Assembly (NCBI GenBank): GCA_009859145.1
Contig: VRVR01000009.1
Span: 251,500 to 315,499, forward strand
DNA from: Andalucia godoyi And28
Taxonomy: Eukaryota; Protista; Jakobida
Length of the DNA stretch: 64,000 nucleotides
Direction of reading: 5' to 3'
How positions within the stretch are numbered: position 1 is the first letter of the stretch; each line of letters opens with the position of its first letter. The notes under the pieces are model-generated. The model was not told where the DNA came from. It saw only the letters and a list, made by a program, of their open reading frames with translations, and did not search any database. The translations under genes and the position numbers were made by a program. Below are positions 1 through 64,000 of this stretch, piece after piece.

Positions 1-1892
1 TTCCACAGTTTCTCGGAGAGCGATGTGGAGGCGACCCTTGAACTTTCTGGAAGATGCGGCACATTGAGCAGACGGTGTATGAATTCGAGAGCGTACAAGA
101 CGGTAATGCGTTGGTAGCCAGCCATGTGAAAATCAATCCACTCCGACACAATATAAAGCCACCGTTCTCGATCGGATTGTGAAATTGCATGGGCTCCATC
201 ATTTTCATCATTGCCACATGCCTCTCCAAGCAAGAATGTCGACTCAGACACTACTGGCAACTTTTGTTGCACGGACAAAAACATGGCTCGAATTGCATTC
301 GACACGACCTCACCTTCCTTCTTCGCCAGCAGGATTCGCTGTTCGCGGGTCAGGCTCGTCCCCTTCTTTTTCCAGATAGACATCGAAGACTCGAAGAATT
401 CGGGCAACGCAGAAGCAAAGATGGAAGGGCACCAAGAAACACACGCAACTAAATCGGAAAGGAACTCCGAGTCGATTCCTATCAAGTCATTGGATTTGTC
501 GTGCAACAAACACTGCAGGACTGATACATGCTTCATGGGATGGAGCGACCCTAGCGAGACGGGCGGTGACGGAAATGAGACCACTCCAATGTGCACGGCA
601 GACACACAGAGACCACACGCAGATTCACTAGACATATCCATAGTAGAAACCCAGTCAACGAGTTCTTCTCCCGAAGAATCGTGGTTTGCAAACGAGACGC
701 ACGCTCGCACGACTGTCTTCAGCGTCTGTCTCGTGATTCTTCTAATTTCCCATACATTGGAGCACCACGTTCGCAGCAGAACGTCCAAACACACCAGCAC
801 TATCTTCTTTAAAAATGCGGGGTCGACGGAATGAGAGCTCGTGGAAAATGAAAAAGAGTGATCGGCATCGGGACTTAAACTGAGAGACAGGGACTTTTTG
901 TGAGCAGACGAATTTGTCGGAGACGGTGAGAACGCAGAGGATCTTCGAAGGTGTTGGGCTTCTCGCAACACATACAACGTTTCTTCTTGCGGAAACGTCT
1001 GTGGATAGAATAAAATATAGCGCCGCAGAAGGCTATCGAGACACATGAGCACAGATTCAGAGGTGTACCAATTCTCCTCGACATCCGATTGCCCGAATAG
1101 ACAATCGACCAGCGACTGGTCACCACCGGACGTGAACAGCATGACGGCGCAAATGTACGAAACGGATTGTCGAACAGTGGATGCCGGATGTGACATGGAG
1201 CTTCTCATGATGAGGAAGAAATCCTTTGTGGAGAAGAACGGGAGGTGGAGTTTTCTTGCAATGGAAAAGGACAGTCTCAGCAACGAGTCCGTGTAATAGT
1301 CATTCTGTTCCGGGATTGTGAAAGGAGATGTGGACTGCACAGATGCTGGCACCGATATGCAGCCTGCCATTCTCAATTGTTGCGCAAGATCCGATATGCA
1401 TTGCTGCAGCAATAGCTCAACTTCGGACTGCAGCATCCCACGGGACAGTATGCCAGTCAGCGCGCGCCTCGCTTGTGACCGAACGTCCATGTTTTCATTC
1501 GCCATCCAGTTCCACAACACCTGAATTTCCTCGTTTCTCAATCGCACTGTGTCTGAAAACAGCAGGCTACTTCTTCTAATCAGCGCACATATTGCTGCAG
1601 TAATACCGTCTCTTGTCTGCCACCTCCCATCATCCAGCGTTAACAGCCACGAAACCAACCCTTCGCACGTAACTGATTCCGAATCCAACAGCGCATTCGC
1701 CAGGAAACTCGAGGACAATGACCGAACCACAGACCATACATCCTTGATGCAAGCAGCAATCAGCGGCAGTGAGGCACGCGAGCACAGAGGAGACGAATTT
1801 GTGAACAACGCTGCAGAGTACTTTCGAAGTCGCTCTTCAGGCGCCAAGATCGGCCATTCCTCAAACGCAGGATCTTCCAGCTTGTCCATCAT
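1..1892 (-). CDS. Partial (runs off the left edge) HEAT/ARM-like helical-repeat protein, >=630 aa, not in the ORF track
   Basis: Manual minus-strand translation from ATG at 1892 (MMDKLEDPAFEEWP...) found no stop down to position 1. It contains amphipathic segments resembling HEAT repeats (NENMDVRSQARRAL, HPASTVRQSVSYI, SNVWEIRRITRQTL). The plus-strand ORFs here are antisense shadows. Confidence 0.8.
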   Translation of the reverse strand, partial: MMDKLEDPAFEEWPILAPEERLRKYSAALFTNSSPLCSRASLPLIAACIKDVWSVVRSLSSSFLANALLDSESVTCEGLVSWLLTLDDGRWQTRDGITAAICALIRRSSLLFSDTVRLRNEEIQVLWNWMANENMDVRSQARRALTGILSRGMLQSEVELLLQQCISDLAQQLRMAGCISVPASVQSTSPFTIPEQNDYYTDSLLRLSFSIARKLHLPFFSTKDFFLIMRSSMSHPASTVRQSVSYICAVMLFTSGGDQSLVDCLFGQSDVEENWYTSESVLMCLDSLLRRYILFYPQTFPQEETLYVLREAQHLRRSSAFSPSPTNSSAHKKSLSLSLSPDADHSFSFSTSSHSVDPAFLKKIVLVCLDVLLRTWCSNVWEIRRITRQTLKTVVRACVSFANHDSSGEELVDWVSTMDMSSESACGLCVSAVHIGVVSFPSPPVSLGSLHPMKHVSVLQCLLHDKSNDLIGIDSEFLSDLVACVSWCPSIFASALPEFFESSMSIWKKKGTSLTREQRILLAKKEGEVVSNAIRAMFLSVQQKLPVVSESTFLLGEACGNDENDGAHAISQSDRERWLYIVSEWIDFHMAGYQRITVLYALEFIHRLLNVPHLPESSRVASTSLSEKLW

Positions 1893-2632
1893 TGCTGGAT
1901 TTAAAGGCCTTTTGAATTGATGATATCTTCTCTTTCTCTCTCTTTCTCTCTCTTTCTCTCTCTCCCAATTAGTAGTCGCGGTACGTGATGGTTGCCAGCA
2001 GTAATCAAATGACCAAATAACCCAAAGAAAAGAAAGATGAAAGATATTGAAATTATGAAATTATGAAGGAAAGAATAAGGGAAAAGAGCGGCTGGTATAC
2101 CGCAATACGTGTCCAGGACAATAGGAAATCAGGGGAGTCTGAAAGGGATGTGTGTGCGCCAGCCCTTTTTGGGGGAAACGTAGCAACGTGACGACTGATG
2201 ATGAGCTGTTTGCTTGCAACTGAACAGGAGAGAGTACAGTACCGAAAGAGTGAAGGAAAAAGACACTTGAGGTCTTGAGTCTTCGAGTCTGTTTGGCTTT
2301 TTGAAGTATTTTTTGATCAATTCTGTAAGGGCGCTTCCATAAAATTTCAATTCAGAAATTCCAGCAATTCCCTGCACTGATTTAAATGGTGTGTGCCCTA
2401 AGGTGGTTTGAAGAAGGGGAAAAAAAAGACTGTAGCTGATTGTGGACCCTTTTCGCCATTTTGACACGAAGGTCCTCATTTCCTGACTGTTCTGTGTTTT
2501 ATCTTTCACCGTATTCTCTTTCTTTCTTTCTTCGTTCGTTCGTTCGTGTGTTCATTCTTCTTTTGTTTCCCCCTCACTTCTCTCTCTGTCTCTCTGCCTC
2601 TCCCTTTCCGTCTCTATTTCTCTCTACCTTTG

Positions 2633-2633
<1 letters not shown>

Positions 2634-2713
<80 letters not shown>

Positions 2714-2739
2714 ACCTTCTTCTTCTTCTTCTTCTTCTT
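2634..2739 (+). repeat. Compound microsatellite (CA)25(TA)14 followed by (CTT)n
   Basis: Read directly; lies about 60-160 nt upstream of the ATG at 2797. Confidence 0.95.
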
Positions 2740-2796
2740 TTGTTGTCATAGCAAATCCAAGTAGGGGCACTTCTTGTTTCAACGTCGTTATTAAAA

Positions 2797-4746
2797 ATGA
2801 CCGACCTTGCTTCTTTGGAGGCTCAACTTCTCGCAGCGCCTACGGATAACAATGGTTCAGAGACCCTGGCTCATAAATTCATGGAATCCCCCCTCCAACC
2901 GTCATCATCATCATCGGCGGCGGCGGCGGCGGTTGGACCCTCGGGGTCAGCAGCAGGACGATCTTCGAGGATTCTTGGGATGCTGATGACAGATTCTGCG
3001 CAGTCTTTTGGTTCACAAAATCTCGGTGCTGCGGTCACCACGGCGTCTGGATTGTCAAGGAACGACGTGGCTCCTCGGTCTGTTCCAGGAGCGCACTTAA
3101 ACAAGATTATGTACACGAAAGAGTTCCTGATTTCTCTGCGAGATTCGCCTTTGGTGAAGGGAGCGAATGTCGTGCCTGCAATTATTGCAAAGCGAGAAGA
3201 GATTTTGAGGAGTTTGTCTGGAAACATGATCGGTAATCCGACCCGAAGATTACAGTCTTCGGCATCGTCCATGTCGTCGAATGCAGGGTCTTCATCATCG
3301 TCGTCATCATCTTCTTCTTCCGCATCCTCAGCGGCTTTTTCAAGTTCTCGAGGAAGAGGCGGCAGAAACGGTTCGAACAGCCGAAGTGCGTTCGGCGAAG
3401 GACGAGGATCGAATCGTAACAGCGGACATAACTCCAACTTGCATAATGCTGCGACATTTGGTGGTGGCAGGGGCGACTCCTTGATGGACGACGAAACTCC
3501 AGAATGGCTTTCTGGTGGTGGCGCGGACTCGGATTTGTCATCGATGAGCAAGGCGACGGGTTCGCTGGAAAGGGAGCGAATTGCGTTTCAGAAACGCTCT
3601 GGTGCATTTTCAAAGCAGGATCCTGCTGTGATGGCGCAGGCAGCCGATTCCGTAGAGGAAGCCGCTTCCAGTCAGATTCAGCAATCGTCCGATTTCTCGG
3701 GGGCGCGGAAATCGAGGTTCATGGGGATGTTTAGAAATGATGATGGGTCTTTGCAAGAGGAGGAAGGCGGAGCCGCTCATCTTCCTGTTGCTTCGGATGA
3801 CCAAGATGTTCTCCTCGAACCGGCGATTCTCGAATCGGATACAGACCTGATCGAGAGCACGATGAAAAACTCGCCACCAAGGCCGCAGCAACAGCACCCA
3901 CCGGAAAAGAGTCCGGTGTCGACCCAGGCTCACCACGTGCATTCTCGATTGCCGCTTCATAACATTCCTGCGCATCCTGGTGTTCCTGCGTCTCCTAATC
4001 CAAAGCAAGAAGAGGTCATTAATCTCTTTTACCAGGATCCCCATGCATCGTTAGGACGGTCCTCATCAGGACCGCGTGCAGATTCGCTTCCCCACAGCGG
4101 CGTGGGCCACTTGCCAGTTCAGCAGGCCACACCGGGCACGTCGTTTCACGCACCTGGAATGCCTTCTAAAGCGGGCGCATACGGTCCAGGGCCCGCGCCG
4201 TCACATATGCTCCCCGGTCCGCCGTCGCAGTATCAAGAATACTTTCCGCCTGCGCAGCCCCCCGTGCCGGTGAACGCGAATGCTCACCCTGCTGCAATGC
4301 AGGGGCCAGGACCAGGACCAGGAATCCAGGGTCCTTACATGATGCCTTATATGGGGAGCCATCAGGGTCCGATGGCGATGGGAATGCCTCCGCACCCGGG
4401 AATGATGCACATGATGCACATGCGCCCTCCCCCACACCCCGGTCACGGGCCAATGATGATGGGGCCTCCGCCTCCTGGAATGGCCGGACCGATGTTCTAC
4501 CCACCGGGACCGGGAATGATGTCCGGACCTGCAATGTATGGCCATCCGTTTGCCGGCGTACCGAATCAAGCTCCTTCTGGAATGGACGTCTCCAACTCGG
4601 GCCCGCCTCAGATGGTACCCAACGGTTTAGAGCGATGGTTTGGGCCTGCTGGCCATGCTCCCCAGCAATCTCAGTTTGATGTCTCGTCCAGAAATGTCCG
4701 AGGGATGACTGCCGAAGATTTGGAGAGACAGTTATCGTCCTCTTAG
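2797..4746 (+). CDS. eIF4E-transporter (4E-T/EIF4ENIF1)-like eIF4E-binding protein, largely disordered, 649 aa
   Basis: YTKEFLI (YxxxxL-phi, 3112-3132), DDETPEWLS (3487-3513), SRFMGMF (3712-3732) and C-terminal GLERWFG...MTAEDLERQ. These occur in the same order as the human 4E-T motifs as I recall them (YTKEELL, EEEPEWFS, SRFSRWF, LAKWFG...ISVDELEYRQ). Confidence 0.7.
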   Translation: MTDLASLEAQLLAAPTDNNGSETLAHKFMESPLQPSSSSSAAAAAVGPSGSAAGRSSRILGMLMTDSAQSFGSQNLGAAVTTASGLSRNDVAPRSVPGAHLNKIMYTKEFLISLRDSPLVKGANVVPAIIAKREEILRSLSGNMIGNPTRRLQSSASSMSSNAGSSSSSSSSSSSASSAAFSSSRGRGGRNGSNSRSAFGEGRGSNRNSGHNSNLHNAATFGGGRGDSLMDDETPEWLSGGGADSDLSSMSKATGSLERERIAFQKRSGAFSKQDPAVMAQAADSVEEAASSQIQQSSDFSGARKSRFMGMFRNDDGSLQEEEGGAAHLPVASDDQDVLLEPAILESDTDLIESTMKNSPPRPQQQHPPEKSPVSTQAHHVHSRLPLHNIPAHPGVPASPNPKQEEVINLFYQDPHASLGRSSSGPRADSLPHSGVGHLPVQQATPGTSFHAPGMPSKAGAYGPGPAPSHMLPGPPSQYQEYFPPAQPPVPVNANAHPAAMQGPGPGPGIQGPYMMPYMGSHQGPMAMGMPPHPGMMHMMHMRPPPHPGHGPMMMGPPPPGMAGPMFYPPGPGMMSGPAMYGHPFAGVPNQAPSGMDVSNSGPPQMVPNGLERWFGPAGHAPQQSQFDVSSRNVRGMTAEDLERQLSSS

Positions 4747-5762
4747 TTCCACCAATGCTATGCGACTTATGTAAATCTTGCCGGTTCACTATCTTGCCCT
4801 TTCCCCAAGTTGCTGCTGGTGCAAAACAAGAAGAAGAAAACGCCTCTGTCTCGTCTTATCACACATCCTCGGTGATCTTTTCCTTATTCTTTAATACAGA
4901 GTAATTGTGCACCACTCTCGCTACTGGCGAATGTACTGTGATCCAGTCGCCGCTGCGCTAAGCTTCATTGCGAGCGTGAGGTGCATTAAAATGTCATGTT
5001 AGCAGAGTTATTTGAATTCGCAATCTGCATGCTGTTAAGAAACGCCTTTTGACGACGTACATGGTTCTGGAGACCACACAGTGCCATGTGGCTCAAGAGA
5101 ACCCCCCGCTGGTTCTTCCCCCCGTAAAATACACATCTGCATCGTCAAATATGTCTCTATCCATTGCACAGAGTAGTGCGGGTGTCTTCGATGCTGTCTG
5201 CCTAGCGGAATCGATCTTCTGGGCTGCTAATGACTGCCGTTTTTTCGCAGTCTTCTTAGACATCTGCACGAGCAGAATTCCTTCGAGCCGCAGCTTTGCA
5301 GCGGAAGCCGATACTGACAGCAGTTCTGCGAGAACCGGTCTTCGTTTCCGAAACTTTCAGTTCCAGTCTGGACAAAGTACCTGGGGTTGAGCGGATTCCG
5401 CTGGATGGCACGTTTTCTAGGAAGAACGAGTTTTCGTTCCATAACTCGTACAGCTGCACAGTCTGGAACCTGCGCTCATGTTCTTGAGCGCGGTCTTTCA
5501 CAGAGCAAGCGTATTACCGGTAGACGTGAAAGCCGCAGACCTCAACGGCGACGCCCAGGATCTGTCCTCTGCGGACTCTGCAGTTCAGCTGAACGTCTGT
5601 AGTGCAAAAATGTCATCTAAATCGGACAAGTGCTGTTTTTTATATCGGACATTTCTGGGCAAATTGCCGAATACGCTTCTGCTTCTCTTCTTCTGCTTCT
5701 TCTTGTACTTTATGTTTATTGATCCTCTTCTATTTGCTGTGCAAACGAGTCGAGAAGCCAGT

Positions 5763-6375
5763 ATGGAGCCTGTACGCGTTGCGATCGGTTCGGATCATGG
5801 AGGGGTGGTCTTGAAACATGAAATCGTGCAGTTCCTCAAAACTCTGGACTGTGTTTCCAACGTGAATGACATAGGCCCATTTTCTGCAGATCGTGTATGT
5901 CTTTTTGTAAGCTTCTTTCGTGTTCCTTCTCGTTCTCGTTCTCCTTCCTTCCTCCCCTCCCTCACTCCTCTCACTCACTCACCCACCCACTCACCGAATT
6001 GCTGTGTTATTGTTGATGGTGCAGGTTGACTATCCGGACTTTGCGAAACTCGTGTGTGATGAGGTGACGAGTAAGCGATCCGACTTTGGAATCGTGGTGT
6101 GCGGATCGGGAATCGGCGTGTCAATTGCAGCCAACAAGGTTCGAGGCATTCGCTGTGGGCTTTGCCATGACCATTACTCAGCAAAGATGTGTAGACTTCA
6201 CAATAATTGCAATGTGGTGGCTCTTGGAGAACGCACAACGGGCGTTGAGGTGGCGAAAGATATTGTGGACACGTTTCTCCGCACGCCTTTTGAGGGTGGT
6301 CGACATGTAGAGCGTGTCAACAAGATTATGGACCTTGAAGAGGGTTGCGGCAGCTGTGCATCGCATGAGAACTGA
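5763..6375 (+). CDS. rpiB: Ribose-5-phosphate isomerase B; exons 5763-5894 and 6025-6375, 160 aa
   Basis: AIGSDHGG, CGSGIG, RLHNNCNV and F-x-GGRH-xx-RV motifs. Intron 5895-6024 (GTATGT...GCAG) joins the two ORF-track fragments into SADR|VDYPDF. Confidence 0.95.
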
Positions 6376-6517
6376 ATTTTGCAGGATCCGACTGGTACGA
6401 TGATGTGGGCGAGTATGTTGAGGAGATGGGAAATTTTGGAAGGGTGTTTACTGCGAGGTTTCTTTGATGGTTAAAAGGTTGCGCAAGCCTAGAACGGTGG
6501 GCGGCGGGTCTTCCTTT

Positions 6518-8572
6518 TTACTCTGAGATTCCCAGTTCTTTCAGGAAGGCGACGTTGGACGGATCCCGACCCAGGAAATCTCGAATCAGCTCATCGCCAT
6601 CTTTGCTGCCGCCCTTTGAAAGGAGGGTATCGCGCAAGTGGAGGCCCACGCGAGATGAAAACACGTCGCCTCCTTCTTCAAACTTGGAAAACAGATCGCA
6701 AGCCAGCAGCAATGAGTAAATGTAAGAGTAATATCCGGATCCATAGGACGATGCTAAATGGTTGAACGTGGCCGCAGGTCGTGTTCCGGGAGTGTGCATC
6801 ACTCGCGAAATCTCGTGACGCATCTTTGCCCACAGCTCAACAATGTCGATGTCCTTGGCGGCTTGCTGGGATTTCACTGTATGCACGTGCATGTCAAAGA
6901 AGCCAAAGAACAGCTGGCGACAGTAGAACAATCCGGAGCATGCACTGCGCGACCGAATGAGCCGCTCCATCATGTCATCGGGAAGCGATTCTCCCGTTTT
7001 GTAGTGCTTTGACAGCAAACGGAGCCCTTCCTTGTGCCACGTCCAATTCTCGAATGCCTGCGAAGGAACTTCCACAAAATCCAACTCAACCCGAGTGCCC
7101 GAGAACAGCGGATACTTCACTCGCGAAAGGATACCGTGCCATCCATGTCCCGCCTCGTGCAGGAAGGTCGTAACTTCTGAATGCCGCAACAACGACGGCT
7201 GCGTCTCGGTTGCCTTTGTAAAGTTGCACACAAGCGCAGAAATCGGATACTGACGGGTCGTCGCGTCCACCTCATACGATGGCTGCAGAGAAAACGCTGC
7301 CGCATGTCCGTACTTTCCCGGCCTCGGGTACAAATCCAGATACAGCTGACCACAAAACTCTCCGGTTTCCTTGTCGTACACCGAATACAATTCGACATCT
7401 TCGTGCCACGTCTTTCCAGAACCAGCAGTATCCTCCTTCTCAACACGAACGTTAAGAACACGCTGATAAATGTCAAACATCCCCTTGATGACATGGTCGG
7501 TCGGGAAATATTGAGAAAGCTCGTTCTCGTTGATGGAAAAGTTCTTTTCTTTGAACTGCTCCATAAGATAATTGAAATCCCAAGCATTCATCTCTTTCTG
7601 ACCGCGCGTCCGCTCTTCCAGGTCGAGCAAGGTGCGCTTCTCTTCCTCTGCCAGCGGCACAAGTTTTGCATGCAAGTTTTGCAGAAAGGACATGACGTTC
7701 GGCACAGTCTTGGCCATACGCACCTCTAGAGCATAGTCCGAATAAGAATCGTAGCCCAGCAGCGAAGCAAGCTCTTGCCGCAGCTGAATGATGCTCTGCA
7801 TGGACGGAATGTTCTTTTCTGCACACCGATTGCCATACGTAAACTCCATCTTCTTTCGAGTCTCTTCAACCTTGCAATTCTTCAGAATCGGAAACATGAC
7901 TGGATAATCCAGCGTGAGCACAAACTTGTCATCCCCGTTCTTTTTCAAATTCGCGATGAACTCCTCTGGCATTCCGGCAAGATCTGCACGAGAAACTTCG
8001 AAAGAGGTCTGGTCTTCCGCTAACTCTCGTCCAAAATTGATGCTCAGCTCATTCAGCTCCTTTTTCACTTCCTTGATGCGCTCGCGGATGTCGTCCGGCT
8101 TGTCAAGGCCATTGCGTCGGTAGTCGCGCATGAAGCGGTCCACCAATCGCCGATCCGTTTCTGAAAGTCCCGCATACTCGCCGGATGCTTGCATATTGTC
8201 AAAAACAGACTTGACGGCTTGGAAGACATCCAGCCGCATTCCAGCCTCTACTGCATACGCCGACAGCAGCCGCCGAGCCTCCGTGCATGCATCACGGGTC
8301 TCCTTGGAAGAGCTGACATAGGACGGGAAAGTCAGATTTGACTCCTCGGAAGCATGACGTCCATCAAACTTGGTCATTGCGGCGACCACTGATGAAAAGG
8401 ACCGTTGATCTGCAGGCATTGTCGCAATCGAATCAAGAAACGACTTGGAATTTTCAATCAGCGACTTTGCCTTGTCGACAATTTCCGCTGCAGGATAGTC
8501 AAAGCGAAGCAAGTTCTTATTCATAGACGACATGATAGCATAAAATCGAATGGGAACGCGAATAAAGTTCAT
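6518..8572 (-). CDS. Thimet oligopeptidase/neurolysin-like M3A metallopeptidase
   Basis: HExxH (FLHEAGH), DLYPRPGKYGHAA, DFVEVPSQ, GYYSYIYS. An alternative start lies at Met14 (8533). Confidence 0.93.
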   Translation of the reverse strand: MNFIRVPIRFYAIMSSMNKNLLRFDYPAAEIVDKAKSLIENSKSFLDSIATMPADQRSFSSVVAAMTKFDGRHASEESNLTFPSYVSSSKETRDACTEARRLLSAYAVEAGMRLDVFQAVKSVFDNMQASGEYAGLSETDRRLVDRFMRDYRRNGLDKPDDIRERIKEVKKELNELSINFGRELAEDQTSFEVSRADLAGMPEEFIANLKKNGDDKFVLTLDYPVMFPILKNCKVEETRKKMEFTYGNRCAEKNIPSMQSIIQLRQELASLLGYDSYSDYALEVRMAKTVPNVMSFLQNLHAKLVPLAEEEKRTLLDLEERTRGQKEMNAWDFNYLMEQFKEKNFSINENELSQYFPTDHVIKGMFDIYQRVLNVRVEKEDTAGSGKTWHEDVELYSVYDKETGEFCGQLYLDLYPRPGKYGHAAAFSLQPSYEVDATTRQYPISALVCNFTKATETQPSLLRHSEVTTFLHEAGHGWHGILSRVKYPLFSGTRVELDFVEVPSQAFENWTWHKEGLRLLSKHYKTGESLPDDMMERLIRSRSACSGLFYCRQLFFGFFDMHVHTVKSQQAAKDIDIVELWAKMRHEISRVMHTPGTRPAATFNHLASSYGSGYYSYIYSLLLACDLFSKFEEGGDVFSSRVGLHLRDTLLSKGGSKDGDELIRDFLGRDPSNVAFLKELGISE

Positions 8573-8749
8573 GAACCTTTATAGGCCAAAAAGAACAAAC
8601 AAAAGAAAAATGAAAAATGAAAAATGAAAACAGGAAGAAAGAGCCGGATTTGAAACTTTGCATGCTCGATCTGAGAGGTAACTATGGGGAAGTCGAAGTT
8701 CAATTTGTTCTTTGCGTGGACTCGGGAAAAAGGAAAAAGAGGGGAGACA

Positions 8750-8818
8750 GAGAGAGCGAGACAGACAGATAGACAGACAGACAGACAGACACACACACAC
8801 ATATATATATATATATAT
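8750..8818 (+). repeat. Compound (AG)n/(AGAC)n/(AC)n/(AT)n microsatellite
   Basis: Read directly between the oligopeptidase start and the ATG2 stop. Confidence 0.9.
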
Positions 8819-9046
8819 GTATACCCAGACGCTACAGAAGTCAGCTTCTTTTATTACTACATCCTCGCATTCCTCGCATTCCTCAGAGATTTCCGAATTT
8901 CTGAATTCACAGTCCTACTGCCTCCGGGCTTACTCCTCGGTGCCCGTCGGTCTTTTCGGGTTGGCTTCATTTCATACGTCTTGTCCATGGCGAGTGGCGA
9001 CGTTTGGGCGTGAGGGTCGGTGCCCCAGAATGAAGATCAAACGGTC

Positions 9047-12000
9047 TCAAACGCTCTTGTACAGTTGTTCGTGGTCATCTTCGTCTTCCGGGTCCAGGGC
9101 GTTTTTAATGCCTTCCGCAGCTTTGCTCACAGCCCCGGCCACACCTGTCAATGGGGAAACGAACGCGATGGGCACGGCACGAAGCACAGAGGATCCATCT
9201 TGGAAAGGGACAAATACCACAGCACGATAGGCATTCTCAATCCCGCCTCGGAGGTCGTCCGCTGCAAGCGACAGTCCCTCGCTGACGGAATGTGCGGTTC
9301 GGTGTGCACCATCATGAGACACCCGACCAGAAAAGGCAGCAAGCAGCGTCTGCAAGCCCGACGCAGCTTGTGATGCGACTCCGAACGCTTCCGATGTCAG
9401 ATTCTTTGCAAACGAACTGACACCCTTAGAGATACCCCGCATCAAACGCCGGTCCTTCTTGAATTGCTCAAAGGGAATGATGAACAAGTCTGCAAACCCT
9501 GAACCGACACGGTACACGGTACGAAAAGGTGGCACACCGCCAATGCACTTGTGAAGCTGGGATCTTCGAATATCAGGAATCCAAACGTTAGCAAACTGCT
9601 CAATGACTTCTGCGATCCCGGAGCAACCGCGAGCACACAAAGCACGAAAACTGAGTTCAACACCTTTCAGAGGGAAAAAATTGAGCAGCTCCAGATATCC
9701 TCCTTCTTTCAACTTCACATAGTCAACCCGTTTCGGAGCATAATCTATTTTCACGGCAGTGTCGGTCAACATTTGCACAGAAGCAAAAAATATGGGCTGA
9801 TACGTAATGGTGTCATCTGGACGACTTCCGACGACAACGATATCCGATTCGTAGTGAACAAAGAATTCCAAGAAAAAGTCCACGGCATCCTGATCAATGT
9901 TCAGACGAACCGGTAAGATATGAAACGTCAATGCATTGTGCAGCGCGGAATCCCACGAGATTCGCGCAAAGCTCGTGCCACTCTCGCGAGTTCGGCCGCC
10001 CTTGTTCCAACAGTACAGCAACTTGTTGCGCTCCGACGTCTGAATTCGATCGAAGATCTCTACATTGCGAATCGAACAGTGCAGATGAGTCTGAACATTC
10101 GATTCGGACGGGAATACAAACAGGTACAGCTCAAGACCATCAATAACGACCTCTAACATACGAGATGTATTGCGAAAGGCCAGCTCTCCCCCAAAGTCAT
10201 TCCCTCCAAACAAAGACCAAGACAATGAAACGTCCTCAAACATAATGGAAGTATGCGGCGGAAGCGAGAATGGTTTCAACATGGCTTGCACATGTGCCTG
10301 CGGGTCCTTTGCGCTGGACGAAACATAGTCCGAGACGATTTGCCACTTGGAGCCCGGTCGAAGAAATCCATCCCCGCTGCCTTGTTCTTGAACAAGATCG
10401 AACAAATACAGATCGTCACCATCGCTGACTCGTGTAGACTCGGCAACTCCAATCGGTCGACGATTTTTCCTGCTTGAAAAACGACCCGCTGATCTGGACA
10501 CGTGGTCTTCAAAAAACGAGACTCTATGATCCAAGCGCTTTGTGGAAGACGAAGGCGAAAAGAAGTTTGCAGAAAGGGCATTTAGGATATCGCTTTCCGA
10601 CTTATCCGCCGAGAAACGGATCGAAAACGCCGACGGGGTTGTGTCCAGCTCCTGCGAAACATCCACAATAGACGACGATCTCGATGCTTGCGAAGACGGT
10701 ACGGAGTCCGGGATAGTCATCGGCTCAGCAGATGATGTGCCATCACCACCTGGAACGGACGCACCAGAAACAGTTGTCGACTCATCCGCACTCAGAGATG
10801 CTACCAGGACGCTCACCGTGTGAACAAACACTGCAAAAGAATCTCTGCACGTCGAGAGACTCATTTTCCCGCCAGAGCAGAGCACCTGGGTCTCAACGTT
10901 TTCTTTCGAATAGGGCGGCTTCGGATACACCAACGTCAGTCGCACATGTTCTATTGCAAGACATGGGCAGAAATCGAGTCTCCGCAAATAGTCGTTGAAA
11001 CTAGGATTCTCATCTGCCCGAAGATGGGTCCTCTGCCGGCGCATGAGGAGGACGTCTGACAGAAAGAGAGGATGCAAGTAGAAAGTCGCACGAGAGACGT
11101 CAATCACAATTTGAGAGTCTGAAGACGGCGAAACGGCCGTGTGCAAAGCCAAACTCTCGAGCAAAATGACTGTCATGCCGTCTGATTGCGACCTTTCTGG
11201 AATGACATTGATGCAGCTGTTTGCAAAGGAAACATCGACATCAGTCAAAGACGGAGAGGAGCGCCGCGGAAAAGCAATCAGCGCGGGATCTGGATAAGAG
11301 TCTGCAGGCGACAGGGAGACAAAATTGAAAATATCGAATATCCACGTCCATTTGCCGCTTTGATTGGAGTAGTCCAGCGCGAGGGATCGGAAGCGAAACA
11401 AAACGCTCGTCTTGTTTACGCTCCACAATGGATCGAAGCACACGCGAATGTGGCCAAAACCGACAATCGATGATTTTGGCAAAGACGCAATGCGATGGGA
11501 ACTGCGGAGCAAGAAAATACTGCCAGCAGATGCAGGAGTAGTCGCTTGCGATCGAAGAAAAGCCATTTCTGCATTATCCAAAGTGTTGGATCGAAGGAAA
11601 GACAAACTTCCGACTGAAAGAAAAACGTCTGTCAAAGAGGTATTGCTCAAAATTAGTGTCTTCAGGGAGGTCGCAACGAAAATAATAGAATTAGCGTGCG
11701 GAGGCAAAAGAGAAAATTGAATGGACTGGAAGCTCAAGGATATTGCCGTTCCAGATGGTGAAGCAGACGCCGACGGAACAGCGGAAAGGCCATCCACAAC
11801 ACGGTTCAGAATGCAGACGAGACCATGAAACGTGCGATTCGAAAAATAACAATGCATTCTCGAGATTTGTATGTCCACTGACATGAAGTTTGAATCAGGG
11901 AATTCTCGCAGTGGATCTGCCACGCCACCCAACCAGGCCTGGGTGTCTGCCGTTGTCCGGAAGTGCTCATCGACGATATTCTGTTTCGACAAATCCTTGA

Positions 12001-14146
12001 AGGGGACCGTAATAGTCAGTGCTTCCGGAGACCACGCGCACGGGTTTGGATGTTTTGTTCGAAACCTCGGCACTACGTCGGGGTCCAGCACCGCATCCAT
12101 GGATTCTGTCACAATATGAACCGAGTACTCGCTTGAGACACATCGAATTTCCTTTGACGAAACGTTCATTTCAAAATCCATAGACCGAAACACCACGGAT
12201 TTGAACGCAAATGTGTCACGGAACCAAGTTCTGCTTTCTTCCTTCACAGAAAGATAGGCGTCAACGCAGCGGAAAGAGACTGTGACAGAAAAAGCATCTG
12301 CTGGAGGATCCCTTGAAGGCGAGGCATCCACCGAGGAGCCGGACGATGCAGCAAGGGCGTTCTTCAAAAAACGTGAAAGTACTTGGACTGACCACGGATC
12401 CAGAACAAGCAGCAGCACATCCGCCGAAACGACGACAGACGTGCTGCTCCCATTTGACGTATGCGCTATTCGGAAAGAACCTGGAATTGAAATAACACGC
12501 TCTTCTCGTCCGGCAGTAACCCACTCCTGAACACATTGCACGCTGCCCGCTTGAACAACCACGGTCGTGACGATAGCCTCCTGTTCTTTGGAGTAACTTC
12601 CTTGTATTGTAGTGGAGGATAGCGAAAAGGTGATGGAACTCGCGTCGGAATCAAGCACCTGATATCGCACATCGAGAGAGCGAAGAGACAGTGCAAACGT
12701 GAATTTCGGAAAAAAACTGGCACTATCGGTGTCGGCGACCACTTGACCTTGGTGTGTGACTGGGTCGTCTGAACATTCGTAAAACTCATCACTATCCGGT
12801 GATTGCGGTTCTCCAACATGCTCTGCAGACTTGCTGTTCATCAATGCTGACCGAAGGAGGACATCCGATAACGGTCGGACAACACCGTATCCGATTGCAT
12901 CATCTTTCGATACCACACTGGACACGAGCAGCGAGGCGTCGTTCAGCGCGGAGAGGAATCGATGAAGACACGCGAATGTGCGATCAGTGAAGGAGAGGAG
13001 AATATGCGGAAGAGACGTAACGATGCTAATTTCAGAAGGAGACTTGTCCGTGTTGACTGAAAACATGCAAAGAAGCGGATCTCTAGAAGAAATGCGGACA
13101 AACTCGTGGCTATGGCCACTGAAATTTCCAGGGACGACTGTCGCTCCATGAAGCGACGACGGTGCGTCAACGTCAGCATCAGAAACATCATGCTTTTCTT
13201 CTGCTGCTTCTTCCTCATCGGAGGAGAACGAAAACTCGCGTTCAGAGCGACTTTCGAAGACCACAGAAACGCCTTCTATACAAACGACCTTTTTCAGAAC
13301 TCCTTCTACCCAAGACTTTGGCTCTGATTCTCGCATTTCCGATAGTTTCTGCGAATATTTGAAGTCTTCCGTGGATCGGACCGAGAATGATTCCATCGTC
13401 AATACAACCGACGACGAAGCAGAGCTTTCCTCGTCATGGGAGTACTCCAGTTCGATGTGTAACTTCCGGAATTCTATGGTGACATTCGAAAGCAAGCGAT
13501 CCAGCAAAGATCCAATTACGGAAACGTCATCTGTGCTGTGTGCCGAACCCCGAGAAGAAGAGGTAGGTGAGCTGGCAAAATCCCCTCCATATCCCGTGGG
13601 CCTCTCGTACGCTTTCATACGATCCGACTCAAAAGCACCGCCACCGCGACCACCACGACCACCACGACCATCATCATAACCCTCATCGTCATCGCTGAAC
13701 ACATCATTCAGCAATTCATCTTTCCGGACGTCTCCGAGCAAGATGCTTCGAACAAGAATATCTTCGTTCTGCGCTAACGGGTGCTTCCGGAACGACGACT
13801 GGTGGACAGACTGTGTGCCCCACATGTCATCTGCAGACTTGAGCCTAAAGCACAAGACAGAGTCTTCAACGATGATCTGGATCGGCTGTTGGATGAGCGC
13901 AGTGAACGGGACAGAAACTGAGAGCTTGCCGAGGGTCCCACGAGTCAGCAAGAACGGAAGCGTCTCCAGTTTCTCATTCACACATGCCACATTCAAGCGC
14001 AGATCAGAAAGTGAAAACAACCCCGAGAACAGGCGAACCTCTAGGTCTTCAATGCGCACCTCATGCGATAAATACTCTCCAAACAGTCGCTTGATGAGGA
14101 ACTTGACAACTTTCTTCTCAAGCATGCCTATAAATGGAATATTCAT
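9047..14146 (-). CDS. ATG2: Autophagy-related protein 2 (lipid transfer protein), 1699 aa
   Basis: Chorein-N-like start (KFLIKRLFGEYL...LFSLSDLRLN), CAD-like IEIFDRIQTSERNKLL, KIDYAPKRVD and ATG_C-like VGSGFADLFIIPFEQFKKDRRLMRG. Confidence 0.92.
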   Translation of the reverse strand: MNIPFIGMLEKKVVKFLIKRLFGEYLSHEVRIEDLEVRLFSGLFSLSDLRLNVACVNEKLETLPFLLTRGTLGKLSVSVPFTALIQQPIQIIVEDSVLCFRLKSADDMWGTQSVHQSSFRKHPLAQNEDILVRSILLGDVRKDELLNDVFSDDDEGYDDGRGGRGGRGGGAFESDRMKAYERPTGYGGDFASSPTSSSRGSAHSTDDVSVIGSLLDRLLSNVTIEFRKLHIELEYSHDEESSASSSVVLTMESFSVRSTEDFKYSQKLSEMRESEPKSWVEGVLKKVVCIEGVSVVFESRSEREFSFSSDEEEAAEEKHDVSDADVDAPSSLHGATVVPGNFSGHSHEFVRISSRDPLLCMFSVNTDKSPSEISIVTSLPHILLSFTDRTFACLHRFLSALNDASLLVSSVVSKDDAIGYGVVRPLSDVLLRSALMNSKSAEHVGEPQSPDSDEFYECSDDPVTHQGQVVADTDSASFFPKFTFALSLRSLDVRYQVLDSDASSITFSLSSTTIQGSYSKEQEAIVTTVVVQAGSVQCVQEWVTAGREERVISIPGSFRIAHTSNGSSTSVVVSADVLLLVLDPWSVQVLSRFLKNALAASSGSSVDASPSRDPPADAFSVTVSFRCVDAYLSVKEESRTWFRDTFAFKSVVFRSMDFEMNVSSKEIRCVSSEYSVHIVTESMDAVLDPDVVPRFRTKHPNPCAWSPEALTITVPFKDLSKQNIVDEHFRTTADTQAWLGGVADPLREFPDSNFMSVDIQISRMHCYFSNRTFHGLVCILNRVVDGLSAVPSASASPSGTAISLSFQSIQFSLLPPHANSIIFVATSLKTLILSNTSLTDVFLSVGSLSFLRSNTLDNAEMAFLRSQATTPASAGSIFLLRSSHRIASLPKSSIVGFGHIRVCFDPLWSVNKTSVLFRFRSLALDYSNQSGKWTWIFDIFNFVSLSPADSYPDPALIAFPRRSSPSLTDVDVSFANSCINVIPERSQSDGMTVILLESLALHTAVSPSSDSQIVIDVSRATFYLHPLFLSDVLLMRRQRTHLRADENPSFNDYLRRLDFCPCLAIEHVRLTLVYPKPPYSKENVETQVLCSGGKMSLSTCRDSFAVFVHTVSVLVASLSADESTTVSGASVPGGDGTSSAEPMTIPDSVPSSQASRSSSIVDVSQELDTTPSAFSIRFSADKSESDILNALSANFFSPSSSTKRLDHRVSFFEDHVSRSAGRFSSRKNRRPIGVAESTRVSDGDDLYLFDLVQEQGSGDGFLRPGSKWQIVSDYVSSSAKDPQAHVQAMLKPFSLPPHTSIMFEDVSLSWSLFGGNDFGGELAFRNTSRMLEVVIDGLELYLFVFPSESNVQTHLHCSIRNVEIFDRIQTSERNKLLYCWNKGGRTRESGTSFARISWDSALHNALTFHILPVRLNIDQDAVDFFLEFFVHYESDIVVVGSRPDDTITYQPIFFASVQMLTDTAVKIDYAPKRVDYVKLKEGGYLELLNFFPLKGVELSFRALCARGCSGIAEVIEQFANVWIPDIRRSQLHKCIGGVPPFRTVYRVGSGFADLFIIPFEQFKKDRRLMRGISKGVSSFAKNLTSEAFGVASQAASGLQTLLAAFSGRVSHDGAHRTAHSVSEGLSLAADDLRGGIENAYRAVVFVPFQDGSSVLRAVPIAFVSPLTGVAGAVSKAAEGIKNALDPEDEDDHEQLYKSV

Positions 14147-14525
14147 CTTCTTTGTCCTCTTCGAAAAAGATGCATGTCGAAATCCAAGGAAAAATCGTTG
14201 GAATCCTGAAACAACACTAACTCTTTTCCGTTCTATGCTTCCGCAGTAAAAAAATGTATATATATATATGTGTGTATATGTAATTTAGAGATATGAAAAA
14301 ATAGCACTAATAAAAATGGTGATAATGTGAAGTGAGGAAAGAGAGCACATCGTTGTGGAATCGGAGCAAAGTGCCGGATCTCCATGTCGACAGATGTCGA
14401 AGTCGACATGAAACCCTGACGCAAAGAAGGTCAGCAAACACTCGTTTTCGTCTTTTGTGCTCCGTGGACTTTTTTATAAAATTCTTAAATTTTTATTCGA
14501 GTTTCTTTTTGTTTCAGAGGAGATT

Positions 14526-14528
<3 letters not shown>

Positions 14529-14562
<34 letters not shown>
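14529..14562 (+). repeat. (CA)17 microsatellite
   Basis: Read directly; 45 nt upstream of the QDPR ATG. Confidence 0.95.
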
Positions 14563-14565
<3 letters not shown>

Positions 14566-14606
14566 CTACACGGAAAATCCGCGCGAAGACAAGACAAGAA
14601 GGGAAA

Positions 14607-15317
14607 ATGCAGCGTGTATTGTGCTATGGAGGAGCTGGAGCTCTTGGTCGATCCGTGGTCGAGTATCTTGTATCGCAGTCAGTGGTCGTTTACTCGGTTG
14701 ATGTGGCTGCGAATCCTAAAGCTTCGCATTCGGTGACCGTTGATCCGACAAAGTCTCATGAGGAACAGTGCGCGACTCTGTCTTCTGACCTGTCTTCGCT
14801 CTTGCCCTCGGCACGCTCTTTGGATGCTGTGATTTGCGTGGCGGGAGGCTGGGCTGGCGGAAACGCAGCTTCAAAGTCGACAATCGCCAACACGGTGTCG
14901 ATGGTGAATGTCTCGCTCATGACTTCGGTGATTGCGGCGCACATTGCAACATTGTTTTTGCGGCCGGGCGGCCTCCTGCTTCTTACTGGGTCGCAAGCTG
15001 CACTCGGCGCGACCCCCGGGATGATTGGGTATGGCGCCGCAAAGGCCGCCGTGCATCAACTTGTAAAGTCGCTTGCCGCGCAAGGCTCTGGGCTTGCAGA
15101 GGGCGTCGCCGTCGTAGGCATCTTGCCGGAAACTCTGGATACTCCTGCGAACCGCGCTGGAATGCCAGGCGCTGACTTTTCTGCTTGGACTCCGTGTGAA
15201 GACGTTGCCAAGAAAATTGCACTCTGGGGTGCGAACACGGAAGAACGCCCGGTCTCAGGGGCGCTCGTGTCGGTCACGACTCGGGCCAGTCTCACTACAT
15301 GGTCTGTTGTCGCGTAA
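14607..15317 (+). CDS. QDPR: Dihydropteridine reductase (SDR family), 236 aa
   Basis: VLCYGGAGALG, DAVICVAGGWAGG, TPGMIGYGAAKAAVHQL, LDTPANR. Start placed at ATG 14607; the ORF track extends through the microsatellite. Confidence 0.95.
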   Translation: MQRVLCYGGAGALGRSVVEYLVSQSVVVYSVDVAANPKASHSVTVDPTKSHEEQCATLSSDLSSLLPSARSLDAVICVAGGWAGGNAASKSTIANTVSMVNVSLMTSVIAAHIATLFLRPGGLLLLTGSQAALGATPGMIGYGAAKAAVHQLVKSLAAQGSGLAEGVAVVGILPETLDTPANRAGMPGADFSAWTPCEDVAKKIALWGANTEERPVSGALVSVTTRASLTTWSVVA

Positions 15318-15562
15318 ACACACCTCTTTATGACTATGACTATGATTATGATTTGGGAGGTGCAGGGAATTGCCATGGCAGGGGTCTCGGTGTGTGACAG
15401 TCTGTCAAAATCACGTGGCATGCACATTGTGTGGACTCAAAACAAGAGAAAAAGAAACCAACAAAGAATGAAAAGGAACAAATGAAGAAGAATGTGCACA
15501 AAACGAACGACGGGTCAATATGTATGTACGGTGTGCCATCATTGTTGGCGTTGCTGTTGTTG

Positions 15563-16774
15563 TTATCTATTACTCGAATGTACGCCAGAACAAGCCCACG
15601 AACCCCCGGGCTTCAGACTCCAGAATCGTACTGTGGCATCGTCGCCAGCAGACGAGAGAACGGTTCCCGTGGCATTGAAATCGATCTTTTGCACCTCTGC
15701 ATTGTGGTCGAGAAATCTCCCAACGCAGTCCGAGACCCATTTCACTGTTGAATCCACCCGTTTCTGCGAGACCTGGAATATCTGTACAGCGCCATCCTTG
15801 CCGCACGAAGCAACCAGATGAAACGACCTTCCCATCGATGGAGCCCACGACACCCCGGTCACTGCTCCCACATGCGAGCCAACATTGCACATTAATGCCC
15901 ACCCTCGAGAATTTGGTAGCTGCTCCCACATCGTGACACCTCCTCGTCCATCACCCACAAGGATGACAGCATTCTCTGGCGACATTCTCGACGGACACCA
16001 CCCGATGCACGTGCATCCATCTCGACTTACCTCAAACTCGTCCATCAGCTGCCAATACGTCAACTTTGACATATCTGAGCATTGATATACTCGAACAAAC
16101 CCGTCCAAAGAACACAGCGCGAGCTTAAGCCCCATGTGTCGCGGAGCAAACTTCACGTCCAAAACAGAATCTCTCGAGTCGAGCAGCTTTGTCTTTTCAT
16201 CCCAGCCGCGGATCTTTTCGTGAGCACCGCCCGATGGCCCTCCCCCAGTGGAAGACGCGACTGTTGTGGACCCTGATGCTGCTGATCCTGATCCTGATCC
16301 TGATCCGGACGACGATGATGATGATGATGACGACGACGACGACGAAGAAGAGGTGGGAGGGCCTCCGGATGCAGAATTTGTTTGCAGTTGCGATGCAGAA
16401 CTTGTCTTTTCAAAAGAATCCAAAGGCTCCATCCACACCTTGACCGACCTGTCCATGGAAGACGAAGCCAGGATCTGTCCGAATTCCGGGTGCGCCCACG
16501 AGACCTTGTACACCGGCCCGTCATGGCACGTCCACTCGGCAGCGCAAAAGTACTGCTGATGACTGCTGCTGCTGCTGCTGCTACTGTTGCTGCTGCTCCC
16601 CGTGGCACTCGTGACGGGGTTTGGAGACGCGCGCTGATCCCACACGCGAATGGCCCCATCCGATCCACACGTTGCCAATCGTCGTCCATAGTAGTCGTAT
16701 TCCGCACAGTGAATAACCTCCTTGTGCTGACTGTCAAACACACACGCTGGTCGAAACACGGAACTGTATTCCAT
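15563..16774 (-). CDS. SEH1: Nucleoporin/GATOR2 subunit SEH1 (WD40)
   Basis: H-x-E-x-IH...YDYYGRRLATCGSD, VSWAHPEFGQILASSSMDRSVKVW, DVKFAPRHMGLKLA, VSWAPSMGRSFHLVAS; carries Ser/Gly-rich insertions. Confidence 0.92.
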   Translation of the reverse strand: MEYSSVFRPACVFDSQHKEVIHCAEYDYYGRRLATCGSDGAIRVWDQRASPNPVTSATGSSSNSSSSSSSSHQQYFCAAEWTCHDGPVYKVSWAHPEFGQILASSSMDRSVKVWMEPLDSFEKTSSASQLQTNSASGGPPTSSSSSSSSSSSSSSSGSGSGSGSAASGSTTVASSTGGGPSGGAHEKIRGWDEKTKLLDSRDSVLDVKFAPRHMGLKLALCSLDGFVRVYQCSDMSKLTYWQLMDEFEVSRDGCTCIGWCPSRMSPENAVILVGDGRGGVTMWEQLPNSRGWALMCNVGSHVGAVTGVSWAPSMGRSFHLVASCGKDGAVQIFQVSQKRVDSTVKWVSDCVGRFLDHNAEVQKIDFNATGTVLSSAGDDATVRFWSLKPGGSWACSGVHSSNR

Positions 16775-16979
16775 TCTCTTCTCTTTCCTTTCCTTTTCTT
16801 TCTGATTCTCGAATCAGCAAGACCACACGCAATTGTCCTCGAAAACGTTTTCTGCTTCATTTGCGCCATGCAGCTCGTGCACAAAATCAAGCAAAAAAAA
16901 AAAATCAGCAGCAGCTGGCATCAATTGAGCCTGGGACATGTAAAACAGAAACACATTTAACCCTCCTCCCCTATCGGAA

Positions 16980-16987
16980 AAACCCTA
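16980..16987 (+). promoter_or_regulatory. Telo-box-like motif AAACCCTA upstream of SEH1
   Basis: Exact octamer about 205 nt upstream of the SEH1 start; function inferred by analogy with plants. Confidence 0.3.
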
Positions 16988-17143
16988 GCCTTCCCTCTCT
17001 CTCTCCCTTCCCCCAACGCCCGGTCTTCTCATGGTTTTCCCCCAACCACATCCACACACTTGGATGATGAACCAAAAAACCAAAAAGGCTGATTCGTTCG
17101 CAGAACACCGAATCTCCCGTTTTTTTTTTTGCACGTCTTTTGC

Positions 17144-17176
<33 letters not shown>

Positions 17177-17607
17177 GATAATTAATATTCATATAATAAT
17201 AATTTGATTTGATATATATATATATATATTGTTGCCCTCTTGTTTTTTTCTGACCTTCGGCTTCCTCGTGCAGATTCAATTTACTCAGTCGTTGGACACT
17301 CTTCTCTGTTCTCCTGTGTCCTTCTCTCTCTCTTTGGATCGTTCGTCTGTGTGTGCCGATCTGAACATTTTTTTCTAAATACCATTCTTTTTCATTTTTA
17401 TTTTCATTTAAATTTTAAATTCTTGCTTCTTTCTTTCTTTCTGTTCTGTTCTGTTCTGTTCCGTTGCAATTCTTGTTCTGGATCGTGCGTGGTGGTGGTT
17501 ATTCTTCTTGTTATTCTTCTTGTTATTCTTCTTGTTATTCTTCTTGCTAGAGTAATTGTTGCTTGTTTGGTGCGCTTTACGATTGCGTTTACAAATAGAG
17601 TGGAAGA

Positions 17608-18672
17608 ATGTCTAAGCCCCAAAGTGCATCTTATCATCATCCTTATCAGTCACAACCTCTGAATTCGCAACTGCAACCATCTCAACCACAGTCACAGTCA
17701 CAGTCACAGTCACAGTCGCAGTCGCAGTCGCAACAACATTCATCGTCTTTTACAATGCTGCAATCGCCGCTGTCGCTTCCTTGTTCTCCTGGACCGACGT
17801 TCTTGGATAATGCTCCACCGCCTCTGTCCGTCGTGATCGCTCCGTCTCCATACGCTTCGCATGGACCAATGTCCCTCACCTCGCTTTCGCATTCGCAGTT
17901 TCAGCAGTTCCAATCGCACCAATATCAGCACCATCAACATCAACCACAGCAACATCACCAGCAACACCAGCAGCAGCATCATCATCATCACCAACAGCAG
18001 CAACAACAACAACAGATGATGATGAACCCATTTGTTATTGGACCTTCTTCGGTGTATTCGACGAATGTTCTGCAGTCGCCATCAGTGATGGATGTTCTTC
18101 CCACGCCGGCTTCTTCGTTGTTCCCAACGACGGTTTCGCCACGATCACAGTCAGCATTCCATTATCCTGCAGTGTCCACCACCTCTTCTTCTTCTTCCTC
18201 CTCCTCGTCATCATCATCGTCGATTCCGTCGGCATCGACTTCTACCTTGTTTTCGTCTTCAAATAACGGCATTCCTGCTTCACCGCAGTATTCGAAGAAC
18301 AGTAGTAGCAGTAACAACAACAGCAACAACAACATTAGCAGCAGCAGCAACATCAGCAACAACAGTAGCGGTAACTGTGGCAGCGTGAATTACAGCAACC
18401 AGGCTGGCGCAGCAGTGGCAGGGGCTCCATCGACCGCATTACCAAGCGCAGGAGTGTTGACATCGTCTATTTTTGGAGCTGGGAGTGCGATGCCTGCGTT
18501 CAACATGATGACTCCTACAACAAACTCGAATCCACCAACGCCAATGTCGTTTTCCGTGTTGTCAGGGGGATCGCTTAGCTTGAATAATGGGAATGTGGCT
18601 GGTGAGGATTCGGCCTCGCATGCAAGTAATCTGATTGTCACACACAACCATGGCAGCCATCTCCACCAATAT

Positions 18673-18740
<68 letters not shown>

Positions 18741-19722
18741 TTTGCAGCATCATCAACATTTACCGCAGCAGCCACAACATCTAAATACAAATGCAGGTCT
18801 TACCAGCAATGGCGGTGGACTGGCCAAACTTTCTGTATTCACGTCTGAGAAGGAGCTAGAGTTGCATCGAAGAGTGTCCGACACCTCGGAGTCCTTGTCG
18901 AACCAGCACATCATGCATGTACAACATCATTCGCAGCCACCGCAAATGCTGCAACAGCAGCAGCAACTCCTTCTTCTTCAGCAGCAGCAGCAACAGCAGC
19001 AGCAATTGTTATCCGGAGCGTCTGGTGTATCAACTACTGACGGGAGGTCTTCATCATCTTTTGGAAGTGGGGGAAAATCAGATACGAGCTCGTTCTCGGA
19101 AGGTGCGAAGATTCCTTTTGCGTCGGCGTTTTCCACGCTGGTGTCTGGTCTAGGCAAGTTCAAGCCAAATCCGAAAGTGCAGCCTCGTGGAGAGTCGTTG
19201 TATCCGTTGGCGTCCGCTCAGCCATCGCCCCTTTTCCCACTTCGCACACCCCGAATCGAAACACTGACTCCGGGTTCCATGTATATTCCAGGGTCTGCAG
19301 ATTCCGAGATTGGCAATGATCCGAGGTCTGGACACGGCGGAAAGCTGATGCATGCCGGCGGCATTCTCGGTGGAGATGATCACCCAGATGGTGAAGTCGA
19401 TGTTGTGGATGGCGACAAGCAGCACATCTGCCCATACCCGAACTGCGGAAAGGTTTTTGGGCACCCAACCAACTTGCGGCGCCATCTGCGCGTACATACA
19501 GGGGAGAAGCCTTTCCAATGCAGACATACCGGATGTGACAAGACATTCGCGCGAAGATGCGATTTGCTAACACACGAAAGAACCCACACCGGAGAGAGGC
19601 CGTATGTTTGCTCCGTCAAGGGCTGTGGAAAGTCGTTTACTACTTGCTCCAACTTGCGGCGGCATGAGAAGACGCACGGCATTGAGCACCATGACTCGCC
19701 TGCCGGTGACGATGCAGAGTAA
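17608..19722 (+). CDS. C2H2 zinc-finger transcription factor with three C-terminal fingers and polyQ/polyS tracts, 704 aa
   Basis: CPYPNC..H..H, CRHTGC..H..H and CSVKGC..H..H joined by TGEKP/TGERP linkers. Confidence 0.92.
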
Positions 19723-19915
19723 TTCCAGGAAGGGAAAGGGGGAGGAAGGAAAAAAAAAAAAAAGAAAGAAAAAGAAAAAGCCAGAAAATGCAGACTTATT
19801 AAAAATAATAATAAAAAATTTAAAAACGACATTCTGAACGATAAGAGTGTTTCATTTTTTCCTTCTTCAGCCTATCTATCTGCTACACATGTAATACAAG
19901 CAAGGGGAGTTTCGC

Positions 19916-20692
19916 TCACTTCTTGAGGCGGGCGTCACGCTCCTGGATGATGGACTTCTTGACACCCTTGTCCTTCGGGAGGGAAATCCAAGACTCCTTA
20001 CCCTTTCCGATAACGAAAACGTTGGCAATACGGGTGGAGAACTCGTGTCCGGCAGCATCACGAAGATGGATGATGTCGAACGCACCTGGGTGGCGTTCAC
20101 GGTGAACAAACTCACCAACACGGCCGATGTTGGCACCTCCGGTGACAATGGCTACATTGCCAACTTCGAACTTTGCAAAGTCCACAACCTTGCCCGAGGC
20201 AAGATCAACCTTGACAGTGTCGTTCACGCAGATTGTCGGGTCAGAGTAGCGGAAAGTGCGTCCGTCGTTGGTGGCAATGTACGGGATGTCCTTGTCGCCA
20301 ACAGAGTTCTTGACAACGCGGCACAGCTTGAACGATGCCTCTGCCTCGTTGATGCGGTGGAGAGTAAAGCGCCCCTTGGTGTCGTAGATCAAGCGGAAGG
20401 TGTCATTGACACGGTCGATCTGGACAACGTCGAAAACTCCGGTCGGGTAGTTGACATCCGTGCGAACCTTTCCGTCAACTTTGACCAAACGCTGCATAAC
20501 AATCTGAATAGCCTCACGACGAGTCAAGGCGTACTTCAGGCGGTTGCGGAGCAAGAGAACCATGGGAATGCACTCACGCAGCTTGTGGGGTCCTGCAGAA
20601 GGACGGGGTGCCCAGACTCCTCCCATCTTGGAAAGCATCCAGTGGGACGGAGCATTCAAACGCTTCAAGTGGTGCTTGGGTCCTCGAACCAT
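19916..20692 (-). CDS. RPS4: 40S ribosomal protein S4 (eS4)
   Basis: [46 protein letters not shown]. Confidence 0.98.
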
Positions 20693-20868
20693 CCTCTATT
20701 ATCAAATGTATGCCGGAAGCAAGAGAACGACAACGCAGAAAGCAGACAGGAGAAAAGAAAAACGGAAAAAAGAAAGAGAAACGGGGTGACCTAAGACAAC
20801 AGTCCATTCCCCAAATTACATACTGCACCATATGGGAATGAAAAGAGGTGAAGACCTTCTCCAATGAA

Positions 20869-20885
20869 AAACCCTACAAACCCTA
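20869..20885 (+). promoter_or_regulatory. Two tandem telo-box-like motifs (AAACCCTA) in the RPS4/RPF2 divergent promoter
   Basis: AAACCCTA at 20869-20876 and 20878-20885. Confidence 0.45.
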
Positions 20886-21258
20886 GCCCTCGGGGATTTT
20901 GCCCCAGTAACCTTCCCTAATGAAACGTCGTTAAATAAAAAAATTCAAATTCAAATTGAAAAATAAAATAAAACAGCACTACAACAGGCACTCTCACTGC
21001 ACGTTTTCGTCTTTTGTTTTTTTCTCGTTCAAAACTTCAAATTGATGCTTGAGTCATCCCGGAATATTTAATTTTTTTTTCTTTTGATTCGCTCTTGCTT
21101 TTTCCCTTTTTGCGGCTTTGATATCGCTGACTTGCATTTTTTTTTGCGTTCTGCATTTTTGCGTTCTGAAAATTTATTTTTCCCTCCTTAATTATTACAA
21201 ATCCAATTGCTGGTGTCCCGGAAAACAACGTAAATCAATTCTAGAGGGCCGCAAAACC

Positions 21259-22221
21259 ATGAAAGTCAAGGATATTGTGCGGACTCCCAAGACAAGGTCA
21301 TCGAAGCGAGCACTTCAAAAGAGGCTACCCAAGGTGTTTGAGAATCCGAAGCAGTCGCTGGTGCTGAGCGGCAAGCGGACGTCTGGTGTTGTTTCAGAGG
21401 TCTTGAAGGTTCTTCATTCTCTGCGCAAGCCGAATTCAAAGAAATTCACGCGAAAGAACGATGTCACTCCCTTTGAAGATGCATCGAAAATTGAATTTTT
21501 GGGTGGAAAAAACGACACTTCTCTTTTTGTCATTGGGTCACATTCCAAGAAGCGTCCGCATCACTTGACCTTTGGGCGCCTGTTCGATTTTGAACTCTAT
21601 GACATGTACGAGTTTGAGGTTGAGGGGTTTGAAGTGCCTCCTGTTTCGACACAGCAGTTGGGTTCAAAGCCTGTGTTGATTTTCCAAGGTGATCAGTTTG
21701 AGAATGATGCGACATATTGTGCAATCCGCGAGTATTTTCTTGACTTCGCTCGGGGTGCTGACCTGGAAAAGGTTTCTGCTGAAGGATTGCAGCACGCTCT
21801 TGTCTTTTCTGTGATTGGGTCTCGCATACATATCAAGCAGTACTACTTGCAATCACAATTCAAGAGTGAGGAGGCACCGAAAATCACTGCTGTTCCTTCG
21901 GGACTCCACATTGTCCTTGCGCCGAAACGAAATGTATTGGCAACTGCAGATAAGCGAAAGGTTGCGATGAGAAGATCGAAGCAGTCGCTGCCCATGAAGA
22001 CAAAGAACGTCGAGGAAGGCGCGGTCGGCACAGTACTGGGTCGTGTACATATGGAGAAGCAAGACCTGCAGCGACTTGCATTGAAGAAGATGAAGGGCTT
22101 GAAGCGAGCCAGGGAGTCTCCCGGTGCCGGTGCCGGTGCCGGTGCCGAGGCAGAGGTCGAAGCAGAAGCACAGACTGTGTTCAACGAAAGACCAGCCAAG
22201 GTAATGAAAAAGCAATCATAA
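21259..22221 (+). CDS. RPF2: Ribosome production factor 2 (Brix domain), 320 aa
   Basis: KNDTSLFVIGSHSKKRPHHLTFGRLFD and GTVLGRVHMEKQDL. Start placed at ATG 21259. Confidence 0.93.
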   Translation: MKVKDIVRTPKTRSSKRALQKRLPKVFENPKQSLVLSGKRTSGVVSEVLKVLHSLRKPNSKKFTRKNDVTPFEDASKIEFLGGKNDTSLFVIGSHSKKRPHHLTFGRLFDFELYDMYEFEVEGFEVPPVSTQQLGSKPVLIFQGDQFENDATYCAIREYFLDFARGADLEKVSAEGLQHALVFSVIGSRIHIKQYYLQSQFKSEEAPKITAVPSGLHIVLAPKRNVLATADKRKVAMRRSKQSLPMKTKNVEEGAVGTVLGRVHMEKQDLQRLALKKMKGLKRARESPGAGAGAGAEAEVEAEAQTVFNERPAKVMKKQS

Positions 22222-22492
22222 AGAAAAGCACCAGACAAAGGATGATCGCATCCAGTACATCATCAGCAGGGCCACCGCGTTACTGATCCTCCGAAACGGA
22301 ACACAAGTATTTCTAATATGTGATAGTATGGTATAGTATATATTTTTTCACTCGTTTATTTTATCACATTCTTCTTTTTCTTTTCTGTTTTTTTGCTTTG
22401 TTTTGTTTTGTTTTTGCCTTCTTCATTTTCTTGCCTTGTGAAACACACCAAACATTTCCCCTTTTTTGTTGCATGGAGAATGAAAGCGGTTT

Positions 22493-23818
22493 TCATCGGC
22501 TGCAGACGTTGGTGAGAGACGGCGCGTCCCAGCACTGCAGCGACTCCGACGCAATAAGCGGCTTGACGATGAGCGTGGCCGCCCGCAAAAGCCGGAATGC
22601 CATAAAGACACGGGCAGGAGTCGGGAAAGGGAACAGAAGACGGGCGACACCGTACAGGGCAACAGAAAAGAAATGGAAAATAAGCATCGATGGATACGGT
22701 TTGAGCCCGGAAAGTAAACCAATCGGGCCCGACACTGCAATTCCTCCAAGCTTGAAGTAGTCAAAGCACGCCTTTCTCATGATGGGCAACGATGGATCAT
22801 CTTGGGCAGAAAACACGGAATACAGTGCATTTGCAAGAATGTTGATTGTCGATGCGTACGGCTTTCTCTTTGAATAAAAGGCAGACATGATCTTCTCGAG
22901 TCGTTTGAGATCTGTCAAGTCCTTGCGAGATCGGATCAAGTTTGCAAACGTCAAGACGTCATTGAATGCGACCGTCATGCCGCCTCCAGTGAGGGGATGC
23001 CTGCAATTGAACGCATCGCCGAGAAGAATCGCCCCGGAGACAACATATGGCTTTCCGCTCATGGTTTTGTTTGGCATTGAGCGAATTCTTCCTTTCTGCA
23101 CAGCCGAGACAAAGTACGGTTTGATCTCGGTAGGCAATTGGGGAGCAATCTCTGTCAGAAGATACGCGGTCATATCGCCATTGGAGATGGAAGGCAGCTT
23201 GCCGTTGATGTCCACCAGAACACGGCACTCCGTTGAGCTGATGGGGTACGCAAGAACTGGCGTGGGTTTTGCAAGGATCACGTGGCCGTGCCACGGGAAC
23301 GGAAGATGTTCATTTGCTCCTTCCATCAAGATGCCGACAAAGTGAGACCGGACCACCGGCTGAGCATCAGAAATCTTGGAGCGGAATACGGACCCCGAGC
23401 CGTCGCATACGATCGTAACGGCAGATTTGATGCGCTTCTGCTTGCCATCGGCATCACGAAACAGCAATCCAGTGATGCGACTTCCTTCTTCAACCAAGCG
23501 AGTGACGGTGCCTGCAATCAGCGAGACCCCAGTCGTTCCGCGAGCAGACGATCGCAGATTCTGCACAAACCTCCCATGGTGAAACGCCCGTCCAATCGCC
23601 GGCTTTCCTTTCACAATAGGATACTTCAGTTGAAGCCTCTGATTGTCCATAAACACAGAATATCCTTGGATCTTGCACGCATCGATTCCTTCCATGGTTT
23701 CCGCAAGACCCAGCTGCGTCAGCGCATTCACACCACCAGGTTGCAGCAACTCACCAATCAAACGATCCGGTTCACTGGATAGATAGATAGATAGAGAGAT
23801 AGATAGATAGATAGAGAG

Positions 23819-23850
<32 letters not shown>

Positions 23851-24218
23851 AAACACAAACACACACACAAAGAAACATCAGCATCTGGACAGCAATCGTC
23901 ACAATAAATGCATCATGGCATGCAAAGCTCGAAGGTGAAGAAAAAAGAATAAAAACGGACATACGATAGATCTCGTTCGACAACAATTACTTTGAATCCC
24001 TTCTTTCCAAGCACATATGCTAGTGTGGCACCCACCACTCCTCCTCCAACGATGACGACGTCCGAGTGGATCATTTCCGCAGAGCCGGACGATCCAGCAG
24101 AGCCGGATGCCGATGTCGATGTCGGTTCCTCGGATGCAATGGCCGGAACTGAAAGACGCGAAACATTGGGGAAAATATGACGCGCAACAACCGCTGCACG
24201 AGACTCTGGAATAGACAT
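22493..24218 (-). CDS. SQLE: Squalene epoxidase; exons 24218-23965 and 23774-22493, 511 aa
   Basis: GGGVVG FAD motif; the spliced junction restores ERDLS|EPDRLIGELLQPGG; also GRAFHHGRFV and GDAFNCRHPLTGGGMT. Intron 23775-23964 is GTATGT...CCAG. Confidence 0.95.
23779..23870 (+). repeat. (GATA)n/(GA)n/(CA)n microsatellite inside the SQLE intron
   Basis: Read directly. Confidence 0.9.
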
Positions 24219-24726
24219 GTTCTACTTTGTTGCTCTCAACCTTTCCAAACAATTTTCTGAACAGAAAAAAAATAATAAGAATAAGAATAAGAAGGATGAA
24301 GAACTAAAGATGAAATAGCAACAAGCAACAACAATAATAAAAGGCAAAAGACAAAAGGCAAAATGCAAAAGGCAAAAGGCAAAAGGCAAAAAACGAATAT
24401 GCCTATCGAAACGGAAACTCGGACAAAAATACTTGGCTTTTTTGGTGCAAAAATATATGAATGGGGTTTAATAATAACGCGCGCATCAGTCGGGCGGAGT
24501 TTTATTTTCTGCTCTACAAAGCAGGTTCTACGATCAGTGAGACTGATGAAAAGACGAGAACAGGACGAGAAACAAAAAAGGCCAAGCGAGCAGGACGATT
24601 TCATAGGAGATGGGGAAGGGGGGGGCACTGACGACACGGGGAAAACTGGCGGAATTTTCGAAAAAGCAACGAGCGAACCAAAATATACGTTAAAATTGAC
24701 AAGAAGAAGAAAATAATACACAATTA

Positions 24727-27432
24727 CTACTCATAGATCTCCTCCACAGATTCAATAAGGCGGATTCCCTTTTCTTCCAATGCTTCAAGCAATGGGACAT
24801 ATAGATCGGCGGTCATTGGTCCACACACTCCGACGCGAGAAATCACATTGTCAAGCACCAGCTGCGTTGCGATGGCACATGGCACACCAACACAGCGCGC
24901 CATTGCTGTCAAGGCACCCGGCTGTCCCAAAGGATCCCCATACATAACCAGCGAAGCCATCTTCTTTTGCTTTCGCGGTTGACCAGGAAGCTGGTAGATA
25001 AACTCGTGAGTCAAGATCACAAGGTCGCGCTCACCCTTTTCATAAACAAGCGTCGCATTGAGCAGCGATGTCAAGGCATCAATGGGCGTTTTCGCAGCGC
25101 CGTCGTATTTGGTTGTGTCCAAAAACATTCCAAACCACTTCAACCCTGCGAGAGCCTCTGACACCCGTTCCATGTCCCCACGGAAAACATGCTCAAGCTT
25201 CTGTTGCACAGCAGTCCGCACACTGTCCACAGAAACACGGAGGACCGCAGACAGCAAATCCGGCCACGATTGCGGACGATTTTCGTCAAGTGAATTGGTA
25301 TCCATAAGGCCCAAACCGCGGAATGCGAGCACCATAGTTGCAAACCCGGGGAAGCGCAACGTTCCTCGAAGCATCGTCTCCGCCTCCGGGATTCCGTACA
25401 ATTCCTTGTACTTGATCGAATCCCGATTGGCAACACCGACAAGATTAAACCCGCGATAGACGCGTTGTGGGCATGCGTGCTCGTACGTCTGGCCAGATGC
25501 ACGCTCCACGACCTGGCCATTCACCAGGAACCGAGCAGGTGCCTCTGCAGCAGTCAAAACACCACGGGGGTTCCAAGAGAATTTGTATCCCAGCGGGTTG
25601 TTCGAGTTTTCGGGGGCAGGAAGCCCTCCAGCAAACGACGTAAAGCTGATCACCTTTCCGCCTTTGGAATGAATCTGGTCGATCACCATTTTCGCGGAAC
25701 AATGATCAATGCCTGGGTCAAGCCCAACTTCGTTCAAAATTACGATGCCTGCGTCACGAGCGGCAGAATCCAATGAGGCAAGCTCGGGGGATATGTAGCT
25801 GGTCGTGATCAAACTCTTCTTCTCTCGGATGCACACTTCCGCAACGCGGACATGCAAGGTTGCAGGAAGCAGCGAAATGACAATATCATGCTTGGAAACC
25901 AACGATTGTAGTACAACGCTGTCCTCCAAATCCAACAAGACCGCCCGCGCAGTTGTCGGCGCAAACTCGTCTACCAGCTTTTGCGCTTGCTCAAGGATGT
26001 TGGACGCAATCGTAAGTTGGTTTCGAGACAGCTCTGCAAAGTAGTGGACAAGCCCAGCTGACACAAAACCAGACCCAAGAACAAGAATACGTCGCACAGC
26101 CTTCATCGTGTTCTTTCTGAGTTCCGCAATGTACTGGAACGGAGGAGTCAGCTGCCCGTGTGAAGTGATGATGGCCTTGTGGACTTCGGCTGGAAGGTCG
26201 TTCGCCTGATTCTCGAACGATGCTGATCCGTCGGAGAGTGCAATTGGCTTGACGAAGGGAAGCAGTGAGTTTCCAAAAAACTCAGACGACTGGAAAGGCA
26301 ACTCTGCAGGAAGATGGTCCACTCCGAGAAACAAGACGCCGTCGCTGTGAATGTCGTAATTGGTGCGTTGGTTCATGACATCATACACAAACGTCGGATT
26401 ATCGATTGTCGTAGCATGCACGAAAAATTCCACAGACCCTTGCGGATCACAGGAAATGTCAGCGATTGCATGAAGCCTCCAGCGCTTCTCCCGCATGAGC
26501 TGTTGGGCCTGTCGAGTCGTTACCAAACGAGGGTACTTTGGTTCCCAGTACATACAGTTCACCATTAGCGACAGGTACGGAAGGACCTTCTCATGGTAGA
26601 TTGGTTCATACGATGCAGGGTTGGCGTAGTACTCCTTCTTGTCAAAAGGCTTGGATCTGTCCTTTGGTTTCACCATGTGCTTCGATTCTGACACTGTGAT
26701 GTACACGCACCGCCTGTCCTTCGTTTTCATGACGCTTTCAAGGTCGTCCGAGGACACAAACTTGTGAGGCAGCAATTCCAGAATTTCCAACGCAGCAGTC
26801 GCAACTGATCCTGTGGAAGTGACGCCGATGATAAACGGACACAGAGCATCCGGAAGCCCAATGCGCTCAATGACCTTTCCGACATTGCGAATGGCATCCT
26901 TGGCATCATCCAGAGAACGATACGTTCTTGACAGAGAGCAGTACAAGAAAGGAGTTGAAAATCCAAGGGCCAGCAAACGATCGCCCACTGCGGCCAGAAT
27001 ATCGATCGTTCCAGCATATCCTGCATACGGGCCAAAGCGCACAAGACGCTCGTTCTTGGGATTCGTAATCTTTTCATAGTCAATCATACGGATCCTCTTC
27101 TCCAGCATTGTGTCCAGCAGCGGCATGTTGTGTGGCTGCGCCTTGATCGTGTGCGAGAAGAAGATGTACGTCCGCTCGGGAATCAGCAGCGCTGCTGGAA
27201 CCTCCTTCACAGCAAGAATCGTTGCTGCTGGACTCAAGTCCTCGGACACTGTCGCACCCGCTTCTTCGTACTCTCCATCCGAGTAACAGCGAATATTCGA
27301 AGGCTGGACAATCACCTGGACACCAGACTGCACCAGTTCTCGGACTTGCACAGGAGTCAGCGGGACGCGCCGTTCCCACCGATTCTTGTCTTCTCGACGA
27401 ATTCCAATAATGCCGTTGCCCTTGATTGCCAT
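24727..27432 (-). CDS. AASS: Bifunctional lysine-ketoglutarate reductase/saccharopine dehydrogenase, 901 aa
   Basis: IRREDKNRWERRVPLTP, FFSHTIKAQ, DISCDP; second domain LVLGSGFVS, NEVGLDPGIDH, YKFSWNPRG, AMARCVG. A likely upstream intron lies at 27434-27627. Confidence 0.95.
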   Translation of the reverse strand: MAIKGNGIIGIRREDKNRWERRVPLTPVQVRELVQSGVQVIVQPSNIRCYSDGEYEEAGATVSEDLSPAATILAVKEVPAALLIPERTYIFFSHTIKAQPHNMPLLDTMLEKRIRMIDYEKITNPKNERLVRFGPYAGYAGTIDILAAVGDRLLALGFSTPFLYCSLSRTYRSLDDAKDAIRNVGKVIERIGLPDALCPFIIGVTSTGSVATAALEILELLPHKFVSSDDLESVMKTKDRRCVYITVSESKHMVKPKDRSKPFDKKEYYANPASYEPIYHEKVLPYLSLMVNCMYWEPKYPRLVTTRQAQQLMREKRWRLHAIADISCDPQGSVEFFVHATTIDNPTFVYDVMNQRTNYDIHSDGVLFLGVDHLPAELPFQSSEFFGNSLLPFVKPIALSDGSASFENQANDLPAEVHKAIITSHGQLTPPFQYIAELRKNTMKAVRRILVLGSGFVSAGLVHYFAELSRNQLTIASNILEQAQKLVDEFAPTTARAVLLDLEDSVVLQSLVSKHDIVISLLPATLHVRVAEVCIREKKSLITTSYISPELASLDSAARDAGIVILNEVGLDPGIDHCSAKMVIDQIHSKGGKVISFTSFAGGLPAPENSNNPLGYKFSWNPRGVLTAAEAPARFLVNGQVVERASGQTYEHACPQRVYRGFNLVGVANRDSIKYKELYGIPEAETMLRGTLRFPGFATMVLAFRGLGLMDTNSLDENRPQSWPDLLSAVLRVSVDSVRTAVQQKLEHVFRGDMERVSEALAGLKWFGMFLDTTKYDGAAKTPIDALTSLLNATLVYEKGERDLVILTHEFIYQLPGQPRKQKKMASLVMYGDPLGQPGALTAMARCVGVPCAIATQLVLDNVISRVGVCGPMTADLYVPLLEALEEKGIRLIESVEEIYE

Positions 27433-28045
27433 CCTGGAAAGACCAAAGAGAAAAGCAAATACTTCTTGAATACGCGTGAAAGAAACAAAAACAAAAACAA
27501 AATAAATTTAAATTTAAATTAAAAAAATGAAGGCAATTTTAAAAAAAAAAAAACCAAAAATATAAAAGAAGGAAAAGAAACGAGGAGAGAAAAATAATAA
27601 TATTTATATTGCTGAAGCAAAACATACGAACACCGTCTAAAGGACGCGACTGCTGCGAGAAAAATGAAAAAGCCTGTGGGGGAAAGGGCAGCAGCGAAAA
27701 AACAGCCCTGCAGTCGCCAAACGTCGACGCCTTCGGTGCACCAAGGGTAGTGCGGAGCCATCGCGTTCTTCCAAAACACTGTCGACTGTCTGCCGGCTTG
27801 TCGCGACCTTATCATAGCTCTTCCAAAAAAAGACTGATAGACATCAAGAATTCCAAACAAAGGTCGGGAAAACGGAGCCTAGTGGCTAGTTTGCAATGTA
27901 GGCAATGAAGGAAGTGAATGATCGATGCGGATGAGACTCCGCGGATTCTGCATTCTTCTCATGTTGTTCTTGTGAAATCTCTTTGTGATCGTCCGGATTA
28001 TACATATTATACACACATCCACGCTGTACCTTGGGATTTTACGTA

Positions 28046-29269
28046 ATGAGACACAGAAAATTCCAGGATTGGACGTTTTATGACATTTATGGAGACTCAG
28101 AATCGCATACTGGTCTGTTTTTTTCGAGCCGGACCCGTAAACCGCGGCTCGTCATTGCAGGGATCACAGTGCTTCTGGCGATATGGATGTTGATACGGCA
28201 AATATTCGGAACCGAACCAAAGCTTTGTCCAGAGATGTGTCGAGTGTTCCCTGTGGACATTTCAGAAAAGGGCGCAAGTCAATTATCATCCATTAGCGAA
28301 GAGTCCTTCGCTCTCAATGATCCATTATCCGTATTTTCAAAATCTGTCTTTGTAGAGCAACCGGAAACAAAATACTTGTTTGCTCTGTTGCTGCCAGTCC
28401 GTTCTGAACCCAAGAGACTTGGGACGAAGTTCCACGACCAGCTGCTTGTGAAGTACTTTGGAGCGTCCTTTTGCCGCACCCTCTCCGACGAGTCGCTGCT
28501 GCATTTTGAATACCGGTTCTATGTCGGGTATGATTTTCGGGACCCCGTGATTGACTCGAAGCAGTTTCAGTCCGACTATACTGCTTGGCTTCAGTCGAAA
28601 TGTCCTGTAAAAGCGCGCTTGTCGTTTGTTTGGATTCCACTCTATGGCCTCCACGGCAGGATCAATGCGATTTGGAATGTTCTCAGCCACCGTGCGCATG
28701 CAGACGGCGCGCACTTCTTCAGTCCGATGAACGACGATGTGGAGCTTATGACAGAAAACTGGGCATACAAGCACGCAATGCAGCTGCTGAGCCATCCGAA
28801 GTATCCGGGCTTTGGGATCTCCGTCTTTCGGGATCTGTGGATGCCGAACTTCCCAACGTTTCACGTGGTGTCCAGAGTGCACACAAACATCTTTGGGGGG
28901 GCGTATTATCCACTGTCGTTCTTGGGAGCAAACAATGATCCGTGGATCTTCACGGTGTACTCCGTCTTCCAGTCCGCGTTCAACAACTCACAAATAACAT
29001 TGCGCAACCGAGTCGGTGGGACCGTGAATCGGTACGAGTACGGTGCACCGGAGGACTTTGATGGCATGGTTGCTCTCCACGTATCAACAGTTGCACGATT
29101 CCTTCGAAGAGTTCGACTTGCAGAACCGTGGGTTTTTGCTGATGATACTTTGCTGGCCTACAGTTTTGCTTGCGTCGAAATGGTCATGCAGCGATTCGAC
29201 GATTCTATTCTGGAAAAGTCGTGTCCGGACCTCGAATCCGTGCAGTATCGTCCACTCGTGTTTGCCTGA
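28046..29269 (+). CDS. Putative type II membrane GT-A-fold glycosyltransferase, 407 aa
   Basis: N-proximal TM segment (LVIAGITVLLAIWMLI), a stem, FYVGYD, INAIWNVL..A and MNDD (DxD-like, 28730-28738). Family not determined. Confidence 0.65.
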   Translation: MRHRKFQDWTFYDIYGDSESHTGLFFSSRTRKPRLVIAGITVLLAIWMLIRQIFGTEPKLCPEMCRVFPVDISEKGASQLSSISEESFALNDPLSVFSKSVFVEQPETKYLFALLLPVRSEPKRLGTKFHDQLLVKYFGASFCRTLSDESLLHFEYRFYVGYDFRDPVIDSKQFQSDYTAWLQSKCPVKARLSFVWIPLYGLHGRINAIWNVLSHRAHADGAHFFSPMNDDVELMTENWAYKHAMQLLSHPKYPGFGISVFRDLWMPNFPTFHVVSRVHTNIFGGAYYPLSFLGANNDPWIFTVYSVFQSAFNNSQITLRNRVGGTVNRYEYGAPEDFDGMVALHVSTVARFLRRVRLAEPWVFADDTLLAYSFACVEMVMQRFDDSILEKSCPDLESVQYRPLVFA

Positions 29270-29431
29270 TGCGGAGGGTGAAGGATGATGTTTCCTGTGT
29301 CGCTCAAAGATCCCTTCCCCCCCCCCCCCCCCCGTGTACTAAAAACACCATTCTCCAAGAAGTGCCAGTCCATGGCGATGCACGAGACTTCCTACTTGGA
29401 AGTGAGTGCTTCTGTGATGCTGCATCTTTTT

Positions 29432-29485
29432 GAATTTGAATTCACATTCGGTTCCGATACAAAGCCGAATATGGATGGTCCGCAA
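29432..29485 (+). repeat. Dispersed 54-nt element, copy A (putative structured RNA)
   Basis: 45/54 identity (hand-aligned) to 51085-51138; folds into an 11-bp stem with a 9-nt loop. Confidence 0.75.
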
Positions 29486-30108
29486 TGATGAATCAACTGT
29501 TCCTGATGATGATGGTGGGATGACGATGAACAAGTGCACACGTGATATTTCGTGAGCGTTTCCCGGATTCTTTGCTTTTATTGAAAATGGGTGCACCTTA
29601 AAATGCTGGTGTGAGCAGACGTCGTCGACACTCCACAGGCTCGCATCCCGATGCTGAAAATCAAGAACACGTCACGGCTGTACATAAAAGTGGTACAGAA
29701 ACATTTTTGATCAATTTTGGCGTTTTTGTTTCTATCCGACTTTCCATTTCTCTGATTCTGATTCTGATTCTGACTCTGATTCTGATTCTTGTTCTGATTC
29801 TCGTTCGGAAACAACAAACAAACAAACATATACACATAGTACTATCTGTGTTCCTCTTCCGTTTTGCTGTCATTTCTTTCCTTCGGCGCCTCTTGTTTAT
29901 GAAACAATCCTGAACGAGTGGGCTCACGTTGATTTTCTTTGACTATTATTCATCAGAATATTATTTCAATATTGTTTTATCTTCTTCTTCCTCCTCCTCC
30001 CCCTCTTCTTTTTCGTCTGTTTCCCTCCCTCCTCTTCTTTTTTTGGTGGGTGGTCCTATTTCCTCTCAGAAAACACAAAAAGCCATTTTCCCGCCCCTTT
30101 TTGTTTGT

Positions 30109-30152
30109 TCGACATTCGACATTCGACATTCGACATTCGACATTCGACATTC
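30109..30152 (+). repeat. (TTCGACA)n heptamer tandem repeat, about 6 units
   Basis: Read directly upstream of the kinase gene. Confidence 0.9.
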
Positions 30153-30319
30153 ATACAGCATTCCTCTGAGCATACCTCATTGATTCACCGCTCGCTAGAG
30201 CCCGCTGAGATAATCTCCACCAGTCTCATCAACGTCGCTATTTAATATTATCATTTCTTTGTGTTTGTATTAGTGTTTGGTTATCCACAGTTTGTTGTCT
30301 GTCTGTGTGTTTGCTTTTC

Positions 30320-33300
30320 ATGAAGTCTGCAAAAGTGTCTTTTGCGCCGCTATCCATTGATACATTGGATCCTGCGTCGGCGGATCCACCTCATCCTGCG
30401 AACGTGGAGTCTCCGATGTTCACGAATTCACCCCTTGCTCGAACGACTTCCAACATCGAGTACACGACAGATTACCCCATCAGTGGGAGCGGTGTGAATG
30501 GAGTAGCATCGTCTTCAACATCAGCGTTAGCATCAACATCAACAACATCGCGGTATTCGGGACTTGCTTTCACACCGACTGCTGCGTCTGGAACATCATT
30601 GCGATTCACAAAGATTGGATCCTCGCCAATGTTTCGCAACTATCGACCATCGGAAAACATGAAAGAAAGATTGTACTGGGCGAAGCGTCACGTGGACGAG
30701 GATTTGCGGTCTCTGCAATTGGAGATGAATGCAGACCAGATTGTTCGTCATCATCTTTCGGTAACATTGTTCGATTCTGTGCAGGACCTCATTGGTAGAG
30801 TCTTGTCCATGTCAGATGCAGACTTGCTAACTGGTTCGTATCGCGAAATATCGCAGCAATTACTCTCCATGGAGGAATCCGCAAAATCTTCGGTTGATAT
30901 GCGTGTGGTTCATCGACTGATGATCATTTTCTCTCGGTGCACACGTGTCCTCATTACTCTGGAGGGCATCCGGACAATCACTGAAACGGGTGGTTCCGGT
31001 TCACCTTCGTTGTCTGTCCGGCATTCCGGAACGTCGACTCCCGCTGTCTCTGAAGGATTGTCCGACGACGATTGCCATTCTGGTTCTACCGTCGTGCGGG
31101 ATTCGTCAGCTGCGAAGGCGGGTGCAGATGGGAAGCTTGCAAAAAAGCGGGACTTGTCGCCGTTCGCAGGCGGATATGGCGTCATCACACCTCGAAAAGG
31201 ATCAACGTCGGGTGATCAATCTCCGTACTCGCCTTTAAATCGCGGAAGATCGCGAACGGTGCACGTAAGTCCGTCATCCACTGCTCGTTCTCCGTTCGCC
31301 GGTGCCTCCGCAGGTGTGCCCCCGGCTTCCTTGTTTGATGCGACCTCTCCATCCAATGTACATTCTGCGGAGCTTGAAGGCGAATCTGTGCAGGGAAACC
31401 AAGTGGATGACCTCGTGGATTCCAAGACGGACGATGATGACGATGCTTCTGTGTATTCAGACGCTGGTTTTGCATTGCAGGACCCCCGCATTCCATCCCC
31501 CGAGTCCATTATAGAGACTCTTCGGAATGTGCATCGCAAGTCAACTCTTAAAGCGGCGGGGGGATCGTCGACGAGTGTTACACCGTGTTCACCCTCCGCC
31601 TGCCATTCTCGTATTTCGTCCAGTTCGTCGATTCTTTTCGAAGCGTATCAACCGTCAGGAACCGATGGTGCTCTGATCGAAGGCGATTCTACGTCTGGTG
31701 TGTTGAAAGGCGATGGCGAAACGGATTCCTATGCAGTATCGCCTTCCAGCACGCCGGATACTGCGAAGGAAAAGGAAAATCCCGGTGTCAAGAAGTGGAT
31801 CGATCGGTTTATGAGCAAATTCCGGTGGCCAAAAAAGAAAAAGGACAAGACTGTGGATTACATCACACCAAGTCTTCCATCGGAAAGCTCGTTGGATACG
31901 GATACACCCTCTTTGGATGATGACGATGCGAACAACATCGGCCTGTTTGTACCAGGTTCACAGGATTCTGCAGCCCACAAAGCCTCTTCTCTGGCTGAAC
32001 CGCTGCAGTCCGATGACAGCACTCACCAACTTGTCACTACGCCCGTGGAGCCATTGTCCACAGCGACTGCGTGCAGCGTGTCTCCGTTTCCAGAATCTGC
32101 TTCCGCATCAGTTGCGCCGCCTACCGGGGATTCTCCTTTGAAGGATCTTGCGGAAAAGAACGTGCAAAACATGGAGCTGCTTTGTCGAATTTGTGAAGAG
32201 CTCGTGTCCATTGATCAACTAGAGGAGCATTCCAAATATTGTTCTGCGTACTCCAATATGGATATGAAGTCATCTTCTTGTGACGAACGGTTGCAGAAAC
32301 TGGTGTCGTCGATTTCCAACAAGATTGAAAGACAGTCGAATGGCGAAGCGAACATCGACGAAGAGACGCGCTGCCGTTTGGCATATGAAGTCGTGCTACT
32401 CCGTTTTTTCCGCGGGGTAGCCCGTCGTGTTGCTGCCCTGGAGTATGGCGATGCTGCCAGCTTACGAAAGTGCGACGCTCTTTATTGTGACCTGGGATTA
32501 GCGTTGAATTGCCAGCACCCGGACTTGCCCAATTATGCTCTCAGCACTGAAGCCGGAGAACCCAAGAAGCAAAAGATATCTTCTACGATTCATCAAATTG
32601 GCCAGCGCGTGGAAATTGTTGTGCACGATAAGTGCAAGGTTCTGAAGGAGGGGCTGGAGTATGGGAAGCGTCGTGTGGTTGGACTGTCATCATCTGGAGG
32701 TTCGGAACGTACCCAGGCGAAAATGCCGAGTATTGTGGAGTACCAGTCCGAGGGCTCCGTCTCCTCGCCCCATTCAAATCGGCACTCCTCGAGTTCCCCG
32801 TCCAACATTCGACAGCTTGAGGATGCGGTGGAAGACGTTTCTCTTCACAGAGGGAAACGAGGAAAGAGCGAGCCGCGCCGAATGACATTTCAAGATTTTG
32901 AGTTTCTGAAACCCATTTCGCGTGGAGCATATGGCCGCGTGTTTCTTGCTCGCAAGAAGAAAACTGGAGATCTGTACGCCATCAAGGTTTTGGCTAAGGA
33001 AGAAGTGATTCGAAAGAATCTTGTCCACAGAGTCAAAGAGGAACGTCGCATTCTTTCCATTTTTGCTCGCAGCCATGACTGGGTTGTCAAACTGTTCTAT
33101 GCGTTCCAAGGAAAGCTCAATCTCTACCTGGTTATGGAATACTGCCCAGGTGGAGATCTATTCTCGCTGTTGCAGAGATTCGGCGTCTTTGACGAATCAA
33201 TGACGAAGCAGTATGCTGCAGAATTGGTGTTGGCATTGGAGGAATTGCACGCTCGGGGAATTGTGCATCGCGACTTAAAGCCGGACAACGTACTGCTGGA

Positions 33301-34870
33301 TCGGAAGGGACATCTGAAGCTTTCTGATTTTGGACTGTCCACCATTGGTTTGTACCAGTCTTCAGAAGTCGATGCGAATCATTTTTCCGGAGCGCCTTCG
33401 TCTCTACAATCATCGTCTGCCTGGTCTACAGATGATCACCATATGACAGCTTCCGCATCTCCATCTACCGATGACTTTACGTCACCCTTTTCAACCTCCC
33501 CTCTGATGACTCCCAACCCATCCTTCCTGTCGTCATCCTTCGTTTCTTCAACAGCCTCATCTTCGTCCCCTTTGAATTCTTTTTTTCCTGCCAACACTCC
33601 ATCAAGCAGGAGCATGAAGCGCACGTATAATTCTTCCCATCACACCTTCCAGAACGGGGCTCCCGGATATGGGAAGAAAATGACATCTGCGTGCGGCACG
33701 CCAGACTATCTGGCTCCGGAGATCATTCTCGGTCGTCCGCATTCGTATCCAGTGGATTTGTACGCTTTGGGTATATTGTTGTTTGAATGTCTAACTGGTT
33801 GCCCGCCTTTCAATGACGACACCCCAGAGAAGATTTTTGAGAATGCTTTGAATGGAGAAATTCCCTGGCAGTTTTGTCCGGACGAAGTGTCCAAGGACGC
33901 ACGGGACCTCATTTCCGCATTGCTATCACGCGACCCGGCAAAAAGACCGACAGCTCGCGTTTTGAGAAATCATCGCTTTTTTGTCGGAACGGATTGGGAT
34001 GCCATTCGAGATCAGCCGGCACCGTTTGTTCCCCTTCATGAGGACGAGGAGGATACTGCAAATTTCGATGCCCGACAAATGCTGTTCCCTGTTCAGGACG
34101 ACACCGTGGAAGACGAAGACATCCTACTGCCTCGCCGGCTTGGCGCTTTCCAGTCTCAAAGCAGCTCGAATTCGCTCTTGAACGGAAAATCAGATATGGA
34201 TGAGAGGATGGGAGAAGTGTATCTTGACAGTCCCTCGCATATTGCAGATTCCAAAGAGGGTTCTTCTGCACAGTCGGAAATGTCGCTCAAATTTGGTCCA
34301 CCATTCCCTCCAACGCCTCCTGCTGCGCAATCCAGCAATTCCAATGCCACCACATTGCCCGTATCATTGCCCATCGACATCAAAGGGGCTCCGAGTCGGC
34401 GGCTATCCAGGCAGTCTGGTATTTTGGCAGAGGATCCCGCTCCTGCTCCGCCATTAGACGATCCATTGTTGGACAGGTTTTCTGATGAGGACATGGATAG
34501 TGAGGCAAGAAACGAGGATTTTGATGATGGTCAAGCGCTCTCCAACTCATTTGTTGACGATTTCGAAGTCATGTCTCCCAATACGCGGTCATTCGCAGGT
34601 TTTGCATTCACGAATACGTATTCTCTTGCTGATCGCAATGCCCAGCTCGCGATCACTTCGGCGACTTCCGCGAGTGCGCCTTCGTCCGACAAGCATGTCT
34701 CTGTTGCGAAAAGCGAACCGTCGTCTCCTGTCGGCTCTCCTTCCAAAGACGGAAAATTGGAGATCCTTGCGTCTGCATCCCGAGGCCGATCTAATTCTGG
34801 CCCAATCGTCGTTACCCATTCCCCCAGTTCTGCCTCTTCCCGAGAATTTTTTACATTTGATTTGAAGTAA
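30320..34870 (+). CDS. Greatwall/Rim15/IRE-type AGC Ser/Thr kinase, 1516 aa
   Basis: [39 protein letters not shown], DFGLS, a long activation-loop insert, [10 protein letters not shown], an upstream CRICEE...H..YC zinc-finger-like motif and a FAGFAF hydrophobic motif. Confidence 0.9.
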   Translation: [1516 protein letters not shown]

Positions 34871-35500
34871 TCGTTATCCACAGATGTTGCGCGGGGAAGG
34901 AGTATTGTTTCGTTCGCTTGCGTATAACGAAGCCGCTCGAGGGTTTCGCCCCTCCGTTTTGCTTTCCTTGTCATCCGTGCATTTTTATATTTATTATCCC
35001 TGTGTACAAAAGGTCTGTGTGCAGTTCAACTCGTTGACAGCATTCGTCTCTTCTTCTAACTGTTCTTACCTTGATATTTTTTTCTTTTTTTCTTTTCTTT
35101 TTTATGGTTTGACTTGTAAATGAGAAATCAGTCCCGTATTATTATTATTATTATTATCATCATCATTATTGCATTTTGTCACTCCTCCTTTTGACGGTGC
35201 TATTTCTGTCGCCCAGAGGATGTAACCCAGAATTGATCCGGGATGATCCGACGTTCAAGGTGCTGCGGAGCGACACGAAGTAGCCTCCAATGGAATTCAA
35301 CCGGAAGTGCGCTTGTTCTGGTTGGAACTTTGAAGTTCTCGTTTTTCTGATCGGGGATGTTTTTCTTCTCTTCACGCAAATCAATTGTAAAAAACCAACT
35401 TCTTGTAATGATGTAGTGCTTAACATGGCTTTTTCAAGAGAAGAAACAAGTGGGAGAAAACAACCGTCGCCCGTTTTGTCAGGAAGCATTGTGCGCATGT

Positions 35501-38017
35501 CTAGTTCTTTCCGCCGCTACGTTCCTGTATCCGCGCGAATTTAGCTAGCTGAGTTTCGATAATGTGACGAATCTCCTTTGCACATGCACGGACTGCTTCT
35601 GCGGAGGGGCCTTCTATGAGCAGATACAATTTGCGCATTCCACTCGCCGTCGGCTTTCCTTTCGTATCAACATATGAGCCTTTCGACGTAATGGCACATG
35701 CAGTGAGATCTTGCAGACCAGCAATGGTTTGCTTGTTGACAACACGCCACCGCACCTGCTGAGGCAAATCATTAATCTCGATCTCTGTACTGCAACTGTT
35801 TTCCGAGACCTGCACGATATCGTCAAAGCCGCTATCTGGTGCACTTGTCTTTTCAGCTTTTGCATCTTCCGATGCGGCCTGCATGGCATCGTGCGTTTCA
35901 GTCTTCGATGCAACATCCATGTCTTGTGCTGTCGCTCCGTCCTCTCCAGCATAGATGTTTCGCTCCGATTTTCGCTGTGCCTTGTACCGATCATTTTCTT
36001 CCTTGGTAAAGGTGAAGCCGCTTCCTCCAAAGCCAGAATGCTTTGGCACCGCTTTTGGATCGCCTTGCGAAATTCGCTCTTGATAGGCTCTCGCCAACAC
36101 TTGGAGCGCGTCCGGGACTGCAAATTGCGTTCGTCGAAACAAATCGATCAATTCCACAGCAAGCCGTCCATCTGCTTCGGTAAGAAATGTATAAGCAACA
36201 CCGACTCTGCCTGCTCGTCCAGTCCTCCCAACCCGGTGAATGTAGTCCTCAAGATGATCCGGGGCATCGAAATTGACAACAAGATCCAGACGATCGACAT
36301 GAAGACCACGAGAGGCGACGGAAGTCGCCACCAGAATTCGAATGACGCCTCGTTTGAAGTCCGACATGATCGTGTCCCGGTCGGCTTGATCCATTCCGCC
36401 ATGTAACGACAGTGCCTCGTGTCCGTACCGAATCAATTCGGCAAACAGATGATCAGCCTCTTCGTGCCGATTGACAAACACAAGTACCGAGGAAGACTTT
36501 GAGCTACCAAGCAACTGCAGCAGTCGCAGTAGCTTTGCATTCCGCAGCGATTGCTCAACCGCAGAAGCAGAAGCATAAACAGTCGCAAATGGGGCGGGGG
36601 TGGGGGCAGGGGCAGGGGCGGGAGCTGGGGCTGCGGTCGAGGTAGCGGCAGCAACAGCAGCACCAGGTTTCGTTGCGTGCTGCCCAGAGGTCGATTCCCA
36701 GAAGATTTCTACGTGCTGATCAACCGTCAGAGCAGCCGTGGACCGCTGACCAAGAACAATTTCAACTGGATTTTTCAATGCTCGCTTTGCAAGTGCCTCG
36801 ATCTTTCGAGGAAACGTTGCAGAGAACATGACACACTGACGGTCAGGTCGAATGTTTGCGAGGATTCTGGTGATTTGTGGCTCGAATCCCATATCAAACA
36901 TCCGGTCGGCCTCGTCCAAGACGACAAACGAAACTCTGGCAAGGTTGGTTATTCTCCCACGATTGGAACAGAGCATCTCCGTCAATCTCCCGGGAGTGCA
37001 CACTACAATGTCCGCTCCGTGCTTGAGAGTCGCTATCTGATCGCCCACGGACGTTCCTCCGTACACGCAAGCACAATCAATGGACACCGCTGCGCACAGT
37101 CGTCGGCATTCTAAAAACGTCTGCATTGCTAGTTCTCGAGTGGGAGACAAAACCAACGCAACGGGCCCTTCTCCCGGCTCCCTTAGAGGTCGATCCATGA
37201 CGTGTCGAATCATCGGAATCAAGAACGCCAGAGTCTTTCCAGAGCCCGTCTCTGCGATTCCGATAACATCTCTTCCGCTGAGTATTGCTGGAATGGACTG
37301 CGCTTGGACCGCAAACGGCAGCGGATACCCTGCAGTCTCCAAAGCGTCCAATACCGCTTGATGAGCACCGCACTGGTGCCAATACTGAATGGGCTTCGGA
37401 CAATCTACGCCCCGAATAGAAATATGCCAGAGCTTTCGCCACTTCTCTACATACTCGGCGGTAAACTGCGCAACATCTCTGGACTCTACATAAAAGTTCT
37501 TTCGAAATTCGGGATACTGAATTTGGGTATGGTCCACAACAGCCAACTCTCTTCTTTCGTGCTGGACATGAGGCGCAGTCTGGTCGGCAGTATCGAGCAG
37601 GTCCGAGAACAGCCGCTGGTCACCTCGGTCCTCCTGCTCATCCACAAGCTTGCCGACCGTGCTTCGTGGGACATCGCGCGAATCCAAACAGGACAGAAAC
37701 GACGAGAACGGATCTACAACATCCTTTGTATCATCCACCAGCGCCTCTTTTCGACTTGAACTAAACACTGATGCAAGAACTTCGTCAGCATCCACCTCCA
37801 AGTCCGCAACGCCCGCCGCTCCAGTCGATTCCTTAGCCTGGACTTCCTGCACGTGCCGTCGCCATGCGTCCATGCGCCGGGCCTTGGATTCTTCATGGGC
37901 TCTGTCTCCAAGCACGTCTCCACCAGGATCCACAGCAAGCGACCGAGCCACAATCTGCGAACGCACAGCCTCCAGAGCAGACAGCAGCGCCTGCTCCTTG
38001 ACTGCATCCAGCGGCAT
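35501..38017 (-). CDS. DDX46: DEAD-box helicase Prp5/DDX46, 838 aa
   Basis: FRKNFYVE, AETGSGKT, DEADRMFDMGFEPQ, SAT, HRVGRTGR and a C-terminal EIEINDLPQQVRW KH-like domain. Confidence 0.92.
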   Translation of the reverse strand: MPLDAVKEQALLSALEAVRSQIVARSLAVDPGGDVLGDRAHEESKARRMDAWRRHVQEVQAKESTGAAGVADLEVDADEVLASVFSSSRKEALVDDTKDVVDPFSSFLSCLDSRDVPRSTVGKLVDEQEDRGDQRLFSDLLDTADQTAPHVQHERRELAVVDHTQIQYPEFRKNFYVESRDVAQFTAEYVEKWRKLWHISIRGVDCPKPIQYWHQCGAHQAVLDALETAGYPLPFAVQAQSIPAILSGRDVIGIAETGSGKTLAFLIPMIRHVMDRPLREPGEGPVALVLSPTRELAMQTFLECRRLCAAVSIDCACVYGGTSVGDQIATLKHGADIVVCTPGRLTEMLCSNRGRITNLARVSFVVLDEADRMFDMGFEPQITRILANIRPDRQCVMFSATFPRKIEALAKRALKNPVEIVLGQRSTAALTVDQHVEIFWESTSGQHATKPGAAVAAATSTAAPAPAPAPAPTPAPFATVYASASAVEQSLRNAKLLRLLQLLGSSKSSSVLVFVNRHEEADHLFAELIRYGHEALSLHGGMDQADRDTIMSDFKRGVIRILVATSVASRGLHVDRLDLVVNFDAPDHLEDYIHRVGRTGRAGRVGVAYTFLTEADGRLAVELIDLFRRTQFAVPDALQVLARAYQERISQGDPKAVPKHSGFGGSGFTFTKEENDRYKAQRKSERNIYAGEDGATAQDMDVASKTETHDAMQAASEDAKAEKTSAPDSGFDDIVQVSENSCSTEIEINDLPQQVRWRVVNKQTIAGLQDLTACAITSKGSYVDTKGKPTASGMRKLYLLIEGPSAEAVRACAKEIRHIIETQLAKFARIQERSGGKN

Positions 38018-38448
38018 TTGATAGAATTAAATGATCTGTATGATGAACACAGCACACACAAAGAACAAACCGCGGTAACAGCAAACAGTTATGCCACAGA
38101 CATGCGTGTTCCCAAAAAATAAAAATAGTAATAACAATAATGGTGAAAACAAAAACAAAAACAAAAACAAAAAAACAAAAAAACCAACAACACGCAAACA
38201 CTACCACTGCTCCTACTGCTAATTATTGCTAGAGTTGTACTAAACGAAAAACAGGAAGAACGGAAGAGAGAAACGAAAGTAGAATAATGATGCAGAAACG
38301 AATATTCGGAGGCGTGTTCTGAAGCCTGCATCCGCCGCAATCCATAGCAGAACACGAGTGGCTGCATCAAGTGCTATTGGAGATGATGATTCATTGTGGA
38401 AGGTTTATTGCTTTTTATTGCCCAGAGCGTGGTCCACGGAATGGTTAT

Positions 38449-41058
38449 TTAAAGCTCATCTTTTGCATCATCGGCGGAGTCGACATCAATGTCGTCGACG
38501 AATGTCTCTTCTTCCTTCTTGACGGATTCCTCACGGGCCTTTCTCTCTCTGCCCTTTTGCAAGGCCGCTTCCTTTGCATTTGCAATGTCATCGTCGGTGA
38601 CCGTAACGTCAGGGTGCAGAGACAGGCCGAGGTTGATGACTTTGTGGATTCTCTGCGCGAACGCAATGGGATCTTCCAGGTCAAAACCAGACTGCAGTGA
38701 CGCCGTCTCGTAGAGCAGCGTTCCCAGTTCCTTTGTGTCCTCGTTTTCACTGTCTGCCTGCACTCGCTCCAACAGAGTAGAAATAACCGGGTGGTAGGGG
38801 TTGATCTCGAGAATTCGGCGAGCCTTCATCATCTTATTCGATTGGTCATTCAACGCCTGTGCTTTCATGATGCGCTCCATATTGGCAGTCATTCCCCACT
38901 GTGCCGAAACAAGCACGCACGGGGACTTGCGAACACGCGACGAAACAACCGCAGACGTAACCTTTTCGGAGCCAAGGACCTTGGTAAACCACGAGGTCAG
39001 AGGCTCGAATTTTGCCTTCAGCTCTGCCTCGCGCGCCAAGACGTCCGATTCGGCTTCTTCATCGTCTCCTTCCAACTTCAGTCCTTCCTTCGAAACGTCT
39101 TGCAGCTTGTGTCCCTCAAACTCCGTGTACGACTGCAGCATGTATTCGTCAACCGGCTCCGTGAGCAAGAGGACTTCAAGGTTTCGTGACTTGAGTTCCT
39201 CCAGAAGCGGGGATCGAAGAAGCTCATCGCGGTGGGTCCCGGCGATATAATAGATAGACTTCTGGCCCTTCTTCATTCTGCTGACGTACTCGGCAAACGA
39301 AACATAATCCGCCTCGTCCACGGAAGCTTTGGCGTCCTGAGCGTCTTGGACACTCCGAGTTGTCTGGTATCGCAGCAATTTCGCCAAGCGGTTGCGGTTG
39401 GCAGTGTCCTCGATGACTCCCACGCGCAAAAATACTCCAAAGTCTTTCCAGAACCTGGTGTATGGGCGATCTTTCTTATCGGCATCATCCGACGCCGGAC
39501 TGTTCTGCTTGTCCTCTGCCTCACTGTCCTCTTCCTTTTCATCCTCAAAGTTGACCCCTCGGATTCGATTCTCCTTGTCTGCAAGCTGTTTGATCATCTC
39601 TAGTGCCTTCCGAACCAGCTTCTTCTTGATCAACCGGATGAGCTTTGACTGCTGCAAAAATTCACGAGATACATTCAGCGGCAAGTCATCCGAGTCTACG
39701 AGACCGCGGAGGAAGGCAAGGTACCTCGGCAAAAGATCTTCAATATCATCCGAAATAAAGACACGGCGAACAAACAACTTCACTGCAGACTTTGCTTTAC
39801 CGAGCTCGGCTCCAACATCAGACGGTCCGCGGCCCGGGATATACAGAATCGACCGAAACGACACATCGCCTTCTGCCTTGAAATGGATATGCGAAGTCGC
39901 ATTATCGTATTCCTTCGTCAAGGCTTTGTAGAATGCCTGATACTCCTCCTCCTGGACTTCTTTGGGATTTCGCGTCCAGATGGGATTGAGGTTATTGACT
40001 TGTTCCCAAGAGAACTCGGTTTCCTTGACTTTCTTGGTTTTCTCGACCTTTTCTCCTTCGGCATCAACCTCTTCAGAGTCGGCTTCGAAATCAGGGACTT
40101 CTTTCTCAACTTCCTTGGACACGCGCAAGAGAATCGGGAAATTGATGAACTCCGAATAGCGCTTGACAAGATCCCGCAGCTTGTACTCCTCAAGAAATTC
40201 AGAAGCGTCCTCAGTAAGGTGCATTGCGATTCTCGTTCCCCTACCGAGCGTATTCCCTTGAGGATCGACGGTGATTGTGTAGCCGTTATCCGCCGTGGAT
40301 TCCCACAGCAGCTGCACATCGTCGTTGTGCTTGGAAGCCACCACAACCTTGTCTGCAACCAAGTACACCGAATAGAATCCGACTCCAAACTGTCCAATCA
40401 AGTTCATTTCTCCTGAATTAGAACCCGAGCCTTCCGCAATAACATCCAGGAACTTCTTCGTTCCAGATGACGCAATAGTTCCCAATGAATCCACAAGGTC
40501 CTGACGAGTCATTCCGATTCCCGTATCTGTGATGTACAGCATTCGGTTCGCTTTGTCGGCTTCAATGCGAATTTCAAGCTTTGCTTGCTCGCCGGAACCA
40601 AGAGCCGCCGAGTCCTTCAACGACAGAAACCGGATTTTATCGAGAGCATCCGAAGCATTCGAAATCAGCTCACGAAGGAAGATCTCCTTCTTCGTGTACA
40701 GCGAGTTGATGATAAGATTCAGCAAGCGAGAAACTTCTGCTTGGAATTCATATCGAGTCGACCCAGACGATGAGTCCGTTTCAGCAGCGCCAGGATGCGC
40801 GAGCACTATCAAGAAACATTAGCACACAGAAGAAGAAAACAGCAAAACAAACACGTACATCTCATTTCAAACAACACACGACAGAAACTACGTCAGTTCC
40901 CGGCTTTGCACAAATAGAATAAGCCGAGCTGATGCATTCACACCAATGTATATATTTGAAATTTAAAAATGAATACAATAAAACGTTAGTAAAAAAAGAA
41001 ACATACGTGGAACGAGTGCCACAACGACGAAAAGAAGAAACAAGCGTTTCGACAACAT
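38449..41058 (-). CDS. HSP90B1: ER HSP90 (endoplasmin/GRP94); exons 41058-41007 and 40805-38449, 802 aa
   Basis: FLRELISNASDALDKIR, IGQFGVGFYS, C-terminal KDEL. Intron 40806-41006 (GTATGT...ATAG) supplies the signal peptide MLSKRLFLLFVVVALVP|LLAHPGAA, which the ORF track misses. Confidence 0.96.
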
Positions 41059-41239
41059 TGGAAAGCGTGAGGAATGAAAAATAGAAGATCAGAGTAGCAG
41101 CAATAAAAGCAGAAAAGGGAAAGGAAAGAGAAGGGAAAGGAAAGAAGAAAAGAAAAAAAGAAGGGGAAAATCACGTTGGTGAGGAAATGATAAAACGACA
41201 GAAGAAAGTGCACATTTCGTGCATGCGTGTGGGGTTTTC

Positions 41240-41262
41240 TGACGTGTCAAGCAGCACGTGTC
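41240..41262 (+). promoter_or_regulatory. ACGT-core (UPRE-like TGACGTG and CACGTG) elements in the GRP94/glycosyltransferase divergent promoter
   Basis: TGACGTGTC at 41240-41248 and CACGTGTC at 41255-41262; role inferred. Confidence 0.25.
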
Positions 41263-41497
41263 TTCCAGCATCAGTTGATGCAGACCGTGGCCTTCCATTT
41301 GCTTCTTTACTATCCCCTGCAAACTATGAAGCAACTGCAGCAACAACACAAGCCGGTCAGCTTTGTCGCTGTGGCTTATTTATCTTACTTATTGCTTTTG
41401 TTTGTCTCTGCGTTGCGAGTCTGGGTACAAGAAGAAGGAGAATTGAGCTGCAAGGCCTGCGAGTCGCTTGCGGAAACCCATGTAATCTTGTCCAGCT

Positions 41498-42647
41498 ATG
41501 GCTGTTGTGTATTCGTTGTTTAATTGGTTTCGATTTCTCGTCGCGGTGGTCGTGCTGGCTCTCTTTCTCTTGTCCAGCATTGTATGTCGATCTTCATTTT
41601 ATTAAATTTTAATTAGTTTTTTTTTCTTTTTTCTTTTTTCTTTTTTTCTTTTTTTGGTGCTGCCCACAGAGCGAGATTTACTAATTTTTTAATAATTCAA
41701 TTAACTAACAACACACACACACACACACACAGAAAACGCTTATACCACAGACAGATTTGCCATTGCAGAATGCATCGTTTTATGAATTTTCATCAATACT
41801 TTCTGAGGATCGTCTTCCGGTGACAGTGTTCACGGTGCCGAAAGGGTATCATGGGTCGAAGAGAGATGCGCAGGAAAGCGCGTTGATCAGTTGGCTCGAT
41901 CAAGGCGTTTCTGAAGTCTTACTGTTGGATAATGAGCCAGAGGTTTTCGCAGTCGCTGAACATTATGAATCATTTGGTGTCAAGCACATCCCGGAAGTTG
42001 CTCGCTCCAACTTTGGAACACCGGTTCTGCCATCTGTGTTTTCTGAAGCCGAGAAGCGATCGCCGTCGAGCAATTTGATGATGTACGTCAACTCGGACAT
42101 CATTCTGCACGGCTCGCTCCGCGTCGTCCTGGATGCGATTGCGCGATCGCCGCTGAATGGAAAGGCCGTCCTTGCTGTCGCCCGGAGGATCGATGTTCGA
42201 CCAGAAATGCTTGGCAGGATCCATCCAAAATGGAAGCAAACTGTAGAAGGGTTGATTGCGCGAGGACAGTTTGAGGAGAAGAATCCCTGCTATGTCGACT
42301 TCTTTCTGTACAACAAGACATCATTGTTGTTCGAAGGAATGCCCGATCTGTTGCTGGGCCGATTCCGCTGGGATAACTGGCTGACGCATCGTGGTCGAAA
42401 AAACGGATACTTGCTGGACGTTTCGGAGGTGCTGCGTGCAGTCCACATTCACCACCACACGAAATCTTACACCGCTTCGTTTCGCCAACCTGTGGAACTG
42501 GCAGCTGAAATACAAAAGAACCACATGCTGACACCGGATTTGGACATCACGTGTGTTGACGATGCACAGTGGATTGTGACGAAATGCAAAAACATGCTGC
42601 AGACAGGACGCCATGAATGGTGTGTGGAGCGCCGATCCAACGGTTGA
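41498..42647 (+). CDS. Putative type II membrane GT-A-fold glycosyltransferase; exons 41498-41581 and 41733-42647, about 332 aa
   Basis: Exon 1 encodes a signal-anchor (MAVVYSLFNWFRFLVAVVVLALFLLSSI) with GTATGT donor at 41582 and AACTAAC at 41703. First AG is at 41732, with in-frame alternatives at 41750 and 41768. Motifs YVNSDI (42084-42101) and GRFRWDNWL. Confidence 0.7.
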
Positions 42648-42938
42648 CCGTTTTGTGTATGAACACCCGAACAACATCATACGGGAAGTTTGTTTATCTC
42701 ACAATGTTCTCCGCACATTGCCTTGGCCCAGTTCGGTGGCTGTGAGACCCTTGGCCGTCGAAGCTGCAGTGCTCATTGCTCGCTTGCATGGGTAAAGATC
42801 GCACACGGTATTATATATTTTGAAGTAAGAAATTTTTACAATTCCTGTGCGATGCAATGTCTGCCGGGTACAAGGCAAGCAGCAAAACAGACATGCATAC
42901 AAAACGAATCTGGGCTGAATGGAATACGGGAAGCAGGT

Positions 42939-44048
42939 TTATATCTTGCGCAAAATCTGAACGACATCCTCATCCTCAAGGACATGCTCTCTTCCCACCC
43001 TTTGCGGAGCATGCTTCACACTGAGACCCCAGACGAGCGCACCGGTCATCTCTGCAGCGAGTTGTTTGTGGATCTTCTTGCAAACGCTTTCAAGCGACTG
43101 TCGTCCTTTTCTCATGATAATCGGTTCATCAAAATCTGGTGTGCTGCCCTTTGGCTTGGTGTACACTCGAACGAGATTTAGAATCTCGAAAGATCGGGCC
43201 TGCAGCTCATCCAAGTTCCATCTCTTGTTTCCCGAAATCATCACTGAATTCGGGATTTTGCTGAGCAATTGAAGTTCCTCGTAGCTGACCTCATCGATTT
43301 TGTTGAACACATAGAGACAGGGGATGTAAATACGGTTTCCTTCGATGATATCAATGAGCTCGTCCACAGTAGCATCACATTTGAAGCAGATGTCCACATT
43401 GAGCATCTTGTACTCGGTCAAGACAGCCTTCACAGTCTCGAAATCGAGATTTGTCAGGGTGACCGTCGATGTCATCGACAAGCCTCCTTTGTCCTTCTGT
43501 CGAATGGAGATGTCGGGCGGGCTCTTGTTCAATCGGATCCCAAATCCCTCACACTCCCGTTCCAAAATTCTCTTGAAATTCAGACTTCTGGTGGCATCAA
43601 GGACCATCCAGATGACCGAGCACGTCCGAGCAACGGCGATGACCTGCTTTCCACGACCCTTTCCATCCTTTGCACCTTCAATAATACCCGGCAAATCAAG
43701 CAGCTGAAACTTGGCACCCTTGTATGCAAACGTACCGGGAACGCAAGTCAGCGTGGTGAACTCGTATGCAGCGACTTCTGACCGCGCTGAAGTCATCTTG
43801 TTGAGAAGAGTTGATTTTCCCACCGACGGAAATCCAATAAGTCCAATACGCGCATCCCCCGACTTCGCAACATCGAATCCGGGCTCCGCACTGCCCCCAC
43901 CGCCTCCTCGCGGTCCAAGCTGCAAAAGTTCTCTCTTTAGCTTCGCCATTTTAGCCTTTAGCATGCCAAGATGGTGAGCCGTCGCTTTGTTCTTCTGCGT
44001 CCGGTTCATCTCATCTTCAATATCCTTGATTTTTTGGAGTGTCGACAT
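42939..44048 (-). CDS. DRG1: Developmentally regulated GTP-binding protein 1, 369 aa
   Basis: [35 protein letters not shown]-terminal TGS domain. Confidence 0.95.
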
Positions 44049-44605
44049 TTCCTCTTCTTCTCTTGCTGTCCGTGTGTGCACAGCACCCCCTACTATTCAA
44101 GACCAACAAAACCTCCCTCAAAAAAGGTAAAAGGCTCATAAACCAAATAGAGAATGTGAGAGAAGAAGAAGAAGGAGGAGGAGAAGAAAGAACCGGGACA
44201 GAAAGAGCATTTATTAGAAGAAGACCAATCGCGCTTTTCCCCCATAAAAAAGAAAGCTTTTCGTATGAAGACAATTGTCGACCAACTCAAACAAAAAGCA
44301 AAAGGATAAAATAAAAGATTATGTCATTCAATACTCAAAAAATAATGATAGTGATAATAAAAAGGATTGTCAGAGCAGGCCTCTCTGTCACTCCGTCGCT
44401 TGTCACGTCGAACTTGCATGAGCTTCGCTGTCCTTTTGGGTGTCTCAATTCTGTGTTTCGTATTTTCCTACTTTTTAAACAGAAAGACTCAGCTTCGATC
44501 TCAGAGAAGGGCAAAGAAAACTATCTGTCCATCCTCGTTGTTGCTTTGTGAGTCTCAAGGTTCTGGTTATTGGAAGAAAAAGAAGAAGGACGGGGGGGAA
44601 AAAAA

Positions 44606-46255
44606 ATGTCTGAAGTGTCTCAGGTGCCGCCACCGACCGTGGAGCCGACGGAGGAAGTGGAAAGTGGAGAACTTTCAAAGAGTGCTGCCAAGAAGGCTGC
44701 AAAAAAGGCTGAAAAGGATGCCCGTAAAGCCGCGTCTGCGTCTGCACAGCAGGCTCCGCAGGGAAAGACAATCGAGGAGCTGTTCAAGGCCCTGTCGATT
44801 GAAGACATTGCTGCGGCGCAGTTTGGAGTTCTTCCTCTCGTGCAATCGCGCACCAATGTGCCTGTGGATGCGTTTGCAAGTTTGAAGAATCTCGACGAGT
44901 CGGCAGCTGGAACTGAAGTCCGTGTTCGATGCCGCGTTCATAATTCCAGATCCAAAGGAAAGCTGTGCTTTTTGGTCCTTCGCGATGGCCTCTATTCTGC
45001 ACAGGCAGTTCTTTTCCAGTCCGAGAGCATTTCAAAGGACATGGTGAAGTTTGCGTCGGGTATCCCAAAGGAGTCTATTGTTGACGTTGTCGCGCTGGTC
45101 TCGAAGCCTGACCAGCCGATTGAGAAGTGCTCGCAGAAGACCATTGAGCTGCATGTTCGCAAGCTGTTTGTTGTTTCGATGTCGTCTAGCAATCTTCCCA
45201 TTCAGCTCGAGGATGCAATGCGTCCAGAGTCGGAAACGACTGCAGAGGATGGTACCGAGTTTGTTCGCGTCAATCGTGATACACGCTTGGACAATCGAAC
45301 GCTGGACTTGCGTGTTCCGGCGCATCTTGCGATTTTCCGAATCCAATCGATGGTCGGCAATTTGTTCCGCGAGTACCTGTGCACGAATGATTTTATCGAG
45401 ATCCACTCGCCGAAAATGATTGGCGGCGCTTCAGAGGGCGGTGCAAATGTGTTCCAAATCAACTATTTTGGAAACAAGGCGTTTCTTGCACAGTCTCCGC
45501 AGTTGTACAAACAGATGGCTGTGATGGCAGACTTCAAGAAGGTGTTTGAAATCGGACCTGTTTTTAGGGCCGAGAACTCCAACACATTGAGGCATCTGAC
45601 CGAATTTACGGGACTTGATATTGAGATGGAGATTGTCAATTCGTATTCGGAAGTTCTCGATGTTCTTGATGACATGTTTGACTTCATCATTCGGAACTTG
45701 AATTCGCGCTGCCAGCGAGAGATGGAGGTGATTCGCACCCAGTATCCATTTGAACCATTCAAGTATACCAAACCAGCCCTTCGTCTGAAGTACCCTGAAG
45801 CGATCAAGATGCTCAAAGATGCTGGCGCAGACGCCCCCGATCTTGAAGACTTGAGCACTGTGAACGAGCGCCTTCTCGGCAAGCTCGTCAAGGACACATA
45901 CGATACGGATTTCTTCATGCTGGAAAAATTCCCGTCATGTGCTCGTCCATTCTACACAATGCCCTGTCCTGACGATTCGAGATACTCGAATTCGTATGAT
46001 TTGTTTTTCAGAGGTCAGGAGATTTGCTCTGGTGCGCAGCGAATTCACGACCCCGAACTCCTTATTTCTCGTGCTCGTGATCTTGGCGTCGATCCTCAAA
46101 CGCTTAGTCACTACATTGATTCTTTCAAATACGGCGCATATCCTCATGGCGGTGCCGGAATTGGCCTTGAGCGCGTGACGATGTTGTTCCTTGGACTGCA
46201 GGACGTGCGCAAGGCATCGCTGTTTCCCCGCGACCCGCAGCGTCTCATGCCTTGA
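44606..46255 (+). CDS. DARS1: Cytosolic aspartyl-tRNA synthetase, 549 aa
   Basis: OB-fold, LAQSPQLYKQ, FRAENSNT.RHLTEF, GQEICSGAQRIH, PHGGAGIGLER. Confidence 0.97.
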   Translation: MSEVSQVPPPTVEPTEEVESGELSKSAAKKAAKKAEKDARKAASASAQQAPQGKTIEELFKALSIEDIAAAQFGVLPLVQSRTNVPVDAFASLKNLDESAAGTEVRVRCRVHNSRSKGKLCFLVLRDGLYSAQAVLFQSESISKDMVKFASGIPKESIVDVVALVSKPDQPIEKCSQKTIELHVRKLFVVSMSSSNLPIQLEDAMRPESETTAEDGTEFVRVNRDTRLDNRTLDLRVPAHLAIFRIQSMVGNLFREYLCTNDFIEIHSPKMIGGASEGGANVFQINYFGNKAFLAQSPQLYKQMAVMADFKKVFEIGPVFRAENSNTLRHLTEFTGLDIEMEIVNSYSEVLDVLDDMFDFIIRNLNSRCQREMEVIRTQYPFEPFKYTKPALRLKYPEAIKMLKDAGADAPDLEDLSTVNERLLGKLVKDTYDTDFFMLEKFPSCARPFYTMPCPDDSRYSNSYDLFFRGQEICSGAQRIHDPELLISRARDLGVDPQTLSHYIDSFKYGAYPHGGAGIGLERVTMLFLGLQDVRKASLFPRDPQRLMP

Positions 46256-46654
46256 GGGAAAAAAGGAAGAAGTGCGCAGTAGTCAGTACGCACTGTGTGT
46301 TAATGGATTCCGATACAGGAAAACGGCGGCTGGACTGACGAAGAAAGCAGGCAAGCAACAGCACCTAAATTAAAAATCCAACCCAACCGACGACAACGAC
46401 GACGACAACGAAGAAGAAGAAGAAGCCGGATAACGGAAAAAACAAACGGACAAATGGGAGAGAGAGAGAAGAAATCTCAAGACTGGAAATACCGGAAATT
46501 CTCAATTGAATTTTATGGAAGCGCTCTTACATCGAATCACGATGACAACGAAAATATCATATCCACAATCACAACATAATAACATATGAATAAAATAAAG
46601 CAACAGCACAACAACAGCAGCAACAACCTCCCCTTCGATTTCTTGCCAGGACAA

Positions 46655-48013
46655 TCAGTTGCGACCTGCAATGGTTGCTCGCGCCATCATGTCATCGAGA
46701 GACTGCTTCGAAACTATGGACTTCACTTCTTCGATAATATGGCGGACAAGCTCGTTGAATTCAAGAGCATCTCCCTTGATTCGGTTCATTTCCACAAGAC
46801 AAAGAGTGTCCGAGACCGTCTTTGTGACCTCGACAGTAAACTGAACGATATCGCGCTGCATCCTTCTCGAGCACTTGATAAACACCCCAGAGGATTTCAT
46901 TTGCGGGCTGCAGCCAATCTTTGTCAATCCGCCCATGAGAATGCGAATCACGTCGGGGGCCTTGCCTTCTGCCATGAATTGCGGAGATTTCTTGGATTTG
47001 CCAGACGGGCCAGACACCAAGCCGGTCATCGTGCCTGCCATCAGGTGCGCTGCTAAATCAAATGCATTCATGGTCGGCTTTGGAATGGCCGACTCTGCAG
47101 ATTCTGTTTCTTCAGCGTTCTGGAAATCCTGGGACGATCCGACAGGAGCGGTGGGCGCAGAGGCATGTGCAGCGTCTGCCTCGTCTTTGAAATTCTTTGC
47201 AAACCAAGGGTTCTTCTTGATCTGAGGGATCGTCAATCGTTTCTTGGGATCAACCACCAACATCTTGGAAATGAAGTCGGCGACCTCGGGCGAAAACCAT
47301 CGTGGAGTCTTGTACTCGCCCTTTTCGATTTTCTGAAACAGGACATTCAGTGATGGATCATCGAACGGAAGAGCTCCCGCAATCATGACATACAGGATCA
47401 CTCCGCACGACCAAATGTCTGCCTTGAAACCGTCATACCCCTTTTCCGCGAGCACTTCAGGAGCCACGTAATTCGGCGTTCCACAGGTGGTCGTGAGCAG
47501 CTCCGATTTGCCAGCATCAGGAGAGTCCGACAAGGCAGACAAACCAAAGTCAGAGATCTTCAGCACATCCTTCTCATCCAACAGCAGATTCTCAGGCTTC
47601 AAGTCCCGATGAGCAATGTTGTTCTTGTGGCAGTATTCGATTCCTACAATCAGCTGCTGGAAAAAGTACCTTGCAGTGTCCTCATCAAAGCGCTTTGCCT
47701 GGACGATGCGATCGAACAGTTCGCCTCCCGTGATCAGCTCCAAGACAATGTAGATGTTACGCTGTGTTTGCAGCACCTCGTTCAGATTCACAATGTTCGG
47801 GTGGCGCATCATTTTCATGATCGTAATCTCACGCTTCAACTGAGCCTCCATATGCTCCTTGATGACCTTCTGACGATCCACAATCTTCACTGCCCAAGCC
47901 TTTCCTGTGCGAATATCCACAGCATACTTGACCTTTGAAAAAGTACCCTTTCCAAGCGTCTTGCCCAATTCGTAGTTGCCTACGCGCTTTACCATCTGTG
48001 AATCGGAGGACAT
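46655..48013 (-). CDS. CBL-interacting protein kinase (CIPK/SnRK3-like) with NAF motif, 452 aa
   Basis: SNF1-type kinase domain (GKGTFSKV, HRDLKPEN, TTCGTPNYVAPE, GYDGFKADIWSCG), MNAFDL at about 47054-47071, and a KA1-like tail with GDALEF. Confidence 0.85.
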   Translation of the reverse strand: MSSDSQMVKRVGNYELGKTLGKGTFSKVKYAVDIRTGKAWAVKIVDRQKVIKEHMEAQLKREITIMKMMRHPNIVNLNEVLQTQRNIYIVLELITGGELFDRIVQAKRFDEDTARYFFQQLIVGIEYCHKNNIAHRDLKPENLLLDEKDVLKISDFGLSALSDSPDAGKSELLTTTCGTPNYVAPEVLAEKGYDGFKADIWSCGVILYVMIAGALPFDDPSLNVLFQKIEKGEYKTPRWFSPEVADFISKMLVVDPKKRLTIPQIKKNPWFAKNFKDEADAAHASAPTAPVGSSQDFQNAEETESAESAIPKPTMNAFDLAAHLMAGTMTGLVSGPSGKSKKSPQFMAEGKAPDVIRILMGGLTKIGCSPQMKSSGVFIKCSRRMQRDIVQFTVEVTKTVSDTLCLVEMNRIKGDALEFNELVRHIIEEVKSIVSKQSLDDMMARATIAGRN

Positions 48014-48861
48014 CTTCTTCTTCTTCTTCTTCTTGTTGTTGTTGTTGTCGGAGTTGTTCTTTCAAGCTTTCTTTAGCACAAAACAAAAAACCTGTAAAAA
48101 CAAGAGGGAAGAACAGCAGGGAATATGTAAATCACGAGGGCTTGGCAAAATATTTTTTAAAAAAAACTATTAACAGTGTTCTCAGAGATAAAGATGTTTA
48201 AAAAAGCCAATCAAAATAAAATAACAATGATTATGATTATGAGTATAAAATGAACCCCAAAACCAAGACCAAGACCAAGACCAACAACAAGCAACAAGCA
48301 ACAAGCAACAAGCAACAAGCAAACAATCCGAGGGACGCTGCACAAAACGCATAGATGACAGGGAAGCGCACATGGGGCGGTGGTTGACACTTTGGACAGC
48401 TTTTCCGGGCGGCTGTCAGCAGTCAGCAGTCAGCAGCCAGCAGTCAGCATGTCCGTGAAGGGATTGATAGCAAATGACAGCAATTTGCAAGCATACAGCA
48501 GGAAAAGTTTCTTCTTTCACGCTGAGGTTTTTTTTTCCTCCGGTGTTTCTTGGCTGTGAGCCGTGCACCATATCCACAAAAAGCTCCAAGCACATTTTTT
48601 ACGACGCTGGACCGCTGGTGGATACCAGAACATGGAGCCAGAAAAGAAGCGACACTGGGTATCAGCTGTCATCCTCATCCACGAAGAGCCTAAGCATCAA
48701 CTGCTGTAGCTCACAGCTCCGTGTGCCGGATCTTTTGCCGCCGCTCTTCTGCTTTTTTTCACTTGCTCGTTCCGTTCTTTGGTCTTGTTATTATTATTTT
48801 TTTCGCTCTTTGTGATTCTCGGTTTTCGGGAGAACGAGATACAAAACAAATTTTCGGGGAG

Positions 48862-51051
48862 ATGGATTTTACGTTTGACCAGGATTTGTTCGCAAAGTTG
48901 CAAGAGACTGGTACGCATTTGAGCAGTGCCGGCGCGAGTCGAAAGCGCGAGCGACAGCAAGCAATCTCGGCCTCAGATTCAGATTCAGATTCAGGTTCAG
49001 GTTCAGGTTCCGATGCAGAAGATGCAGATTCAGGTTCTGAAAATGCAAGTGATGATGGTGTGGGCTCTGTGTTGTCAGATGACGCGGTAGATGAAGATGT
49101 CATCCTGGATGTTGTAGACTCTGACCATGAAGCGGACGGCGACGAAGAACCGATGTACAAGTTTGACACGTATGCCGATGCCGAGTCTGCGACCGCCAGT
49201 TCATTTTCTGATTTGCACATTTCAAAGATCCTTGTTCGCGGACTCTCTGCCATTGGAATTCACTCTCCCACGCCAGTGCAGGCAGCAGCTATTCCTCCGA
49301 TTCTGAAAGGAATGGATGTGTGCGCAAGCGCTGTCACTGGATCCGGAAAGACGCTCGCATTCCTCCTGCCGCTTCTGGATCGGCTGCTGCATTTGAAAAA
49401 GGACGCAGGATTTGGGTTCAACCAACCTGAATCGAGAATTTTGGTCCTGGTGCCTACGAGAGAGCTTGCTCTGCAGTGCAGTCAGGTGCTTGACAAGCTG
49501 TTCAGCCTTCCGCAGCTGACCAAGTTGGTGACACATTGTGTTCTTATTGGTGGACTGAGCTCTTCTGTCCAGACTGCTCAGCTTCGGCAGAAACCTGACA
49601 TTGTGATCGCGACCCCCGGACGCCTGCTGGACTTGCTGATGAATGCTGCGTCGATCTGCCTGGAAGAAACGATAGAGGTCCTCGTGCTTGACGAAGCCGA
49701 TCGATTGCTAGAAATGGGGTTCGAAGACGAATTGAAAGAAATTCTGTCCCGGTTGAAAGTGTCAGAGGGAAAGCGACAGACTGTCTTATTCTCTGCCACA
49801 ATGACTGAAAAGGTCTCGGATCTGATCCGGCTCTCTTTGAAAAAGCCTGTTCGAGTATCCGTTGATGGAAAATATGATGTTGCATCGGGTTTGTCGCAGG
49901 AGTTTGTGAAGATCCGCACAAGAATATCACTGAAAGTCCTGTCCGAACATCGAACGGGCACCTCACATTCGAACTCTGCTGAACGCATTTCGAAGGATGA
50001 AGATGGCGGTGACAGCGACGACAACGACGACGACGACAACAGCGACGACAACGACGACGAGCGTTTGCCCGAAGCTGCAGAAGAAGCAGATGCCAACGAC
50101 TTCACTTCCAAATCCAGGGCTGCAGATAACGTCAGAGATCGAAGCTTTGTCCCGTCTGCAGAAGACCTTGCCCGAGAAGGTGCCTTGTTGGCGCTCTTGA
50201 GGCGGACGTATAAATCCCGGGTGATCGTATTCTTCTCTCTCAAGAGGTCGATTGACCGCGTGTCTTGTCTGCTTTCGCATTTCGGCATCCAGAATGTTGT
50301 GTTGCACGGATCGTTGTCGCAAACGCAAAGAATGGCATCTCTTGCCGACTTTCAGGCAGGGAAGGCGGAGATTCTGCTTTGCACGGACGTTGCTGCTCGT
50401 GGAATTGACATTGCTTCTGTGAAAACTGTGATCAATTACGATCTTCCGTCCGCATTGGCATCCTACATACATCGTGTTGGGCGAACAGCTCGTGCCGGGA
50501 AAAAGGGATGTTCGGTTAGCCTGATAGGAGAAGCAGACCGACGACTTCTGCGGGACATTGTCAAATCTCAAAAGCAAACAAGTGTGTTGAAAAACCGTGT
50601 CGTTGCCCCCAACGTGCTTGCGCAGAATTTTTCGCGCATTCTCCGGGCTGGGTCTGCGATTTCCAGACGTTTGCAGGAGTTATCCGTCGAACGGCAAGTG
50701 GAGCGTACCGAAATGGAATTGAAAAAGGCGCAAAATTCTGTCACCTTTCACGACGAAATCATGAGTCGACCAAAGAAGACGTGGATTCAAAAGAATTCGC
50801 TCGTCCAGCAGGAACTCGAGAATCAAGGGGGTCGACACGGACCGAAGAAATCTGCCAAACAGATGGAACGGGAGAAGGAAATGAAATTTGTTCGTGTCGC
50901 TTCTCGATTTTCCAAGAGGACGCACAAGGACAGCCGGTTGAACGCAGAAGAGCTTCCAAAGAAGAACTCGGGCTCTCATTTTTCCAAAGGAAGTAGACGT
51001 AATGATTCGAGAGACAGTAAGCGAAGCAAGAGACCGTTTGCAAGCAAGTGA
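48862..51051 (+). CDS. DDX27: DEAD-box helicase Drs1/DDX27, 729 aa
   Basis: AVTGSGKT, PTRELA, TPGRL, DEADRLLEMGF, SATM, SQEFVKIR, HRVGRTARAG, EIMSRPKKTW. Confidence 0.9.
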   Translation: MDFTFDQDLFAKLQETGTHLSSAGASRKRERQQAISASDSDSDSGSGSGSDAEDADSGSENASDDGVGSVLSDDAVDEDVILDVVDSDHEADGDEEPMYKFDTYADAESATASSFSDLHISKILVRGLSAIGIHSPTPVQAAAIPPILKGMDVCASAVTGSGKTLAFLLPLLDRLLHLKKDAGFGFNQPESRILVLVPTRELALQCSQVLDKLFSLPQLTKLVTHCVLIGGLSSSVQTAQLRQKPDIVIATPGRLLDLLMNAASICLEETIEVLVLDEADRLLEMGFEDELKEILSRLKVSEGKRQTVLFSATMTEKVSDLIRLSLKKPVRVSVDGKYDVASGLSQEFVKIRTRISLKVLSEHRTGTSHSNSAERISKDEDGGDSDDNDDDDNSDDNDDERLPEAAEEADANDFTSKSRAADNVRDRSFVPSAEDLAREGALLALLRRTYKSRVIVFFSLKRSIDRVSCLLSHFGIQNVVLHGSLSQTQRMASLADFQAGKAEILLCTDVAARGIDIASVKTVINYDLPSALASYIHRVGRTARAGKKGCSVSLIGEADRRLLRDIVKSQKQTSVLKNRVVAPNVLAQNFSRILRAGSAISRRLQELSVERQVERTEMELKKAQNSVTFHDEIMSRPKKTWIQKNSLVQQELENQGGRHGPKKSAKQMEREKEMKFVRVASRFSKRTHKDSRLNAEELPKKNSGSHFSKGSRRNDSRDSKRSKRPFASK

Positions 51052-51084
51052 GCCTTGGATGTGTTCGAGCCTACCCTCCCTGTC

Positions 51085-51138
51085 GAATTTCAATTCACAT
51101 TTGGTTCCGAGGCAAAGCTGAGTATGGACGATCAGCAA
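51085..51138 (+). repeat. Dispersed 54-nt element, copy B
   Basis: 45/54 identity to 29432-29485; begins 34 nt after the DDX27 stop. Confidence 0.75.
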
Positions 51139-51393
51139 ATGATTAACCATGCTCAGTGTGCAATGCTGGCGTTTGCAAAGAGGCCACGAAATAGCATTGT
51201 TTTCCCCTTTTTTCTTTCTTTCTTTTTCCATGGACTCCTGACTGAGGATGGTGTGAGGAGGGGGAGGAGAACGACAACGGGAGAGAAGAACAGCACGAAA
51301 AAAGGTAAAGAGAAATCGAGTGTGCAAAATCAACGGAAGCGGAAAAATAAAGAATAAAATTTGTACAAAATAAAATACTATCCAAACATGCGG

Positions 51394-52803
51394 TTATCTA
51401 TGTTCAGTTTCGGTTGCCACAGGGGCCGGATTGGACACGTTTCTTACATCAGCAACAGCACGGCGAGCATCGTCCTCGTCGATGCCTCCATCAGCGTCGT
51501 CATCAGCGTCGTCAACGTCATCCATATCCTCGGACATATCCTCGGACATGGAATCGGGCCCTCCCATCATTTGCGCTTCCCGATGAGCTTGAGCTGCAGT
51601 TGACATCGCGGCAAGATGATTTTCGAACCCCTCGTGCAGCTGATCCAACTCCGTGCGAACGATCTGGAACTGAGAGATGAGAATTGACACTCGGTTGCGC
51701 AGCGACCGCATCATCGAATCTGAAATGATCGATCCGTCCTTCGCAATAGGAATTTGAATTTCTCCCTGTGGTGCTGACGAGGTATCCATGAGAAGTTCTT
51801 CTGCTGCAAGTGTTGTGGACGAGATTCCGTGCGGGTTATGCTTTGACGAGGTGCTGCGTGCTTCTCGTTTTGCTCTTGCTCGACGATTGTAAAACCACAC
51901 CTGGATTCGCCGGGAATCCATTCGCAAATCTGCCGATATCTGCGTAAGCTCCGTGGTAGTGGGATGCTGCTCTTGCAAAAAATATGCTTCCAAAATGATA
52001 GTCTCTTCGGTAGTAAAATTCCGTCGATCACGCTTTGGCTTTTTGGATGGACGGCCGTTCGAATGCGATTCTGCTGCAGCACCGTGGTCTCCCGATTCAT
52101 GAAGCCGAAAGTGCCTTGACGTGGTGGACACCGAGGGAGAGGAATGCGAATCGGATTCTGGAGATGCACTGGCCCAATTCTCATCTGTGTTGTGGGGTGG
52201 TGCCATTCGAGATGACGAACCGGTCGATGCACTTGCGACATTGTTGTGATCCGGTCGATGCAGTTCAGCACCCTCTTTCTTCACCTCGTGTCCACCAGAA
52301 AATCCGAGAGACGGCGATGTTGTGCTACGACCCGCCAAACCCGAAGCCGACTCCACCACCGAAGAGTCATTGTGCATCATCGAGTGCGCAGACGAGGGTT
52401 CCTTGGTCGTCACATCATCCGAATGTCGGGACTCTGGCGTTTGCTGTGATTGAGCCTCCCGATGAACAACAATGCCCACCTGCTCTGCACTGCTTCTACT
52501 GCTGTGTAGCGTCACTGCAGTGCCATTCCCCGATCCAGGGGCAGGCAGATCTCGATCTGAACCTGACCCGGAACCCGAACCCGAACCCGAACCCGAACCC
52601 GATTCTGAATCCGAATGCAAATGCAATTGTGAATGCGATGGCGAACGGGAATGTGAATGTATTGAGATGGAGGAAAGCCGAGAGTCCTGTTGCGCTGAAG
52701 AAGGATATATTCGGAAATCACCGGCAGTATCCAAAGCAGATCGTCCCTTTTCACGACTGAGATCCAGAGCCGCATTGGACTCACCTCCCACACTTGTATC
52801 CAT
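51394..52803 (-). CDS. Homeodomain protein (non-TALE) with a downstream coiled coil, 469 aa
   Basis: RRNFTTEETIILEAYF...HP....LTQIS.DLRM..RRIQVWFYNRRAR (about 51860-52040); amphipathic helix LRNRVSILISQFQIVRTELDQL. Confidence 0.88.
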   Translation of the reverse strand: MDTSVGGESNAALDLSREKGRSALDTAGDFRIYPSSAQQDSRLSSISIHSHSRSPSHSQLHLHSDSESGSGSGSGSGSGSGSDRDLPAPGSGNGTAVTLHSSRSSAEQVGIVVHREAQSQQTPESRHSDDVTTKEPSSAHSMMHNDSSVVESASGLAGRSTTSPSLGFSGGHEVKKEGAELHRPDHNNVASASTGSSSRMAPPHNTDENWASASPESDSHSSPSVSTTSRHFRLHESGDHGAAAESHSNGRPSKKPKRDRRNFTTEETIILEAYFLQEQHPTTTELTQISADLRMDSRRIQVWFYNRRARAKREARSTSSKHNPHGISSTTLAAEELLMDTSSAPQGEIQIPIAKDGSIISDSMMRSLRNRVSILISQFQIVRTELDQLHEGFENHLAAMSTAAQAHREAQMMGGPDSMSEDMSEDMDDVDDADDDADGGIDEDDARRAVADVRNVSNPAPVATETEHR

Positions 52804-53397
52804 TATCCACCAAAGATAAAAACTCTTTTCTCACCAATACAAAAGGAATAGAACAGAAATAAAACCATACAAACGTAAGGAAAAAACTATCAAAAAAAAA
52901 AAAAATGCTGGGAAAATAAAAATCAGAGCCAAAAAGATGCCGCCAAAAAAACGAGAAAAGGAAGACATCGGCTCTGAAAGCTCTTCTTATTGATGCTTGA
53001 TGCTTGCCGTAGTCTGTACATCGACTTTTTTTATAATGGAGTGTTTCTCTCGTGTTGTTGGACTCACGTTTGTGTGCCTGAAATAATCATCCTTTCGTGT
53101 TTTTTTAAGTTTCAGTGGTTTATCCTCACACACACACACACTCTCTCTCTCTCTCTTTTTCTCTTTTCTCACAGATCAAAGAAGGAGGACATTTTCGATT
53201 TTTAAAAAAAAGGTTTTGGTTAACGTGTACATTGCATATTGACTCATTACCATTCCTGATTGAGTCCTCGGCTGTTCGTGTTGTGGCGTTGGTCGTACAT
53301 CAAAGAAGAAGAAAACAAAACAAAACAAAAACAAGAAGAAGAGACCGGGAGGGAAAAAAAAAGAAAGAAGAAGAGCTGCATCTACTATTCTTGAGAA

Positions 53398-56300
53398 ATG
53401 GGCGCGGCGTCCTCTTGCTTACGCGGTAAGCGGACTGGACGGCTTGCTGTGAATTTCGAGAAGAGAATCAAGCAATTCATACGTGGTTTTCAGAGTCGTT
53501 ATCGCCGATCATGTCGAGTGCTTCGTCATCCTTATTTGGATGCAATTGTGCTGCGGCTTGCGTCGGCGGTGCATTTGGGTGTTCCTTTGAACTGGAGCGA
53601 TCCGATGGTCGATGACGCAGTGATTCAGGCATTTTCGACCGCATTGCGTTCGCTCGATGTTTGGATCGTGGAGAGCATGAGCATTTCCTTGGATTTGTCG
53701 TATTCTTCAGTCTCTGATACTGGGATTCGAAACCTGATCAGTATCAATCCGGCGTGTTTTTCGTCGATTGATTTGCGAGGAGTTAAGATATCAGACAAGT
53801 CATTGCTGGAAATCTCCTTGTATCTGCAGTCAGATAGTTGCAAAATGCGATCACTGCGACTGTCTCCTGCTTCCAGTTTCTATTTGGACAGCGACATTTC
53901 TTCCGATGTCTTCGATGGCAGACCCGCACACGTAATGTTCTCTTGCAAGGGATTGTCCGCATTCTTCTTCCATTTGAAGGATTTCAAATGTTTGCGAAGA
54001 CTCTCGTTACACAACTTTGTGCAGCCAGTGACATGGAATCCGTCAGTGACTGCGGCACTATGCGAAGGATTGATGTCTGCCCCGTGTTTCATTGAAGAAT
54101 TGGATCTATCCGAGAATCAGTTTTTGCACGAGCCGTTCGACGCCTCGATGAAGAACGTGGATTGCATCGTTGACAAGGGGTTGCAACGGAATTCATCCAT
54201 TCTTTTTTTGCGCATTGATGGAAATATTATCTCACGCTCGCAGGCTACTCTGCTTCGTCAAACCTTGGACCGAAATGGATGTTGTGCCGAAATAGTGTCG
54301 AATTGTGTTGCCAGCGCTCTTGCTCATTCTGGATACGAGGCCTTGTCTGCGTCACCAGTCTCTATGGCTGTGCCTGCCAAATCGATAGACAAGACAGCGA
54401 ACAAAGGCATTCAGCTTCAATCCCGAGAGCCGATGACTCCGCGCCCAGAAGCGTTGCCCAACCTGTCGCATGCCCCGTCCCTTCCCCCACTCCAAATTCC
54501 TGCTTCCACGCACTCCCCAGTTTCTGTCGTTACTTTCCCTTCCCCTGATATTGTGAGACTCCGTAGCAATACGAATTCAATCTCCTGCGCTATTTCACTT
54601 GGAGACGAATCAAAATCATCGACAGCCTTGTTTGTTGCAGACTTGAATTTTCGCTCTACAGATCGCGAATGCTTGTTTCTCATGGTGGATGGGCATGGAG
54701 GCTCTGTCGCAGCACGACTTTGTGCGAAATGCATACCTTCGTTCTTATCTTCGTACCTGGAAAATGCCGAATCCCGAGTTTCTCGTCGCAAACGGTGTCT
54801 AACGGACAATGAAATCCTGGAGTGTATGCGTCAGTGCTTCTTCTCTGCTCAATCTCACGCCTCCTACGAGAATGTACCGGATGGTTGCTCCTGTGTGCTG
54901 ACATACATTCGGGACGACAAGGTCTATGTTGCTTCTGCTGGTGATTCTCGCATAGTCACACCATCGTCGTCTGCAGCACACCGCACACATCCTCTGCGGT
55001 TAACCGTGGACCATCTTCCGATTTTGCCAGACGAGAAGAAACGAATTTTAGAGAAGGGAGGGTTTCTGTCCACAGATGGAAGGTTGAATGGTATCTTGGG
55101 GCTTTCGAGATCCATCGGCGACCTTTATCTGCAGCCGTATGTGACGTGCGAGCCGTCGCTGCGGGTTCACCGATTTGCTTCGCCGTCGTCTCCACTGTCT
55201 GCGCAACACAAGGCGTCGCTAATGATTGCTCCGCGATACGTGTGGGATTTGTTTGACGAAGAAAAACTTGTTGACTTCTTGATGACTTCCGGGCAGTCCG
55301 TCGAGGATGCAGTATCTGCAATTGCGCGAGAGACCTTCTCCAAGGACAAACGTCGAATTGCTTTCGGAGTCGTTGAAATCAGTTCTTGTTCATCTTTCAC
55401 AACTGCTGCAGAGGCAAATCTGTTTGTGGATGCAGTTTCAACAGGGGAACGATCGTCTGATACGACCGGTTCGTTCTTTTCATCCATTGTGCCGCGGATT
55501 GTTGGGAACGCCGCCGCTGCTGCTGAAGATGCTTCCTTGTCGGGTGTGTTGAAAACAGAAGGATTCCGTGTTTCCGATCCTCCATCCGGAAGTGTTGGCG
55601 CTGCGAACGGACCGGCGAGTTCAAGTGGAAATCATGAGTTCAATGTCGTGCGGCTTTTTGAAGCCACCGTGCTTGGGGACTTGGATGTTTTGGATTCACT
55701 GTTGCCAATGATCGTTGATGTTTCCCAGCTCATTGATTTCGAAGGGAGGTCGTTGTTGCACGTTGCGGCGTCGAATGGACGCTCTGCAGTCTTGGAGTAT
55801 CTCTTGCCAATGTTTTCCATTGATCGAATTAACCTTCCTGATCGAAACGGACGCACTGCGATGATGGATGCTATTGACTACGGACACGAAGGCTGCTTCC
55901 AGTTACTCGTTCAAAAAGGTGCGCAAGTCCCGCCCCTCGGCTTGGTGGAGGGGGGCATCCAAATGTGCCGTGCAGCTTCGGTGGGAGATTATCGGCTTTT
56001 GCACCGACTCCTATCAGTGTACAAGCTGGACGCCAATTCATGCGATTATGATCTGCGTACTCCATTGATGCTTGCATCCGCGGAGGGTCACATGGATTGC
56101 GTTCAATTGCTGCTGGAGCACGGAGCCGATGTTTGGGCTCGAGATCGATGGCACAACACTGCGTATCAGGAGGCGAGACGGACGGGACACCATGCCATCG
56201 CAGATCGATTGTTGTCGCTGCAAGACAAGTCTGTTTTTGAGTATCTGGACCATACTGTACCTGTTCGTACAGAGGATGTAGCGGTAACTGTTGTCTCTTG

Positions 56301-58320
56301 TGCTTCTGCGGATGTCCTCGACAACAGCGAAAGCCCGCAAACGAATCATGTGTCAGCGCCAGCGCCAGCGACTGCGTCAGTGAATGAGATGCAACGCCCT
56401 GTTGATGGTGCGCGATTCAAGCCGGAGTCAAGAAGTCGGTTCTTGAGGATGTGCAGCTCTTTTCTCTCAAACTGCTTTGACTGGAAGGCGGTGCCATCCC
56501 TCGGACCGCCGACTGCTGCAACGCCAGCCAGTTGTCCAGTTGACGACTTAAATGTTCAGATTGTGTATGGTGAATTTTGGCTTCCGCGCCAGGATGGGTT
56601 TTTGGAATGTTCTTCCGCGTATTTCATTTCGGAAGAGTGCAGAAGTGATCCAAGACTCTTGTTTTTCCGGGACCAGACACTGGCATATGCCTTTGAAATT
56701 TCTTGCGACACTCCTGGTCGCGTGTTTGCATCTCTTCGATCAGAGTTTCTGCATCCACTGTCTTCTCCGTCCACCACGCAAACGGATTTTCTTCGTAAGC
56801 ACCTCGCTATCCAGTGCGGTTTGGATACCTGCATTGGGGTTCCGTTTGTTTTTGGCTCCAATCAATGTGTGGCGGTTGCGGTGTTTTTTGGACGATATGT
56901 ACCGTCTGCTGCTGTTGATACACGCGGGTTGCACCAGCTGGCCACGGCACCCTGGTTTCGGTGCTCACAAGCGTCCTTGCTGCTTAGGTCTTGGCAATCC
57001 CTCGCGCATCATTTGTCGACAATATTGGTGTCTCTTGCGCAGATTGATTGTCAAGTCTCTTCGCCGTATTCATATGTCTCTTATCTGGTTTCGTTGGTAG
57101 ACCAGATCACCGATGTCCCCTTTGCTGATTTGCTGAAGGTCCTGTGTCATATGGGCGGTTTAGAGCCCTTCTATCAACTGCTGCGAAGCATGTCCTCCGA
57201 TGATCACAAAGCAGCGATGGCGTTTCTTTCTCTGGTGTGCTTGGCGCCTGTGTGCAGCATGCTCCCAGCCGAAGTGAAATCCACAATTCGAGAGCTGCTA
57301 TTCTATTTGCTGGCTGTTTCTCCGGTAATTCCCAAGAATCTCCAGACTTCAGAACCGGTCCTGGACATTGCTCGCAGATGTCTTCTTCAGTTATGTGGAG
57401 AGACTGTGCGAATTCCATATTCTCCTTCCTCCGGTTTTATCTCCCCCATTATTCGCGCATTGTCCGGTGTGGCGGCCGAGATTTTGGCGTTCCAAGTGGA
57501 AGAATCAAAGATCTTACGCGTGGCTCAGAAGTTTTCTGTGTCCTTCTCGTCTCCTTCTGATTTTTCCATTTCATCTTTCGATATATATACTATTCTAGGA
57601 GCGAAGCCGAGTGTTTCATCACCGTCGGGTGGGGGCGGTGGCGGTGGCGGTGGCAGACCACAGTTTTCAGCTGTCCGGAGTCGTTTTCCGCTTCCCATTG
57701 CGCCTCGAAATTCGTATTACTCATCGTATGACAGCGGGAGCATGTATTCGAACAAGAAGGCTTCAGCTTCGGACATGGAAATTGAAAACATCTTTGCCTT
57801 TTGTTCTGAATGCATCAAGAATTTCCGGAGCTTGTTGGGCAAAGAGGATATTCCCTCCTCTGTGCTGACTGTTGATTCGGTTTTGAAGCTGCATTCTTCG
57901 CTTGTGCATCTAGATGGTTCTGTTGAGAAGGGCCATTTCCGTACGGAGGCTGCCGTGGGATCCTTCATGTTCTTCAAGTCGTATCGGTGCTTCATGCCAG
58001 CAGAAGAGGTGTCGTATGGAATGTCCATTTATGAACGGGAACTGAATTCGCCTCAGTGGAAAACGTTTGATGATGAAGGAAAGCTGAATCCATTGGGCGT
58101 AATTCGAAAAGCGTATTATGCTTTTGCTGCGCTTGTATACTATATTCATCCGTTTGAAGATGGAAACGGCCGCGTTGCCCGCCTGCTATGCTCTTTGGTT
58201 CTGCGGATGTATGGCTGCAGCGTCGTACCCTTGTCAAGCGCAGACAAGTTGTTGTCATTCGCTGAATTTATTGACAAGATTGCGAACGCAGGAGGACCGT
58301 ATCTGAATCGATATTCGTAA
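53398..58320 (+). CDS. Multidomain protein: N-acylation/IQ-like, LRR, PP2C-like, ankyrin, GAF-like and Fic domains, 1640 aa
   Basis: MGAASSC; RNI-like LRRs (IEELDLSENQF, ILFLRIDGNII); DGHGG, AGDSR, LSRSIGD; ankyrins (GRSLLHVAASNG, DYDLRTPLMLASAEG); EFWLP...TPGRVF...CIGVPF; HPFEDGNGRVAR at 58147-58182. Confidence 0.9.
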   Translation: MGAASSCLRGKRTGRLAVNFEKRIKQFIRGFQSRYRRSCRVLRHPYLDAIVLRLASAVHLGVPLNWSDPMVDDAVIQAFSTALRSLDVWIVESMSISLDLSYSSVSDTGIRNLISINPACFSSIDLRGVKISDKSLLEISLYLQSDSCKMRSLRLSPASSFYLDSDISSDVFDGRPAHVMFSCKGLSAFFFHLKDFKCLRRLSLHNFVQPVTWNPSVTAALCEGLMSAPCFIEELDLSENQFLHEPFDASMKNVDCIVDKGLQRNSSILFLRIDGNIISRSQATLLRQTLDRNGCCAEIVSNCVASALAHSGYEALSASPVSMAVPAKSIDKTANKGIQLQSREPMTPRPEALPNLSHAPSLPPLQIPASTHSPVSVVTFPSPDIVRLRSNTNSISCAISLGDESKSSTALFVADLNFRSTDRECLFLMVDGHGGSVAARLCAKCIPSFLSSYLENAESRVSRRKRCLTDNEILECMRQCFFSAQSHASYENVPDGCSCVLTYIRDDKVYVASAGDSRIVTPSSSAAHRTHPLRLTVDHLPILPDEKKRILEKGGFLSTDGRLNGILGLSRSIGDLYLQPYVTCEPSLRVHRFASPSSPLSAQHKASLMIAPRYVWDLFDEEKLVDFLMTSGQSVEDAVSAIARETFSKDKRRIAFGVVEISSCSSFTTAAEANLFVDAVSTGERSSDTTGSFFSSIVPRIVGNAAAAAEDASLSGVLKTEGFRVSDPPSGSVGAANGPASSSGNHEFNVVRLFEATVLGDLDVLDSLLPMIVDVSQLIDFEGRSLLHVAASNGRSAVLEYLLPMFSIDRINLPDRNGRTAMMDAIDYGHEGCFQLLVQKGAQVPPLGLVEGGIQMCRAASVGDYRLLHRLLSVYKLDANSCDYDLRTPLMLASAEGHMDCVQLLLEHGADVWARDRWHNTAYQEARRTGHHAIADRLLSLQDKSVFEYLDHTVPVRTEDVAVTVVSCASADVLDNSESPQTNHVSAPAPATASVNEMQRPVDGARFKPESRSRFLRMCSSFLSNCFDWKAVPSLGPPTAATPASCPVDDLNVQIVYGEFWLPRQDGFLECSSAYFISEECRSDPRLLFFRDQTLAYAFEISCDTPGRVFASLRSEFLHPLSSPSTTQTDFLRKHLAIQCGLDTCIGVPFVFGSNQCVAVAVFFGRYVPSAAVDTRGLHQLATAPWFRCSQASLLLRSWQSLAHHLSTILVSLAQIDCQVSSPYSYVSYLVSLVDQITDVPFADLLKVLCHMGGLEPFYQLLRSMSSDDHKAAMAFLSLVCLAPVCSMLPAEVKSTIRELLFYLLAVSPVIPKNLQTSEPVLDIARRCLLQLCGETVRIPYSPSSGFISPIIRALSGVAAEILAFQVEESKILRVAQKFSVSFSSPSDFSISSFDIYTILGAKPSVSSPSGGGGGGGGGRPQFSAVRSRFPLPIAPRNSYYSSYDSGSMYSNKKASASDMEIENIFAFCSECIKNFRSLLGKEDIPSSVLTVDSVLKLHSSLVHLDGSVEKGHFRTEAAVGSFMFFKSYRCFMPAEEVSYGMSIYERELNSPQWKTFDDEGKLNPLGVIRKAYYAFAALVYYIHPFEDGNGRVARLLCSLVLRMYGCSVVPLSSADKLLSFAEFIDKIANAGGPYLNRYS

Positions 58321-58394
58321 TCCGTCAAGCAGTCCAAGACAAGCCGTGAGACGTCTCGACGCGCGATTCATTTCTCACGCATCGCGCAGCAGCA

Positions 58395-59813
58395 TCAAGG
58401 TGCTAAAATCCAGTAATTCAGTACAATATTACTACTTGACTTGCGCATCGTTTCCGTACAATGTGTTTCCAATTTTGAAATCATATGACGAACCCAGCAA
58501 TCGTATTGGTGTGCATCGGCCAGAATTTCGGCCGGTACCGAGAATGAAGTTTTTCGAGCGGTCAGCTTGTCGGAACCATGAATATAGATCGACGGGGTAG
58601 TTTGATATATTTCGAACCATCCAGACGGCGACGGCGGCGGCGGCGGAACGAGCGCATTTGGAGAGGTCAGCACCACAGGCGTGGAGTGAATCCACAAGTC
58701 AAAAATCAGATTTGCCACTTGCACCCAGCTAATGCAAATGCCATCCAGCTGCGCCAGAGGATTTGGAACCAGCAAAACACATGGAGTTTGATGGTGGAAT
58801 GGACGGGGCAATGCATCGGAGAACGTTCGAGATCGGCTGGTTTTCGCTTGGAAGTTAAACAGCAAGTCAGCACCGTCGCGCACGGAACACTCTGATACGT
58901 CCAGGTCGATGCTCCCGATGATCAGAACGCGTGAGCGAATCGCTGACGGCTCGATGTGGAATTGTTCGTATACAGCATCATAAGAATGAGATATCGACGA
59001 GTCGTGCAGCGATGGGGTACGCGGCTGTTCCTCCTGGCCGAATGTAGGCTGTTCCGCGACTGAGTACGCGACCGTTTCAGTGTACATGGCATCAAACAAC
59101 ACACCGTTGGTGCGAAGGAACGCGACCACTTTTTCTGCGTAATGAACAGACACCGAAAAAGGAGATACAAGTGCAATTTGGAAATGCTCAGCCAGTCGGT
59201 TCATGCCGTCCACAACACCCGGTCTGGGAAACGAAATCGCAACGTCTGGTTTGAAGGACAGCCGCCCGGCATCCACCAGCAGATTTTCCCAGTGCAAGAC
59301 AAGCAATGGCTCGCGGCGCATATGGAGTCTTGGAGAGAACACCAGCGGCAAGCAGACACGACGCGGCATACAAACTGCTGCAGAGGCTCCAACAGTCACT
59401 TTGGAAGCTGCCAAACTCGTTGGCCCAAACGGAGCGGAATTGGAGCGTTTTCGAGGTTCGGCTCGCGAGCCAGATAGCACCGTCGCTCCGCGATTCAGCC
59501 GCGAGATTTCCCGCTCTGCTCGTTCCTGGACTCGGCCGACAATTTCCTTCGGACGATCCAATGTCAGAGTTGGGAAGAACTGGCCGTACAAGCGAATGTA
59601 CTCGGACAATGGATGGTCCAGTCCTGCAGTCGCATCGGCGTCAGCTGCAGCGCCCGCATTCGCAGTGGCAACAGCACTGCTTGTAAAACCCGTGGATGGA
59701 ACAGCAGTCGCATTTTCAGGCTTTGCTAATCGAAGAAACTCGTCGTCTTTTGCCGCTCGGCTGAAGGACGACGATCGAGGGCGTCTGTTGCCCATGCCCA
59801 TGCTCATGCTCAT
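58395..59813 (-). CDS. Uncharacterised protein with a degenerate FCP1/SCP(NIF)-type HAD-like domain, about 472 aa
   Basis: PLLVLHWENLLV...PRPGVVDGMNRLAEHFQIALVS resembles NIF-domain LVLDLDETLV...RPG...L..L...FEIV.FT but lacks DxDxT. Start uncertain. Confidence 0.6.
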   Translation of the reverse strand: MSMSMGMGNRRPRSSSFSRAAKDDEFLRLAKPENATAVPSTGFTSSAVATANAGAAADADATAGLDHPLSEYIRLYGQFFPTLTLDRPKEIVGRVQERAEREISRLNRGATVLSGSRAEPRKRSNSAPFGPTSLAASKVTVGASAAVCMPRRVCLPLVFSPRLHMRREPLLVLHWENLLVDAGRLSFKPDVAISFPRPGVVDGMNRLAEHFQIALVSPFSVSVHYAEKVVAFLRTNGVLFDAMYTETVAYSVAEQPTFGQEEQPRTPSLHDSSISHSYDAVYEQFHIEPSAIRSRVLIIGSIDLDVSECSVRDGADLLFNFQAKTSRSRTFSDALPRPFHHQTPCVLLVPNPLAQLDGICISWVQVANLIFDLWIHSTPVVLTSPNALVPPPPPSPSGWFEIYQTTPSIYIHGSDKLTARKTSFSVPAEILADAHQYDCWVRHMISKLETHCTETMRKSSSNIVLNYWILAP

Positions 59814-59819
59814 GTTCAC

Positions 59820-59862
59820 GCTTATGCTTATGCTTATGCTTATGCTTATGCTTATGCTTATG
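59820..59862 (+). repeat. (GCTTAT)n hexamer repeat
   Basis: Read directly upstream of the HAD-like gene. Confidence 0.9.
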
Positions 59863-60154
59863 CTATCGTTACATCCAGTGCATTACTCTGACTACTATTC
59901 TAACTACTCCATGTATTGTCTTTTTTCCTCTTTCTCTTTTTCTCTTGGTTTTCTTGGCGGAATCTGAGCATTTTTGCACAACTATTGATCTGCTGCAGTC
60001 GACATTCGTCAACGACCGCGATACAATCTTTCCAATTATTATTATTATTATTATATTTTTTTAAAGGATTTTCATTTATTATTGCGTCTGCGCATTCTCG
60101 ACAAGAGGACTCCGACGACACTGGTTCTGGTCAGCGCTGGGATGATGCGAGTCT

Positions 60155-62101
60155 TCACTTCTTTTCCTTGAATTCCGCATCCATAGTGTTACCTTTCTGC
60201 TCCTGTGCAGTGCCGGTGCTCTGGCTGCCGCCCGTCGCCTTGTAGAAAGCCTCTCCAATCTTCATGCTGGCTTGCTGGACCGCAGTCGTCGCCTGGCGGA
60301 CAGCCTCCAAGTCATCCTTTGTCATCGCCTCGCGCAACGCCGCAACCGCCTTTCTGCAGCCATCGACAACAGCTGCGTCAACCTTGTCCTTGTACTGGTT
60401 GATATTCTTCTCCGTGGTGTGAATGATCGACTCGGCTTCATTCTTGACTTCGACAAGTTCCTTGCGCTTCTTATCTGCATCCTTGTGCGACTCGGCTTCG
60501 CGAACCATGCGCTCAATTTCCTCCTTTCGGAGTCCGCCAGAAGACTGGATCTGTACCTTTTGCACGTTGCCGGTTGCCTTGTCTCGTGCCGATACCTCGA
60601 CAATGGAATCGGGTGTGATTTCAAACGTCACCTCAATCTGCGGTACTCCGCGAGGTGCAGGAGGAAGGTCAATAAGATCAAACTGTGCGAGCACCTTGTT
60701 GTCCGCCGCCATCTCTCGTTCTCCTTGCAGCACCTTAATGGATACTTGAGTCTGGTTATCTGCGGCCGTCGAAAAGACCTGCGACTTCTTTGTCGGGATC
60801 GTTGTGTTTCGGGAGATCAACGGCGTGAAAACTCCTCCAAGAGTCTCAATTCCGAGAGACAACGGAGTCACATCAAGCAGCAGAACGTCCTTCACCTCGC
60901 CTTTCAGTACTCCTCCCTGGATGGCCGCACCAACTGCGACGACTTCATCAGGGTTCACTCCCTTGTACGGCTCGCGGTTGAAGATCTTTCGGACAACCTC
61001 TGCAACCTTGGGCATGCGCGTCATTCCTCCAACAAGGATGACTTCGTTGATGTCCGCGGGGGAGAGCTTTGCATCCTTCAATGCTTTTTGGCAGGGCTCC
61101 ACTGTTCGATCCATCAGATCCGAAGTGAGCTTCTCAAACTGTGCACGAGTGAGAGACATCATGAGATGCTTGGGGCCCGACGCGTCGGCGGTGATGAATG
61201 GCAGGTTGATCTCCGTGTTCATTGCAGATGACAGTTCGATCTTTGCCTTTTCTGCAGCTTCTTTGAGACGCTGCATCGCAAGGCGATCTCCGGAAAGATC
61301 GATTCCGTGCTGTTGCTTGAAATCATTCAGAATGTACATCAAACACGTCTGATCAAAATCTTCTCCACCGAGGAATGTATCGCCATTCGTGGACTTGACC
61401 TCAAAGACTCCGTTGCCCATTTCAAGGATGGAGATATCAAAAGTACCGCCACCCAAATCATAGACTGCAACAGTCTTGTTGGACCCCTTTTCCAAACCAT
61501 ATGCCAACGCAGCCGCAGTCGGCTCGTTGATGATTCGGAGGACCTCAAGACCTGCAATTGCGCCTGCGTCTTTGGTCGCTTGGCGTTGGGAATCATTGAA
61601 GTATGCGGGAACCGTGATGACAGCCTGCGTGACCGGGCGCTGCAAATACGTCTCTGCGGTTTCCTTCATCTTCATGAGCACAAAGGCACCAATTTGCGAA
61701 GGCGAGTATCCTTTGCCCATGACTTCTACCCAGGCATCGCCGTTCGTATGCCTCGAAATCTTAAAGGGAACCATCTTCTTTTCCTTTTGAACTTCTGCAT
61801 CGTCAAACGCTCTGCCGATCAGACGTTTTGCAGAGTACACGGTGTTCTCCGGATTTGTGACCGCCTGGCGCTTGGCAGGCTGGCCAACCAGTCGCTGACC
61901 GTCTTTGGTAAACGCAACAATCGACGGCGTAGTGCGCATTCCCTCTGCATTCTCGATAACTCGAGGAGTGTTTCCTTCCATGACTGCAACACAGGAATTT
62001 GTCGTGCCAAGATCAATTCCAATAATATCGGACTTCGCTGCCGAAAAGACACGAGGTCTCAGACCAGTGCGCGAAATAAAGCGAGACGAAGCACGAAACA
62101 T
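60155..62101 (-). CDS. HSPA9: Mitochondrial HSP70, 648 aa
   Basis: Arg-rich presequence [57 protein letters not shown]; no EEVD or KDEL terminus. Confidence 0.96.
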
Positions 62102-62428
62102 TTCTTCTTTATACAAATCGAAAAAAAGATCACTCAAACGAGTCGTTTGTCAACAAGAGAATAAAAGAAAAAAGAGAAAGAGATGCTAAAGAATCCAGGA
62201 AAAAGAAGAAAACAGAAGAAAAAACTCTCAATAAAAACCACTCGTACTTTCCCCAGAAGTATTTTGTTCTGCTTTACCTGTTCTGCGGCGTTGAATTGAA
62301 GCTGACAAGTGAAATTGAGATGTTCCCAAAAAAAGCTTCCGGTTGGGTTGGGTCGAGGGCTTTCTCTCGCGCTTGCTGTTGACGTCACATACGCGAATTT
62401 ATATTTTCGGGAGGGGAGGTTCCTTTTC

Positions 62429-62437
62429 AAACCCTAA
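62429..62437 (+). promoter_or_regulatory. Telo-box-like AAACCCTAA upstream of mtHSP70, next to a TGACGTCA palindrome (62380-62387)
   Basis: Motifs read directly; function inferred. Confidence 0.3.
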
Positions 62438-62558
62438 TGTCCGAATGACGTACTACGGCTGTTTCCAAAGACCCGTCCTCGTGGCCCCCCACCATGGGGC
62501 CCCCTGCGGCTGGTTCGTGCGGCAGCCAGGCCTTCTAGGCAACTGGCTTCTCCAGTCT

Positions 62559-63854
62559 CTATGTATCGATCGCGTCCGAGGCTTCTCCAACGACTGCCAG
62601 TGCCTCCGTGCCAGCATCTTCAGACCCAAGAGTACTTGCACAGGATTGATGATGCTGCTGTTGTTGTTGATGTTGCTGCTGTTGTTGATGTTGCTGCTGC
62701 TGCTGCTGCTCCTCCAGTGTTCGCTGCAGTTTTTGAACAGTCTGCTCCAAGCGATCCAGCCTTCTTCCGACATTCTTTTCCAATGCACTTACGCGGTCGT
62801 CGATGCACGAACCGATTTTGCGTTCCAGCGAATCGAACTGAATGCGAAATGCAGACAAGACGCCTTCGAAGATTGGATGGTCGGCAATGGAACCTGTCCC
62901 TCTCCCAGGACCAGGGAGGAAGGAGGAGGAAGATTGCGAAGGTGTTGTTGACGATGACGACGACGATGCGGCTGGGCGATTGCCAAAGAGGCCAGCAAGC
63001 AAACCAGGAAGCGCGGCGGCCATACCCGCACCGGCTGTTGGGCTTGCAGGCATCTTTCCCTGCATAGACTCGATCAAAGGGTTCTTGGGGAGGATTGGAT
63101 CATCTAGTGTACCAGCGGCTGCAAAACAAATGATAATAATAATAATAATAATAATAATAAGCACGCAAAAATCATTGAAAGTCATTTTTGTGCAACGTGA
63201 ACTAAAGAGCGAGGCCAAAGAATAAGAAGAAGAAGGTGGGGACATACTGTCCATCGAGGATGGGTTACAGACAGGGCATTTCACATTCCTGACACTTCCT
63301 TCAAGAGAAATACGGACGACCTTCAACGCAGACTTGTCCACAAGTCCCATGAATCGGACAACGATACGCACAACATTTCGTGGTTGGTCCGGAAATACCG
63401 ATTGGCACAGCATGCTCGCAGGGTGGGAAGCAGAAGGATTCGGAACCCCCCGGATCGATCCCTGATAGAGATCGGTGCCCAGTACGTCGGACGTTGCAGA
63501 ATAGCAGACGTTTGAAACGTATATCTCCACAGACCGGGCATTCGATACGATTGAAATCCCGCGAAGATCGACCGCCGCAACGTGAGAGTCGCTCTTACTG
63601 CTGGCCGAAGGAGACAAGCCAGGTGCCAATAACACAATGGCAGGCCGTGGAGGAGCCGCATTCACAATTCCATCTGCATCGGTATCGGCACCAGGATTCA
63701 GTGGTGGCGGTAGAGGTGGGGTAAGAGTGACAAAATCATTGTCCGCAGCTAATTCCGTGTTCTGCGAGACTGCGGCGAGGCGAATTGCAGTCTCGGGAAT
63801 TCCTGTCCAAGAAGAAAACACGGACCAATAGCAGGATGCAGCACTGGCGGTCAT
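62559..63854 (-). CDS. PAAT/C10orf88 (DUF4506)-like protein; probable intron 63119-63247, about 388 aa spliced
   Basis: ISIVSNARSVEIY...Y.G..RG resembles the C10orf88 N-terminal motif as I recall it; C-terminal coiled coil. Intron GTATGT...TTGCAG is 129 nt with no stop codon. Confidence 0.55.
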   Translation of the reverse strand: MTASAASCYWSVFSSWTGIPETAIRLAAVSQNTELAADNDFVTLTPPLPPPLNPGADTDADGIVNAAPPRPAIVLLAPGLSPSASSKSDSHVAAVDLRGISIVSNARSVEIYVSNVCYSATSDVLGTDLYQGSIRGVPNPSASHPASMLCQSVFPDQPRNVVRIVVRFMGLVDKSALKVVRISLEGSVRNVKCPVCNPSSMDSMSPPSSSYSLASLFSSRCTKMTFNDFCVLIIIIIIIIIICFAAAGTLDDPILPKNPLIESMQGKMPASPTAGAGMAAALPGLLAGLFGNRPAASSSSSSTTPSQSSSSFLPGPGRGTGSIADHPIFEGVLSAFRIQFDSLERKIGSCIDDRVSALEKNVGRRLDRLEQTVQKLQRTLEEQQQQQQHQQQQQHQQQQQHHQSCASTLGSEDAGTEALAVVGEASDAIDT

Positions 63855-63941
63855 GGATCGTACACGCAATCGGCTGCTGAGATCTCGGGGCGGGTGGGCT
63901 GGAAACAGTATAAGTGTGCAAAAAGTCGGCACCCTTTGCAG

Positions 63942-63943
<2 letters not shown>

Positions 63944-63981
<38 letters not shown>
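63944..63981 (+). repeat. (CA)19 microsatellite
   Basis: Read directly. Confidence 0.95.
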
Positions 63982-63985
<4 letters not shown>

Positions 63986-64000
63986 AACGAACGAACAAAC

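Follow-up and report, generated by a model that had tools for sequence, protein, structure and literature searches.

The free-living jakobid Andalucia godoyi encodes, in a single protein of 1640 residues, what we read as a cytosolic, probably lipid-anchored multidomain signaling enzyme whose output would be nucleotidyl transfer by a C-terminal Fic domain, most likely AMPylation. We put the probability of this reading at about 0.6. The C-terminal two-thirds of the protein, an ankyrin block followed by GAF-like, all-helical and Fic domains, belongs to a recurrent eukaryotic family that is uncharacterised. The LRRs and the PP2C-like domain at the front are a lineage-specific addition, and they are the only part that is special to the Andalucia lineage.

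The gene and its setting

The gene lies on contig VRVR01000009.1 (GCA_009859145.1), in a stretch of 64,000 nucleotides that we refer to as the window. Its features are collected in Table 1. The initial annotation had described one uninterrupted ORF, and so it is: the deposited gene model gives the identical 1640-aa product, from a frame of 4.9 kb without stops inside a 424-kb eukaryotic nuclear contig. An in-frame stop at 53392, 6 nt upstream of the ATG, fixes the MGAASSC N-terminus. The flanking genes are eukaryotic (homeobox, DEAD-box helicase, mitochondrial-type (DnaK-like) Hsp70 and AspRS), and the codon usage and GC of the ORF are similar to those of its neighbors and typical of the contig. 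Scans for tRNAs and Rfam families across the window returned no matches. A. godoyi genes are mostly intronless, with models checked against RNA-seq, and the genome paper that reports this makes no mention of Fic, PP2C or ankyrin (PMC7050145).

Table 1. Features of the Fic-domain gene, in positions of the window
Feature	Residues (aa)	Position	Strand	Basis
Complete ORF, single gene of Andalucia godoyi	1640 in all	53398..58320	+	ATG start, stop 58318-58320
N-terminal MGAASSCLRGKR: consensus N-myristoylation site (G2, S6), possible palmitoyl-Cys7, basic patch		53398..53433	+	Sequence motif
About 7 ribonuclease-inhibitor-type LRRs	~62-310	53581..54327	+	AF2 and Foldseek
PP2C-like domain	~396-665	54583..55392	+	Pfam PP2C
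Ankyrin block, about six repeats	~750-945	55645..56232	+	Pfam Ank_2, Ank, Ank_4, Ank_3, Ank_5
GAF-like domain	~1045-1190	56530..56967	+	phmmer homology
Family-specific all-helical domain	~1195-1405	56980..57612	+	Alignment A1, AF2
Disordered Gly/Ser-rich linker, including a G9 run	1406-1452	57613..57753	+	AF2, alignment
C-terminal Fic (Fido) domain	~1455-1640	57760..58317	+	Pfam Fic, AF2, Foldseek

The Fic domain and the helical domain that precedes it

The catalytic motif, HPFEDGNGRVAR, is complete. It runs from H1584 to R1595 (window 58147-58182), where it had been placed at the outset, and the upstream stretches LTVDSVLKLH (1490-1499) and GHFR (1512-1515) are present as well. We took the Pfam gathering score as the threshold for domain calls; by this measure Fic (PF02661, cut-off 24) covers aa 1490-1602, scoring 40.0 bits in the whole protein and 44.5 bits in the C-terminal 200 aa. 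The catalytic His sits 57 residues from the C-terminus. Among relatives, HPFxDGNG(R/K)xxR appears in 59 of the 60 matches that bear the motif. AF2 models the surroundings of the motif at pLDDT 91-96, and Foldseek finds human FICD, Caenorhabditis elegans FIC-1 and Bacteroides BT_2513 as the best structural matches to the Fic model (probability 1.0, with a global TM-score of only 0.3-0.4). FICD is also the best match in the PDB to the family profile (E 6.5e-22). The domain would most likely AMPylate Ser, Thr or Tyr on a target protein.

The canonical inhibitory helix of Fic enzymes, (S/T)xxxE(G/N), was not found conserved in the family, either in A1, our collinear alignment of the Andalucia protein with 12 members, or in the alignment of the family profile to FICD. 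We considered and rejected DMEIEN (1459-1464) as a FICD-like inhibitory motif: it has D for S/T, its column varies in A1, and in FICD its helix corresponds to residues ~266-280, C-terminal to the helix that bears Glu234. A sequence-divergent but structurally equivalent inhibitory element may be present; that the SM.SEDH motif of the helical domain supplies an inhibitory Glu in trans is speculation. Pfam finds no TPR ahead of Fic in the Andalucia protein.

What does lie ahead of Fic is an all-helical domain that no Pfam model matches. The motifs SMSSDDH (1264-1270; window 57187-57207), AVSP (1306-1309) and PYSPSSGFISP (1340-1350) lie within it, and alignment A1 is invariant at S1267, H1270, S1308, P1309, P1340, S1349 and G1401. 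In the AF2 model its helices (pLDDT ~80-90) pack with the Fic domain, with a pTM of 0.78. Compared with the other members in A1, the Gly/Ser-rich linker between the two is an insertion; it is modeled below pLDDT 50 (model residues 184-229).

GAF and ankyrin

The GAF segment of the Andalucia protein (aa ~1056-1165) has no direct Pfam match, and its identity comes from homology. A phmmer search with it as query matched over 80 of the 150 proteins listed. We checked two of these, P0037 and P0047, and in both the match falls inside Pfam GAF/GAF_2 domains. Among the matches are GAF domains from His kinases and cyclases of bacteria, with E down to 2e-13 (P0037, Pfam-verified), and the segment shows homology to P0010 in its GAF_2 region (E 4e-12). 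The region is homologous across the family (alignment A3), its equivalent matches GAF_2/GAF_NLP in 7 of 10 aligned relatives, and a family profile finds the GAF structures of EGL1 and PDE2A in the PDB, weakly. Its flavor is that of GAF_2/GAF_NLP/bHLH-MYC_N, domains that often mediate protein contacts. We saw nothing in it that points to a ligand, and the small-molecule control proposed in the initial annotation is a conjecture.

Upstream, Pfam ankyrin families score above the gathering threshold over aa 754-940 (E down to 7e-26), with DARPins and ankyrin as the PDB matches. The initial annotation counted about four repeats; our reading of the sequence gives about six. The block aligns at 31% identity to the ankyrins of P0008, the closest full-length relative, a collinear ORF of 1485 aa from assembly SRR15116022 that begins with MG and has LRR, ankyrin, helical and Fic parts. 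The genes downstream of that ORF are unrelated to those in our window, and its orthology is for this reason not proven.

A probable lipid anchor, LRRs and a probable pseudophosphatase

MGAASSC fits the N-myristoylation pattern MG-x-x-x-(S/T), a motif reading of a short sequence and hence a predicted lipidation, and an MG...C N-terminus is common to P0008, which starts MGCLPSKN. We looked for a transmembrane anchor and rejected it: no segment is strongly hydrophobic, and the KD maximum (1.98) falls inside a confidently modeled globular helix. The protein had been called membrane-anchored; no convincing TM helix is to be seen, and the idea survives in the predicted myristoylation/palmitoylation motif. 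The protein is probably anchored through N-terminal lipidation, by an N-myristoyl and possibly a palmitoyl group.

Two long helices (aa 11-60) come before the LRRs. In Pfam, LRR_6 stays below threshold in the Andalucia protein (14 bits; the cut-off is 23.4) and scores 30 bits in P0008. AF2 turned the LRR alignment A2 into a model of moderate confidence (pLDDT 60.6, pTM 0.59), in which beta-strand and helix alternate through 7 units, and Foldseek matches this moderate-confidence model to the LRRs of ribonuclease inhibitor, NOD2 and NLRP proteins (probability 1.0, E ~1e-4). The domain list drawn up initially holds, with PP2C, ankyrin and Fic above the Pfam threshold, LRR through AF2 and Foldseek, and GAF through homology.

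The PP2C-like domain is plain to Pfam (aa 418-633, 113.6 bits, E 1.6e-32), and its PDB matches to PP2C reach E 2.8e-16. Its active site is another matter. DGHGG (431-435, with D431) and D650 are kept. The R-x-x-M-E-D of PP2C has become E404...S407-S408-T409, with S408-T409 where ED should be and E404 for the Arg, and CDG(I/V)W has become P612-R613-Y614-V-W, with R613 for its Asp. With the reference positions in PP2Calpha, which we take to be D38, D60, D239 and D282 for metal and R33 for phosphate, three independent alignments agree that two of the four acidic positions that bind metal are lost, and with them the phosphate-binding Arg. Because of these losses the domain is probably a catalytically dead pseudophosphatase. 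PP2C enzymes with atypical sites can keep activity. In P0008 the domain is undetectable by Pfam, BLAST and phmmer, the equivalent region being degenerate beyond recognition. The LRR-PP2C proteins of Anaeramoeba match the Andalucia protein in the PP2C region (E 5e-21 pairwise); they and a Russula homologue keep the Asp of DG(L/I)WD and the ED of RxxMED, whereas the Andalucia domain lacks both.

A eukaryotic family of Ank-GAF-helical-Fic proteins

The family came to light through an exhaustive HMMER search. Word-index searches, run on the whole protein and on residues 951-1640, were swamped by ankyrins, the protein's own cluster being represented by a 51-aa fragment, and a profile search with A1 in the word index returned only two members. 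Proteins with the Ank-GAF-helical-Fic arrangement occur in Diphylleia, Plasmodiophora, the oomycetes Aphanomyces and Pythium, Corallochytrium and among metagenomic proteins; members with a Kelch front come from Diphylleia, Rhodelphis and an MMETSP transcript, and Syssomonas has a partial member. The groups covered are Discoba, CRuMs, Rhizaria, stramenopiles, Rhodelphis and unicellular holozoans. Across them the N-terminal modules vary and the GAF-helical-Fic part is conserved. The family layout is an ankyrin block, GAF and helical domains and a Fic domain that ends about 50-75 aa past the catalytic His, and the Andalucia protein conforms to it.

Four deposited relatives, all uncharacterised "Fido domain-containing proteins", illustrate this layout: A0A3P3YFL5 (Plasmodiophora brassicae), A0A485LE94 (Aphanomyces stellatus), A0A8K1FID7 (Pythium oligandrum) and EP00002_P032324 (Diphylleia rotans). 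The Fido relatives are 24-33% identical to the Andalucia protein over the helical and Fic domains and share the helical motifs SM.SEDH, VSP and PYFGPG..SP as well as HPFxDGNGRxxR. The Andalucia protein differs in its long Gly-rich insertion before Fic and in having PYSPSS in place of PYFGPG, and the Fido relatives lack the acylated N-terminus, the RI-type LRRs and the PP2C-like domain, some of them carrying Kelch propellers instead. The initial annotation knew of no characterised protein with this architecture. In so far as this made the protein an isolated oddity, the family now says otherwise, its members being deposited, if uncharacterised; the LRR-PP2C front end does stand apart. Our literature search found no paper in which Fic appears together with GAF and ankyrin.

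In prokaryotes, the best genomic matches come from Bacteroidales and Fibrobacter. They cover the Fic core only, never the helical domain, at 28-29% identity where they span 135-142 residues, and no prokaryotic genome in the GTDB set combines helical and Fic domains.

Comparison with known Fic and LRR-PP2C proteins

FICD/HYPE and FIC-1, the eukaryotic Fic AMPylases that have been characterised, have the same form of the Fic motif and a helical domain ahead of Fic, which in the Andalucia protein is modeled with Fic as one unit. An N-terminal hydrophobic segment like that of FICD is found in some short relatives (P0016, P0021). The Andalucia protein itself differs from FICD in many respects: it has no TM helix, no detectable TPR and no conserved (T/S)V(A/G)IEN inhibitory glutamate that we could find; its context is of cytosolic type (myristoylation motif, RI-type LRRs, ankyrin); it has GAF, ankyrin, PP2C and LRR domains in addition; and it has a family-specific flap insertion, VGSFMFFKSYRCF, and a C-terminus about 50 residues past the motif. 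The global TM-score reaches only 0.30-0.37. The class II Fic protein BT_2513 (PDB 3CUC) has a similar Fic core (E 6e-8 with a single sequence). Legionella AnkX resembles the Andalucia protein in joining Fic to ankyrin repeats; its Fic domain is N-terminal and transfers phosphocholine (PMC4454073, PMC2686095).

The front end recalls other proteins. The fungal adenylate cyclase Cyr1, metazoan PHLPP and the Anaeramoeba proteins P0001 and P0004 likewise have LRRs followed by a PP2C-like domain, before or within a signaling output. In Cyr1 a class III cyclase domain completes the set, and in PHLPP a PH domain does. The LRRs of P0001 and P0004, though, are of the typical LRR_1/LRR_4/LRR_8 type, as those of Cyr1 and PHLPP are expected to be, whereas the Andalucia repeats are of RI/NLR type. 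Pfam finds no Guanylate_cyc, RA or PH domain in the Andalucia protein. The "Cyr1-like design" that had been suggested for it is an analogy and nothing closer, given the RI/NLR-type LRRs, the missing cyclase domain and the loss of key PP2C catalytic residues.

Alternative readings

How far should one trust an ORF like this? Eukaryotic Fic domains have been attributed to horizontal transfer (PMC4454073) and the long protein has low-complexity linkers, which might betray an error of assembly or annotation, neighboring genes run together, bacterial contamination or a recent transfer from bacteria. All of this is scarcely credible in light of the stop-free frame among eukaryotic genes, the composition shared with those genes, the mostly intronless, RNA-seq-checked genes of A. 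godoyi and the collinear ORF in an independent assembly, SRR15116022; and we rejected recent bacterial origin or contamination on context, composition and the want of prokaryotic helical+Fic homologues in the GTDB set. A protein of real standing could still be a pure scaffold, with Fic as well as PP2C a pseudoenzyme. The clearly degenerate PP2C site lends this some color, and we consider it very improbable, because every catalytic-motif residue of Fic is retained, the motif is under evident purifying selection across relatives at 24-33% identity (A1), and the modeled Fic fold is confident.

If the Fic domain works, it might not do so by AMPylation. Fic domains can transfer UMP, GMP, phosphocholine and phosphate, and de-AMPylation by FICD requires the glutamate of the inhibitory helix; the phosphocholine transferase AnkX departs from the canonical Fic motif at the Gly that precedes Asn. 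A mainly reverse or bifunctional enzyme (de-AMPylase and AMPylase), or one that transfers a non-AMP group, is nevertheless unlikely here: an equivalent conserved Glu or (S/T)xxxE(G/N) is not detectable in the family, and the motif has the canonical AMPylase form, Gly before Asn included. The case for it is that FICD, the closest solved relative, is bifunctional (PMC8097203) and that Fic chemistry is versatile (PMC4454073). A last alternative is a sensor-effector of immune or conflict type, in which variable N-terminal repeats would sense pathogen or non-self and set the Fic domain loose as a toxin against proteins of the cell itself. The LRRs are indeed structurally closest to those of ribonuclease inhibitor, NOD2 and NLRP proteins, sensor-like N-terminal modules (RI/NLR-type LRR, Kelch, extra ankyrins) are swapped between lineages around a constant GAF-helical-Fic part, and Fic/Doc domains are common bacterial toxin modules. 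We judge such a role in immunity or conflict distinctly unlikely: Pfam found no NACHT/NB-ARC, other switch NTPase or death-fold domains, the single window gives no sign of paralogue expansion, and an ankyrin-GAF-Fic core kept at low copy across very distant eukaryotes looks more like housekeeping signaling.

How the protein may work and why it matters

In the signaling enzyme that we favor, the functional core would be the ankyrin-GAF-helical-Fic unit. The helical domain would pack on Fic roughly where the TPR-linker sits in FICD; the GAF domain would probably receive the regulatory signal, from a ligand or from a partner protein; and the ankyrins would be a likely dock for substrate or partner. 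To this core the Andalucia lineage would have added the N-terminal acylation signal, the RI/NLR-type LRRs and the PP2C-like domain, the last probably to bind (phospho)proteins or serve as a scaffold, and not to act as a phosphatase. What the analysis itself shows is the ORF, the identities of the domains, the complete Fic motif, the degenerate PP2C site and the spread of the family; we infer the lipid anchoring, AMP as the transferred group, regulation through GAF and the binding roles of LRR, ankyrin and PP2C. It is reasonable to suppose that AMPylation is gated by the sensor domain, since GAF adjoins Fic in relatives from several eukaryotic supergroups.

Eukaryotic AMPylation is known almost entirely from ER-lumenal FICD and the pseudokinase SelO. 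In the reviews and surveys that we searched, the eukaryotic Fic proteins described are metazoan, plus a few fungal, amoebal and plant cases of bacterial origin (PMC2686095, PMC4454073, PMC8097203). The Andalucia gene points to a different Fic family, of cytosolic type, with a built-in GAF sensor and a helical domain that has no model. One could go further and see in Ank-GAF-helical-Fic an ancient eukaryotic cytosolic module for GAF-gated AMPylation, the first sensor-controlled Fic, with metazoan FICD as a derived, ER-relocated offshoot and not an independent bacterial acquisition, and with the Andalucia form as its most elaborate version, wired to the membrane and to a pseudophosphatase that binds phosphoproteins; we offer this as a conjecture, and an unlikely one. 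Should the enzymes prove active, AMPylation would be a wider signaling modification in eukaryotes than has been assumed, and the family would help to trace the origin of FICD and to test whether a ligand-binding domain, as opposed to an inhibitory glutamate, can control a Fic enzyme. In the Andalucia protein, a predicted PP2C pseudophosphatase would have been recruited into a Fic device.

A native gene in a crowded neighborhood

The Fic protein of Andalucia godoyi is a well-supported, real multidomain protein, and the initial annotation had its domain inventory right. It is encoded by one uninterrupted ORF, as that reading held, and the deposited gene on VRVR01000009.1 (424 kb, GCA_009859145.1) encodes precisely the same 1640 residues. 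An in-frame stop 6 nt 5' of the start fixes the N terminus as MGAASSC. The assembly is the nuclear genome of this jakobid, compact at ~20 Mb, with a majority of intronless genes and models verified with RNA-seq (PMC7050145). Long intronless ORFs crowd the window on alternating strands, coding for ordinary eukaryotic proteins that include ATG2, LKR/SDH, HSP90, DEAD-box helicases, AspRS, a SnRK/CIPK-like kinase, a homeobox protein and a mitochondrial-type (DnaK-like) Hsp70. Given this gene content, and since codon usage and GC in every segment of the Fic ORF, as in the whole, are similar to those of its neighbors, the gene is a native eukaryotic one.

The Fic and homeobox genes share a 594-bp upstream region (52804-53397) that holds an A/G-rich tract. 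Downstream, just 74 bp (58321-58394) separate the Fic stop from a convergent ORF, so the two 3' UTRs probably overlap. Dipeptide runs, (SG)n/(SD)n, occur in the homeobox protein and in a DEAD-box helicase (48721-51051, +), and the Fic protein has a G9 run (aa 1411-1419), which suggests that short-repeat expansion is frequent in A. godoyi coding regions. Simple repeats fill the ORF at the window edge, namely CVCVCV encoded by (TG)n, a stretch of poly-Ile and a long Q/H tract; the upstream portion of its frame may be untranslated microsatellite.

Features of the Fic protein and its neighboring genes (genes in window coordinates)
Feature	Position	Strand	Basis or remark
Fic protein gene	53398-58320	+	single ORF, 1640 aa
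LRR	aa ~62-310	+	sub-threshold Pfam LRR_6; AlphaFold2 model and Foldseek
PP2C	aa ~396-665	+	Pfam PP2C, E 1.6e-32
Ankyrin	aa ~750-945	+	strong matches
GAF	aa ~1045-1190	+	homology to verified GAF/GAF_2 regions
Helical domain	aa ~1195-1405; 56980-57612	+	all-helical
Linker	aa 1406-1452	+	disordered, Gly-rich
Fic	aa ~1455-1640	+	Pfam above threshold
Homeobox gene	51394-52803	-	divergent from Fic gene
Unannotated 474-aa ORF	58395-59819	-	convergent with Fic gene
ORF reaching window edge	62559-63998	-	weak TFIIA-like match at most

From a possible lipid anchor to the Fic domain

The protein had been called membrane-anchored. A search of its sequence found no credible transmembrane helix, so the phrase can mean lipid anchoring alone; the N-terminal MGAASSCLRGKR conforms to the consensus for N-myristoylation at G2 and S6, is accompanied by a neighboring Cys and a basic patch, and may serve as such an anchor. 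For the LRR region, Pfam gives LRR_6 below threshold and nothing else. An AlphaFold2 model, made with an alignment with the relative P0008 as input (pLDDT 60.6, pTM 0.59), has seven evenly spaced strand-helix units, and Foldseek matched it to the LRR domains of ribonuclease inhibitor (RI), NOD2 and NLRPs (probability 1.0, E about 1e-4). With moderate confidence, the LRR claim holds, the predicted type being RI/NLR-like.

We read the PP2C site from three independent alignments: to PDB PP2Cs, to an Anaeramoeba LRR-PP2C protein and, manually, to three canonical homologues. Each alignment takes in CDG(I/V)W, two of them RxxMED as well, and they concur on the catalytic residues. E404...S407-S408-T409 stands in place of RxxMED and R613 at the Asp position of CDG(I/V)W; DGHGG (431-435) and D650 are kept. 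By residue roles that we take from PP2Calpha, the site is degenerate: the Arg that binds phosphate is gone, and so are two of the four acidic positions for metal. The domain is therefore probably a pseudophosphatase. The proposed likeness to fungal Cyr1 comes down to analogy: Cyr1 is expected to differ in LRR type, and the Fic protein has a degenerate PP2C and no cyclase.

About six ankyrin repeats can be read in the sequence. The GAF segment gave no match in a direct Pfam scan. Among the matches listed in an exhaustive HMMER search (query aa 960-1640), many proteins align to aa 1056-1165; in the two examined, the aligned stretch falls within Pfam GAF or GAF_2 of bacterial histidine kinases and cyclases. 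The segment also shares homology with GAF_2 in a Diphylleia relative (E 4e-12), and GAF_2/GAF_NLP matches occur in seven of ten aligned relatives. Transitive homology thus supports the GAF-like assignment. The helical domain, for which Pfam scans found no model, is conserved in every relative, with motifs SM.SEDH, (T/A)VSP and PYFGPG..SP. It is a candidate for an undescribed domain that constantly accompanies the Ank-GAF-Fic subtype.

The Fic motif, HPFEDGNGRVAR, is complete, as had been claimed (model pLDDT 91-96). The closest PDB matches to an AlphaFold2 model of the helical and Fic domains (pLDDT 77, pTM 0.78) are human FICD, C. elegans FIC-1 and Bacteroides BT_2513, aligned over about 400 columns yet with low TM-scores (0.30-0.37). 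Against the family profile, FICD (E 6.5e-22) is far ahead of all bacterial Fic structures. The inhibitory helix of FICD carries (T/S)V(A/G)IEN, with Glu234 (PMC8097203). A similar stretch, DMEIEN (1459-1464), is part of a helix modeled with confidence; we rejected it, as the profile alignment puts that helix at FICD ~266-280, downstream of the inhibitory one. Its column varies among relatives, and sequence and profile alignments found no conserved (S/T)xxxE(G/N) elsewhere in the family. Regulation in this family may thus depart from that of auto-inhibited Fic proteins, with the adjoining GAF and helical domains as obvious candidate regulators. An acidic residue, for example in SM.SEDH, might still be structurally equivalent to the inhibitory Glu.

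A family across eukaryotes

Word-index searches were uninformative because ankyrin matches swamped them. The HMMER search returned 172 proteins, and the top Fic matches are long proteins with Fic at the far C-terminal end. Pfam scans gave mostly Ank-Fic or Ank-GAF-Fic, with Kelch-Ank-GAF-Fic in Diphylleia, Kelch-Fic in Rhodelphis and an MMETSP transcript, and LRR_6-Ank-Fic in P0008. Sources include Diphylleia rotans, Plasmodiophora brassicae, Aphanomyces stellatus, Pythium oligandrum, Rhodelphis marinus, Corallochytrium limacisporum, Syssomonas multiformis and metagenomes; UniProt names them "Fido domain-containing protein", nothing more. Ankyrin, GAF, helical and Fic domains are linked across the family. 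In an alignment of 13 members over the helical and Fic domains, identity to the Fic protein is 24-33%, with invariant residues concentrated in the Fic motif, the flap region (VGS...YR.F.P.EE) and the helical motifs. Essentially every member has kept its catalytic motif intact, a point in favor of active enzymes. A prokaryote scan (one genome per species) matched the Fic core only (query positions 253-394; 28-29% identity in those matches that span 135-142 residues) and never the helical domain.

P0008 (1485 aa; contig L083, 271-4728, of the Logan assembly of SRR15116022), the closest full-length relative among the matches listed, starts MGCLPSKN and has in common with the Fic protein an MG(C) N terminus, a predicted RI-type LRR, the ankyrin block, the helical domain and Fic. 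Where PP2C would lie, the region has decayed past detection and is not recognizable as that domain. Gene spacing is equally tight, and its downstream gene is unrelated to that in the window. Two Logan proteins of ~500 aa (P0016, P0021) have an N-terminal hydrophobic segment, then helical domain, then Fic, a topology that recalls FICD (TM-TPR-Fic) and may bear on its origin. In a large protein collection, a 51-aa ENA fragment (P0007) stands for the Fic protein's own 90%-identity cluster, so full-length searches fail to return it; similar representatives could keep further long proteins out of word-index results.

What the protein may do

We infer that the protein would be myristoylated, and possibly palmitoylated, and would sit on a membrane's cytosolic side. 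LRRs, ankyrin repeats and PP2C-like pseudophosphatase would engage partners or substrates, a ligand or partner signal would reach the GAF domain, and the Fic domain would move AMP from ATP onto a hydroxyl of the recruited target.

Set against this AMPylation scheme, a FICD-like bifunctional enzyme, or one transferring a different group, is doubtful: FICD does lead the structural matches, but no conserved equivalent of its inhibitory-Glu motif was detected in the family. An immune or conflict sensor-effector, for which one would look to the NLR-like repeats, is unlikely. With the Fic motif complete, even beside a degenerate PP2C, a scaffold carrying two pseudoenzymes is very improbable, and an annotation artefact, given the uninterrupted frame and a composition like that of the neighbors, scarcely credible.

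In the searchable literature, eukaryotic Fic proteins are given as metazoan FICD and a small number of groups from fungi, Dictyostelium and plants, these last ascribed to horizontal transfer (PMC2686095, PMC4454073), and no paper on Fic with GAF and ankyrin was found. The architecture had been called unrecognized. The full five-part form does appear unique to the Andalucia lineage; the claim needs qualifying because the core belongs to a deposited but unstudied family. The C-terminal two-thirds represents a recurrent eukaryotic family. The kind of enzyme is known, and the Fic protein belongs to an uncharacterized, pan-eukaryotic family.
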